Source: Thalia democratica (Eukaryota). Taken from it: 64,000 nucleotides of DNA. Shown here piece after piece: positions 1-64,000 of this stretch (position 1 is the first letter of the stretch; every line of letters starts with the position of its first letter). The notes beneath the pieces are model-generated. The model did not search any database. It was not told the DNA's origin and was given only the letters and a program-made list of their open reading frames with translations. Made by a program: the position numbers and the translations under genes. The stretch is taken from positions 1 to 64,000 of the forward strand of contig CBDBBG010000062.1 of NCBI GenBank assembly GCA_965202585.1. Direction: 5' to 3'.

Positions 1-3000
1 TTAATGTAAAAAAATTTGTAAAATAGTAAGAAGGCATTGAAAATATATTTTTAATTTATACAATAGATTTTTTGTGTCTACGATCGCTGTATGAAACTAC
101 TAATTTCTATTTTGCATGTCTTTTTTTACAACTATAACTAAATGCTAGATAACTAGTATACTTAGTTTTAAAATTATTTTGTTTTAATTTTTGAATGGAA
201 TAGAAAAAAATTTATTAGTATAAATAATATAAAAAATTCAAATTAAAATATACTTATAACACATATACTACTTAAACGCCTTTTTAGATGTTATCTTGAA
301 GCTGGCTTCTTCAAAATGACTAAATTTAAAAACATTTGTTTAAGATGTAAGCTTTTCAACATTTTAAAAATTAGTTTTGAGGACAACAATCAATGACAAA
401 TGTTTTGAATTATTGATAATACTTTTTTTATAACGAAACTTTTATCTCATCAATATGGTATTTTTATTATCGAGTTAATTTGATACAATCACGGTTGCCA
501 TGAATTTTTGGCAATTTTTTTCCAGGTTTTCAAAAATTCTTTCAGTATTTTTAAGTTAGACGTTTAAAAGTCTAATTTAAATTTAAATTCAAGTTTAATG
601 TAAAAAACTGTTCGAAATAGTAGGAAGGCATTGAAAAGATAGTTTAAATCTATGTAAATGTGTTTTTTTTTTAATAACATCCTTTATGTTCAAAATTTTT
701 TAATCTATACAATAGATTTATTGTATCTAAGACCACTGTATAATTATATTAAATTCAATTTTTGCATTTTTTTTTTTACAAGAATAACTTAACGCTATAA
801 AACTAGTATACTTACCTTTAAAATTATTTTAATTTAATTTTAAATAGAATAAAAATAAATTTATTAATATAAATAATATAAGAAATACAAATTAAAATAT
901 ACTAATAACAGATATACTCATTAAAAATTTTCTTAGATGTTATGTTGAAGCTGGCTTCTTCAGAATAACTTAAACTTAAAAATATTTGTTTAAGATGTAA
1001 AGTTTTCAACATTTCAAAAATTAGTTTTAAGGACAACTATCAGGGACAAATGTTTTGAATTATTAATAATACTTTTTTTATAACAAAACTTTTATCTCAT
1101 CTATTCGGTCTTTTTATTATACAGTTAATATGATACAATCACGGTTGCCAAGTTATATTGGCAATTTTTCTCCAGGTCTTCAAAAGTTCTTTCAGTATTT
1201 TAAAGTTAGACTTTTTACAGTCTTATTTCAATTTAAATTCAAGTTTAATGTAAAAAACTGTGTGAAATAGTAAGAAGGCATTGAAAAGGTTTATTAAATC
1301 TATGTGTGTATGTTTTTTTTTTATAATAACATTCATAATATTCACAATTTTATAATCTTTGCAATAAAATTTTTGTGTCTAAGACCACTGTATAATAATA
1401 TTAAATTTAATACTTGCATGTTTTTTTTTAAACAATAACCAAACGCTAGAAAACAAGTATACTTAGTTTTACAATTATTTTATTTTAATTTTTGAATAGA
1501 GTATAAATAAATATATTACTATAAATGGCATAACAAATGCAAATTGAAATATATTTATAACAGATATACTTATAAAACACTTTCTTAGATGTTATCTTGA
1601 AGCTGGCTTCTTCAAAATGACTAGATTCGAAAACATTTGTTTAAGATGTAAACTTTTCAACATTTTATAAATTAGTTTTAAGGACAACTATCAGGGACAA
1701 ATGTTTTGAATAGTTGATAATATTTTTTTTTACAGCAAAACTTTTATCTCAACTATTCGGTCATTTTAATAAACAGTTATTTTGATACAATCACGGTTGC
1801 CAAGTATTTTTGGTAATTTTTCTCCAAGTTTTCGAAATTTTTTTCAGTATTTTAAAGTTAGACGTTTTAAAATCTAATTTTAATTTAAATTCAAGTTTAA
1901 TGTAAAAAAATTTGTAAAATAGTAAGAAGGCATTGAAAATATATTTTTAATTTATACAATAGATTTTTTGTGTCTACGATCGCTGTATGAAACTACTAAT
2001 TTCTATTTTGCATGTCTTTTTTTACAACTATAACTAAATGCTAGATAACTAGTATACTTAGTTTTAAAATTATTTTGTTTTAATTTTTGAATGGAATAGA
2101 AAAAATTTATTAGTATAAATAATATAAAAAATTCAAATTAAAATATACTTATAACACATATACTACTTAAACGCCTTTTTAGATGTTATCTTGAAGCTGG
2201 CTTCTTCAAAATGACTAAATTTAAAAACATTTGTTTAAGATGTAAGCTTTTCAACATTTTAAAAATTAGTTTTGAGGACAACAATCAATGACAAATGTTT
2301 TGAATTATTGATAATACTTTTTTTATAACGAAACTTTTATCTCATCAATATGGTATTTTTATTATCGAGTTAATTTGATACAATCACGGTTGCCATGAAT
2401 TTTTGGCAATTTTTTTTCCAGGTTTTCAAAAATTCTTTCAGTATTTTTAAGTTAGACGTTTAAAAGTCTAATTTAAATTTAAATTCAAGTTTAATGTAAA
2501 AAACTGTTCGAAATAGTAGGAAGGCATTGAAAAGATAGTTTAAATCTATGTAAATGTGTTTTTTTTTTAATAACATCCTTTATGTTCAAAATTTTTTAAT
2601 CTATACAATAGATTTATTGTATCTAAGACCACTGTATAATTATATTAAATTCAATTTTTGCATTTTTTTTTTTACAAGAATAACTTAACGCTATAAAACT
2701 AGTATACTTACCTTTAAAATTATTTTAATTTAATTTTAAATAGAATAAAAATAAATTTATTAATATAAATAATATAAGAAATACAAATTAAAATATACTA
2801 ATAACAGATATACTCATTAAAAATTTTCTTAGATGTTATGTTGAAGCTGGCTTCTTCAGAATAACTTAAACTTAAAAATATTTGTTTAAGATGTAAAGTT
2901 TTCAACATTTCAAAAATTAGTTTTAAGGACAACTATCAGGGACAAATGTTTTGAATTATTAATAATACTTTTTTTATAACAAAACTTTTATCTCATCTAT

Positions 3001-4970
3001 TCGGTCTTTTTATTATACAGTTAATATGATACAATCACGGTTGCCAAGTTATATTGGCAATTTTTCTCCAGGTCTTCAAAAGTTCTTTCAGTATTTTAAA
3101 GTTAGACTTTTTACAGTCTTATTTCAATTTAAATTCAAGTTTAATGTGAAAAAACTGTGTGAAATAGTAGGAAGGCATTGAAAAGATAGTTTAAATCTAT
3201 GTAAATGTGTGTATTTTTAATAAAATTATTTATGTTCACAATTTTTCAATCTATGAAATAGATTTTTTGTGTCTAAGACCACTGTATAATAATATTAAAT
3301 TCAATACTTGCATGTTTTTTTTATACAATAACTTAACGCTAGAAAACTAGTATACTTAGTTTTACAATTATTTTGTTTTAATTTTTAAATGGAATAGAAA
3401 TAAATATATTAGTATAAATAATATAACAGATGCAAATAAAAATTTACTTATAACAGATAGACTCATTAAACACTTTCTTAGATGTTATCTTGAAGCTGGC
3501 TTCTTCAAAACGACTAAATTTAATAATATTCTTTTGAGATGTAAACTTTTCAACATTTAAAAAATAGTTTTAAGGACAACAATCAATTACAATGTTTTGA
3601 ATTATTGATAGTACTATATATATAACAAAACTTTTTTGTCATCTATTCGGTCTTTTTATTTTACAGTTAATTTGATACAATCACGGTTGCCAAGTATTAC
3701 TGGCAATTTTTCTTCAAGTTTTTAAAAGTTCTTTCAGTAATTTAAAGTTAGACGTTTCAAAGTCTAATTTTAATTTAAACTCAAGTTTAATGTAAAAAAC
3801 TGTGTGAAATAGTAGGAAGGCATTGAAAAGATATATTAAATCTATGTAATTTTTTTTTTTTCAAATAACATTCTATATGTTCACAATTTTTTAATCTATA
3901 CAATAGATTTTTTGTTTCTAAGACCACTGTATGATAATATTAAATTAAATATTTGCATGTTTTTTTTACAAGAATAATCAAACGCTAAAAAGCCTAGTAT
4001 ACTTAGTTTAACAATTGATTTATTTTAATTTTGAATAGAATAAAAATAAACAGATTAGTATAAATGATATAACAGAGGCAAATTAAAATATATTTATAAC
4101 AGATATACTTATAAAACACTTTCTTAGATGTTATCTTGAAGCTGGCTTCTTCAGAATGACTTAAACTTAAAAATATTTTTTTAAGATGTAAACTTTTCAA
4201 CATTTCAAAAATTAGTTTTAAGGACATAATCAGGGACAAATGTTTTGATGTATTGATGTTACTTTTTTTTATAACAAAACTTTTATCTAATCTATTCGGT
4301 ATTTTTATTAAACAGTTATTTTGATATAAACACGGTTGCCAAGTATTTTTTGGAATTTTTTTTCTAGGTTTTTAAAAGTTCTTTCAGTATTTTAAAGTTA
4401 GACTTTTTACAGTCTTATTTTAATTTAAATTTTAGTTTAATGTAAAAAACTGAGTGAAATAGTTAGAAGGCATTGAAAAGATGTATTAAATCTATGTAAA
4501 TGTGTTTTTTTTAATAACATTCTTTATGTTCACAATTTTATAATCTATACAATAGAACTTTTGTTTCTAAGACAACTGTATAGTAATATAATTCATAATT
4601 TTGCATGTTATTTTTTTACACCAATAAGTAGATGCTAGAAAACTAGTATACTTAATTTTAAAACTACTTATTTTAATTTTTGAATGAAAAAAAAAATCTT
4701 TTAATGTAAATAATATAATAGATGCAAATTAAAATATTCTTATTACAGGTATACTGATTAAACATTTTCTTAGATATTATCTTGAAGCTGGCTTCTTCAA
4801 AATGACTAAATTAAAAAACATTTGTTTAAGATGTAAACTTTTCAACATTTAAAAAATTGTTTTAAGGACAACTATCAGGGACAAATGTTTTGACTATTGA
4901 TAATTTTTTTTATAACATCTATATATAACAATTTATAGTTTATAACAATTTTAAACTTTTATCTCATCTA
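1..4970. repeat. Tandem satellite array, ~650-bp monomer, about 7.6 copies (continues off the left edge)
   Basis: Monomers start with TTAATGT(A/G)AAAAA at 1, 595, 1245, 1897, 2491, 3141, 3787 and 4437. Conserved cores TCTTGAAGCTGGCTTCTTCA, GGACAA..ATCAGGGACAAATG and CACGGTTGCCA recur in each full unit. Units at 1 and 1897 carry a ~55-bp deletion (594 bp long). Confidence 0.97.
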
Positions 4971-6319
4971 TATCAATAAAAATTTTTAAACAGGTAGGCC
5001 TAATTAAGTTCTTATATTTAGTCCTTTCATTTTTGAATAAAAAAACAAAAACAATTTAAAACGAAATAAAAGTAATTTTCACACGCAACTTAGCTTTGTT
5101 TTTAGTAAAAAAGTACAAGTAAAAAATTAATGTTTTCATTCCTAAATTTGATAAAAAAAAATTATTAAAGTACCATATTTAAAGGACAAAAGTTGGCCTG
5201 CATTACACCAAAATTAGTCTGAGTCAGCAAAAACTTAGAAAAAATTAGTTTTAAAAACTATAATAATTTATCTATAATGTATAGTAAATTTTTAACAAAA
5301 TACTTACAAAAAATACCATTATATATAAAACGATTACCATTATTTTTTAAGTTTATTTTTAGTTATTAAATATAGCCTTAAATAAAACATACTAATCTGA
5401 GTTTTGCGTAGAACTGCAAACAAGCACGAAGTTTAATAAATTTCTTAACATTTTAAAAAAATTACAAATTAAAACTGTAAAATTCTTATATCGTATGAAA
5501 CTTACATCCCACACCCAAAAAAAAAATTCAAAAAAAAATTTCATTTTGATTTTTGAAATTACACATTTATTATTATCATTATTGGTGTTCATTTGCGAAG
5601 ATGGACTCGGGCATTAAAACCCCAGCCGCTTAAACGATACACACGAAAAAAGAAACAAACAATTTACATTCAATGAAAATTGAAAAACTAAACATAACAA
5701 ATTTAAAAGTTACAAACAAATAGTCCCGTATGATCAACTGTAACTTAGTATGCACAAAAAACAAACCGAAATAAATTCTCATATAAAAACTTATGCATTG
5801 ACTATAAAAGATTACACAATTACAAAAAATATATATAACAACTTATAATCTGTAGGGGGAAGGCGTAGGGAAGAAAAATTATTCTTTGTAATATTAATAT
5901 TTTACAATGAATTTTATTCGTTAATCACTGTATTTAAATATTATAAATGCAATATAAGTAATGAAGCACGAGTATGAAATAAAGTTATAAAGAAGCCTGA
6001 ATTCATTTAAGTTCAAAGTTTTTTAACAATAAAACAAACTTATAATCCATAATTTTCAAGAAAAAAGTTTTTACATAAATGCTTCTAAACAACTTAATGA
6101 AAATAATTTACCAGTAGGTATAAGTGATGAGATTAGAGATTTTTTTTTACTATTGTTCCTAGATTTTAAGGGAAATAGTATTGAAGCCTCCCATTAATTA
6201 AAGTAAGCATTATGTTTGTTATTACTCTAATGAAACGAACTATATAAAGTTTTCAAAAAATAAAAATGTAAAATTTTTAAATAATGGTGTAAACAAAAAA
6301 ATGTTCTGATTATAAAAAC

Positions 6320-6540
6320 ACTATTGCTAAACTTTTTTTTAAACTAGCCTATTTAAAAAAAAAAGCTACCAGATAATAACTACATTATAAAACATTTATT
6401 TTGGATGCTAAAATTTCAACATTGAAAACACTACTTTTAAAGATAACTTTTAGGGACAAACTTTTTAGACAATTGGTAGCAACTTCTTGTTTTTCATAAA
6501 ACTTTTGTTTTGGTATATAACTTATTTCTTTAATTTGATA
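6320..6540 (+). repeat. Diverged solo relic of the satellite monomer
   Basis: GATGCTAAAATTTCAACATTGAAAACACTACTTTTAAAGATAACTTTTAGGGACAAAC parallels the monomer's GATGTAAACTTTTCAACATTTCAAAAATTAGTTTTAAGGACAACTATCAGGGACAAATG. Confidence 0.6.
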
Positions 6541-7658
6541 TAACATAAAAATTAATTTGATGCGAATAAGTTTTTTTTTGATGATGTTAAATAAATTTTA
6601 AAACAAAATACTTAAAAAAATGTATTTAAAAATTGGTTTATTTGTACTAGTAATTTTTTTTATAACAAGTAAAACTGAACTAAAACATTTGAATAAGTCC
6701 AATCCAAGTTTTTTAAACTTAGGTTAGCACAGATAAAAGACCATTTAACTTCTTTTAGTGAACTACTTTTTAAAATGAAATAAGTATTTATTGTTTTCTT
6801 ATATATCTAAAAATTTTAACTGGTAACAGTTGCAGGAAATGGGGTTATCATGGAACATTTTGTATATTTATCTTCGACTACATTTTTTTTTATTTTAAAA
6901 GTTTAAAAAGGTATACAAAATTGAATTTTGTATAGGTTGAAACACTAATTAAAGCAACTTAATGTATTACTGTTCACCAAACGTATCATAAACACACATT
7001 TAAACTTAAAACCTTCAGAACCACAAATTTAAAAAAGTAAACATTACATAAAAAAACAAAGTTACTAGAACATAAATCAGTCTTCCATCTTAAGCTGTTA
7101 CTCTTAGGTTATCTAACTTACAAAAGATTGTATCGAACGTTTTCCACTAGTTTATAGTTTGGTATCCACAATATTTCTGATTTAAGTTCCTAACAAGTTC
7201 TAAATGTTTAACTATAAAAAGCGCATGTTAGCACTTAATAACTATATGGTGCTGTTCATATTGTTTTACTGTAGTGATGTCTTATGATGTCTCAAGGGAA
7301 GGATAGACAACGTACGGACCGCGGACCGAATCCGGCTTGTGGAGTTATAATGACGGGCCCCTGACATTTTTCAAAATTAAGTAGAACTCGGCCCGTCATA
7401 ACCAATATTCCAAATTGTTTCTAGCAAATCTGATTCTATTAATGTTTTACTCAAGCCCGGGGTTGCCGAAAATAGAAGATTTCAAGTACTTAATAAAAAT
7501 AAAATTGTGTTTTTTAGCTAAAAAATTTACGCTCAAACTAAACTAGTATTTAGAAGATTAGTTCCGTCAAAGGTTATAATTTATAGAGAATTCTGGTTAC
7601 TTAATAAACACTCAAATTGTTATACTTGAAATTTTTTGTGAGGTAGATGAATCTAAAA

Positions 7659-7862
7659 AAGTGATTAATCGGATCCATAGAATTAGCATCTGACCGGATC
7701 TAAGTATTTTTGTTAAATAAGCCGCAAGCCAGATTCGAATGTAATTTTAAAATTAGTATCCGGCCGGGTAAGAATGATATTTTAATTTTATTGTACGGCC
7801 GGACCCAGATCTTAAAAAGTATTGTCAAGACAGAATCGGATACTGGATCCGATACATCACTA
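7659..7862. mobile_element. Degenerate hAT-like MITE with CGGATC subterminal repeats
   Basis: Left AAGTGATTAATCGGATCC matches the reverse complement of the right end (TAGTGATGTATCGGATCC) at 15/18, and there are several internal CCGG/CGGATC motifs. No TSD seen. Confidence 0.5.
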
Positions 7863-10010
7863 TTTCGAAATGCTCCGGTCTGCATAAATTAAAAATGGGT
7901 AAACAGTTGTAAATACTCATTATAACTAGATGTTCAAAAACTGTTGTTGAAATTTTTCACTTTTATAAATGATAAATAAAAATTTAGATACTTTAATCTT
8001 AAAATATATTAATTATTTCAATAAACATTTTTAAGTTAAAGAATGAAACATAAAGTTACTTTGAACAATCAGTGTTTAGTTTAAATTTGTGAATAAAGAT
8101 TACTATTTATATATTTTTTTCATAACTAAAATTTATCATTCTTAGTTTATTATTATCGCATTTACAGTGATTTCAAATTACGGTAAACCAATGACCGCTG
8201 TACAGAACTATTTTATTTATTTTAAACTAAAATAAATTTTAATATATAAAATTCTTTGATTCAAAAAATAAAATCAAATATTATTTTGGCCACTAGAGAC
8301 ATTAATCAGCTAGATAAATTCTAAGTTTTAGTTTTAATCATCTTTTTTTATATATAAATCAAAACGTGTTTGAAACAATTATACTTTAAGAAAATTTTAT
8401 TATATATTTTATTTGTTGATTTATTTCAAAATTTTTATTTGCTTACTCTATAAATAGTTTACTTATCTATCTTGTAAGTTTTAGTAGTATTGAAACCTGC
8501 AAATAAATGCATAAAACTAAAAATATTAAATTTTGGACAAATTTTATTGATCAACACTCATCAAATAAGTAAATAGTTACAACCCGGGATTGAATAACTT
8601 TAATAAAAAAATAAAGTAATAATTTTTTTATAATTTTCAGCAGAGAAAGTTTTAGTTTTAGTCATTATTTACTTCTGTTCTGTATACATTTAAATAATTG
8701 GAATATTAATAATTTTTTATTTAAATTAAAAACTAAGTAGTTTAAGCCATTAATCGTTTATAGTACTACGAATATAATCAAATGTTTTTAAATTATTTAT
8801 TAAGTTACTTTAAAAGATTCTGACAAAGTTATCAGTTCATATTAGTCTAGCTAACTTTAAACTAATTGTTAATGTTCAAAAGGACGTGTCTAGAATTTTT
8901 CAAAGGGGGCTCACAATTTTTTTTATTTCTAATTTCCTGCTTAATTACGCATTTCTTAGGTATGCTCTGCCAGTAAGGACGCATTATTTAGCCGAAAACT
9001 CTGTTTAAAATGCTTTTTTTCTGTTTAAAAATAAAAAATATATATATAAGTCGTAATAGAAAAATATTATGATTTTTTTATTTATTTTACCGTATTAAAT
9101 TTAGATAAATTAAAACTAAAAGAACCAGAAAAAAGTTATAAACTTATAAATTGAATTTGAATATCAAAATTCAAATCTATTATTTAAAACAAAATTATTT
9201 AAAGTTTAGTTTAAATTTCTAAGTTTTTTAATTTGTAAAGTTGGACAGAAAGATTATATGCATAAATAAACAAATTAGGATAAAAATGTGTCAAGTATAA
9301 AAAGTAAAAAATAAGTAAACTGAAAAGTACTGCTTTCAAAATTTTAAAGCTATTTTGTTCCAACTCAAATGATTCGGTAAAACTATTAAACTGCTTGTAA
9401 ATTACCGCTAAAAATTGTTTACAAACTTTTGATACAAAAAAATTAAAATATAATGTCCATATTGTAATTATATTTAGACTTATGCGTATAAAAGGTTCAA
9501 CAACATTAGAATTATGCCTAAAAACTTTTTGTAAAATTATGTAACTTAATACTCTCTTTTAAGTTACAATCAGAATAGATCACAATTAGAGGTTTTCTGT
9601 GAAAAGAGCATTAGAAATTATTTTTTTCGAGAACATTGTAGTGATGTCATTAGTGGGTATGAACTATGATAAAACGGTAAACAAAATCATTTATAGGATG
9701 AAAGTCTTGCAAAAATTTATATATTAGCAAACAAATAGCTAAATAATTCACTGATTAAAATTTGTATATATAATTTCATCAAACCAAGTCAAGTCTGCTA
9801 TTTAACACGGTACAATTTGCTAATTTTATAACTAATAACTAAGTAGCTTCAAGTTTTTAAAAGTTTGATAGTTCTTTTTAGATGTAATTTAGTGTTAATA
9901 AAAAGAGCATAGTTTTGATAAGTTTCACATATTTCAAGTAATAAAAAATTATATTTATTTTTGTAATTTATTGTGTTATACTTTTCTGCCTTTTTTTTTG
10001 GTTTTACATT

Positions 10011-10265
10011 GCGTGTATTATTTCGTTTTATTCATGAGTTACTTATTTCGTTCCTTTTATGAGTTTCTTATTTCGTTTCTTTTGTGCATTTCTTATTTCG
10101 TTCCTTTTATGGGTTTCTTATTTCGTTACTTTTTTTTTGCGTTTCTTATTTCGTTACTCTTTTTTTGCGTTTCTTATTTCGTTACTTTTTTTTTGCGTTT
10201 TTTATTTCGTTCCTTTTATGCGTTTCTTATTTCGTTACTTTTTTTTTGCGTTTCTTATTTCGTTT
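10011..10265. repeat. Minisatellite, ~25-28-bp unit (GCGTTTCTTATTTCGTTAC-T(n)), about 10 copies
   Basis: Directly visible repeats. It explains the three overlapping low-complexity F/L/S-rich ORFs at 9971-10358. Confidence 0.95.
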
Positions 10266-10421
10266 TTGTTTCTTTTTTTAGTAGCGTCTGAACAGACGGC
10301 CTGTAAAAAAACAACTAAGTTAGAGCTTTTTTTGTTTCTACGCTTTTTAAGTATATAATAATAATGAAATATAGTTTTTTGTCTTAAAGAATATTTCAAA
10401 CTACTAGACTTTCTTGTAGCA

Positions 10422-13400
10422 TTAACATTTATAGATGTTTACATGCAAAAGATACAGAACAAAGCAATTCACGAAAATTGTTGAAGTAGTACAAGAAAAT
10501 GTTTTATGAAAAAGTTGCAAACAACATTTTTCTAAAATACTATCTATTTTCAATAGTTATAGTAAAACTAACACTAATATTAAACTGTTAAAGTGAAACA
10601 AAAAAGGTTTTTATCAAAAAGTTGTTACAAAGTAGGTTACAAGAATTTAGTAAATAGAATGGTTACATTATGATAAGTAGTTTTTAGTATTATCAATATC
10701 CAAATAATGAGTAAAGTTAAGAAATTGTATATTGTAAAACATAAACGACAATGTTTTAAAAAACACTTAATTTTAAAAACTCACGGAAAAATCCAGCTCT
10801 TTTAACTTTCTCCTATAATAATTATAAAATTGATTTGGTTTGTTTATACTATATAAGTAAAGGTAAACGTCTTTTAAAAAAGACAATATATAAATGAATT
10901 TTTCTTTTAGGTCTTACACTTGTATATAAAACATGTCAACTTACCAGCTGTCTTTTAGTTTCAATAAGTTCTGTTTTTAAGCTGTCATTTGCTTTTTTTA
11001 AATTATATTCATCTTTTTTCAATCTGATATTTTATTAATAGAATTAATTTTTAATCATTTATTAAAAGTGTACATAATGATTTAAGCCTTAACACTACAA
11101 AAATATTACTCTTGTTACTTAGTTGACTTTTATCGAGTTCAACGCAAACATTAAAACAATGCTAAACAAAAGCTACTTAAGTAAAAACATATCTATGGAC
11201 TTTTGAACAAGAACTTTTAATTTTTTAAATTATTTTTTAATAACTAAAAAAACCTCTCATTTTCCTGCTGAGATGTAACAAGCTCTTCTTTTTGGATCTC
11301 CAGCTGTTATTTTAAAAATAAGCAAATTGTTAGTTTATTATGTTTATTAGTTATTTTTAAAGTAGTTACAAGTTTTTTTAACGTCAACTATTGCACTTAA
11401 AAATAAAACTACGTATAACTATAAGTTATTTAAATCTATTAATATTTTCAAAAATCAGCGATAGTTGTTAATAAAATTGTACTTGACTTTAGATTCAAAC
11501 TACAAAAGTTTGTAACTGAGTGTACAAAGTTTTAAAAATATAAAATAGATAAAAACATTTCAAAAATGTGCAATATTTTACCTTATTAGTTACATTTTGA
11601 AGCTCTTTTTTAATTTCGGCTTCTTCTTTAGCGCAAACGCTAATTTTCTCTTTAAAAGAAGAAATTTCAGCGGTCATTTTTTTAAAAGTACTTTCAGTTT
11701 TATCAAGCTTGTATTGCAAATTTTTTCTCTCGATCTTAGAAAAAAGTTACAGATCAAGTTATTTAAATAACTTACAACCTAAATGTAAAAAACAAAAATA
11801 TGCGTCTTGTATCTGCATTTGTATAGATTTTACAAAAAAATTAAAAAACATTTCTATATACCATAGGAAATTTATCATTGTTGTGAGTTTATTATTTATT
11901 ATTTTAAAAGTTAATGAAGCATCAAATTTTCCGTTTCAAAAGCAACAATTACTTTTGTACATTTTTGTAGTCATTCAAGTATCGAAAAGCTCTAAAAACT
12001 TAAAAAAAAAGATCTTAAACAAAAAAATGCTAACAATTAATTATTTCCTTGTATTTAAACATAAAAGCATGAGTTATACTAACAACCTTATAAAAATATT
12101 GTTAATATCGCTAATCTTAGAAAAATAGAACGCATAAATATCATTTAACTCTTTTATTTGATTTCGGAAACAGGTTAGGCTCGTAGTTTTAGAAACTTTT
12201 AGATGCTTAGAAACAAATAGCGCAAACGTGAAGTTTGGTAAATAAATGGAGTCAATGTTAATACCAATAAAAAAAAAATTAATGAGAAAAAAAAAATTAA
12301 TACTTCTTTAAAAAAAATGAACGGTATTTAATTTAAAACTTTATAATTAATCATTGGAATGAGAAATATCTCAACTTAACTATCATTATTTTTCAAATTG
12401 TTTTACACAAAAAAGTCATAAAAATATCAAAAACTATTTTTTAATCTAAAATTCTTTAATAGAATAATAAAGTGCTGTTTATTTACAACTTAAAAAAAAT
12501 TAAAATATCAACACTCAAAATAAGTTGTTCTACCTTATAAGCTATAAAGAACAGAATTTAATTTAAAAATTAAAAATTTAACATTTTTATATTTTAAAAG
12601 TACCTAAAATTGTAATTTTTAGATTTTTTTAAGCTTACTTTTTCTTGCTCTAGTTTCGACTCAGTGCTGGTCAAATCATTTTTAATCTTTTCAATGTTTT
12701 TCAAAGCAGCTTCATTTTTTGTCTGAAAGAATTCTTATTTCTTCGTTTCCTAACAATAATTGGTCTTTTAATTGACCAACTTGTTCTGAAAAGTACAAAA
12801 TGATAAAGTTAAGCATCATATACAATAAAAATATTTAAAAGCAGTGTCTACTTAGACTTGTAAAGCTGCTTGACTAAAGGTTAACTTGAAATTAGCAACT
12901 TTTTGTTGTCTTACTAAGCCTCAATTGATTTTTAACCAACTTAAAAAACACTTTATATGTATAGTTTTAGTCTTTTCAATATTTGTAACTACTAAACATT
13001 AAAATAAAATGAAATTATTAGGGATTAAAAAGTAAATAGTCTATAAGTACTCTAATACTTTTATTGATTATTAAGAAACATTTAATTTACGATTAATAAC
13101 ATTAACTCACCACTCAATTCAAGGGTGGCGCTCTTAGCAGCAATAAGAGCACCTTCCTTTTCTTTGAGATCTTCCTGACAGCTCTGAACTTCTTTTGCTA
13201 GATCTTGGTTTTCGAGGTTCAGTTGTTTTACTTGGAGCTTCATTGCTTCGCTTTTTTCATTAGTCTCTTTAATCTCTTTTTGCAAAACTTTTTGCTATAT
13301 TGATTAGTGTAAAAGTTTAAAATAGCGAAAAAGAGTATAAAAAAAAGACATCAAAATTTTTTTTAAGAATAAAATTAAGTAACGTTTAAGTATTTATAAA

Positions 13401-15267
13401 AGTGTTATGCATAAATTTTTTTTTTATGATGTTTATATTTAAAAACTCACTTTGTCTAACAACGTCATGTTGTTTTGCTCAATTTCATTAATCTTTTTGA
13501 TAAGTAGGTTAGATTTTTCTTTGTGGAGCCTTAAATTATTAGATTTTTGAAAATGTAGGTATTCATAACATATAAAAATAATGACCATATTTGTAAGCGT
13601 ACACTTCAACTAAAAATTAAATTAAACTTATTAATATATGATACTTAAGTTTATTTTTCAATTATTTCAAAAAAATAAATCACTGACTATTTTTAAATTA
13701 ATCAAATTAAAACGATTTATAAGGTAAACTACTTACTTATTTATTTTCGTGATTTCTGTCTGATGAGCAACATTTTGATTCAACAACTGTAATAATTTAA
13801 AATTTGTAATTATTACAACGGTTTAAAAAGAAGCAAAAATATTTATAAAATATTTATATTTTTTTGAAAGCTTTACAACTGTTTAAGTTTCATAAAAAAT
13901 GAATAAATATTTTTATTACATACTTAGTTTAATTTTTATTGATACGTAAATTAATAAACTATGCTTACTTTTTCTTCAAGTGTTGAAGTTTTTTTGTTGA
14001 GAATCTCAACTTGTGAAGCCAACGAGTCGATAGCTTCCAATGCCTTTTGGAGGTTCCTATTAAAATTTAAAAGTAAAGTTTTCATTTTGACCAATATTAC
14101 TGTGTCTTTTTTAAAAAACCAGTGTGGTTTATGCATTTATAAAAACAGTTGTAAAAAGAGATATTTTTGAATATTCGGTGAACTAGAAGTTGTAAACTTA
14201 CATGTTCAAAAAGTTCATTTGATTTTCCTTTTCTTCCTTTGTAGTTTCTTGTTTATCTCTGAAACAATAACAATTTGAGTACATTAAAAAAAAACTTAAA
14301 GTATTCAAACCTACTAGATATTTTATTTTAGAAATGACTTTTCAATTCGGGTTGATTAGGTATCATTATTTTAAACTTTAATTTGGTAAATAAAAACTAA
14401 TTTTAAGCTATTAAAAAACACAGTTTATACATTTAAATTTGTTTGAATTTAAACTTTTGTATATTACAGTTTTATTCCAATTTATAACTTTTCATCTAAC
14501 ACTCTTTTTAACTTCAATTTAAAACTCTTAGTTTTTGTAACGACTAAAAATTTAAAACTTAAGTATTAAAAAAACTAACACATGATTTAATTCAGCTTCC
14601 GACATGCTTTGCAAAAGTTTTTTCTTTTCATCATTCTACAAAATAAAAAAGTTATACACACAAACTGCTAAAACGAAAACATTCAAAGCAAGTGTAAGAT
14701 ATCAAATAGCTTACTTCGTTCTCTACTTGAGCTTTTAAATTGTATTTGTTCGCAGCATTTTTGCTGGTTTTACTCTGAAAAAGTATCTTTTACCTAACTA
14801 AGAAATAATAACTTAAACAAAAACTTTTAAGTAACGTTTTGTTATAGACACTTACAAAAATTTTAATAGACAGAAAAACTTTCTCATATGGTCTTAAAAA
14901 AACGTTTAGCGACGAAAACTATAAGTATTTTTTTATTAGTTGCTTTGCAGTTTTTATTGAAATATTACTTATTGAGATATAAAACATATACTCAGAATAC
15001 AAACACTGTAATTACTGTTTATAATATTTATTACGAGCTTTCTTGAATAAAGTTGTGAAATGAAACTATCTTAATTTTTTTTTGATGTTTGATCGTCTTG
15101 GTATAAGGTAAATTGTTTAGTTTTGCACCTAGTTAATTAGACTAATTTAATCTAAAAGTTTTCAAAAACAATTATTAAATACAGGTTACTTAGATATGAT
15201 AAGCTTAATAAATAAATAAACTCACTTTACGATTGGAATTCCGATTGTTCTTTTTTGATTTTCTCAT
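10422..15267 (-). CDS. Multi-exon gene for an uncharacterised long coiled-coil protein (~426 aa), possibly with a C-terminal hydrophobic tail
   Basis: Manually built phase-consistent GT-AG exons (minus): 15267-15226 (ATG), 15096-15035, 14892-14856, 14774-14715, 14635-14580, 14258-14202, 14056-13969, 13786-13737, 13529-13451, 13294-13111, 12785-12639, 11734-11582, 11303-11254, 11023-10945, 10812-10785, 10531-10422 (TAA). A probable 5' UTR exon has its donor at 15431. The product is K/E/L/Q-rich and heptad-like (e.g. QKVLQKEIKETNEKSEAMKLQVKQLNLENQDLAKEVQSCQEDLKEKEG). One +1 frameshift lies in the exon at 12639-12785. First and last exons are less certain. Confidence 0.85.
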
Positions 15268-16305
15268 TTTGTGTACTAACAGTTAGCAGCAGTAATGAAA
15301 ATATTTTTACTAATTTTATTATTTTTACAAAAACAAGCTTTGGCTACTAACGTAACAATAGAACATTAATTTTTAATTTTTGTTTGAAAAAGTTGCATTA
15401 TTTTCGTAAAATTTACCAAAATTTCCCTTACATATCTTGATATAGATTTACTCCAGGAATACGAATTCTTTTATAAATAACCGGATAAGTCTCATTATAC
15501 AATTTTCGGGAAACCGTGTATTTATGGAATTTAAGCAAAATACAAAAGTTCAAGCGTAAATTTAAATAAAATAACTATAAAAACAACATTAAATTGGACA
15601 AGACATTAAACTGTATCCGTGGTGTATGGCTCGATAACCAAAAAGTTTTTTGTATACCATGTCGTTAATCCAATATTTTTGTCGTTCAATAAACCAATAT
15701 ACATTATTGTCTACTCGCATTTAACTGAACAGCTTAATAACTAAACTAATTGAAAGTATTTTTATTATTTCAACTTTTCTTAGAATAGATTTTTTAACTC
15801 CAAAAGTGTTCGATAACCGTAGTTTACCGACGCTTGATAAACTGAAAGATCAAAAAGTAGTAATAAAATAAGAACTTTTGTCTAATAAGTGCTGTTTTAC
15901 ATTATGCTTTTTTATGAATATAGTTAACTACAATACTCTATAAAACAAAAAATATTTTTTGAAGTAATTGTTTTCAGGGGCGTTGCGTGGGGTTTTGTAC
16001 TGCCGCAATTGCACTACCTTAAAATTTTGTAAGAAAAATTAAGTATTTATAAGGTTTTATTTGTTATTTAGAATAAAACCTCTTATAAAACTCCAATTTA
16101 GTCAAAGACCATTTTGCTCACTACACTGCCGCAAACTTTTAGCTGACTTCTGCAAATGAGCTCAAAACAGCAAAATTTCTTCAAGAATTACCGCAAAATC
16201 AATATCTTGCGGTAAGTAAGCTAAGTTGAAAATTACCTATAACAGTACAAGCTTAAGTATCATTCCACAAGCTATTGTAAATAAAAACTGAAAACAAAGC
16301 TAAGC

Positions 16306-16410
16306 AGAGACAACTAGAGCAGAAGCAATTCGAGCAGGAACAACTCGAGAAGAGGCAACTCGAGCAGAGGCAACTCGAGCAGGGACAACTCGAGCAGAGG
16401 CAATTCGATC
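16306..16410. repeat. 15-bp minisatellite (AGAGGCAACTCGAGC) x7
   Basis: Seven consecutive 15-mers are visible; GC-rich relative to the flanks. Confidence 0.95.
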
Positions 16411-18164
16411 ACCAGTAATTATAGCTCCGGCAACCACCTAAGACCACCCTTTTTTCTGCACCACCTAAGAAAAGTACCACGTTACCCACTGGTTGTCTTA
16501 GCAGCATGAAAGTTCTGTTTGTATGTTCAAGAAAAATGTCACACAAACTTACAGTTTAGTTCAATGAAATTACGTACCACTTAAAAATCAATTAACTCAT
16601 GTTTACTATCTTAGTTAAAATAGCATGAAAGTTTTAATTAATTAAAACGTGTTCACACAAAAGTTCCCATTTTAACAGTTCAAGTTTTTAGAATTTATAT
16701 TGAATTTTTTTATAACTTTTAACATTTTCAATAAATATTTTTCGTATTATCCTGATGAGGTTTTATTTTTTATGAGACATTGGTTACATATGATAAACAT
16801 AAGTTGATTGATGTAAAGATTACTGTAAAGTGTCCTGGACAAGACATTGAAAGGTATCCGTGCGAGTGGACCAAATCCTAGGAACAAATATTATTTTTCT
16901 TGACGTTTAATAAACTATTAACTATAATATAATACTGCTGTCTTGCTTTTTATTTCAATCCATTTTGTGTTATCAAGCACGACTTATGATTTTCAGTGAA
17001 TTAACTTAACATAACTATGAAGTCTCAGCTAAATTTTTATGTTCATTTATTTAAAAAATTTGAAAAGTAAAAGCACATTAAATTATTTATAGTTAGTAAA
17101 TTTCATTAGTCATTTTACAGCAAGAATGATTAGAAGTTCTCTTTTTGAAACTTAACCTAGAATCAACTTAAAAGTAAAAAATTGGTAAAATGTTAATAAT
17201 TCTAATTAGTTTTAGTCATTTTATTTATTCTATTTGTCTAATGTTTTATTTATTTAAAAATTAACTTTTAATAGTCTTTAAGCTCCTGTTTACTTTGTCA
17301 AATTATTAAAATAACTAAAAACTTGATTAAGTATTTATATTTTAATAAATTATTATTGAACTTATATCATATTATTGTTTAATATCTAATGTAATCCATT
17401 GTAATCGTAAGCAGTTTAACTTTATTAAGAAAATGTACTTTTTTTTAAACTTATACAGATTTATTTATCATATGTTATTTATATTCATTTTAAATATCTT
17501 TGATTTTTATGATGCCTATATAGAACGTTTTCTTAAAATTAGCTTAACGGTTATAAGTCATGAAAAGCTTGTATTTAGTTTATTTAAGGGTTAATATTTT
17601 CTGTTTTTTTAATAGTAGTGATAATAATGATTAGATAAAAAAATATATAAAACTTCTTGCAAAACTTATCTTATACTAGTTGAAATGAATTATCTACTTT
17701 GAGTTAAAAATTAGTATCAGTTTTCGTGATTGTCAATCTAACCATGAAGCTGAAATATGAGCTTGAAACTAAAAAACTTAAAAGAAAATATGATACATTT
17801 TTTTAATCAAGTTCTTATTATGTAAAACATTAATTTTTATAAAATTAATTTTTTTCCCATAAACTCACTAAAGGTGATATATTTATTTTTACTATTTTTA
17901 AAACATGACTTCTAACAAAGTGAAAATAGATAAACAGCTTCAATTTTTAATTTTTTATAACCAGTGAGAAATATATATGATATGTTAAAACAATAAAAAG
18001 AAGCAAAAACAACAAGTGTTTTATTCTGACTTCTTTACCAAACTAATCTGAGCTAAATACAAGTTCGATCATTTTTGATAACCTTTAGTTAATGCTGTAT
18101 GCTTCAGGGCTGCCACAGATCCAGCTGAAAAAAAATTGCTAACTTTTCTTTTGATCAAGTGTTT

Positions 18165-18505
18165 AATTAAAACCGATTTAAAAATACATAAAGTATCACT
18201 TGAAATTATGTAAAACTTTCAATCTTTATTTTATAAAGGTTCAAACAACAGTTTTCTTGCTGGATTCAATCATATAACTTTCATTGCACCATTTAAACTA
18301 CCTGTGTATGATCAATGTATTATGGGATAAATCAAGATCTTCTAAGATCTGAGAGGTACAAATATTTTGCTTATAGAGCTCTTTATTACATATTATTAAT
18401 TGTTCCAACAAGAAAACTGTTGTTTTAACCTATAAAAATAAAGATTGAAATCTTAACATAATTTCAAGACTTTGTTTATGCATTTTTTAACAGGTTTTAA
18501 TCAAG
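18165..18505. mobile_element. Small foldback/MITE-like element with ~95-bp inverted arms
   Basis: 18165-18262 (..CTTGAAATTATGTAAAACTTTCAATCTTTATTTT..AACAACAGTTTTCTTG) is the reverse complement of 18408-18505 with scattered mismatches. Confidence 0.7.
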
Positions 18506-19712
18506 AACTTAATAAAAACCTCTCAACATAGTAAATACACACTTTAGATCTTAATTTTTCGCAAAAGTTTAATTAGACCCAGAAAAAAACAAGAATTGCA
18601 AAAGCAAAACTTAACTGAAAAAAAAACAATAGCAAAATTCAGTTTAAATAAATAATAACTTCCTTGTTAAGAGCATGTTTCAAACAAATTTCCTGGTATT
18701 TAATCATAAACCTTTTTTTCTTTTGACTTATGTCTTTTTTTTTTATTCTTCCTGACTTGTATTACTATCAAAAGTATGTTGGAGATTAAAAATGGATGTT
18801 TTTAATACTCTCAGACTATTAAGTTTTATTAATTTGTATAACTACATGCTACTTGAAAAAATAAATGTTTAACTAAGCTAATTTGTAGCATGACTTTCTT
18901 TGTTCTAATAGAGAAAATTCGTAATTACAAACAGTTTTTTGTTAAAATTTAGTTATAGTTAAGAAGGACATTTAAATTTAACTTAAATTGAAAATATTTA
19001 GTACTGATTTTGTTTTTTTTTTGATGTTAAACTAATAAAGTAATTCAAAAATAAATTATTTTACTGCTAATACAAGTATTATTTAATAACTGAAATCATT
19101 GGACAAAGTGCAGTCATCGTTTGCAAAAAAAAAAAGACTCTAAATAAATTATTGAAATTTTGTAAATGTAGCCTGACTTTTCAATATTCTGACCAATTTA
19201 GCCTGACTCTACCTTCTTCTTATGCGTTTTAAGTACACACTTCCAGTTAAATACGCATTCTGAGAACACATATTTTGATAAGTACGCATTTTAGTACACA
19301 CTTCGTATTCAGTACATTTTTGGACCAAAATAATAAATTTCTGTCAGGTTTTTAAGACTAGTAATTCTTATCTACAAACTTTATATTGAGTAAATATAGA
19401 GATAAACTAAACACATAACTATTTACATAAACTACTAAACTTTGTGCTTAATTATAAAGATCTTAATAACTTACATAAACAATTAAAACAGTCTGATTGT
19501 AAAATTTTGCAAAAAGACTGAAGTGTATATAACAAAACTTCACTATGAAAGTGTTCTTGCCACAGATCATCAATACTAAAAAGATTACATACTATGTTTT
19601 TATTCAACTTAACCATTTGAAGGATGTTAAACTAAATGATTTTGTTAGTAAACTTAAATAAAAAAATTACAATTTTAGTCTGACTTTTAAGAAAATTTTT
19701 GCTAATTTATTA

Positions 19713-20114
19713 CAGGGTTGCCACTCATTTTTGAAATTTTTTTCCAGGTTTTCCAAATTTCTTCAAGGTTTTTAAAAGTAAACATTTTGAGGTCTATTTT
19801 TAGTTTTAAGTTAATTTCTATAAAAGAAACTGTGTTAAATAGTACAAATATATTTAGAAGATGGTGTAAAGTTACTTTAAATGTGGTTTTAATAAAAAAA
19901 ATTGTTGATGATGACAAAAAAATTCAATTTATATAATAGATTTCTTGTGTCAAATTAAGTTTTTAGTACTGAAAATGTTAAAATTATTAAAAACCCAGGT
20001 TTTTTGATCAAAATTCCAGATTTTTCCAGGTTTTTTACAAAATTTCACAAATTCCAAGTTTTTCCAGGTTATTTTTGCCTAAATTGTCAAATTCCAGGTA
20101 AAGTGGCAACCCTG
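19713..20114. mobile_element. Non-autonomous TIR element (MITE), TIR CAGGGTTGCCAC, hAT-like ends
   Basis: Perfect 12-bp TIRs at 19713-19724 and 20103-20114, flanked by the direct repeat TTATTA on both sides. TTCCAGGTTTT subterminal repeats. An extra orphan right TIR lies at 20242-20253. Confidence 0.85.
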
Positions 20115-20582
20115 TTATTACCACTTTAAGGCTTTGAAAATTAGGGAATTTTGTAAATAGAACTGACAAATTTTGACATTTTAAAATAAAAAAAATGACT
20201 TTTGGTCATTTTGACCCCGAAAATACTGACTTAGCTTACCGGTGGCAACCCTGATAATAGTTAAATACAGTAATATTAATTTAAGCACTAAATGTAAAAC
20301 AATTATTTCACTTACAAGTAACTATAATGAATCAAATCAGACTTATAAATAGTTTCGTAATACTTATTTAGCTAGTTTAATTATATTTCTTTTGAAGTTA
20401 TAGTATACATGATTTATAATGCTCTGTAAATATTTTTTAAGTTTACAAGCTTATTAAAAAAGATATTTAAATTAATACACGAAATGTCATTTTTTAGATA
20501 ACTAGTACAAAAGCGCAATGAGAAACATTTTAAGAAAATACTTTGTATTAGAAAATTCTATTAATAACTTAGCAAAACCTTA

Positions 20583-22127
20583 CGGTAGGACTTTTTATGG
20601 GTAGTATTTTATCGGTAGAATTGCTGCAATCAATTCTGCCTATAATTTGACGTGATTAATTAAAATTATGGGTAGTATTTAGATGTTGCTGCAATAAAGT
20701 TGCTGCAATTAAATGAAAAAAAAAAAACATAAGCCTTATATAGAAATTATGGATAGTTTTTTTTTTTAATTTATATCAAACAAATAAAAAATAACTTGAA
20801 TACACATAAACCAATGGTTTGGTTTATTTGTAAATTTATTTAAATTATACTTTGTAAATTAACAGAAGTAGTGGCTAAACTTATTGAAAAATTATGGAAA
20901 GTTTTTTTTATGTAATATTTAGTAAAGAAAACAACTTGAATATACTTAACCAATTGTTTGATTTAACAGTATATTTATGTAATTTAAATTTACAGAAGTA
21001 ATGGCTTTGCTTTAATAATATTTTGGACATTTGTTTTATTTAAGATTTTATAAACAAAAAAAAATCAAAATTTATCACACTTAAACCAATTGCTTGATTT
21101 GTAGTTGTATATATGTAATTTATATTTAGTAAACTCATAGAAGTAGTGGTTTGGCATTATGTGTACTATTTTACGGGCACTATTTTATGTGTAGAATTGC
21201 TTTAATTAATTGTGTTTATGTTTTTTCTAGCCAATACTTCTGTTAGTTTAAAAAATATAATTTAAATAAATGTTCAAATAAATCAAACCATTGGTTTATG
21301 TGTATTCAAATTATTTTTTAATTGTTTCTTTATAAATTTTAAAACAAAAAAAAAATATCTATAATATTTATTTAAGGCCTAGACAGTTTTTATTTTTCAT
21401 TTAATTGCAGCAACATCTAAATACTACCCATAATTTAAATGAAATCACATCAAATTATGGGCATAATTTATTGAAGCAATTCTACACATAAAATACTGCC
21501 CATAATAAAGTACTCATAAGGCCAAACCACTACTTCTATAAGCTTACTAAATATAAATTACATATATATGACTATAAAACAAACAATTGGTTTATGAGTG
21601 TTCAATTTTAATTTTTTTTTGTTTATAAAATCTTAAATAAAGAGAATATCCAAAATATTTATAATATGCCAAGCCATTACTTCTGTTAGTATAAAAAATA
21701 TAGTTTACATATATATAATTTTAAATCAAACTATTAGTCTAAGTGTATTCAAGTTGTTTTCTTTATTAAATAATACATAAAAAAAACACTATTTTTGATT
21801 TTTCAAAATGTCTAGCAGCTACTTCTGTTAGTTTACAAAGTATAATTTAAATAAATGTACAAATAAATCAGACTATTGGTTTATGTGTATTCAAGTTATT
21901 TTTTATTTGTTTGTTTATAAATTTTAAAACAAAAAAACTATTTAAAATATGTATATAAGGCCTAGACAATTTTATTTTTCATTTAATTGCAGCAACTTAA
22001 TTGCAGCAACATCTAAATACTACCCATAATTTTAATGACATCATATCAAACTAAGGGCAGAATTGATTGAAGAAATTCTACCCATAAAATAGTGCCCATA
22101 AAATACTAACCATAAAAAGACCTACCC
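20583..22127. mobile_element. Non-autonomous Mutator-like (MULE/foldback) element with very long TIRs
   Basis: Ends CGGTAGGAC.../...GACCTACCC; perfect 9-bp TSD AAAACCTTA (20574-20582 and 22128-22136). Arms of ~600 bp are mutually reverse-complementary and built of internal ~125-bp subrepeats. Confidence 0.92.
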
Positions 22128-23307
22128 AAAACCTTAAAAGTTCTTAGTTACGTCATGGTGCACACAAACTTGCTGTATGACGTAATATTCTATGACGTCA
22201 CACAAAATTGTTTAAAAGTACAAACGCTTGCTGTGCACAAACTTCATATTTTTTTATTCGTTAATTTATTTGTTAAAAGTTTTCTTTCTAAAAAAAAAAA
22301 TGTACATCACATGAAGAATTTTAGAAAAACGTTTAAATGGGCTATAAAGAATTAGTAAAAAGTTTCTTTTTAGTTTTATTTATAGACATACACATATGTA
22401 TAAATACATTTTATTGTAAAATAAAATCAGTAACAAATTTTAATTCCATAAACAGTGCATCTTAAAATTATATCAATGATATAAGTAAATATAGTAAATA
22501 TTATGAAATTATTCAAACCATATTTTTGTTAAATAATTAATTTTGAATAATAAAGTCCTTATTTGAAGCATATCTTGATAACTCATTAAAACTATTTAAC
22601 TCTTCTTTTATCAAATCAATATTTTTTTTATATTAACTCCTTACCGAATAATTTTTTACACAATAAAAATTCAACCATTTTGTTTTCAAAAAAAAGTAAA
22701 CGTTAAATCCTTTCATACAAACTAATAACATGTACCCCACTTAAAAGCTGAACTTAATTCACATATTACTTGTTACAAAAAGGAAATTTAAATAAACTAA
22801 AAAACAACTTATACACATGACTTTTAAAACATCCTTTCAACAAAAAAAACGATCTGAAATTTTCACTTTTGTGCATCAACATCAAGTTAAGAATCTTTTT
22901 TGGGGGCTTGAATGAAAAGCTCCAATTTGTTTTGCATTTGGCGCTCTTTTCTCATTTCTTCAACTGAACTTTCTTACCGACTATCAGTTCCGTCTTCATC
23001 TCACTGTTCTTTGACATTTCCTCCAAAACATCTTTCCCTTCAACATTGTTTAATTAATATTACTTTCTAATGAAAAAGAATAATTAATTAAGTATATCTT
23101 AAACTGATATGTAAAAATAAAACTACAAGTTTTTGGAAAAGTTTAGTTTAGATATTGGTAGTTTGTTGCTTAAGACATTTAAAACACTTCAATGAAACAA
23201 AAAATTGTTTAAAAAATAACAAACCTGGTTTTCGAGTCTTTGCGATTCGCTGTTGCTGAGTTTTTACTGAGCAATTGCAAAGTTATATCAAAAAAGATAT
23301 AAAATTT

Positions 23308-23990
23308 AAAATAGAGTATGGTGTTGGTTTTGCTGTCAAGAATACACTTTTACAACTTGTAGAAGTCGGTGACGGAAACGAACGTATTGCTACTCTACGT
23401 TTACACACCAAAAAAGGAACAGCGACCCTTATTAGTGTATATGCGCATACGCTATACACTGACGAGCAAATTAAAGATACTTTTTATGAAAAGTTGAATC
23501 TCGTAGTGAATAAATTGCCAATAAACGACCAACTTGTTATTCTGGGTGATTTTAATGCAAGAGTTGGATCTGATCACGACTCCTGGGCTCCCTGTCTAGG
23601 ACATTTTGGTTTTGGAAGAATGAATTCTAATGGTCAACGCCTTTTAGAGTTTTGTCATAAACAGAACCTCTGTGTTACCAATTTATTTTTTAAAACTAAA
23701 TGGCAGCATAAAGTATCTTAGAGACATCCCCGTTCTAAAAACTGGCACCAATTAGACCTTATCTTAGTGAGACGCCATCGTATTAACGATGTTCTGTTAA
23801 CTAGATCATATCAAAGTGCAGACTGTAACAGCGATCATTCTTTGGTCTGCTGTAAAATGCACATCTCAAAAAAGTTCATGCATAATTCAAACAATTTAGC
23901 TCGTAAAGTTCGACTAAATGTAGGTGCAATGCGGGACAAGGAAAATCTAAATCAATATAATCTAAAATGCAAACAGCTTGGACAAGATAT
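23308..23990 (+). mobile_element. RTE-clade non-LTR retrotransposon fragment, APE endonuclease domain (pseudogenised)
   Basis: Motifs YGVGFAV, LISVYA, LVILGDFNARVG, NGQRLLEFC, KVS*RHPRSK..QLDLILV and ADCNSDHSL are typical of RTE/BovB-type endonucleases. In-frame TAG at 23719-23721 where W is expected. Confidence 0.92.
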
Positions 23991-24509
23991 TGTGAATCGG
24001 TTTGCAGAAGTACATAATCACACGGATCCTGATACAATAGAACCCAAACATAAAAGTATGGTAATACAAATAATAATGAATACCGAAAGTCTACTAGAAA
24101 AATATCAGATTCATAAATCCAACGTACTTGAAAAATGACGAGGAGAAATTGGGAGAAAAACAATTCTAAAAACAATGCGAATGAAATATCAAATGCAAAA
24201 GTAACAAAGTTATTCAAGTCTTTATTCAAGACAAGTTAAAATTGAAACACGTCAAGGTTATGGCATCAACTAACTTGTATTAAGCATTTTTGCAATGATG
24301 AAGGATAAAATTTTTTAAGTATGTAGGGAAACCCAGTTTGATTGAAAATTTCGATTTATTAATAACTCTTTTTGAGGTTGAATTAGACAAATAAAAATTT
24401 GATAAAGAAAACTATTTTGATTTTTTTGAAAGGTTTAAAAATCAAATTAATAAAAAAATAACCTCTCTAAAAATGAAATTCAAGGAAACATCTGGGTATT
24501 TTGTGGTCG

Positions 24510-24990
24510 TCCACAAGTTTTTTTACAAACATAATTTTCTGTTCAAGTAGCTATATCGGGCAAAGTTAAAGAAATTTAAAAACACGTGTCAAGGAGTATC
24601 AAAATGTATTCAATTGAACATAATAAATATAATTAATAAAAAGAAATAAGCTGTGATGCTGTGTGCTTGATTAGTTTTTTATAGTGAAAGTTTCCAACCT
24701 ATTTAACAAGGACCAAGTAAGTGCCCTATATATTTAAGACTACCATATTTAGAACAAGAAACAACAGCTCTTAAATAGAATGTCAAAAGCACAGTTAACT
24801 CTACTTTTAGATCTGAACAAATAAGAATTAGTCATTTTACAAGAAAACCTTTGAATGGATTTTGTAAGGATGTCACTACCGATCTAGAAAAAAGTTAAGT
24901 CATTTCTAAGTTCAAATGCCACTGTGATCGTGTGTATACCGGCAGAACGTCCCGGAGATTTCACCTTAAAAGGGACCAACGCAGCTGCAG
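24510..24990 (+). mobile_element. Penelope-like element relics (GIY-YIG endonuclease fragments)
   Basis: CSSSYIGQS*RNLKTRVKE (~24540-24600) and KFKCHCDRVYTGRTSRRFHLKRDQ (~24905-24980) match the PLE GIY-YIG pattern YKFxCxxCxxxYIGxTxRxLxxRxxEH. Confidence 0.7.
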
Positions 24991-25912
24991 AGAAGCTTGA
25001 AGGAAAAACTTTTTTAAAGAACATTATAAGGGCGGGTTACAATTAAAAGGTCCCTGCTAATACCCCTCTGAATCGAATTGAGAGATTCTTTAGGTTTAAC
25101 AATAACAAAGTGATGTTTGCTCAGAATCATCTAAAAATAACAAAGTAATGTTTGCAAAAGTAATGGCAAAAATCGTAACAAACACTATTTGCCTTGTTTC
25201 ATAAGAACTCTTGCCGTGTTATAAATGCCTTTGACTCGCTTGTGGACAAGAATGCTGCTGTATTCAGATAAAAATCGCCAAACTAAGTATTCTTTAATCA
25301 AGTAGTGCAACAGTATACTTTTTGTAATTAAATTTATTTTTTGTAAGGTTTATTTATATTCAAAATTAAGTAACAAAGTTTAACAATTATTTTCTTATGT
25401 TAATAATTTGCAGAAGGAGGTATTATCAAAAAAATTAATATTTTATTATCAACACAAGATGAAATAAAACTTCTATTAATATTGAAAAGCAATATTCCAC
25501 AATTGAATTTTAATATTGTCAGATCTCCTTGCAAAGCCATGGGATTTTGTTGCCAGAATTTTCCATTTACTGAAAGCATGATAGAGGAGGTTGGAAAGAC
25601 TAGCCTCTATAAAGACATAAATTATAATGTTCAAGAAAAATTGTCAATGGCAGAGTTCAAGCTTTTTCTACCCGCAAATGTTTTTAAAGTAAATCAATGG
25701 GTTTATATGTATTTCATTATTATGTAGAGCAGTTTTACTAGGCAATTTAGTGTTAGCTTTTGTTACAATGCAGTTTAACAAGCAATATTTTAAGTAAAGC
25801 AAAATTTATTTTCATACATTTTCATTTTGTTATAGCTGTTTTAATGGCTAACATTTTAGATATTGTTTAAGAATGTATTTTAGTTTAAAAGTTGGTATGT
25901 TTTAAAAGTTAA

Positions 25913-26808
25913 TTACAACAAATAAAGCATCTAAAAGTGAAGAAGAACATGAAAACAAGATTTAAAGAAGCTTTCCCCGAAGAAATTAAATACAGAGCAA
26001 GAGCTTTCTTTGCATTTCAAAAAAAAGATGGCAAGGAAATTTGCTTTTTCGGACTTCACTCTCAAGAGTACAAAGACTGCGGATCGCCAAACAACAACAG
26101 AGTCTACATAGGCTACCTGGACTCCGTTAAAATAATTAATGATCGGATACGCTCCGAGGTTTACATGGAGCTTATACTTGGATATTTTGAATACTGCGGC
26201 AGACTAGGATACCGTTTTGGGCATATATGGTCGTGTCCTCCAAAGAAAGGTGACGATTACTTGTTTAACATTACCGAGCTAAAAGGTACCAGATCAACAA
26301 AGGCTTAACTTCTGGTACAAAAAAGGGTTGGAACAAGGAGAAAATCGTGGCTTGATAAAAGGATATCAAGAGCAGAATGATGAAATCTGTTCGGTCACAG
26401 AACATCCATACTTTGAAAGAGATCTCTGGACGGATATGATGGAAAAAGTTTTGGATCAAAAGATACCAAAAAGAAGAACAACAATAAATTCATCAAAAAA
26501 TACACAGTATGACGTCACTCAGAACAAAATTGTGTTAAGTAAGGCACGTCAGTATCTCAAAACCACAAAACAGAACAACTTCGTTGTCATACTTAACAAT
26601 GACGGAGCACGAAGAATAGACACTGATCCTGAAGTTGACATTGACTTGATGGACACGAGAATTCCTTAAATTGTGTCAAAAACAAGATTGGAAATTTTCA
26701 AGTCCGCAGGAAGCGACTGTTTCCACACAGCACATGCTGATTGAACTTTACAAAAAGTTTAACGTAGATCAAGAAAAGCCTAAGTGTTTTGAAAACTTGC
26801 TTGAATAG
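25913..26808 (+). pseudogene. Intronless p300/CBP-like (KAT11) histone acetyltransferase catalytic domain, two frameshifts
   Basis: Translation across frameshifts (~26280 and ~26660): KVKKNMKTRF..IKYRARAFFAFQKKDGKEICFFGLHSQEY..NNNRVYIGYLDSV..IRSEVYMELILGYFEY..GHIWSCPPKKGDDYLF / KVPDQQRLNFWYKK..HPYFERDLW..NNFVVIL..DPEVDIDLMDTR / FLKLCQKQDWKFSS..STQHMLIELY. This is colinear with the p300 HAT domain (FFGMHVQEY, RVYISYLDSV, HIWACPP..GDDYIF, WYKK, PYFEGDFW, DLMDGR..FL, EFSS..ST..MLVELH). Confidence 0.93.
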
Positions 26809-27163
26809 TTTTTACTTATTTAAACTTTAAGTTATTTTAACTGTTCTTGCTTAAGAAGAACGCAACACAACAGAAATATTTTCAACAGAACAAGCCACTA
26901 TGAACCGATACAGCATTGTCTGATGGAACTTGGTACAAATAAATTGGTTAAGCTGGTGAACTACGCCTGAAAACTGATGAAATATATTAGAAAACAACGA
27001 ATTAAAGTTACTTTATTTATTCAAATAAGTTTAAAAATAAGTCCGGTTTTTTACGCTGTTTAAACAAATATATATTTAGATTAAGTTACATTTGATGTTA
27101 ACATTTCAACCTTAAACGGTTTCTGTTCTTTCAACGCTAGTGAAAAATTATTTAATGAATATA

Positions 27164-27299
27164 TGCATTATTTGCCGTGAAAATTTTAATGCTATACAAG
27201 CACAGTTATGAAACTAAGCTGTTATCATATTTTTTGTCAAAGTTGCATCTGAGGTGATTTATATGTAATTCATATTGTCCTCAATGTAATGAACGTTTA
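27164..27299 (+). pseudogene. C3HC4 RING finger relic (frameshifted)
   Basis: CIICRENF.. / ..LSCYHIFCQSCI* / ..SYCPQCNERL gives C-x2-C..C-x-H-x2-C-x2-C..C-x2-C spacing after allowing two frameshifts and a stop. Confidence 0.72.
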
Positions 27300-27779
27300 T
27301 AAATAACTTATTATTTAGGAATCCCTTTTTTTGTAGAAAAATGTTAGAGAAAAAATACAGCAAAGAGTGCGAACAAACAGTTCTGAAGATTTTAGCAGTC
27401 AGAATGCAGGACTTTAAAATTTATAATGGCACTAACAGATAGAATTTAACAAGTTTCTCTTCACAAGGCGTGATATACAAGTGGCAAAAAGTGTAAGAAC
27501 ACATTTTGACTACAGTTGAATTCAATCTGTATATAACATTTTTTTTACAAAGAGATCCGGCCCACTGCAAACAATCTTGTCCACTTTGAAAATGGAGTCA
27601 AATTATAAAATAAAAAATGGTTTTTAAAAAATGACAAAAGTAATTCAACTTATGTTTTAAAATATAAAATCATTAGAACACCAAAAAATAAGTGACGCCT
27701 GTAGTGAAAAAAAATTTCTGAAAAACTTTAAAAATCCAGGTTAACTATAATTTTGATTTAACCAAATTAAAGTTTTCAA

Positions 27780-28070
27780 CTTTTTGACAATAAAAGTTGT
27801 CCCATAAGTTGTATCTATCAAGCGATCGTCGCCTGGAGACTTCAGGAATTTTTTTAGTTGCTTCATATTTATTAAAACTATAAACAAACAAGTTTGACTC
27901 TCACTCGCTCACAAAAAGAAAATTGCAAGAAGTCAATAACTTTCTTTTACATAGTTGAATACGTGGATGAAAAATCAATTAACTTGAACCACAAGGCCCA
28001 CTAAGAGGTTAACGCAGTGCATTTAGTTCCGTTAAAAAACTTGCTGTATAAAAACCGAATAACGGTCCAA
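27780..28070 (+). repeat. Copy of a dispersed degenerate coding-like module (also at 30380-30570, 36859-37350, 37459-37798 and reverse at ~45010-45060)
   Basis: Shared text GTTTGACTCTCACTCGCTCACAAAAAGAAAATTGCAAGAAGTCAATAAC and TACATAGTTGAA..GTGGATGAA.AATCAA. Confidence 0.85.
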
Positions 28071-29289
28071 AATAGAGAATGTACAAGATCATTTAGAATA
28101 GTTTTAAGTGTGGAAAAATACTAAATTTACACAAATTTGAAAACAATTATTTGTTTTTAAAAAGGTGGGAAAGGGAAAAGAATTTGGTGTCGTATTCAAA
28201 AATATTAGTGCCATTGACCACAATAATCAATAAACATTGTAATAAAAGTAAAATTTATAACTTTCTCTTGACACAGACCAAAAAACTATAAAAAGAAAAA
28301 GAAGTAAAAAACATGTACATTCATTAACATGTGAGTAAAATATATAAAAATGACCTGAAAAAACAGCATGTTTGAAATTAAAATTCTAAGCATTAACTTT
28401 TACTATTTAAACTTACAATGATTTTAGTTAAATAATTATGATATTAACCCATAAAAGTAAGGTAGCAGTTTCTAAACTCATTATGCCTATAAAATCAATT
28501 ATTCAAAGGCTTACAAGTACAAAAATAAATCATTTCGCAATAGGGCAGAAATTATTGAATCCGAATTTATTCAAACAAAAGAAAAGAGCGACTCTAGGAG
28601 ATTATGATCATAATAAAGTTTAAGTAATAGCTGAAGTAACTCATAGAAAAAAGAAAAGGGCGACCAAGACAATTCTGAAACATTAGGAGAAAATGATTAT
28701 AATTTAGCCAAGAATTACTTGATAAAACTCCTAAAGAGAAAAATTTGAGTGAAAAAGTTAGACGACCACTAACTAGAAATTTGCATAAAAAAAACCATTT
28801 ATGGATTCACAAAACAAAAGCATTGAAAAAAATATCAGTATGGATGGCTCCAAAAACTTGATTTTAAGAAAATAAGATGTTTTTTGGTGAGGAAAAGGCG
28901 TGCAAAGCATATTTAGCGGACTCAGATAACTAACTAGACAATTCTGATAAGGAAATATTATTACCAGTGTTTGGTGAAAGTTCGTTGCGTGGCAGGTAGT
29001 TTTTTATTTAACTGTTAACATATTTAAAATTAAACAACATATGTATTTGTTAATCACCAATCATAAAGTTTAGGAACAAAAGTCATGAAATTAAAAACAA
29101 GTTTCAAAAGTCTTTTTTGACAAAGAGACCTGAATACGACGTTACTTTATCTATTAAAGAGATTTTAAAGTCTAGAAATTAGAAAACATTGAAATTCGAA
29201 TGAAAAACAACTTCAAAATATTTTGCAGCGGCTGATATACATTAAGTTACTTGTCATTAGAATTTTAAATGAAAACTTACATTTTGTTT

Positions 29290-29650
29290 TCGAGACAATG
29301 TTCATTTTTTTGGTGCCTCAACCTCTTAGAAAACCAAACATATTATGTCAAAGTCAGCAGTTTTGAAATTTTTGTACTTAAAATTCTGATTGTTAATAAA
29401 TCATTGGTTATTTAATGATTTAGTAGCATATAATCAAACATAACTTTGTATTTAAATAACGTTTTTAATAGTTTTAGTATACAGCTATTTTTAGGATGTG
29501 GAGAACAGAATAGAAACGTAAAAACCAAGTAAGCTTTTAGCTTTTTACTTTTTAAATAAAACCATAGTTGATAAAATAAAAATTATACCATTAGGTCGAT
29601 GTTGATGAATTAGAAACTGAAAAAAAAATAGAGTGAAGCCGATTGTAAGT
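29290..29650 (+). repeat. Module with an inverted homologue at 46300-46670
   Basis: GACAATGTTCATTTTTTTGGTGCCTCAACCTC and CAAACATAACTTTGTATTTAAATAACGTT..GTGGAGAACAGA..GTAAGCTTTTAG match the reverse complement of 46300-46670. Confidence 0.85.
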
Positions 29651-30024
29651 TTAAAATATTGTATTTACATATAAAGTAAGTCCACAATAATTTTTTTAGT
29701 GGGAACCGAACACAGCAAAATACATAGAAAAACAGTTCCAAAATTTTTTAGTATTTCAAGTTGTCTTCTAAAAATAATAGTATTATATCAACAAAACCAC
29801 AGTTGGAATATATTTGGGAGTATTGTAATGATGATCCTTGAAGAAAAACTTCGGTCAGAAGCTATACCGGAGAAATAATGAGTATTGAAATCGAAGACAT
29901 GTTATCCCTCAACCCAAGAAACGTAAGAAGGTGCTCTTGGCTCAATGTTATTTAAAATAAGAAATCAAAATAATTAATGAGAAAGTGGTTAGAAAGATAA
30001 AACATAGAATTGATAAAATTTATT

Positions 30025-30122
30025 ATGAAGTTTTTAGACACTGACGGAGCAGCTACAATGACAGGCGTTAAAAATAGTTTTAGAAAACTATTAAGAAAAG
30101 AAAGCTCTAGGCTCATTTCGTA
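30025..30122 (+). mobile_element. hAT transposase catalytic-core fragment
   Basis: MKFLDTDGAATMTGVKNSFRKLLRKESSRLIS matches the hAT DGAxxMxGxxNGxxxxL motif. An inverted homologue lies at 47604-47890. Confidence 0.75.
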
Positions 30123-30797
30123 CTCTCAAGAGAGAGTGTACAAGAGATGATATGGTTTTAATAACAAATGATATTTTATCTTAGTGCAAATGTTCAGATT
30201 CAAATGTAAATTGTTAACATTTCACAGTTTATTTAACTAAATAAGTTTCTTTTTATTTTATTTTTAAACAAAGATAATTCGAGGATATTTGTTATTACCT
30301 TTGAATACGACAAAGTAAAAAGTGTAAAATATATCTGTCACAACCGTCTTAAGATGCATCAAAAGGGAATATAAGTAGAAAATTGCAATAAGTCAATAAC
30401 CATAACAATAAAACGAAAAGGAGAAAGACTTTACCTTTTTACATAGTTGAAAATGTGGATGAATAATCAACTGATTCTAATCACAAGATCACGGATAGGT
30501 TGACTCAGATCATTTAGTCCAGTTAAAAACTTGTTGCACAAAAAACGAATAATAATAAAGCTCATGAGACAAATACAATGGCATGTAGAGATTAGCTTAA
30601 CAAATTATTATGCAAATCTTACTAAGCAGACAAAGAGACACAGCAAGGACCGTGATTGATAAAAAAGTGATTTATTTTTAGGTAACCAACTAAAATACTT
30701 TACATAGGCAATTGAAAAAAGATGTGAACTAAAAAATGATTAGCAAAAAATCAATAGTGGAGTAAAATTGATTTTTTTTGTCCACTATTTGTAATAT

Positions 30798-30925
30798 ATT
30801 TCTGAAGACAGTGGGCTCCTATTGTTCCTTTATGGAGAGGATTTATTTTAAAAACTATTGGAGAGGTAGAACGCTTACAAAACAATCAAGCTGCTGAGGC
30901 TTATTTTCAAATGTGAAAAACCATC
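30798..30925 (+). mobile_element. Putative NOF/Rehavkus-like (MULE-related) transposase C-terminal fragment
   Basis: YF*RQWAPIVPLWRGFIL..ERLQNNQAAEAYF resembles the PLWxGxxL..RxxNxxAExxF pattern as I recall it from NOF-like transposases. It lies just upstream of the Ulp1-like ORF. Confidence 0.4.
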
Positions 30926-31082
30926 AATTAGCCCACTCTGAAAGAGAGAAATTGGCAATGAACGACTTAAAATCAGGAGTTTAGGGATATTGGGCACTTC
31001 CTACTAGCTGATTGCAACAATTAGAATATGTTTTACATGTAATGCTTGATTTGATTCACTACAATAATTTTAGCATTTTGAA

Positions 31083-32002
31083 ATGCAGCAACAAAAATTT
31101 ATTAACCTAAAAGCACATGGGTATTTGATAGGGAATGGGAAAAATCCTACAGTCTACTACAAAAAATACGTCATGAATTTCAACCTGCTGATCACGAGAA
31201 TAGAAGCTACAACGACTCGAAACAAAAGTCATTCTGGGTTAATCACTTCGAACAGGCAAAGAAGGATTCAAAGTGGACCGACAACGCGCTGAAGTGCTTT
31301 GTGTACAAAGAAAAAGAAGGGTTCATGAATCTCACGTTTAAAGACGTATATTCATTGGTGTGCGAGTACGGATGGTTGTCGGACAGCGTTATAACGGCGG
31401 TAATCAATAATGTTGTTAAAGAAGGAGAGTTGGGATTCATTGAAGTGAGCATTCTCAAGGCGTTGGAAAATCCTCATTTAACTAGTACCACTCCCACACC
31501 TTTCAAAGAAAAAGACGGATACATTGCTGTGAAAAACGTCGGTGGGAACCACTGGATATTAGTTTACTTCAATAATCAAACCATGTACGTTTTGGATCCT
31601 GTGAACAAGGAGTGTCGGCTTGCTCCAAGCAACTTCTCGAGGCCTTCAAAACGAACCACCACAACGAGAAAAACGCTAGCCAACAATCGACCAAGTGGAA
31701 TTTCAAAAGCGGCGAGTGGAAAGTTAAGACGATCTATCACACCCCTCAAAAAGACACTTCAACTGCGGGGTTCTATGTTTAGAGTACGCGTTGCAGATAC
31801 ACACTATTTTTCCCATCATTCCTGAGGAAGTAATAAACCTGAGGTCAGCCGGCAATTGTTCATGAGCAGTTTGCTGAGGAGCACCGGACTGTATGTGAAA
31901 GAAGAGAGTTCGGATAGCAAGTCGTATAGCATTCCAAAGTTTGTTATACAAGTTAGTGACTCTGAAAATGATAGTGATTCAGATTCTGAAAAGTCGGAAT
32001 AA
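31083..32002 (+). pseudogene. Ulp1/SENP-like (peptidase C48) SUMO-protease pseudogene, at least 3 frameshifts
   Basis: LTFKDVYSL..GWLSDSVI, KNVGGNHWILV..MYVLDP, then via frameshifts TPQKDT(F)NCGVLCLEY and an acidic tail SDSENDSDSDSEKSE* (TAA 32000-32002). The catalytic His/Asp/Cys and the oxyanion Gln are all present. Confidence 0.85.
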
Positions 32003-32339
32003 CTTTTGTTAACAGACTTATTTTACTTGACATTTTATGATATTAACTTCTCTTTTGTATGCTGCTTTAGATGTACTTTTAGGCTATTTAGCTTTTTTTC
32101 TTTAAAATTTTAGTAGATTTTTAAGTAACTACAAAAATCTACAAAAAGAAGTAAAAAACATCGACTCGTTCATAAAGAAGAGAGTGCTATGTCTGAAAGA
32201 GGCATTTTGTAAGTAAAACTACATAATGTTTAAAACAAAAAAAAATTAATATTAATGTTTTTAATATAAAGTATGAATTTCACATATTTCCTTAGCTATC
32301 TACTTTATTTACCTTAAAAATATCATACATAAACAAAAC

Positions 32340-33786
32340 ATTCCAGTGTTTGTATTAACAGTTTTATAAAACGAAAAAGCATTTATATCTTCAACTCATT
32401 TAAAAGCGCAGCTGCAGAGAAGCTTGAAGGAAAAACTTTTTTAAAGAACATTATAAGGGCGGGTAACAATTAAAAGGTCTCTGCTAATACCCCTCTGAAT
32501 CAAATTGAGAGATTCTTTAGGTTTAACAATAATGTTTGCTCTAAATCATCTAACAATAACAAAGTAATCTTTGCAAAAGTTACAGAATTTTATGAATATT
32601 TAATAGGAAATTTAAGAAGTTTTTAATGATGAAACATTTGATGGATGAAGCATCAAATAGCTCAATTAAATTCTACTAATTTAAGTTAAATTACAAAACA
32701 GATGAGATAGAATATTATTTATTGAATTCTTAGTCGATATCAACTATTACTACATCCTTGGTAGAGAAGTACATTTTTGGAGTAGGCTTCAGAGTCCTTA
32801 ATATCAGAACATTTAGTTAAAAATCCAATATGCGGAAAAAGTTGAAATGAAAATCAAAATGCCAAGAATTTGTAACAATACTTTTGCCCTGGTCAAAATT
32901 GAAGCCATCTACATCAATATTCAAACAAACAAAAATGTAAGCAGAAAGAATTTTATTATTGTTTTAAAGATGAAAGAAGTTTTGTTTGTATAATAACTTT
33001 TATTAAGCTTGTTTAGTTTCGCTGGAGGGGAAAAGGGACATGGCAATACTTGAGCTTCTTATACAAAAATATAGAGAATCTTTGGCGCGTAGAGGTCTGT
33101 CTAGCAAAGTTGCTTATGTTGGAAAATCTATTCAGCAGGAAGCCAAGCAAAAAGGTAAATTTAGTATGGCAAATGTTAGGAGTTGAAAAAATTTAAGTGA
33201 ATGTTTATGAACTACCAAGAATGTTTATTGATTAAAGTCAATCACCTTAGTGTGCCCGGTCAAGGGATGTAACGTCCTTGTTGGAAAGGTTCAATTAATA
33301 AAGTATTGAGTTATCAAGAACGTGACAGTGAAATCAACAAAACGCCAATAAGAATAGTAAAACAAGATTTGGTTGCAGTGACAGCGGTAAAATTTTTCAA
33401 GAATTTCTGCGCTCCGCACTTTTTTTTTCTAATAATTTGTTGAAAATAGATCACAGTAATTTAGTGAACACCGATAAAGCTTCAATCGATATACTAGAAT
33501 GTTATTAAAAAAAATCATTTAACAAAAGTTTGAATATCAATTCCCACCAGATACACTTAAACGGATGCAAGGATAATTTTTTAGATTTCCGAGGTTTTCA
33601 GGAAGGTCCCTTCCACACGAACGAAGGCAAACTGGATCAAACTTTTGGGCCGCATGTCATAGTTTATATATGTTGCATTTACAACTCGAGTACACAAATA
33701 CGGTGCAAAACAAATAATAATGAAATTAAAGGTAATATTTGGATATTTTGTGGTCCTCCACATGTTTATAAGTATCATTTACAACA
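32340..33786 (+). repeat. ~1.45-kb module, inverted copy at 40716-42180; partial copies at 24985-25150 and 63500-63660
   Basis: Long colinear near-identical text, e.g. GCAGAGAAGCTTGAAGGAAAAACTTTTTTAAAGAACATTATAA, GCTGGAGGGGAAAAGGGACATGGCAATACTTGAG and GGTTGCAGTGACAGCGGTAAAAATTTTTCAAG, read as the reverse complement in 40.7-42.2 kb. Confidence 0.95.
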
Positions 33787-34059
33787 TGTAAGGTACAAAA
33801 CCAATACTACAATGTTAAACGCCAAATAAGCAACACTAGTGTCAAACATTTGAACTGCAAGGAATTGTGTTCAAAAACTGGTCAAAAATGCAAAGCGCGG
33901 GTTTGTTTGTTTTTATAAGTAACAGTTTATCAAGTCAAATTAAGGATAAGAAAATCTTTGAAATCCAGTTGGATTAATATTGAAAAGAAAAACAAACGTC
34001 AGACGGAAGTCAGCTTAGCCTTGCAGCAAGCTCTTCATGGAAACATGAATGGAAGCAAC

Positions 34060-34245
34060 CACCTGATAGATGAAACTACTGGAGTCGCACATTCATCGGC
34101 AACGTTAAAACGTAACAAGGCAGCTATTGTCGTGATTAACACGCTTGGACCAATTTGCAGAAAATTACTTATGAGCAACCTATTAATAAAATGTTGCTCA
34201 TTTTATATAGATGAAAGCACGGGTACAAGTTTTATAGGTAAGAAG
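34060..34245 (+). mobile_element. hAT transposase fragment (region of the first catalytic Asp)
   Basis: RNKAAIVVINTLGPICRKLLMSNLLIKCCSFYIDESTGTS matches the hAT R/KxxxxxIxNxxG..L...FSxxxDESTDxS pattern. Confidence 0.7.
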
Positions 34246-36858
34246 GTGTCTTACATTTTTTGTCTACTTGGTAAACAGTATTAGGTTAACGACATTCACA
34301 ACCTAAACGACATGTATAAAATATTAATGACAGCATGGCCTACAAAAGACACCAAAAACTTTTTGGCATTAACTGAGGGGAAGAACAAATCATATGAATC
34401 TTTTAAGTTTTTACTCACAAAAGATGGTCATTTTGGGAGAGTATTTAGGCCTAAACCGGAATGGACATCAGAGAGTGGTCTAGAATTAGACATTGAGGTA
34501 AAAAAATTGTAGCTCAAAAAAGGTAGTAACATAACTAAGTTCCTCTATCTACATTTAGCACTATAGGAGTAAAAACTAAATTGAGAAGAAATCTTGTGCC
34601 TTGATGAAGAAAATTTCAAAATTCGAATTCGCTGTAAAAATGTATGTGATGTTAAGGCCGTGTTTTTTACAAGTTGATTTTATATAATAGATTTTTTTTT
34701 AAGCTTCAAGATGCTTTTTATCGTTTTTACCAAACAATTACAAAAAAGAAGTAAAAACATATACTTCTTCGAAAAGAAAAGTTTAAAAACGGCATTTATT
34801 AAGCATAAGAACATAATGTTTTAAAATAAAACAAAAGTTTTATATTAGGTATGTTGATGAAAATTTCACAAAATTCTTTAGCTATCTCCTTTATGAGTAT
34901 TTACCTAAAAAAATATCATGCATAAATAAAGCATTTGCTGGTTTAGAGAATATTAAACAGCTGACAAGTATATACTACATTTTTTGTTGTTAAACCATGA
35001 ATAAATTTTGTCTTAAGTCTTTTATTGACACCTGAAAGAAAAGATATCAAAACTTTATATAAGCATGTTTATATAACAGTTTAATTGCTATTGTGACAAT
35101 AATTACATCTGTCAAAAATTAAACAAACAGATCTAAAAATTATCCCTTTAAAAATAAAATTTATTCTAACATTGGATATTTTGTGACCCTTCACTAGTTT
35201 ATAAGTATCATTTATAACATATAAGGTAAAAAACTAAAATGTTAAACGCAAAAACAAGCTACACTAGTGTCAAACATTGGAACTGTAAGGAATTGTGTTC
35301 AAAAACTGGTCAAAAATGCAAAGCGCGGGTTTAATTGTTTTTATAAATTAATTCATATTTAGTAAAACTGTAAATACTTAGCCCAAACTTTAGTGTTATC
35401 ACTACTATAACTTTTAGAGGTTCAACAAAAATCAAGTAGATTCTAAAACAAAGTTAAACATTTAGAAAGTTTTTAATCTTAAGTTGCAAATAAATACTTT
35501 TTTGATAAAAATTTAACTGTTTGCACCTTAAAATGAAAAACTTTCTAAATGTTTAACTTTGTTTTATTATATATCTATTTTTCTAAACCTCTAAAAGTTT
35601 CTGGAACTTAAATAGAATTTCACCAACTAAAATCAACTTGAAGAATACTAGATAGACTTAATATCTTCAAATAACTATAAACTTTAAGTCAGAATATATC
35701 AAAAAATGTTTATAGTAGACATTATATTAAGTCCCTTGTATCAGTTTTGTTGATGTAAGTCTTTTTATAATCTTATTTTATACTACCATTCTCAGACACA
35801 AATTTACTGTAGCTAGTTATACATCAAAACTGAGCATGTTTTTAAATTTTAATAAAATAGTTATACGCAGGGTTTATTTGTGTAAGTATTTGTTAGTTAA
35901 GTTCTTGAAAATTTCTCTAAAAGGCCAACTTATAAAAATCAAGATGACCTTAATGCATTTTTCTATACTTTGTTTCCATCTATTTATGCTAAAAAAAGTT
36001 TAATAATTTATTTTGACATTTAAGTATCTTGGCTTTTAGCAAGTTTGAAACATAAAATTAACAAGTGTACCCATCCCATTAGTAAAATGTTTAATTTATT
36101 TTTAAAGCAAGAAATTTCAGAATAAAGCTTAACTGAATGTTTTATAAAAAAATTAGTTTCTTGTTTTCTTAAGTTAAAACCTAGCATCCTCGTTTTACCA
36201 AAGGTATCCATTGAGTTATTTTCATCTTTACCTGTTTATGTTGCTTTTATTCAACTGTAACTACAATGACTTCACTTTTTTTTCTTAGAGAACAAACTTT
36301 TTTTCATTATTATTTACAATAAGTTATTTCAAGTTGATTTAAAATTTTAGCTTTTGAAGTTTAGAACAAAAATTAAAAATATATAAAATAAAAAATCAGC
36401 AAGCATTTTGTGGAGAATGGCTGTTGTTATATAAGCTTGAGTGTTAGTTTGATAAAAATGGTTTATAGCTTGGTAATGGTTGACTAGTAGCTTTTTGTAA
36501 TCAAATAAAAAACTTTCAAAAAAATTAAACAAAATAACTTAACTTGTGTATAAGTTGTTGAAATTTCTGCTTCTTATAATTACACAGTATTTACAAATAT
36601 GTTTTTGTCTTTTTATGATTAAGAAAAAAAAGTTGGTATCAACATGTAGGTATAAAAAAAACTGGTAAATGCATTTTCACAAAGTTGGAAAAAAAATTTA
36701 ATTTGGAAAAACTTAAATAGAAACACTAAAAGAAAGTAAAAAGTTATCAGGAAATTAATAGTAAAACATTTTAGTTTACAACTACTGTAGTTTAAATTAT
36801 CATATACATAGAGATCTGTAGTTTGTGTTTAACTTTTACTTTTAAAATTGTTTTAAGA

Positions 36859-37798
36859 TAACATTATTACGTCAGGCACATGGTGTACATAGAGAAATTT
36901 GAGCCGATCACATGGTGTACCTGGGCTGGCTTGAAAACCCAAAACTTAACTTAGATGGAAATAATTAAAAGAAAAGTCCCACGGTCCAAATAGATTCAGC
37001 ACGGTAGACGCATGTAAAAAGCATTACCGGTCACTTGTGGCAAATGTTGAGAAAACACTTGTCCCGAAAGTTGTTTCCGACAAGCGATCGTTACCGGAAG
37101 ACTTCAGGATTTTATTTAGTTGCTACATATTTATTAAAATTATAAACAAACAGGTTTGACTCTCATTCGCTCACAAAAAGAAAATTGCAATAAGTCAATA
37201 ACCATAACAAAAACACTAAAATGAGAAAGCCTTACATTTTACATAGTTGAAAACGTGGATGAAAAATCAATTAGTTTGAACCACAAGGCCTAAAAAAAGT
37301 TTAACACACTGCATTTAGTTAAAAATTTCGTATAAAAACGAATAATAATAAAAACAAATACGTGGCACGTAGAAATGAGCCAAACAAATACGTGGCACGT
37401 AGAAATGAGCCAATCAAATACGTGGCACGTAGAAATGAGTCAAACAAATACGTGTAAATAACATTACTACGTCAGGCACATGGTGTACCTAGGCTGGTTT
37501 AAATACCCAATCAAAACTTCTCTTCAATGGAAATAATTTAAAGACAAGTCCGGCAGTCCGGATGGATTCAGCAGAGACCAGTAGGTAGACAGACGCCAGT
37601 AGATGGAAAGAATTACCGGTCACTTACCACAAATGTTCGGACCGTTCCGACTGACACTTGTCTAAAAAGCTGTTTCCGACGAGCGGTCGCCGGGAGACTT
37701 CAGGATTTAGTTGCTACATATTTTTTAAAATTCTCAACTAACAGGTTTGATTATCACTCGCTCACAAAAATAAATTGCAAGAAGTCAATAACCATAAC
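36859..37798 (+). repeat. Local direct duplication (period 600 bp) of the coding-like module
   Basis: ACATTA(T/C)TACGTCAGGCACATGGTGTAC at 36861 and 37461. Homology continues to GTCAATAACCATAAC at ~37207 and ~37798. Confidence 0.9.
37352..37454. repeat. 30-bp tandem repeat (AAACAAATACGTGGCACGTAGAAATGAGCC) x3.4
   Basis: Directly visible; translates as (TNTWHVEMSQ)n on the plus strand. Confidence 0.95.
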
Positions 37799-38312
37799 TT
37801 ATATAACATATATACTTTTATACCATTACATATATACTTTTTATTTTGAAAAATTGTGAGTTAGTTGTACTGAATAAATTTTATACATATAGCTATATTG
37901 TTGGTTGAGTCATAAAGGGTTATGTTTATTTTTATTATCAACAAAAACAGATAATGACTCACTTATTTAAAAGCTGTACTTTTAAAATAACTTTATTAAA
38001 AGAAATATTATTGTTAGTTTTCACAGAAATGTTAAAAGTTTACAATAAATTAGTTGTTTTTCATTTTAAAGAAACCTATGCAAGTAATCAGGAAATGGTA
38101 ATTTTCATAGTACTAAGAGTACTATATTAACAATTATTTAGACTAACATGAGTGTTTTGTATGTTTTAAAATTTAATGAGCTTTTAAAAAAAATAACCCC
38201 TTAAAAATTGTTAAATATTTTTTAAGGGCACTCAGCTAAGTTTTTTTTGTTTTAAAGAAGGCAACCCTAAAGCTTTGTGTTACTATAATATTTATTTAGT
38301 GTTGTTTGATAG

Positions 38313-38622
38313 GTAGAAAGTTCAAGAGAAAATTCAACAAGGAGTATTACACAACGCATAAGTGGCTGTGTGGATGCGAACATACTTTAGCTCTGTACTG
38401 TTTTCCTTGAATTTTGTGAGGAAGCTTGGACCAAATCAGGTTTTAAAAATTTAGAAAAAATTGCTGAAAGAACTAGAACCCATGCCAATTCGCCAAAGCA
38501 CATCGACAACCTGGTATCATTTAACTTACTTGGCAAAAATTGTATACAAGCTCATTTGAGCAAAAGCTACCAGAACAGCATTGATAAACACAATCAAGAA
38601 GTACTGAAAAACAGAAAAGTAT
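38313..38622 (+). mobile_element. hAT (ZMYM1-like/TTF zinc-finger) transposase N-terminal part, cut by the assembly gap
   Basis: RKFNKEYYTTHKWLCGCEHTLALYCFP* / EAWTKSGFKNL..THANSPKHIDNL..HNQEVLKNRKV matches the TTF-type zinc finger plus the following helix of ZMYM1-like transposases. An AG acceptor lies at 38311-38312. Confidence 0.85.
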
Positions 38623-38722
38623 NNNNNNNNNNNNNNNNNNNNNNNNNNNNNNNNNNNNNNNNNNNNNNNNNNNNNNNNNNNNNNNNNNNNNNNNNNNNNN
38701 NNNNNNNNNNNNNNNNNNNNNN
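38623..38722. other. Assembly gap (100 N)
   Basis: Run of exactly 100 N, a placeholder of unknown true size. Confidence 1.
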
Positions 38723-40570
38723 CAGACTAATATACTCAAGACTTAACAAACTATGTACTGTCATTAAAAGTTAATAAGATTAACTTAATATGTTTCTTAT
38801 TTTACTTACAACCTAACTCTCTATAAAAACCAAGCTTGAAAACCATCTATAAGCCACTTTTATGTATTGTTTATAATGTCAACCTTTTTTTCATATTTAA
38901 AAAAATTTAAACTGTTATAAATAGTTTTTGCATTTTAAATAATTTGCACTTTAAAAAAAAAATCAGTTACGAGTATTAACTTAATAAATTTAGAACTTAT
39001 ATGTTATGTAAATTAGTATAAAAAAAATTAACGCAATAAATGCTTAAATACTTAAGTAAAATACCTTATTAAAAATTAATTAGCTTTTTACATCGTTGTC
39101 ACTTTAAAAGCAAAAAGTCTGAATTACATAAAATCAGCCTGAGTTTATTAAAAGTTGAAAAAGCCAAAAACTTGCTTTGAAAAAACAAAAGCTTTAATAC
39201 TTAACTAAAGTATCATCATACAAAAGTACAAAATATTCAAAACGACAAGTAAAAATTATAGTTAATCAACTTCACTACAGTCATAAATACTATTCTGAGA
39301 ATTCAAAATGTTTTAAATAAAAATTGCACACTTGCACCTAAGTTTTCTTAAATGTTTAAATAAGTTTAACCAAGTGTGAGTTTTTAAAATAGTTTGTTTT
39401 GCAACCCTGTTTTAAATAAAACTCACGAAGTAACGAAGTTTTTTGACAGCGAAATAAATACATACAGCAAAAGAAAAACATTGTTGTAAGTCAGCTTGAA
39501 TTAACAGTTAAGTTTCTAAAATATTGTTGACAAAAGTAAAAGTTTGTTAAGCTATAAATGAAGTAGAAAAACTTTTTTTATTAATAATTGTAGCAATTAT
39601 TTATGGCTTTATCTGCAATGAAAATATTGCTTACAAAAACGAGTAAATTAAAAATATAAGACGATTTATAAGAATCACAAAACGTTAATTAGGAGTAGTA
39701 GCGAGAAACGAAAAAAACAAATCGCTCAAGTCAGTTTTCAGAAAGCACATGATTATCTTCAGTAACTACATACTAAAGAGAAAAATTTGTCAAGGTAAGT
39801 TATTAAGTAGCAAAAGTAAATACTTAAAAAGAGGAACCGTTCAGATTTCAAAACTTTTTTAAAGAACTTGTGTTTTTGGTAGTAAAAGTATTTTGTTAAT
39901 TTTTTCAGTGACAAAATAAAAACGCTTTTAGGCAATTTCTGAAATTTCAAAGTCAAATAAATCAAATTGGGACTTTAATCGATCTATTAAGATGAAAGCA
40001 AAACCAAATGCTGATCATCTGAGAATATTTATTTCAGGTATTTTTACTAACTCATGTCCTAGTTAAATTTGTGGTTTAAAAATAAGCATCTCTGTACAAT
40101 GGTGTGGTTAGAAATGAATTTAAAATACACAGAAAACTTCTAAAAAAATCAAAACGTGTGAAACCAAAATGAAATAAACACTATTACTTATTGTTGTGTT
40201 ATTTTAAATATTTTTGTGTACACTCAAATATAACATGTAGTGTTAAAACATTTATAAGAGTAACTTAGGTATAAACTACATGTCAAACAAAATACTATGG
40301 TAATTTCTGTATAAATTTTTAGCAAATAATAACTGAGTCCAAGTATTTTTAGGACTGTTTTTTCACATCATAATTTGTTATGGTATAAAGAAAATTATTG
40401 TTAAACACAGCTCGAAGGCTAATCTGTCTTTTTTACTTGTTTAATCCAAAGGAGTGAAGCGTTTTAATTCTTTAAAAATTTTATACAGGGAATTTAAATG
40501 AAACTAATCAAATCTAAACAAACTACAGCATTTTTACCATAAAAGATTAAACTTAGAATATATTTTTGCT

Positions 40571-40715
40571 CAGCGGGCCACATTTACATGCTCGCGGGCC
40601 ACAGAATTTTCTTTCGCGGGCCGCATCCCATTCAAAAAATAAACGTGCTCGCGGGCCGCAGATATACCCTTCAAGGGCCGCATTTGGCCCGCGGGCCGCA
40701 GTTTGCCGACCCCTG
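40571..40715. mobile_element. Right end of a Charlie-type hAT element (TIR ..TTTGCCGACCCCTG) with GCGGGCCGC subterminal repeats
   Basis: Same end as the intact MITE at 62910-63245. It abuts the 40716-42180 module, so it probably inserted into it. The left end was not found. Confidence 0.85.
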
Positions 40716-42180
40716 CCTTAGATGTTATAAATGATACTTATAAACTTGTGGAGGGCCACAAAATATCCAAATATTACCATTAATTTCATTATTTTTTGTT
40801 TTGTACCTTATTTGTGTACTCGAGTTATAAATGCAATATATAAAAACTATGACAAGCGCTCCAAATTTGGTCCAGTTATCCGTCGTTTAGGTGAAAAGAA
40901 CCCTGCTGAAAACCACGGAAACCTAAAAAATTATCCTTGCATCCGTTAAAGTGTATCTGGTGGGAATTGATATTCAAACTTTTGTTCAATGATTTTTTTT
41001 TGAATAACATTCTAGTATATCAATTGAAGCTTTAGCGGTGTTCACCGAAGTACTGTGATCTATTTTCAACAAGTTATTAGAAAAAAAAAGAGCAGAAATT
41101 CTTGAAAATTTTTACCGCTGTCACTGCAACCAAATCTTGTTTTCCTATTCTTATTGGCGTTTTGTTGATTTCACTGTCACGTTCTTGATAACTCAACACT
41201 TTATTAAATTAACCTTTCCAACAAGGACGTTACATCCCTTGACCAAGCACACTAAGGTGATTGCCTTTAATCAATAAACATTCTTGGTAGTTCATTAATA
41301 AACGTTCACTTAATTTTTTTTCAACTCTTAACACAAGTTGTATTGCCATACTAACTTTACCTTTTTGCCTTGGCTTCCTACTGAATGAATTTTCCAACAT
41401 TAGTTGGAGTCAACTTTGCTAGACAGACCTCTACGCGCGAAAAATCTACTATATTTTTGTATAAGAAACTCAAGTATTGCCATGTCCCTTTTCCCCTCCA
41501 GCAAAACTAAACAAGCCTAATAAAAGTTATTAACCTAAGTTTATTATACAAACAAAACTTCTTTTAACTTTAAATAGTTCTTTCTACTTACATAACTTTG
41601 GTATGTTTAAATATTGATATAGATGGCTTTAATTTTGACCAGGGCAAAAGTATTGTTACAAATTCTTGGCATTTTGAATTTAATTCCATTATAACTTTTT
41701 CCACATATTGGATTTTTAACTAAATGTTCTGATATTAATAGCTCTGGAACCTATTCCAAAAATGTACTTCTCTACCAAGGATGTAGTAATAATTGATATC
41801 GACTAAGAATTCAATAAATAATATTTTATCTCATCTGTTTTGTTGTTTAACATAAATTATTGTTTTAAATTTGATTGAGCTATTTGATACTTCATCCATC
41901 AAATTGTTTCATCATAGAAAACTTCTTAAATTTCCTATTAAATATTCATTAAATTCTGTAACTTACAACTTTTGCAAACATTACTTTGTTATTGTTAAGC
42001 CTAAAGAATCTCTCAATTTGATTCAGAGGGGTATTAGCAGGGACCTTTTAATTGTAACCCGCCTTTATAATGTTCTTTAAAAAAGTTTTTCCTTCAAGCT
42101 TCTCTACAGCTACGCTTTTAAATGAGTTGAAGATATAGATGATATTTCGTATTATAAACTGTTATCACAAACACTGGAAT
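40716..42180 (-). repeat. Inverted copy of the 32340-33786 module
   Basis: Reverse-complement match along the whole length with small indels. Confidence 0.95.
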
Positions 42181-43039
42181 TTTTCTAAACTTCCAACCTT
42201 CTTCAATAATTACGTCGTATCCTGGTCTATTTGTCAATGAAGACTTTTGAAACTTGTTTTTAATTTATTGACTTTTGTTCCTTAAACCTTATGATTGGTG
42301 AAAAAATAATACGTTTGTTATTTAATTTTAAATATGTTAACAGTTTATGGTTTCAAACTTAAACTTTTTGTCAGCTTTCCAACTGTTCGAATTTCTGTGA
42401 ATTCAAAAAAAAAACTGGTAGAGATGCTCTCTTGTAAATAAATGCTCTCTTGTAAATAAATGTAGATAATAAGCTTAACTAACACGAATATCCTGTAGGT
42501 TAGTTGTGCCTGAAAATCTACTGCTTTCTATTCCGAATCTCAAATCTATTATATTAGGAAATATTTCTTTTATGCGTTTGTTGAAAAACTCAAAATTACT
42601 AGTTAATGTCATTTGTTCTTCTTCTTTGAGATTAAGGAAGTTTTCAGATTTTTAAATAAAGATATCTGATCTTTTAATCTGGTTTATTCTCCTTTGTCGG
42701 TTAAAACTTTCATCATCCTTTAGTTTAAACAAATTTAATACATCGAAAACCCTGAGTATTTAACAAACATTAATGGTGTTTTTGAATTTGTTTGAATTAA
42801 ATATCAAACGATTTCTTATTTTTTGTTTATACTAACATAAAAGTTAAAAGAAATTGTTTTTTTAACTAGTTTCCGCAAGTGTTTAATAAGGATCAAACAT
42901 AAAAAACATAAATTATTGTTGACGGTTGACTTGTCATGAATTTTTTATTGTAAAATATTTTGCTTATGGTCCAGAAACTTTTCTTAAGATACCAGTTTTT
43001 TTTTCTCATACTAGTATGCGCTTTAACACATCATTCCTT

Positions 43040-43565
43040 CTCTTTATAGTGGTATCTTCAATCCTCGTAGTTCCTAATCTTCCATCTTAATTGTTAAATG
43101 AATCATTGCCGACGGGAAGCCCTTTGGCAGACATAACATGTTCTTATACACTTATAAGTTTATCGATTACTTTTATTGTTGTGGCCGATGTTAGGGAAAT
43201 TGTTGTTCCTAGTACTTCCATCTTCTGATATGATTTTAAGTGTCCAATGTATTTGAGCTCGACCTTTAATTCAGTTTTGCATTTCCTAGTGCCATCTGCT
43301 TTCATTTGTATCGCTAGGTACTTATATATACCGTAAGTTCGGTATTCTAGTATTGTTGATTAAGATCTCTGGCTTGGCCGCTATAAAACATGTGTGTAAT
43401 TTTTTGCATGTTTGGATGTGTGCACATTTGCATTTGTCTGGGTTTATTTCTAGTCCAAATGTATTTTGTAAAAGTTATTAAGTTGCTGCTGTAGTTCTTT
43501 TGGGTTATTTGCAAGTATCACTAAATCATCTGCGAAAGCTAGGTATGTCAAGTTTCATATTGTAT
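43040..43565 (-). mobile_element. Non-LTR retrotransposon RT fragment, R2/R4/NeSL-like
   Basis: LTYLAFADDLVILANNPKELQQQL..FGLEINPDKC..YKYLAIQ..KSYQKMEVL..GLP.AMIHL..KDGRLG: the FADD motif, the thumb YKYL and the LPxAxxH..xGGLG pattern. Confidence 0.8.
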
Positions 43566-43589
43566 ACATCCTGTTAAGTATGATATAAA

Positions 43590-43845
43590 CTTGATAATTT
43601 CTAACATCAATATATTTTCTTGCAAATTGAATAGAATTTATTAAGAGATATTTAGAAATACTAGGACAAAAATCCACAACATCAAATTTCATATAAATGA
43701 ATAGATTCTTATGTTTGATATTATTAAACTATCCAAGGACTTCAATAGAATTTTTTCACTGTAGCAGTCCTGTTTTAGATCTTATTACAGGCAGAATGTT
43801 GTCCAGTATTTTTTTACTGATTATTCCTAAGCTGGACTTGCATGT
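43590..43845 (-). mobile_element. Penelope-like RT fragment
   Basis: CKSSLGIISKKILDNI..IRSKTGLLQ*KNS..MKFDVVDFCPSISKYLLINSIQFARKY. Confidence 0.8.
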
Positions 43846-44489
43846 AATATTTAATTATATATATTTATTATATGTATTTAATTTATAATATACAAATACA
43901 AGCCGTGAAAGCTTTTTTGATTAATTAGGACAAATTTGACCAAGTAAATAAACTTTTTTGCATAATTTGAATAATAAATAACTGTTTTATGGGTACATCT
44001 TCCTGATTTTTATGGGCGACACATAAGCTTACTTGTAAATTTTATGGTTTTTAACTACTTATGTACTTGTAAAATGTAAGTGTAAGTTATTCTAAATTGT
44101 TTGAATATAGCAATACTTTCTTGGTAGTTTTCTCTTATCAGTGGTATTATTTGTTTCCAGCTAGTTATTCAATGTCATTTTAATTTGTGTCTTTCAAAAT
44201 ATGTCACATGTTCTTTCAAGTATCTTATTCAAGCTGGATTTTCTGGTTCTTCGTCTAATTGCATGTTGAAAGTGTGAGTGTGGTTTACAGGCTAATGTCC
44301 ATCGTAAAAACAAAAAGACAAACCTAAATTTTATATACTCCATTATTGTACTTTATGAATGTACAAATTTAATTAATATTGAAATTGAAAAGGCCTATAT
44401 CCTGTTGTAGGTGAATAAAGTTCTTAGTTTTAGTATATATATGGTGAGAATATACTTTGTCTAAATACTTAAACATGAAAATAGATCTC

Positions 44490-44875
44490 TAAATTTTTAA
44501 AGTACATCATCTCTATAGAGTCCAATTGATTCGGTATCAATTATCGTAGACAAATGGTTCAAGAGGTATAAACTTTGAGGTCACATACTTCAGCGCCGGG
44601 GAATGTGTCCATTGGGACGTCAAAGTTGTAACTTGTGTTGTTTTTTTTTTCCACCTAGTTTTATCATAGAGCATAACAGATTTACATGTGTGCATGATTT
44701 TATCTATTTCGAATTCTGTGAATTTTGAATAAGAACTACAGAAGTTGATGGCATCTAGTAGATGTTTTTTTTTATGGTTGGGTAAAAGTTTTTTATGTCG
44801 AAGTTCACAAAGCGTTTGTGATTTTTCGTCAGAGTTTTTCCATTGCTGAAAAGCAACAAGGTTAGCCTGAAAGTG
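44490..44875 (-). mobile_element. Penelope-like RT fragment
   Basis: QQWKNS..FVNFDIKNFYPTI..LLDAINF..HTCKSVML..FDVPMDTFPGAEVCDL..IGLYRDD. Confidence 0.85.
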
Positions 44876-45409
44876 GCAACATAATATAATAAATATGACC
44901 TATATCTATTTAGTTAATAATGACTATGTTGATAATTTATTTTTTTGCTTCAATAACTTTTGAAATATTGGTATTTTATACAACGTTAAATTGTTAAGGT
45001 TATTTACAATTTATTTTTGTGAGCGAGTGAGAATCAAACCTGTTTGTTAAGAGTTTTAATAAGTTTGTCTTCCTTTTTATACTACAAAACAAATAGAAGT
45101 TGAAATAACTTCCAGTAAAAGTTTTTTTTTACTTTACACAGATGTCAAAAACTTAATCTTTTTTCAATTAACATCGAAAAAAGCCAATTCATTGTTTTGA
45201 AGCTGAATTAGCATAGTTGTGAGCAACCGCTCCCAAGTTAGCTATCAAATTATTAATACCAAAGCTTTTCTTAGTTTTAAGGTTAACTAATTGATTAAAA
45301 AAGCTTAATAAGGAAATTATTTACTTTAGGTTTGAAAGCTTTCTTAATCCAGTCGGAATAAAATCTTAAATTATTTTAAATCTATTTCAGATTACCTGCA
45401 CACGTTGGG

Positions 45410-46010
45410 TTATTTACTAAATGTTCTGCAAAAGACAAACATTTTTGAAGCATTTAAAACTGTTATATCATCATTCTTTTCTGAAGAGCAAATGTTTTTT
45501 TACTGTTGTAAATGCAAGAAACATCCACGAGTAAAATCAGGAAAAATAGATTGTACTGCATTTAAGGCAGCTTTCTCGAAATCAGTTATTTACAGTCGTG
45601 GTTTAAGCGACTTTATTCTGTTTAACGTAGTGAAAAATCTGGTGTACGTTATTTTGAAGTAAAGCGTACACTAAATTGAATACAGCAGGTTTTTCATCTA
45701 AACTGGTTTCCATGATTTCTTCATGTATGGTAAACAGCTGGTGGAAATGCCTTGTTGGTGCAGTACAAAATGTACCATCAGATATAAATTTTTTGCCCCT
45801 AGCAAGCAAATCAAGGTTTTCTGAGTTGAAAAAATAATTAACCTCAGAGCCTCTACTTCATTTACAGAATGATGCAGAAGAAAGTTGGTACCGTCGTCTA
45901 ACCTAGTTAGATATTCCGGCAATATCAATTCTTGCAAGTTGGTTGGAAACAGGAACAACATTTCCAGTTTTTCTTCTTGCTTATTTGTTTTAATGCATCT
46001 CTGTTTGGTA
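45410..46010 (-). mobile_element. MULE (Mutator-like) transposase pseudogene fragment
   Basis: LILPEYLTRLDDGTNFLL..RLIIFST / FISDGTFCTAPTRHFHQLFTIH..VYALL / ITDFEKAALNAVQSIFPDF.RGCFLHLQQ. These carry the MULE DGTF, DFExA and GCxFH motifs, with frameshifts. Confidence 0.9.
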
Positions 46011-46684
46011 ATTGCGTTTCATAATTTTCCCAAGCTACCTCCAAATATCTACTGAGAGAGTTTTCTGTGCTTACAATGCCAATTTTGCTTAAGTTTTTTA
46101 GCTTTCAACAGCTTTACGTACCTGTTAAATAAAGTTGTTTTTAGTAGCTCCAGTTAATAAAAGATTTGAAATAGTTGTTTTTAAGCAGTTATTAATAATT
46201 AGATATACCTTTATTTTTTGTTGGATTTGGTAAATGTGAGTGAGAATCTACTTTTCTTTCCTCATTTCTACTCCTGTGTAGGTAAAAAAACAATTTGTAA
46301 TAACTTGTAAAAAAAAAATTATTTATGATCTAATTTATCAACATCAACTTTATGGTGTTGTTTTTATTTTATCAACCATATTATTATATTATTAAAAAAG
46401 TAAAAAATCTAAAAGCTTACCTGGTTTTTTACGTTTTCTAATCTGTTCTCCACATTCTAAAAATAACAGTATACTAAAATTATTAAGAACGTTATTTAAA
46501 TACAAAGTTATGTTTGATTTTATGCTTCTAAATCATTAAATAACTAATGATCTATAAATAATAAGCAGTTTAAGTTCAACAATTTCAAAATTGCCTGACC
46601 GACATCTTATGTTTGGTTTTTTACGAGGTTGAGGCACCTAAAAAAATGAACATTGTCAATAAAACAATTTTTTTTCTGTGTCTA

Positions 46685-47198
46685 TCAAAACATGTCACAT
46701 GTTCTTTCAAATATCTTATTCAAGCTGGATTTTCTGGTTCTGTTTCTTCGTCTAATTGCATGTTGAAAGTGTGAGTGTGGTTTACAGGCTGTTGTCCATC
46801 GTAAAAACAAAAAGACAAACCTCAATTTGATATACCCTATTATTATATTTACGTTTCCTACTTTTATCAGAACATTTTCTCCTGTGTTGCTCACTGTCAT
46901 CAAAAGAATCTGTTTTACGTTTCCTACTTTTATCAGAACATTTTCTCCTGTGTTGCTCACTGTCATCAAAAGAATCTCTTTTACGTTTTTTACTGTCATT
47001 AAAAATATCACTTTTACGTTTTTTAATGTTATTAAAAGGACTTATCTGGCTTTGTTGCTTGTTATCAAAACGAGTTCTATCATTTTGCGGGTTATTATCA
47101 AAATGAATGCTGTTAGAAAACTGGTTGTAGCTACTCAGGTATTGTTGGTTTGCAAAGTTGTTCTGTGTATTTAGAAAAGCAGGTGTAATGTTGTACAT
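46685..47198 (-). pseudogene. Small N/K/R-rich ORF pair (possible two-exon gene or relic) with an internal 66-bp duplication
   Basis: ORF 47198-46782 contains (KRKxDSFDDSEQHRRKCSDKSR)x2. A GT donor at ~46836 would join it to WTTACKPHSHFQHAIRRRNRTRKSSLNKIFERTCDMF*, but the acceptor is non-canonical. The 3' part is duplicated at 44195-44332. Confidence 0.4.
46848..46979. repeat. 66-bp tandem duplication followed by degenerate shorter units
   Basis: TTTACGTTTCCTACTTTTATCAGAACATTTTCTCCTGTGTTGCTCACTGTCATCAAAAGAATC at 46848 and 46914. Confidence 0.95.
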
Positions 47199-47603
47199 GC
47201 TGTTTGTGAAAGATTGGATGTAGCTTGGAATTAATTAAACCATAAATTTGCTAACCTTATTACCATTAAAGAATTGAGCAAAACATTTCCCATTTGACAG
47301 TGCCGCTTATTTTTTGTAAAACTCATCATAGAAAAACCACGATCAATCTTGTCGATGCTGAAAGGAAAATTTTTCAAGCATCAATTCACAACATTCATTG
47401 TTTTTTTAACCATCTTCCTATTAGATGACTTCGAGTATCGCTAGTTGTGTGTCATTAACTTGTTTCATAAGTAAGTGTTCTCGAACAAACACTTTGTAGC
47501 TTATGTTTTCAATGCAAGCTCGCTGCGCTATGTGTTTTCTTCTTTCTTCGATATTATTAATATTTGAAAGGAATTAATACAGTAAAAAACGTCTAATTAT
47601 ACG

Positions 47604-47807
47604 CTAAATTACTCGTTTTAACAGGTTAGATTTAATACTTACTTCTTTAGGTATTGTTTTTTTTGTTGCATTTAAACAAGCATTTTGCAAAGCATGGTTA
47701 GTGCAAGAAAGCGAAATGAGCCTAGAGTTTTCTTTTCTTAATAATATTCTCAAACCATTTTTAACACCTGTCATTGTAGCTGTTCCGTCAGTGTCTAAAA
47801 ACTTCAT
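47604..47807 (-). mobile_element. hAT transposase catalytic-core fragment
   Basis: DTDGTATMTGVKNGLRILLRKENSRLISLSCTNHALQNAC contains the DGxxxMxG motif and the CxxH motif of hAT transposases. Confidence 0.85.
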
Positions 47808-49139
47808 ACTAAATTTTAATAAATCTATGTTTTATCTTTCTAATACTTTCTAAACAGTTTCTCATTAATTTATTTGATTTGTTAATTTAGATAACAAAAC
47901 TGCCATAGAAATACGATTGAATACATTTTAATACATGCTCTTTGATACGTGTTTTTAAATGTCTTGAAGTTTGTCTGATATAGCTAGTTAAACAGTAAGT
48001 TATATTTGTAAAAAAAACTTGTGAAGGACTACCAAATACCCAAATGTTACCCTTAATTTTATTTTTAGAGAGGTTTTTTTTAGATTTATTTACTTTTTAA
48101 AACTTTCAAAAAATCAAGTTAGTTTTCTTAATTAAATTTTTCTTTGTCTAGTTCAACCTCAAAGAGAGTTTATTAATAAATCAAAATTTTCAATCACGCT
48201 GGGGTTCCCCACATACTTGAAAATTTTTATCTTTCATCATTGCAAAAATGCTTGCTATAAGTTGGTTGATGCCAAAAACTTGACGTTTTTTAATTTCAAT
48301 TTGACTTGAATAACTTAAATACTCTTGCATTTGATATTTCATTTTTGAAATTGTATTTCGTCCATCGACCAATAATTTGATACTCGTTCAGTTTTCAAGT
48401 ATGTTGGATTTATGAATCTGAAATTTTTCTAGTAGACTTTCAGTGATACTAGGGTAAAAACTGATAGTTTCCAATTATAGTAGTTTGTATTTCCCTTATT
48501 CTATGATTTTAAACCATCTTAAAACTTCGTCAGAGATTATCATTGGTATCTCTTTTCTACTTCGTCTATTTGTCTGTTTATTATCGATCATTTTCTTATT
48601 AATTAATTATATTTCTGATCCAATCGCGTTTGACTGTTGAAGAACTGTGTGGTGAGCTGGAAAACCAGTTTTATACACTGGAAACTAAATCATGAACCTA
48701 TTATTAAACTTAATTAAATATTTATATAGTTTCATAACATATTGATTTAATGAAAATGAACATGAAATATTTAACACGATTTCCTAAGGTGCTTGAAATA
48801 AATACAGTTGTTAAAAATAAAACAGCTTAAGTTTTACACTCTATTTTATTGGAACAAACAGCACTTCTAGCGGTAAAAAAAATACGGCTGACTTTTCACA
48901 TGCGTTTTGTATCCCGGGGTTTGAGAAATTTACTTAGACAAGGTGCTCAAATTTTGATTTCAAAACTGCATATGAACCTGGTTATGAAAATCAGTGAAGC
49001 AAAAAAATGTTTTTATTAAAAAAACATTGTTTTATAAAAATGTGAAGTCTGTTGATACAAAAAGTTTGGTAGTTAAAATACTGCCAAGTGAAGATGTTTT
49101 CCTATAGACATTTGTTAGAATATTTTTTTTTATTTTGTT

Positions 49140-49375
49140 ATCAGTATATCCAAAAATGGCAGTTGGTTGTTATCTTCCACTTCTTTAGTGAAATAATCCT
49201 TTCATGTAAACAATTCAATTTTTGAAATATAGCTTCGTTTTCATTTTATGTTTTGGTTATAACTAAACAAACGTCAACGTATCTATTGTAGACAACCTGT
49301 GACAACAGATCTTCAGCCGTTTTAGATCTAAATACCCGACAAAAATGTTAGCAAGTGTCAGGCCCAGCTTTTACT
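49140..49375 (-). mobile_element. Penelope-like RT fragment (different subfamily)
   Basis: LGLTLANIFVGYL, YNRYVDVC and EVEDNNQLPFLDIL motifs. Confidence 0.8.
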
Positions 49376-51264
49376 TCATTAATTTAGATTTCTTTAACTT
49401 ATCAGTTAGGTGAACGCACTAAAACTGTTTTGCAATTTTTTTGGTGTTAATCATTATCACACTAATTTAAATACATCATTATACATGTAGTTCATAAAGA
49501 ATTCGAATTGTTTTCTAGTACAAAGCACACATCAGGATTTTTATCTGCACTTGTTAGCATGATTTTTGTAGCAGTACTAAAAACATCATAATATTTTTAC
49601 TTCTTATAAGTGTGTTGTACTATATTGAAAAAACAGTTACCATTATTTAATAACTGATAGTTAAATGTGTTTATTGCTTTATCAATGTTCAGCAATGGAC
49701 GATAAGAAACCTATTTTTGATTTTTCAAGTTGTGATAAAGAAATAAAAGTTTTTTGCCTAATTTATTTAAATTCCAATTTTATATAATAAATTTAACAAA
49801 GAGCACTCAAATGTCGATTTTTGAATTGTTGTCATTGTGGAACTTGTTGCCAGGTTTACATTGACTCATCTGGTGACGTCATTTTTAGTTTTTGAGTTTA
49901 TTAATATTCAATAGACCTGTTTAGAGAGATGCTCAAGTTATCTGTACTTTTTGGCTTAACTGGACGTCAATGCCAACATTACACGTTTGGTTAAACGTTT
50001 ACTTTTTTATTTTTTGATAATTAATTAAATTCACTAGACACTTTTTGAAATATTTTCCTTTTTTACTCAGTAAACGTGCATAATCATACACTCTTAAATT
50101 TGAACCTGCTCGTAAAGGCATGACACTTTCTTGATTCTCTTGCACATACTATTGATCATGGTGACACCAGTTGTGGCCTGCTCTCCATAGAATTTGCAAT
50201 ATAAGAACAAACTGTTTTAGTGTTAAATAAAATGTTTAGATTCCCAAAGGGAAGTTTTAAATTTTTTTTTTGGAAAGTTTGTTTGAACTGTACATGTTCA
50301 TTTTTGACGTGATAACAAATTAAAACGTCTATAATTTCTCCTTGCATTATTTTTTGCATACCAGACTTAAGAAAGATTCTCCATCTAAATTCACAATTGT
50401 TAACATAGATTGTTCTTCAAACAATTTACTGGGACTGGAAAATATCTGCTCACAGTTTTAAAGTCATGCCAATGCTATCTTTCTTTTTTTGGCCGTTTGG
50501 TGATACATTTTAATCTGGCCTACTCCATTTTGCAATTACTACAAAATTCCTTAATTATCAATTCTCCAAAAGTGACTAGTCTTTTAATGTGTTGTCAATG
50601 GCACCTGCCGTAGACCATTATAGTTGAACTTTTTTGAATATTTGATGTAAAAATTTAAAAAAAAATTCTGTAACCGTTGCTGTCATTTTGTTGGTTTTTT
50701 TATTGTTAGAAAATCAAAGTGCCTCAGTAAAGTTTCTGTTTCCAAGTTCACACTAGCAATCACTGCAGATGCTTCGCACTTCCACAAGTGCTCTCTCTAA
50801 AAATAAAGCTTAGTTTTTGACTGAGCTTCAATTTTTTTATTTATGACTACTTACGTCATTGAATTTTTGACACAACTTTGATCCCTTTTTGTTTTCTTCT
50901 GGACTATTTAGCTCAGCCTCTGTTAACTATATTTTTTTTGCTGTTTTATCTGAGTTATTTATAAAAGTTTAAACTAAAATATGTGTTATTTGTTCAACTA
51001 ACCACTTAGTCTTGATTCCAGTATGACTTAATAGATTAAGCACTTGAGTTAGTTTTTTTAAGCAAAAGGTAATACCGTTTTCGGCTATTGCTAGATGGTC
51101 AGCTTCAAGCAGTGCACCTTCTTCTTTAGCCTTGAAACTTGAAATAGCTTGAAGCTTAAATAAGTAAAAACTATTCACCTTGAACAGCAATGGTGAATTC
51201 AATCTTCAGCAATGGACGATACGAAACCTATTCTTGTTTTTCAAGTTGTGATGAAGAAATAAAT

Positions 51265-52500
51265 TTATTTTTGACTTTCGTTTTCAACTGTCGATTTTTT
51301 TTCAAAGTCTTTTTTGCAAAGCTGCTTCCAAATATAATTGGTATGTTTCAAATATGCTTTATTGCGAGCTTCTATTTTGTTTAAGTGGACGGCATTACAA
51401 TTTTCTAATATCGGTCTTGCAGTCTCGGAAGGCAGACACAATTTCAAGTTTGCAATTAACTCAGTTTTCGTTGTTAAGAAAGTTATGGAGTCCACTTGAT
51501 TTTGCAGAAAACCTGAATTATCAGTGCTAACTTCTGACGCAAAAGGTAATAATGCAGTTCTTCCTCGTTTTCTAGAAGTAGAATAGTTTATAAATTCTTC
51601 GTCACTTGTCAAAATTACATCTTGTGAAGTATGCGCTGTCATTACTGGTTTCTTGCTTTTTACATAGTTGACAAGTTGGTACAGCCTTTCTTTAACATCA
51701 AGACTTCCGTCTACTACTGTTGGAGACATTTTCCTTTTGTTGCCTTTTGGTTGATTATTATTTAACGCTTCTCCAAAACTAGTTTGTTTAAAAGCTATAA
51801 TTTTTTAGCGTTAAGTTTAACTTCTTTCTTGCTTGTTGGGTTTTCAGCTTGTTTTTTAACTTCTTTATCTTTTAAAGCAGCTGTCGTGATACAATATTTA
51901 TTTTCATTAACTAAGGTTTTCCATTTTCTAATAAGTAGTTTAGTTAGCATCTTATACTCTGCGTGTTTTTTGTGCAGCATACCTACACTCCAACCAATGC
52001 GCGTTTCAGCTAGAATTTCGTATATATATGAAGTTTTGAAAGCTTAACCAAAGTCCTTTTCACAGTTTCATGGTTGTTACAAGATTCCAATCTTTTTTTA
52101 TACTTGCTTACAATTTTCAACAGGTCTTTAGCCATTTTTAATTTTTTTAAATGATGTTTATTCAGATATCTGTAAAACATTTCTCTCTCATCTTCGTCTG
52201 CTAACATTTTAAAAAAGCCGGTTTCAATGTGCTGTGTCATCTCCTACATGCTGGTTCTTTTGACACTATTATCTTTCTTTTTAATTACTGACAGTTTCAT
52301 AATCAAAATTTTGTTGTTTTTTGGCTATTATCTTGAACAGGAATTTTTCAGTGGAAAGAATTTGCATTCCTCACTTGAGGTGGTAATTGCAGGTAGAACT
52401 TCATTTTCAGACCTCCAGAACTTTTTCTGTTTTATCTACTTTCAACTGCTGTGTAAATTGTTGCTCGGTAGAGGGTAGCGTTTTGTTTTTGAGTGAAAAA
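51265..52500 (-). pseudogene. Decayed long ORF containing a TFIIS N-terminal (LW/Med26-type) domain at ~52125-51909
   Basis: LLKIVSKYKKRLESCNNHETVKRTLVKLSKLHI / YEILAETRIGWSVGMLHKKHAEYKMLTKLLIRKWKTLV parallels TFIIS-N (LELLQSTRIGMSVNAIRK..AKSLIKSWKKLL). A frameshift lies in the (TA)n run at 52021-52029. The flanking ORF segments (52240-52010, 51980-51795, 51729-51265) are broken by further stops and shifts. Confidence 0.75.
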
Positions 52501-55500
52501 TAACATAAAATCAATGTATCACTTTTACCAATCCCCTTTGCAATGGTTTTCTCTACCTCCATCACAGTTTTTTATACTCTGTAATAACTTTAGTTTCCTC
52601 TCTCATTGTTAGATTTGTTCTGTAGAAAGTTTGTTACTTAAACTAACTTTTTACAGGTATACTTTTTTGATACATTTACAAGTTAAAAAATGTACGCTTT
52701 TACCTTGACGTAACGCTTGAATACATTCTGCAGGACTTGAAACTTTTTTTTTCTTTAAATTTTTATCGTAAGTCTCTGACAAAATTTCTTTTTATGTTTC
52801 CCTCATCCAGTTTTCTTCAGATGCGTTTGTGGCCCTTAATGTTTTGCACCCTTTCAATCTTACTCCACCCTAAAGAGAAACTAAATCCATACATTTGAAA
52901 TAAGGGACTTAATTAGCTTGGGTGCATAAAACATATTTATACTTCCTGTTCCTTGTGGTAGTTTCCCACGTTTTTAGAAAATACCTGAAGTATAAATAAT
53001 TTAAATTAAACTTTTTCACAACCTTGAAGACTAACTTACAAATATATTTTTTTATTGACTGAATTAAAAAACTGTCTTCACTAGCAGAGTTATCTTCAGC
53101 ATTCATAGCCTGAACATTGTCAACTTAATTTTTTTGGATGTCTTAAGTTTTTTATCTTGAAAAGCTGTTGATTTCGAATAAACTCTGCTCTAGTTGATTT
53201 GTAGCTAAATTTTTACAAATTGCTTGATTTGATAAACCAATTGAAACCATCATTCTAACCAATTGATAAGCATGGTTTTTGTTGCACAACATTTTCTGAT
53301 AATCAAAAAATGCAAATAGGATTACACATCAAAACTTGCCAGAGCTTTATCAAAGTAACAAGTAACTAAAACTTTTCCTTTTCTATTGAGATTTAAACAA
53401 TAAATTTCTAGAGAGCTTCACACTTGAGGAGCCTTTATACAATTAGGACAAAAGTTATATTGAGATGATTACTTAACAATTGTTTCACGCTAAAGCGAAG
53501 ATCACAAGTAAACAAATCAACAAGTTACAATGGACATTCACTTTATATAGTTTTAAATGAGTACTTAGTTGATTAATTGAATTTAAGTAATTTTCATCAA
53601 AATAAATTATCATTAATATAAAGTACAACAATAACAAAAAACAAAATTACATAATGAAAACTAAGGTAGGTAAATTAAACTTAAACTTAGAAAAAAAAAT
53701 ATTTAAAATGTTGTAAAATTTCTACATTTTCCTACCAATTCTGATCTCAAATTTTAAAGTTGTTGCCTGCATATTCAATTTCAAGTCTATCCAAATTGCA
53801 GAGGGTGCAAATTTTACTAGGTCTAATTTGGCTACTACCATGAATAATTTCCCAATTTATTATTTTCCTCCAACTAACATCCACATATCAATTAAGATTT
53901 GACGAATCTTTTCTTTTATTTATGGCATAGTAATATAAAGTTCATAAAATGGTTCTGGATATTATACCTTAAATTATTAGAGTAAGTTGTTATATTAATT
54001 AACTGGTTTTTCTTCGGTACTCCATTAAATAGAGTATTTGTAAGCATTAGCAACAAGGTAAGCCTTGAAAGTGGTTTTACTATTTCTTTTGTTAGGTTTT
54101 ATGCCACTTACTTGTTGACAATATTAAGCAACTTTTATAAATAAGTTGTTTCTAATTAGTCGATGATTAACAATTTTTATTTGATAAACTTTTAGATTTT
54201 TCGTTGTAATTTCTTTGATATTTTGGTCTAAATTTTAAGAATATTTTTAATGATTTAATGAAGAATGTTTTCAACTTCTTTTATTTTATCTGAACCAGGT
54301 GCTGACTTCTGCTGCTGTATATTTTGGAGTTTATCAGCCTAGCTAGTGAATAACAAATTTTTGAGTTTTGCTAACATAGTTCCTATACTCATAAGTAACC
54401 GAATACTCGTGTTTAATGAGTTCCAACTGTCAAAGTCTTAGTAGTATATATACTGTACCTTTGGGATGTATAATGTGTATCTTATTCCTTGAATTACTTT
54501 ACTTTCACAAAAAAAGTATATATTAATTCCATTGGTATTAGACTGTGGAATTAGTGATACTTCACTAGCCGAATTTAATAAAAACAGAGTATTGGATTTT
54601 GAATCAATGATCCTTAAGTAGAAGTGGTTATATTTACTGCTTATTGTTTTTTGTTTTAAAAACCAAGCGTCTCACTTTAATTAATTGTTGTTACAAGTTA
54701 CACTGCTAGTAGATCCTGAATTTTTGTAACTTTGATGTTAAGTGGCTTTGCTACTAGCTTTTTTAAACAACAATAAATTCATATTGTCAGTTAATATTTG
54801 AGTTGGTTTTTATGAGTTGGTATTAGTTGAAACCAATTCATTGAGAAGTTCATCACTCCTATTCTTTCTGCCTTTCATTTAGAATAGGATGGGTCAACCT
54901 AAGGTCGATCACACTTATCGATGTGTTGGTAAGATTTTACGAATTGTTGAATTATCAAAGGCTATATTGAATTTTTAATCATTTCTGAATCAATGATAAA
55001 TACCATTGCGTTTCTGCTTTGTATTTATACTGATACACTCTATGTTCATAATCATGACCTTGGCTATTTAGTTGATAATAACATGTTGATTATTTCTTTT
55101 TTCTTTGATAATTTTTAAATTTTTTGCTGTGGTTTCCCCTATAATTCAAATTGGCAACCTTAACTGTTACATGTTGTTTAACATTGCAAACGTTTTACAG
55201 CTGGTAATTACAAAGTAAATGTTTTTTTTTTTAATATTGCTTATAAACATATATATTTATTTTATTAGTAATTATTAGCAGTATTAAAAATAGTAAAAAC
55301 CTAAAAATGTAATATACTAAATTTACTTTTTTACCATTAACATTTTTAAGTAGCAAAAATGACTATATACATTAACACTTGTTTATAGTACAATTTTAAT
55401 TGACTTTAGAGGCTTAAAATAAAAACTTATATAATAGAATTAAATGAAATAAGAATGATATTCTTTAATTTTACGATCATCAGCGATAAGTCACTAAGTT

Positions 55501-57130
55501 AGAATTTATTTATTGTAAATTTAAGTAATTAGATTACACATCTAACAAGTAAGTTATATAAGTTTTGAACAGCTGAATTATAATGTAGTTTAAATATTTC
55601 TGCAATAGTTTTTAAAGTGCATTAGAATTTGAATTATTTCTTTTGGTAACCTTTTAAAATATAACTGCGTTAGATAAACAAGATATTAAGTTAAGGTTTA
55701 TTATGTTAATGATAAATTTTAAATAAGCAAATTTATTGTTAAAGATTTTATGAGAATGAACTAAGGCTAGTCTATTTGAACCATTTATATAGTTAAACTT
55801 AGTATTTTATTTATTTAAAAAACCTATTATAATTTTTTTGTTAATTTGTTTCTATTTAACAGGATATCTGCAATTTTCTTTGACAAAGAAATCTTTACTG
55901 GTTATTCTACAAAAGATATTGAAAATTTCGTTTCGTTTATACAATTTTTGTGCATTTGAAAATTACTCTTCTTTTTAAGTGTTATAAATTATAAACATTT
56001 TCAAGTAATAAGATGAAATGTCTTTATTATATCTTTTTTTTAATAAATTGATGATTAAAATATTTGGAATATTTGTTACCCATTTATATTGTAATCTTTC
56101 AATTTTTTTTTTGTATTTAAAAATGATTTTGCTTTATAAATAAGTTTAAGTAAGTTACTAAGATTTTTAAAGTGTTTTGATAAAAGATTTATACAACTTT
56201 TTTTTATTAAATTGTAAATTGAATTTTTTATTTCAGCCAATATTTTAATATTAAATAACTAAATAAGCTGTTTACATTTCAATAAATTTAGCAATCTTTT
56301 CTAGTTAAGACAAATAACTATGTAAGTATACTAACAGTATAATCTGTTAAACAAAAATATTAAATTTAATTTTATAATTAATTATTTTATAATAATTTTA
56401 TAATTTCTTTTAAAGCAATCACTGTATGTATGCATTTAATTGTGTATGTTCACTTTATATACTGAAGTCTTGTTGTACTTTATATCTGTTTCTTTAAATG
56501 TTTTTTTTTTCAGTTATCGTTAACAGAAATTAATTTATATTAATCATACATGTTTTTAAAATTTTTTAGTAGTGTTCACAACATAGTTTTAAAATATTAT
56601 AAATTCTTTGTTTTTTGGTTTTAAACTTTAAAAGCAAATTATTAAAAAGTTTTTAGCTAAGTGAAAGATTTAAAATAAAATATGAACATTTTGAGTTTAG
56701 TTTAATTGAGATATTGCTATAGCCCATAGAAAAATTAGGACATTTTGGCTTTTTATATTCCTCTGAATATGCATCAAAACATACATAATATATTTAAATC
56801 AGTCAAAAATTATCTCCGATGAATTAGCATTATTCTTCAGTGTCTTTGTTTTTAATATAATTTTGAGATATAGGGTACTTTATTATTTTCAGTTGTGGTC
56901 TATAATTATGGTCATTTTGCTTAAAGGACATAGGTAAAACTACAAAATATTCATGTAGACTAATTTTAAAACTTAGTTTTTGTTAGTTGTTTGATTTTTG
57001 CTTTGATTGTTTAAAAAACTGAACTAACAAAAAACTTCTTGTATTCAGTGTGTAGGATACAAGTTTAAATAGTTTTTTTTAATTTTAAAGTATTTTTTAT
57101 TTGTAGTAAAACAAATTAAGTTAATTGTAC

Positions 57131-57408
57131 CCTGCGTTTTTTTTCTTCATCATAAATTCTAGAATATCTGGTGTAATTTTCAAATTGTATTTTAATTTTT
57201 CCCCTTTTGTGGTGTGGAAAGTTCTGGCGAAAGGATATCCGGCGAGCGTCAAGATTCCGTGAAGCAGTGCAGGTGCTGCCCCGGATGTTGCGACGTGTCG
57301 ACCAGCCCCGGATGTCAAGGCACCAGCCACTGCGCCACCGACGGACAAGTCGGAAGGCTGTCGTTCGTGTTCCTGGCGAGCGACAGAACTAGCGCTACTT
57401 TCTCCCAA
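57131..57408 (-). other. GC-rich island / possible isolated exon
   Basis: 57205-57405 is about 60% GC by eye in very AT-rich flanks. The minus frame is open for 278 nt between an AG (57409-57410) and a GT (57129-57130). No recognisable protein motif. Confidence 0.35.
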
Positions 57409-58680
57409 CTAATAAGAATACATATAAAAATAAATAAAAGTACTATTTGTTAAAAATTGTTTAGTTATTTTATTTTCCAATTTTCCTTAATACTTTTATC
57501 TCAAATAGAGCAATAAGAGTTTTGATAGCAATTTATATTTTTATATATGTAACTTAACTTCTTTTTTATGAAGTAAGGGTAGTGTTTATCTTTCAACGAA
57601 AATGCAAAGAAAAAGTAGAATGAAGATTATCTTTCAGCATTTTAGAAAAATGAAAAATTTCGATGCAGTATTTCTGTAAAAAATTACGCATAGACCTAGA
57701 TTTTACCATTAAATTTATCCTTTAACAGAATAAGTTTGAATAACTAAGTACTGTAGAAAAAAAAGTTAAAAAATAGCAGTAACTAATAACTACTTTTTAC
57801 TCTAAAAAATATCATGTTAAATTGTATAGACATGTAAAGTGTTAAAGAAAAACAATAAGATTTATACATAGTTTTAACAAATAATAAACCAAAATAAAGC
57901 AAACTTATCAAGAATAAAAAACATGTCAAACTTAAACCTAATTATACTAGTTTATAATTAAAAAGAGAAATTTGTTTTGACAACTAAGGCTAGTTAAGTA
58001 TTTAAGATAATGATAAAAAGGCCTAAACTTAAAAAAAAAGTCTGATGTGTAGGGGTCCTAATATAAGCTTTTAATAATGCAAAATCTAAAGCCAGTGTTC
58101 AACACATAAATAAATTAATTTAATTATTCGCTTGACATTATTATTAGGAAGTTTTTCTATAAAATTTTTAAAATAAATTTAAGTTAGTTTAACTAAAGCC
58201 TAACTCATGTGTCTTTTAGATTACTAAAATTATTTAAACTACATATAAGAAGGGGTTTATAACTTCTGTTATTTTACTTACTGCATATGATAAATAGACA
58301 TTTAAAAAATTATACTAACTTTATAGAATTTTTAGTAAATAAGGTCACCTTAGTTCGGCTTTTCTAAAATAAATTAAAAGAACAAATAGCAAATGGTATT
58401 TAGTGAATCTTTAGTTGTACAATTTTCTAATGCTAAACATTTACAAAAAAATTTAAGAATTAGTATAAAATGTCTCAAGGTGTAAACATAAAGTATCCTA
58501 TAGAATTTTTAGTTAGTTCTTTTAGCTTTACGAGTAACCAAGTTTTTTTAAGTATAGTTTTGAAAATCAAAATTCAAAATATCAATCTTATTTAAACATG
58601 TTTTCATAAATAACTAATATAAAGCTGTTAACAGTGTTATTTTAGTTTTTAGTTCAACAAGGTATACTGAAAATAGGTTT

Positions 58681-58744
58681 GGAGTCAATTTTGCGCGAGG
58701 GGATTTATAAAAGCAAAATTGACCGCTCGTGCAAAAGTGACACC
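58681..58744. mobile_element. Tiny inverted-repeat relic (MITE termini)
   Basis: GGAGTCAATTTTGCGCGAG vs the reverse complement of CTCGTGCAAAAGTGACACC, 16/19 match. No TSD. Confidence 0.5.
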
Positions 58745-59730
58745 GTAAAACAAAATTAAAGTTTCAAGCAAATGTATGTATACATAAAATTTTTGTTTTG
58801 TACTTTTTATAAATAAGTGAAATTAGAACTACAATGAGACAGCTAAAAATAACCAAAGTACATTAATTTTTTTTTGCTTATTAAGGTAGTAAGTAGTTAA
58901 ACAATTATGGTGCAACTATTAGCAGTATGGTTTTAAGTATTTTTGCAGGTTTCTTTTAAATTATATATTTTATTAAACAAGACAAGTAAATGTGTACAAA
59001 AGAACTTTTTAGTATAGTTATAAACAAGATATAGAGCTTTATTTAAACTATCTATCTTATAATGGTAGTTCTTTTGTGAGCTGTTTTGTATGTTTATTAA
59101 TTATATATATTTATAAATTTAAGTGAAAAAAAAAACTTTAGCTTACTATTGATCTATTTAGCTAAAAATTTTTAGTTTGTTTTATATACAGTTTGGTTTA
59201 CTTTATCAAGTTCACTAAAAATATTTATAGAAAATTATAAATTACCTAAACAATAAAAAATATATCCAAAAAAATATTTTTAAATTAATCAATGAAAATT
59301 TTATTTGTTTAGATCAGTTTCGTTCGAACTACTACGCTGTAATGATAACTAGATATTTAATGACTAAAGTAATACGCTTATATATTTATTTAATTTCATG
59401 TTCATAAATTTTGATGAAATCTCTACAATTATGGTAGCAGTAAGCTATAACTGGTTATATCTACATGACTATTAATATTATGACAATATGCATTCCGACA
59501 ATTTTTTTTTAACTTTAAAGGGTTTTATTTCAAAAATATTAGTAATTCAAAAAATACATTAAATAATCATGTAGATGTACTTATATAAGAATGGATTTAA
59601 CAATAAGTATAAAAAATACAAAGTAAAAAATTATTCGGGCGGGATTTCAAATTTCCATAGTTATTACAAGCAAAAGATTGTTCAAACTTTCAATTGTTAC
59701 GTCACAATTGAAATAAGCTACGTTAAAATG

Positions 59731-60149
59731 GGGTGCACGACTATTCAAATTCGGACAATTCAAATTCCGACAACTCAAATTCTTAAAAAGAAATTGAAAG
59801 AGCCACAACTAAAAAAGTAATGTATACTTGTCAAATGTAAAAAATACATGTTTAGGTCCTTATAATATCTACAAGCAAGTTTTTCTTTTTGTAAAACATT
59901 AAGTATTTTTTGAGATATGGCTAAAATAAAGTAAAAAACATAGTTATGTTTAGTAATTTTAAAAAATCTTGAAAAATATTTAACATTTTGCAAAAAATAA
60001 AAAAGTTGCTTGTAGATATTAATAAGATCTACATATGTATTTTTATTTTTCAAGTTTATATTACTTATTGGATATAGTATTTTAAATATTTTTTCAAGAA
60101 TTTGAATTGTCGGAATTTGAGTTGTCCGAATTTGAATTGTCATGTAAAC
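59731..60149. mobile_element. MULE-type MITE with ~55-bp TIRs
   Basis: TIRs are built of (ACAATTCAAATTC(C/G)G) repeats at both ends; perfect 9-bp TSD GTTAAAATG (59722-59730 and 60150-60158). Confidence 0.9.
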
Positions 60150-61204
60150 GTTAAAATGCATCTCAACTTTAAGCTTACTTTATTAATTACATTTTTGCTT
60201 AAGCAATGTTTACTTTGAAAATGTAATAAAACATAAAAAAACTGCATAGAGCTTTTAATATTATTATTGTTGTTTTGTTGATTAAAAAGCTTAACTAAAA
60301 TTTAAATTTTACCTTAAATGCAATTTTGATATTAAAATTTAATTTGTTTAGTTTTTTAAGTAAAAAGACTGTTACATATATTTTTTATATTTATTTAAGC
60401 ACTGACGAAGTCTTTGACCGAAACTTAGTTTGTAAAATAAGTTCTTGAAAGAATAAATTCATAAAAAATACTACAACAAGTTTACTTTACTACTTTTACT
60501 TGTTTACAAAAATATAACTTTTACTTTCAAAAGAATAAAACTAATGTACCGATTCTTGTTTTAGTGTGCATCTAAGTTTTTTTTTTTTTTTTGCTTGGAA
60601 TGAAATTCGATGTAACTTTTAAGTTATTTATATTTAAACATATAAAAAAATAAAATGCAAGGCTTAAAATACTTAAATTAACTTGCGTTCTTTTTTGAAA
60701 TTGTTTTAGTTAGTTTTAGTAGTCTTTAAATCTAAGTTGAGACTAAATTAAAATATTAATTTTGTAGTACAAACTACAAATAAATAATGTATTGCTTTTA
60801 TTGTCAGCAGTTAACTTTTCTTGAAAAATTACAATGTCATCAAACTCTCTTTTTAAAAAGTTGTTGCATCAACAGCGAATAATTAAATTGGGTATTCGGA
60901 CCTTGTAAAATAAACACTATGAAAAGCAAAATAAAAATAGAAAGGTAAGTCGAAAAAACAAAACTAAAATTAAATAGTTTGTTCCCTAAATTTTTATGTT
61001 AATAAACTTTATTATATATATATAACCTGAATTGTCCGAATTTTCATGCTTTTAAATTTTATTATATAGTTCTTTTTTTACTTAAAGTGGTTTAGTTTGA
61101 TTTAGTTTTTTTTTACTTTTATGTTGAACACTTTTTATTAACCTTGAAGTTTTAGTTTCACGCTGTAGAGTGTACAACAATGGTTAAAATAGCCAATAGT
61201 TTAA

Positions 61205-62030
61205 TGGGCCTTTGATTTTAACGCACTTATGTTACTTTCTGAAAACAGTGAATTTTTAAGTATCATTTGAAGTTTGTGAATGAAACAGGATTAATAAAAT
61301 CAGCATGCTTGTTTTCGAGTTTAATGAATTGTCGCGCAGAAAACGTTAATGTGATTCATATTTATACCCAAATTTTCAAGCATCCTTTTATGTTTTTACA
61401 AATATTAAAACCAGTGTGAGAATCTTCTTTTTTCCTTACAGTGCAAACCAGTGTTTGTACTCCAATCATTCAACCAATGAGCTGTTAAGAAATATATGGC
61501 GTCTTTGTCTTGGAATTAGCCCATATGTCACTTGTAAATGACAAAAACGAAGCTTTTGATAACTCAGTTTGTATTTCTATCTTCAAACTTTCATAAGTCT
61601 GAGGAAGCATTGTATCAGTGAATTACTCAGTGCTCAGAATAAAGCAACTTGGTTTCAATGCATCCAACAGCTCGAAAGAAGCTTGATCGCTAGTAGTTAA
61701 AAACGGTTGGTTGTCCACAACAATCATGTTCTTATTTTTTTTTTAATTTTGATTGGATTTTTTCCATTATTAACAAGGGCAATAACTCTCAATACTAGCT
61801 TGGATCATTGCTGTTAGCTTCCTTTGTTTTGGAGTTGGGGACGAACTATCGCTGACTGCTTTATTGAATGTTGATGGATTTTTTTACCCTCTAAAATTTC
61901 TCTTTGATAATTCAAATGTTTTAGTAAAGAAGAATTGCTGTATTAATTAGCATTACCTCTTCTAATTAGTTCAAATTGCATAACAAGGGTCTTCCTCACT
62001 TAATTTGAAAAGTTTTGACGCAATTGACAT
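61205..62030 (-). mobile_element. ZBED1/ZBED4-type hAT transposase pseudogene
   Basis: NSSLLKHL, MIVVDNQPF..LLDALKP..FTDTMLPQTYE..LSFTSDIWA..LTAHWL..SHTG.NI..RDNS.N..CFIHKLQM, with many stops and shifts. Confidence 0.88.
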
Positions 62031-62909
62031 TTTTAATTAAGGAGAAATAAACTGAGTATCTGTAAGAATTCAATTATACTAAAATAATATGATTAGTCTT
62101 ATATTTTTGTAGGGTTGCTACTTTCTTTGCCAATGAAACTTTACTGAATCTTCATTTTGAGTCATTTTGTACTGAGTCAGTTTCGTTTACAAAAAAAAAA
62201 ATTAGGTCAGTTAGTGGTTAAGTATATTATTTTTGACTGCAATAAGTTTGAGAACAGTTTATTTAATTTTAAAAGCTTGATACAGTCGTTTGACATTAGT
62301 ATTTGCCATAAGGTTAACTATAGCTCTTCAAATATCATTAAAAAAAGGATTAAAAATATGGAAACTTTATTAATAACTTAACGAAACTGAATCGTAATTA
62401 AAATAGAACAGATAGGTTATTAGTTATGTACTGAAAAATTGAATAAAAAAATAACCTTTTTTATTAACCACAAAACATATTTATTTTTTATTTGATAATT
62501 TGTAACTAAGTAAATTATTACATCTATAAATCAAGTCATTTTTAACACTTTCTTAAACTGTGCATAATTACTTATCGAAAACTTTTATTTAGTTTTTATG
62601 AAGTATGTTTAAAAAATAATAGTTAAAAACAGTTACGTTAGTTTGAGTTAAAAACAGTACCTCAAGTTTTTATTAAACAAATTTTGCTTTTACCTTATTG
62701 GTGATGCCTTTCCAGTGATAATCCGAATATGTACTATTGCATTCGCTACATGCCATTTATCCTTTTTATCTTAAATTTTTTTAGCGTTAGTGTCGCATTT
62801 TTCTTAAAGCGTTGGTTTCTAATTTTTCCAGACCTTGATTTTAGAAGGCAATGAAGTGCTTTAAATGATTCCAAAAATATATTGAATTGCAACTTTTTCT
62901 TATTTAAAG

Positions 62910-63245
62910 CAGGGGTCGGCAGCCTTTTCTAACTCGCGGGCCAATTTTCCTAAAAAAAATTGCTCGCGGGCCGCACTTTTTAGAAAGAAGTCGTCGAGGG
63001 CCGCAGTTATTTAAAAATAAATACAGTAATTAGTAAAAAAACACTATTTTAAACCAAAAATATAACAAAATAAGCAGTTTAGTAGCACCTTAAAGTGTAT
63101 TTATAAAATTAAGATCTTAATTGTATAGTTTTTATTACGAAAACGTTTATTTTTATGTATTTGAAAAGTTTTTTGTTTTTGCTAAAAAGTAGCTCGCAGC
63201 AGGCCGCAGATTTTAGGTTTGAGGGCCTCAGTTTGCCGACCCCTG
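62910..63245. mobile_element. Charlie-type hAT MITE (336 bp)
   Basis: TIRs CAGGGGTCGGCA / TGCCGACCCCTG, perfect 8-bp TSD ATTTAAAG (62902-62909 and 63246-63253), GCGGGCCGC subterminal repeats. Confidence 0.96.
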
Positions 63246-63499
63246 ATTTAAAGCATACTAATGTATTACTGTTAAATCAGTTAAGCTCAACTTTAAAGTT
63301 GTTGTCAAAGTTTTCTTAAACGATGTTGTTCAAACTTTTTAATTAAGTTTCAATATGATTCTAGAACCACTGTCCAACCTGTCTTGGAAGTCTCTTAATA
63401 ATATAAACAACTTTTAATTTATTTTAACCTGGTTTACAAATCGTCTAACTCTGCAATGAGTTGGTTAAATTCTTTGTGATTTGTCATAAAAATTGTTTC

Positions 63500-63660
63500 A
63501 AATTCTTAGTATTTTGATTCTCAGTTCATTATAACTTTTTCCACATATTGGATTTTTAACTAAATGTTCTGAATATTAAGATCTCTGAAGTTCTTTCCAG
63601 AAGTGAACCCCTTTCCCAAGAATGTAGTAGTATTGATATCGACTAAGAGTTCAATAAATT
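63500..63660 (-). repeat. Third partial copy of the 32.3-33.8 kb module
   Basis: ATAACTTTTTCCACATATTGGATTTTTAACTAAATGTTCTGA..TGATATCGACTAAGA.TTCAATAAAT matches 41690-41820. Confidence 0.85.
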
Positions 63661-64000
63661 TCATTATATATGTTCGCATTTCTTACTATATTTAACTTAA
63701 ATCAAATTATTATTACATTTAACGTTATTGATATAAAGTTGGAATACAACTTCGCTTTTGTCTCATAACTTGTTTGAAAATATACTAAACATATGTTATA
63801 ACAAAAATGTGTTAAATGTTAGTACAAAACATTCTGTTTTAAAAACTTGATATAAAAAACATATTAAACAAACTTGATTATTAAAATTGATTTAAAACTT
63901 GATGTTAAGCAAAATTTACACTGAATTGTTAAATAGTTTTATTTTTTATTTGAACGGGTGAAAATAAAAAAGTTGTTCAAAAAAAAAACCAAAAGATGTT

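What the first reader, a model, noticed from the sequence alone, without database searches (positions are those of the whole stretch)
25913..26808. Stand-alone, intronless p300/CBP acetyltransferase domain embedded among transposon modules
Seen: ~300 codons align motif by motif to the KAT11 HAT domain. They retain equivalents of p300 D1399 (YLDSV), R1410 (IRSEVY), W1436 (HIWSCPP), W1466/Y1467 (FWYKK) and E1505/D1507 (PYFERDLW). The basic autoinhibitory loop looks shortened (~26 aa). The ORF stops right after the HAT domain with no ZZ/TAZ2, and the domain has no introns. Known: animal CBP/p300 genes are large, multi-domain and intron-rich in this region. Inference: this is a highly diverged, processed or captured catalytic module, probably cargo of a mobile element. 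A TE-borne H3K27/H3K18 acetyltransferase would be a plausible anti-silencing factor, analogous in concept to VANC of plant VANDAL elements. I do not know of a described animal DNA transposon with KAT11 cargo.
Basis: partly seen in the sequence, partly recalled or inferred. Interest (0 to 1): 0.82.

Follow-up and report, generated by a model that had tools for sequence, protein, structure and literature searches.

The report
Dead fragment of a diverged CBP/p300 acetyltransferase
The window holds a real but broken and incomplete copy of the p300/CBP histone acetyltransferase domain, best read as a recently dead gene fragment in repeat-rich DNA; nothing I could test shows that a transposon carries it.

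Summary
The KAT11 homology is real. Three colinear, abutting pieces (25925-26284, 26283-26666, 26656-26805, + strand) match p300/CBP from about K1331 to about 1660. The named catalytic and substrate residues are kept and the autoinhibitory loop is about 34 residues shorter.

It is not an intact stand-alone domain:
- The pieces lie in three reading frames, separated by two frameshifts.
- The first frameshift also occurs in an independent 98.7 % identical metagenome contig.
- The first ~45 residues of the HAT core were not found.
- Both edges of the homology run into stop codons within 5-10 codons.
- No other CBP domain was detected anywhere in the 64 kb.

The copy is extremely diverged (terminal branch 1.66 against a median of 0.24). 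Yet it has no in-frame stop in 297 codons, and it keeps 82 % of near-invariant CBP columns against 13 % of variable ones. So it evolved as a working protein for most of its history. It died recently and now drifts neutrally (6 nonsynonymous to 1 synonymous difference).

It sits in a 5.3-kb mosaic block that splits a local repeat, so it probably arrived by insertion. I found no TIR, LTR, TSD, poly(A), linked transposase or extra copies. The transposon-cargo and anti-silencing idea is neither supported nor excluded.

The parts
25925..26284 (+). HAT piece A. It corresponds to p300 about K1331-K1456 and holds the YLDSV (D1399), IRSEVY (R1410) and GHIWSCPP (W1436) motifs. It has 120 codons and no stop.
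   Evidence: PF08214 at E=3e-27. p300/CBP PDB chains at E about 3e-35. Own CBP profile positions 69-188 at E=3e-53.
26279..26288 (.). Frameshift 1. The homology passes from frame 2 to frame 0 inside the substrate-binding L1 loop, between the Y1446 and K1456 equivalents.
   Evidence: Frame translations and profile coordinates. The same shift and the same downstream stop occur in the independent contig L001 / protein P0001.
26283..26666 (+). HAT piece B. It holds the R1462 equivalent, FWYKK (W1466/Y1467), PYFERDLW (E1505/D1507), the shortened autoinhibitory loop, and the C-subdomain up to DLMDTR (D1625). It has 127 codons and no stop.
   Evidence: p300 PDB chains at E=1.3e-7. Profile positions 194-357. 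Loop length from the alignment.
26655..26662 (.). Frameshift 2. The homology passes from frame 0 to frame 1 at the D1628 equivalent.
   Evidence: Frame translations and profile coordinates 357/358. It is seen only in this assembly, because L001 ends at 26419.
26656..26808 (+). HAT piece C, the last helix (FLKLCQKQDWKFSS...MLIELY). Homology ends near 26780 and a TAG stop lies at 26806-26808.
   Evidence: Profile positions 358-395 at E=0.016. CBP in the PDB at E=1.6, at the correct C-terminal position.
25533..25661 (+). Possible vestige of the bromodomain/PHD junction. It contains KAMGFCC followed by a weak PHD-like stretch. The result is inconclusive.
   Evidence: More than 20 CBP queries hit the 7-mer at relative position -167 to -184. 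A 41-residue match to Macrostomum CBP has E about 0.5. My own CH2 profile gives only 1.8 bits, E=26.
24082..24614 (+). Left half of local repeat X.
   Evidence: It is 80 % identical to 48444-47916 in inverted orientation.
29946..30120 (+). Right half of local repeat X. In the other copy the two halves lie 19 bp apart. Here 5.3 kb (24615-29944), including the HAT piece, lies between them.
   Evidence: It is 85 % identical to 47896-47712.
26802..26860 (+). A 59-bp sequence starting at the HAT stop. It recurs about 90 bp after the end of the dead Elongin A ORF (51177-51119, minus strand), in the same orientation relative to both ORFs.
   Evidence: The first 22 nt are exact, with 2 matches found against 0.04 expected.

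Best explanation
This is a non-functional relic: an internal, intron-free fragment of a strongly diverged CBP/p300-type (KAT11) acetyltransferase gene.

Shown:
- The fragment covers p300 about 1331-1660.
- It is broken by two frameshifts.
- It lacks the first ~45 residues of the HAT core and every other CBP domain.
- It lies inside a 5.3-kb mosaic block that separates the two halves of a local repeat.

Inferred:
- The lineage that gave rise to it was a working acetyltransferase for most of its divergence from canonical CBP. The reading frame is free of stops, and conservation tracks the functional constraint seen in real CBPs.
- This copy lost function only recently and now drifts neutrally.
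- It reached its present place by insertion, through retroposition of an mRNA or DNA-level capture or filler. It did not decay in situ from an old multi-domain gene.
- As it stands it makes no acetyltransferase and does nothing. Its value is as a pointer to a diverged KAT11 gene that exists, or existed, elsewhere in this animal's genome.
For: - The homology and its colinearity are established.
- Two frameshifts are present. The first is shared by an independent Illumina-style contig that is 98.7 % identical over 555 bp.
- The window and that contig differ by 6 nonsynonymous and 1 synonymous change, pN/pS 1.4. An omega of 0.1 is rejected at P=0.0035.
- There are 0 stops in 297 homologous codons against 7-12 per piece in the off frames of pieces A and B (2 and 6 in C). 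The chance of no stop is 1.7e-4, 7.5e-5 and 2e-2 for the three pieces.
- Retention of the CBP consensus is 82 % at columns at least 95 % conserved, 67 % at 80-95 %, 44 % at 50-80 % and 13 % below 50 %. Fisher P=1e-7.
- The terminal branch is 1.66 against a median of 0.24, and the best identity is 40 % over 264 columns.
- 27 of 35 near-invariant columns are kept, fewer than in any of the 62 real CBPs.
- No other CBP domain is found in the window.
- The N-terminal part of the HAT core is absent.
- The block lies inside repeat X.
- An intron-free, frameshifted Elongin A copy lies 25 kb downstream and a decayed RING finger lies 350 bp downstream. Dead gene pieces are common here.
Against: - The parent gene was not found. 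The next best relative among 1.84 billion representative proteins is only 57 % identical, and the host genome could not be searched.
- Retrocopy hallmarks (poly(A), target-site duplication) are absent.
- Capture hallmarks (terminal repeats) are absent too. The route of arrival is therefore inferred only from the split repeat, which a rearrangement could also produce.
- The second frameshift is seen in one assembly only.
- A weak KAMGFCC match upstream hints that more of CBP was once present. That would change 'fragment' into 'decayed larger copy'.
Confidence: 0.7

Rival explanations
1. Mobile-element cargo. The piece would be a dead copy of a transposon-borne (or virus-borne) KAT11 acetyltransferase that once helped the element escape silencing.
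For: - It lies inside a 5.3-kb block that splits a local repeat.
- The surroundings are TE fragments and dispersed repeats.
- It has no introns and no other CBP domains.
- It shows long protein-level selection yet has no close cellular relative in the databases.
- A second copy with the same lesion exists elsewhere.
Against: - No TIR, LTR, TSD or poly(A) was found around it or around the block.
- No transposase or RT lies in the same unit. The LINE endonuclease fragment at 23260-24135 lies just left of the repeat X half, outside the 5.3-kb block.
- There is one copy in the window.
- Only one relative appears in the public protein collections, on a contig at coverage 1.1, while a LINE contig from the same sample has coverage 3.55.
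- No relative was found in IMG/VR or JGI metagenomes.
- A survey of TE-chromatin fusions in 172 eukaryotic genomes lists Chromo, PHD, SNF2_N and SET as the main fused domains and names no KAT11 case in its text (10.1101/2021.11.30.470311).
Confidence: 0.12
2. A recent fragment copy of the host's own, single, canonical CBP gene. On this reading the great divergence belongs to the unsampled, fast-evolving host lineage and not to a special paralogue.
For: - The host is not in the annotated databases. Its LINE has named relatives at only 52-60 % identity, so the host CBP is probably also absent from the searches.
- The tree neighbours are other long-branch animals: Sycon, Panagrellus and myxozoans.
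- A possible bromodomain/PHD vestige lies upstream.
Against: - The terminal branch is about twice that of the most diverged real CBPs in the set.
- It keeps fewer near-invariant residues than any of them.
- The regulatory loop is much shortened.
- ZZ and TAZ2, which are highly conserved, do not follow the HAT part.
Confidence: 0.13
3. A live gene. The frame changes would be assembly errors or would be bypassed, and an upstream exon (25566-25688, GTAAAT donor, AG acceptor at 25927) would supply the missing N-terminus.
For: - No in-frame stops occur within the pieces.
- A canonical donor and an in-phase acceptor exist.
- By eye the upstream ORF resembles helix 1 and strand 1 of the HAT core.
Against: - Frameshift 1 is reproduced in an independent assembly.
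- The sequences on either side of each break abut directly, so no intron fits.
- pN/pS is 1.4.
- The upstream exon adds only 2.8 bits, and 49 of 300 shuffles do as well. It ranks 1336th of 2371 ORFs against an N-terminal profile.
Confidence: 0.03

Closest known systems
CBP/p300 (KAT3A/KAT3B) acetyltransferase domain, Pfam PF08214 HAT_KAT11 (for example PDB 3BIY, 5KJ2, 9H02)
   Same: The sequence homology is clear over p300 about 1331-1660. The acetyl-CoA and substrate-binding residues are kept: D1399, R1410, W1436, R1462, W1466/Y1467, E1505/D1507 and D1625.
   Different: It is broken by two frameshifts and lacks the first ~45 residues. It has no bromodomain, PHD/RING, ZZ, TAZ or KIX. The autoinhibitory loop is about 34 residues shorter. 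Six near-invariant residues are replaced, including T1411 to S, H1451 to T and G1506 to R. Its branch is far longer than that of any real CBP sampled.
Partial CBP duplicates cbp-2 and cbp-3 of Caenorhabditis elegans
   Same: They are truncated copies of the CBP gene made by partial duplication. They were long classed as pseudogenes (PMC10320766).
   Different: Those copies keep the N-terminal zinc finger and KIX and lack the HAT domain. They lie within 160 kb of cbp-1. Here only the HAT part survives, and no parent gene lies within 64 kb.
Lineage-specific CBP family expansions (five cbp genes in the planarian Schmidtea mediterranea)
   Same: They show that animal lineages can hold several diverged CBP paralogues (10.1101/2020.09.08.287045).
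   Different: Those paralogues are described there as multi-domain genes, with some domains only weakly conserved. The host here is unknown, and flatworm CBPs are not its nearest neighbours in the tree.
Processed pseudogenes (LINE-mediated retrocopies)
   Same: It has no introns, is 5'-truncated, is frameshifted, lies in LINE-rich DNA, and has another intron-free dead gene (Elongin A) nearby.
   Different: No poly(A) tract or target-site duplication is present. The copy ends in the middle of what would be the CBP mRNA and not at its 3' end.
Chromatin domains captured by transposons (Chromo, PHD, SET fusions); VANC of plant VANDAL elements as an anti-silencing factor
   Same: It would be the same concept if the cargo reading were true (10.1101/2021.11.30.470311). 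The comparison with VANC is from my general knowledge.
   Different: No fusion to or linkage with a TE protein is shown here. KAT11 is not among the fusion domains named in that survey's text. There is no sequence relation to VANC.

Membership tests
CBP/p300 KAT11 acetyltransferase domain (PF08214) | Significant match to the family profile above the curated cut-off | tested here: met
   96.2 bits against a cut-off of 22.5, E=3e-27, for piece A alone. p300/CBP structure chains match at E about 3e-35.
CBP/p300 KAT11 acetyltransferase domain (PF08214) | Key residues present: D1399, R1410, W1436, Y1467 (catalytic acid), and the E1505/D1625 pocket | tested here: met
   All of them align. D1628 falls at frameshift 2. 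The residue roles are from established p300 structural work, recalled from memory.
CBP/p300 KAT11 acetyltransferase domain (PF08214) | A complete domain, including the N-terminal helix and strand (p300 1287-1330; Pfam positions 1-31) | tested here: not met
   The match starts at Pfam position 32 and at position 67-69 of my own profile. The upstream exon candidate is not significant.
CBP/p300 KAT11 acetyltransferase domain (PF08214) | One open reading frame able to encode the domain | tested here: not met
   Three frames and two frameshifts. The first is confirmed in a second assembly.
Full-length CBP/p300 gene | Flanking TAZ1, KIX, bromodomain, PHD/RING, ZZ and TAZ2 | tested here: not met
   tblastn with more than 60 CBPs and profile searches over all 64 kb found nothing outside 25784-26805 at E up to 1e-3. 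There is only a weak KAMGFCC vestige.
Transposon cargo gene | Element termini (TIR or LTR) and a target-site duplication enclosing the gene | tested here: not met
   Only short AT-rich chance repeats were found in 24400-30300. The edges of the 5.3-kb block have no TIR or TSD.
Transposon cargo gene | Several dispersed copies that share flanks | tested here: inconclusive
   There is one copy in the window and one 98.7 % identical 555-bp contig elsewhere at coverage 1.1. No others appear in the public collections. The host genome could not be searched.
Transposon cargo gene | A transposase or reverse transcriptase in the same unit | tested here: not met
   The nearest TE protein remnant is a LINE endonuclease fragment at 23260-24135, just left of the repeat X half and outside the 5.3-kb block. 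No Pfam TE domain lies in 24615-29944.
Processed pseudogene | Lacks the introns of the parent gene | tested here: inconclusive
   The ~294 aligned codons (p300 ~1331-1660) are contiguous. Two unrelated eukaryotic CBP genes from metagenomes (L005, L007) have two or more introns in this span. The parent's own structure is unknown.
Processed pseudogene | A 3' poly(A) tract and flanking target-site duplication | tested here: not met
   No A-run of 6 or more lies within 540 bp downstream, and there is no credible direct repeat.

The most novel reading that the evidence does not exclude
The fragment is a dead copy of a family of mobile-element-borne, HAT-only KAT11 acetyltransferases in a marine animal, with intact copies elsewhere in the genome that acetylate chromatin to counter host silencing. 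This would be the first transposon with p300/CBP-type cargo.
Probability: 0.1. Interest if true: 0.75.

Novelty: new member of a known kind. Interest (0 to 1): 0.3.

Why it matters
As it stands this is one more dead gene fragment in repeat-rich DNA, which is ordinary.

One feature is unusual. The sequence is more diverged than any CBP/p300 HAT domain sampled, yet it kept its frame and its catalytic residues until recently. This animal lineage therefore has, or had, a fast-evolving acetyltransferase of the p300 type with a shortened regulatory loop and no reader or zinc-finger domains attached.

Finding the parent would show which it is: an odd host paralogue, the host's only CBP, or a mobile-element gene. 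Only the last would be of wide interest.

Tried and rejected
- **Upstream exon supplying the HAT N-terminus (25566-25688 spliced to 25928).** It looked plausible by eye, with a GTAAAT donor and an in-phase AG. It gains only 2.8 bits, 49 of 300 shuffles equal it, and it ranks 1336th of 2371 ORFs. Rejected.
- **Read-through upstream in the same frame.** The profile alignment does not extend.
- **Other CBP domains in the window.** None were found. A relaxed search gave only the KAMGFCC vestige.
- **TIRs, LTRs and direct repeats around the piece.** Only AT-rich chance matches.
- **Direct repeats 24980-25161 and 32407-32580 as possible LTRs.** They are pieces of a dispersed ~780-bp repeat with a third, inverted copy and no clear ends in the two full copies (no TG...CA).
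- **Poly(A) and TSD of a retrocopy.** None found.
- **ORF 31106-31822 as a Ulp1-like protease.** It looked like one by eye, but there was no Pfam, PDB or database support.
- **A viral origin.** No KAT11 relative was found in IMG/VR with the single sequence or with an alignment.
- **Further copies.** None in JGI metagenomes, and no exact look-up hits for the window's own ORFs.
- **The shared 22-mer after both dead genes.** Its only metagenome hit is an unrelated contig.
- **Short KAT11 proteins in metagenomes (217-241 aa) as possible stand-alone HATs.** They are exons of full-length CBP genes.
- **Host identity.** Not resolved. The LINE's close relatives occur only in unnamed ENA contigs, one from a TARA Oceans assembly, and in a mis-binned MAG contig.

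Full report
**What is there.** The window is 26.7 % G+C with one N run, which I left alone. Between 25925 and 26805 on the + strand, three abutting stretches match the p300/CBP acetyltransferase domain.
- Piece A (25925-26284, frame 2) matches Pfam HAT_KAT11 at E=3e-27. It matches p300 and CBP crystal-structure chains at E about 3e-35 and roughly 55 % identity.
- Piece B (26283-26666, frame 0) matches p300 at E=1.3e-7.
- Piece C (26656-26805, frame 1) is weak on its own. It scores E=0.016 against a profile I built from 62 CBP/p300 HAT domains and E=1.6 against CBP in the PDB, at the right C-terminal position.
- The pieces fall on profile positions 69-188, 194-357 and 358-395, in order and without DNA between them.

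The lysine-rich regulatory loop is about 34 residues shorter than in frog CBP. The observation of KAT11 homology at these coordinates is therefore correct and far beyond chance.

**What is not there.** The homology is not one reading frame. It shifts frame at about 26279-26288, inside the L1 substrate loop, and again at about 26655-26662, at the D1628 equivalent. In each case the homologous codons on the two sides abut, so no intron can explain the change.
- The first shift is real. An ENA metagenome contig (L001, 555 bp, coverage 1.1) is 98.7 % identical and carries the same shift and the same stop.
- The first ~45 residues of the HAT core (p300 1287-1330) have no counterpart. Neither the Pfam match, my profile, nor a read-through with X at the stops extends further upstream.
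- An upstream exon that looked good by eye fails shuffling and ranking tests.
- No other CBP domain was detected in the 64 kb.
- Homology begins 5 codons after an upstream stop and ends about 10 codons before the TAG. Off-frame and flanking DNA here has a stop about every 11-17 codons, so these limits mark the edges of a fragment and not a designed short gene.

**History read from the sequence.** The fragment sits within animal-type CBPs on a terminal branch of 1.66 substitutions per site, against a median of 0.24. It has no resolved sister. Its neighbours are other long branches: a calcareous sponge, a nematode and myxozoans.
- The best relative among 1.84 billion representative proteins, apart from L001's product, is 57 % identical over piece A.
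- Despite this divergence there is no stop in 297 homologous codons, while the off frames hold 7-12 stops per piece in A and B and 2-6 in C.
- Agreement with the CBP consensus falls stepwise with column conservation: 82 %, 67 %, 44 % and 13 % (Fisher P=1e-7).
- That pattern is the mark of long evolution under the constraints of a working enzyme.
- By contrast, the window and L001 differ by six nonsynonymous changes and one synonymous change. pN/pS is 1.4 and strong constraint is rejected at P=0.0035.
- The simplest reading is a gene lineage that worked for a long time, and a copy of it that died recently.

**Surroundings.** The HAT piece and its flanks (25162-27783) are unique in the window.
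- A local repeat has two halves, 24082-24614 and 29946-30120. In its other, inverted copy (48444-47712) these halves are 19 bp apart. Here 5.3 kb lie between them.
- That block is itself a mosaic of other dispersed repeats plus the unique part. Its edges show no inverted repeat, target duplication or poly(A).
- This argues that the HAT piece came to this place by insertion. It does not say by what vehicle.
- A LINE endonuclease fragment lies at 23260-24135.
- A decayed RING finger lies 350 bp downstream on the same strand.
- An Elongin A copy without introns and with at least two frameshifts lies at 52243-51268. Dead gene pieces are therefore common in this stretch.
- The same 59 bp follow both the HAT piece and the Elongin A copy, in the same orientation. 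I cannot explain this.

**The transposon-cargo idea.** None of the defining features could be shown.
- No termini, no target-site duplication, and no transposase or RT in the unit.
- No second copy in the window.
- No relatives in IMG/VR or JGI metagenomes.
- Only one other copy in the public protein collections, at about 1x coverage, in a sample where a LINE contig of the same host has 3.55x.
- A survey of TE-chromatin fusions in 172 eukaryotic genomes names Chromo, PHD, SNF2_N and SET as the main fused domains and mentions no KAT11 case in its text.
- The idea is not excluded, because the host genome itself could not be searched. The host appears to be an unannotated, possibly marine animal.

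**Comparison with what is known.** Partial CBP duplicates long regarded as pseudogenes are known in C. elegans, although they keep the opposite end of the protein. Several diverged CBP paralogues exist in flatworms. Short KAT11 'proteins' in metagenomes turned out to be exons of ordinary full-length CBP genes. Those genes carry two or more introns in the span that is contiguous here, which fits an RNA-mediated or otherwise intron-free origin but does not prove it.

**Verdict.** The feature is real: a new member of a known kind (gene fragment or pseudogene of a known family), of modest interest. The open and more interesting question is what the parent was.

Noticed in passing
window 27164-27299 (+): A decayed C3HC4 RING finger lies 350 bp downstream of the HAT piece. 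Its parts (CIICRENF / LSCYHIFCQSC / CPQCNERL) sit in three frames. Read with X at the breaks, it matches Pfam PF13445 at E=4.4e-7 and PF00097 above its cut-off.
   Followed up: partly
window 52243-51268 (-): An Elongin A-like coding sequence (TFIIS-N/Med26 plus the Elongin_A box) is contiguous, has no introns, and carries at least two frameshifts, one inside a TA repeat. It is probably a processed pseudogene.
   Followed up: partly
window 26802-26860 (+) and 51177-51119 (-): The same 59 bp (first 22 nt exact) follow both the dead HAT piece and the dead Elongin A copy, in the same orientation relative to each. The window has 2 matches against 0.04 expected. The meaning is unknown.
   Followed up: partly
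window 25533-25661 (+): KAMGFCC is identical to the conserved motif at the bromodomain/PHD junction of many CBPs, at a colinear position upstream of the HAT piece, followed by a weak PHD-like stretch. BLAST gives E about 0.5 and my own profile gives E=26. It may be a vestige of a longer CBP copy.
   Followed up: yes
window 23260-24135 (+): A LINE apurinic-endonuclease fragment. Its close relatives (76-98 %) occur only in unnamed ENA contigs, including a TARA Oceans assembly, and in a contig binned as 'Bacteroidota' (GCA_038527955.1). That contig is probably host DNA mis-binned into a MAG.
   Followed up: partly
window 20587-22115: A 1.5-kb block of roughly 145-300-bp units repeated in direct and inverted orientation at 65-84 % identity.
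   Followed up: no
window 57195-57400: A sharp G+C-rich island in otherwise 27 % G+C DNA. It has no Rfam or Pfam match.
   Followed up: no
window 31106-31822 (+): A 239-codon stop-free stretch with G+C of 0.40-0.44. It has no Pfam, PDB or database relatives. It resembles a Ulp1-type protease by eye only.
   Followed up: partly
window 45606-45857 (-): A weak MULE-transposase-like ORF (PF10551, E=0.08, below the cut-off).
   Followed up: no
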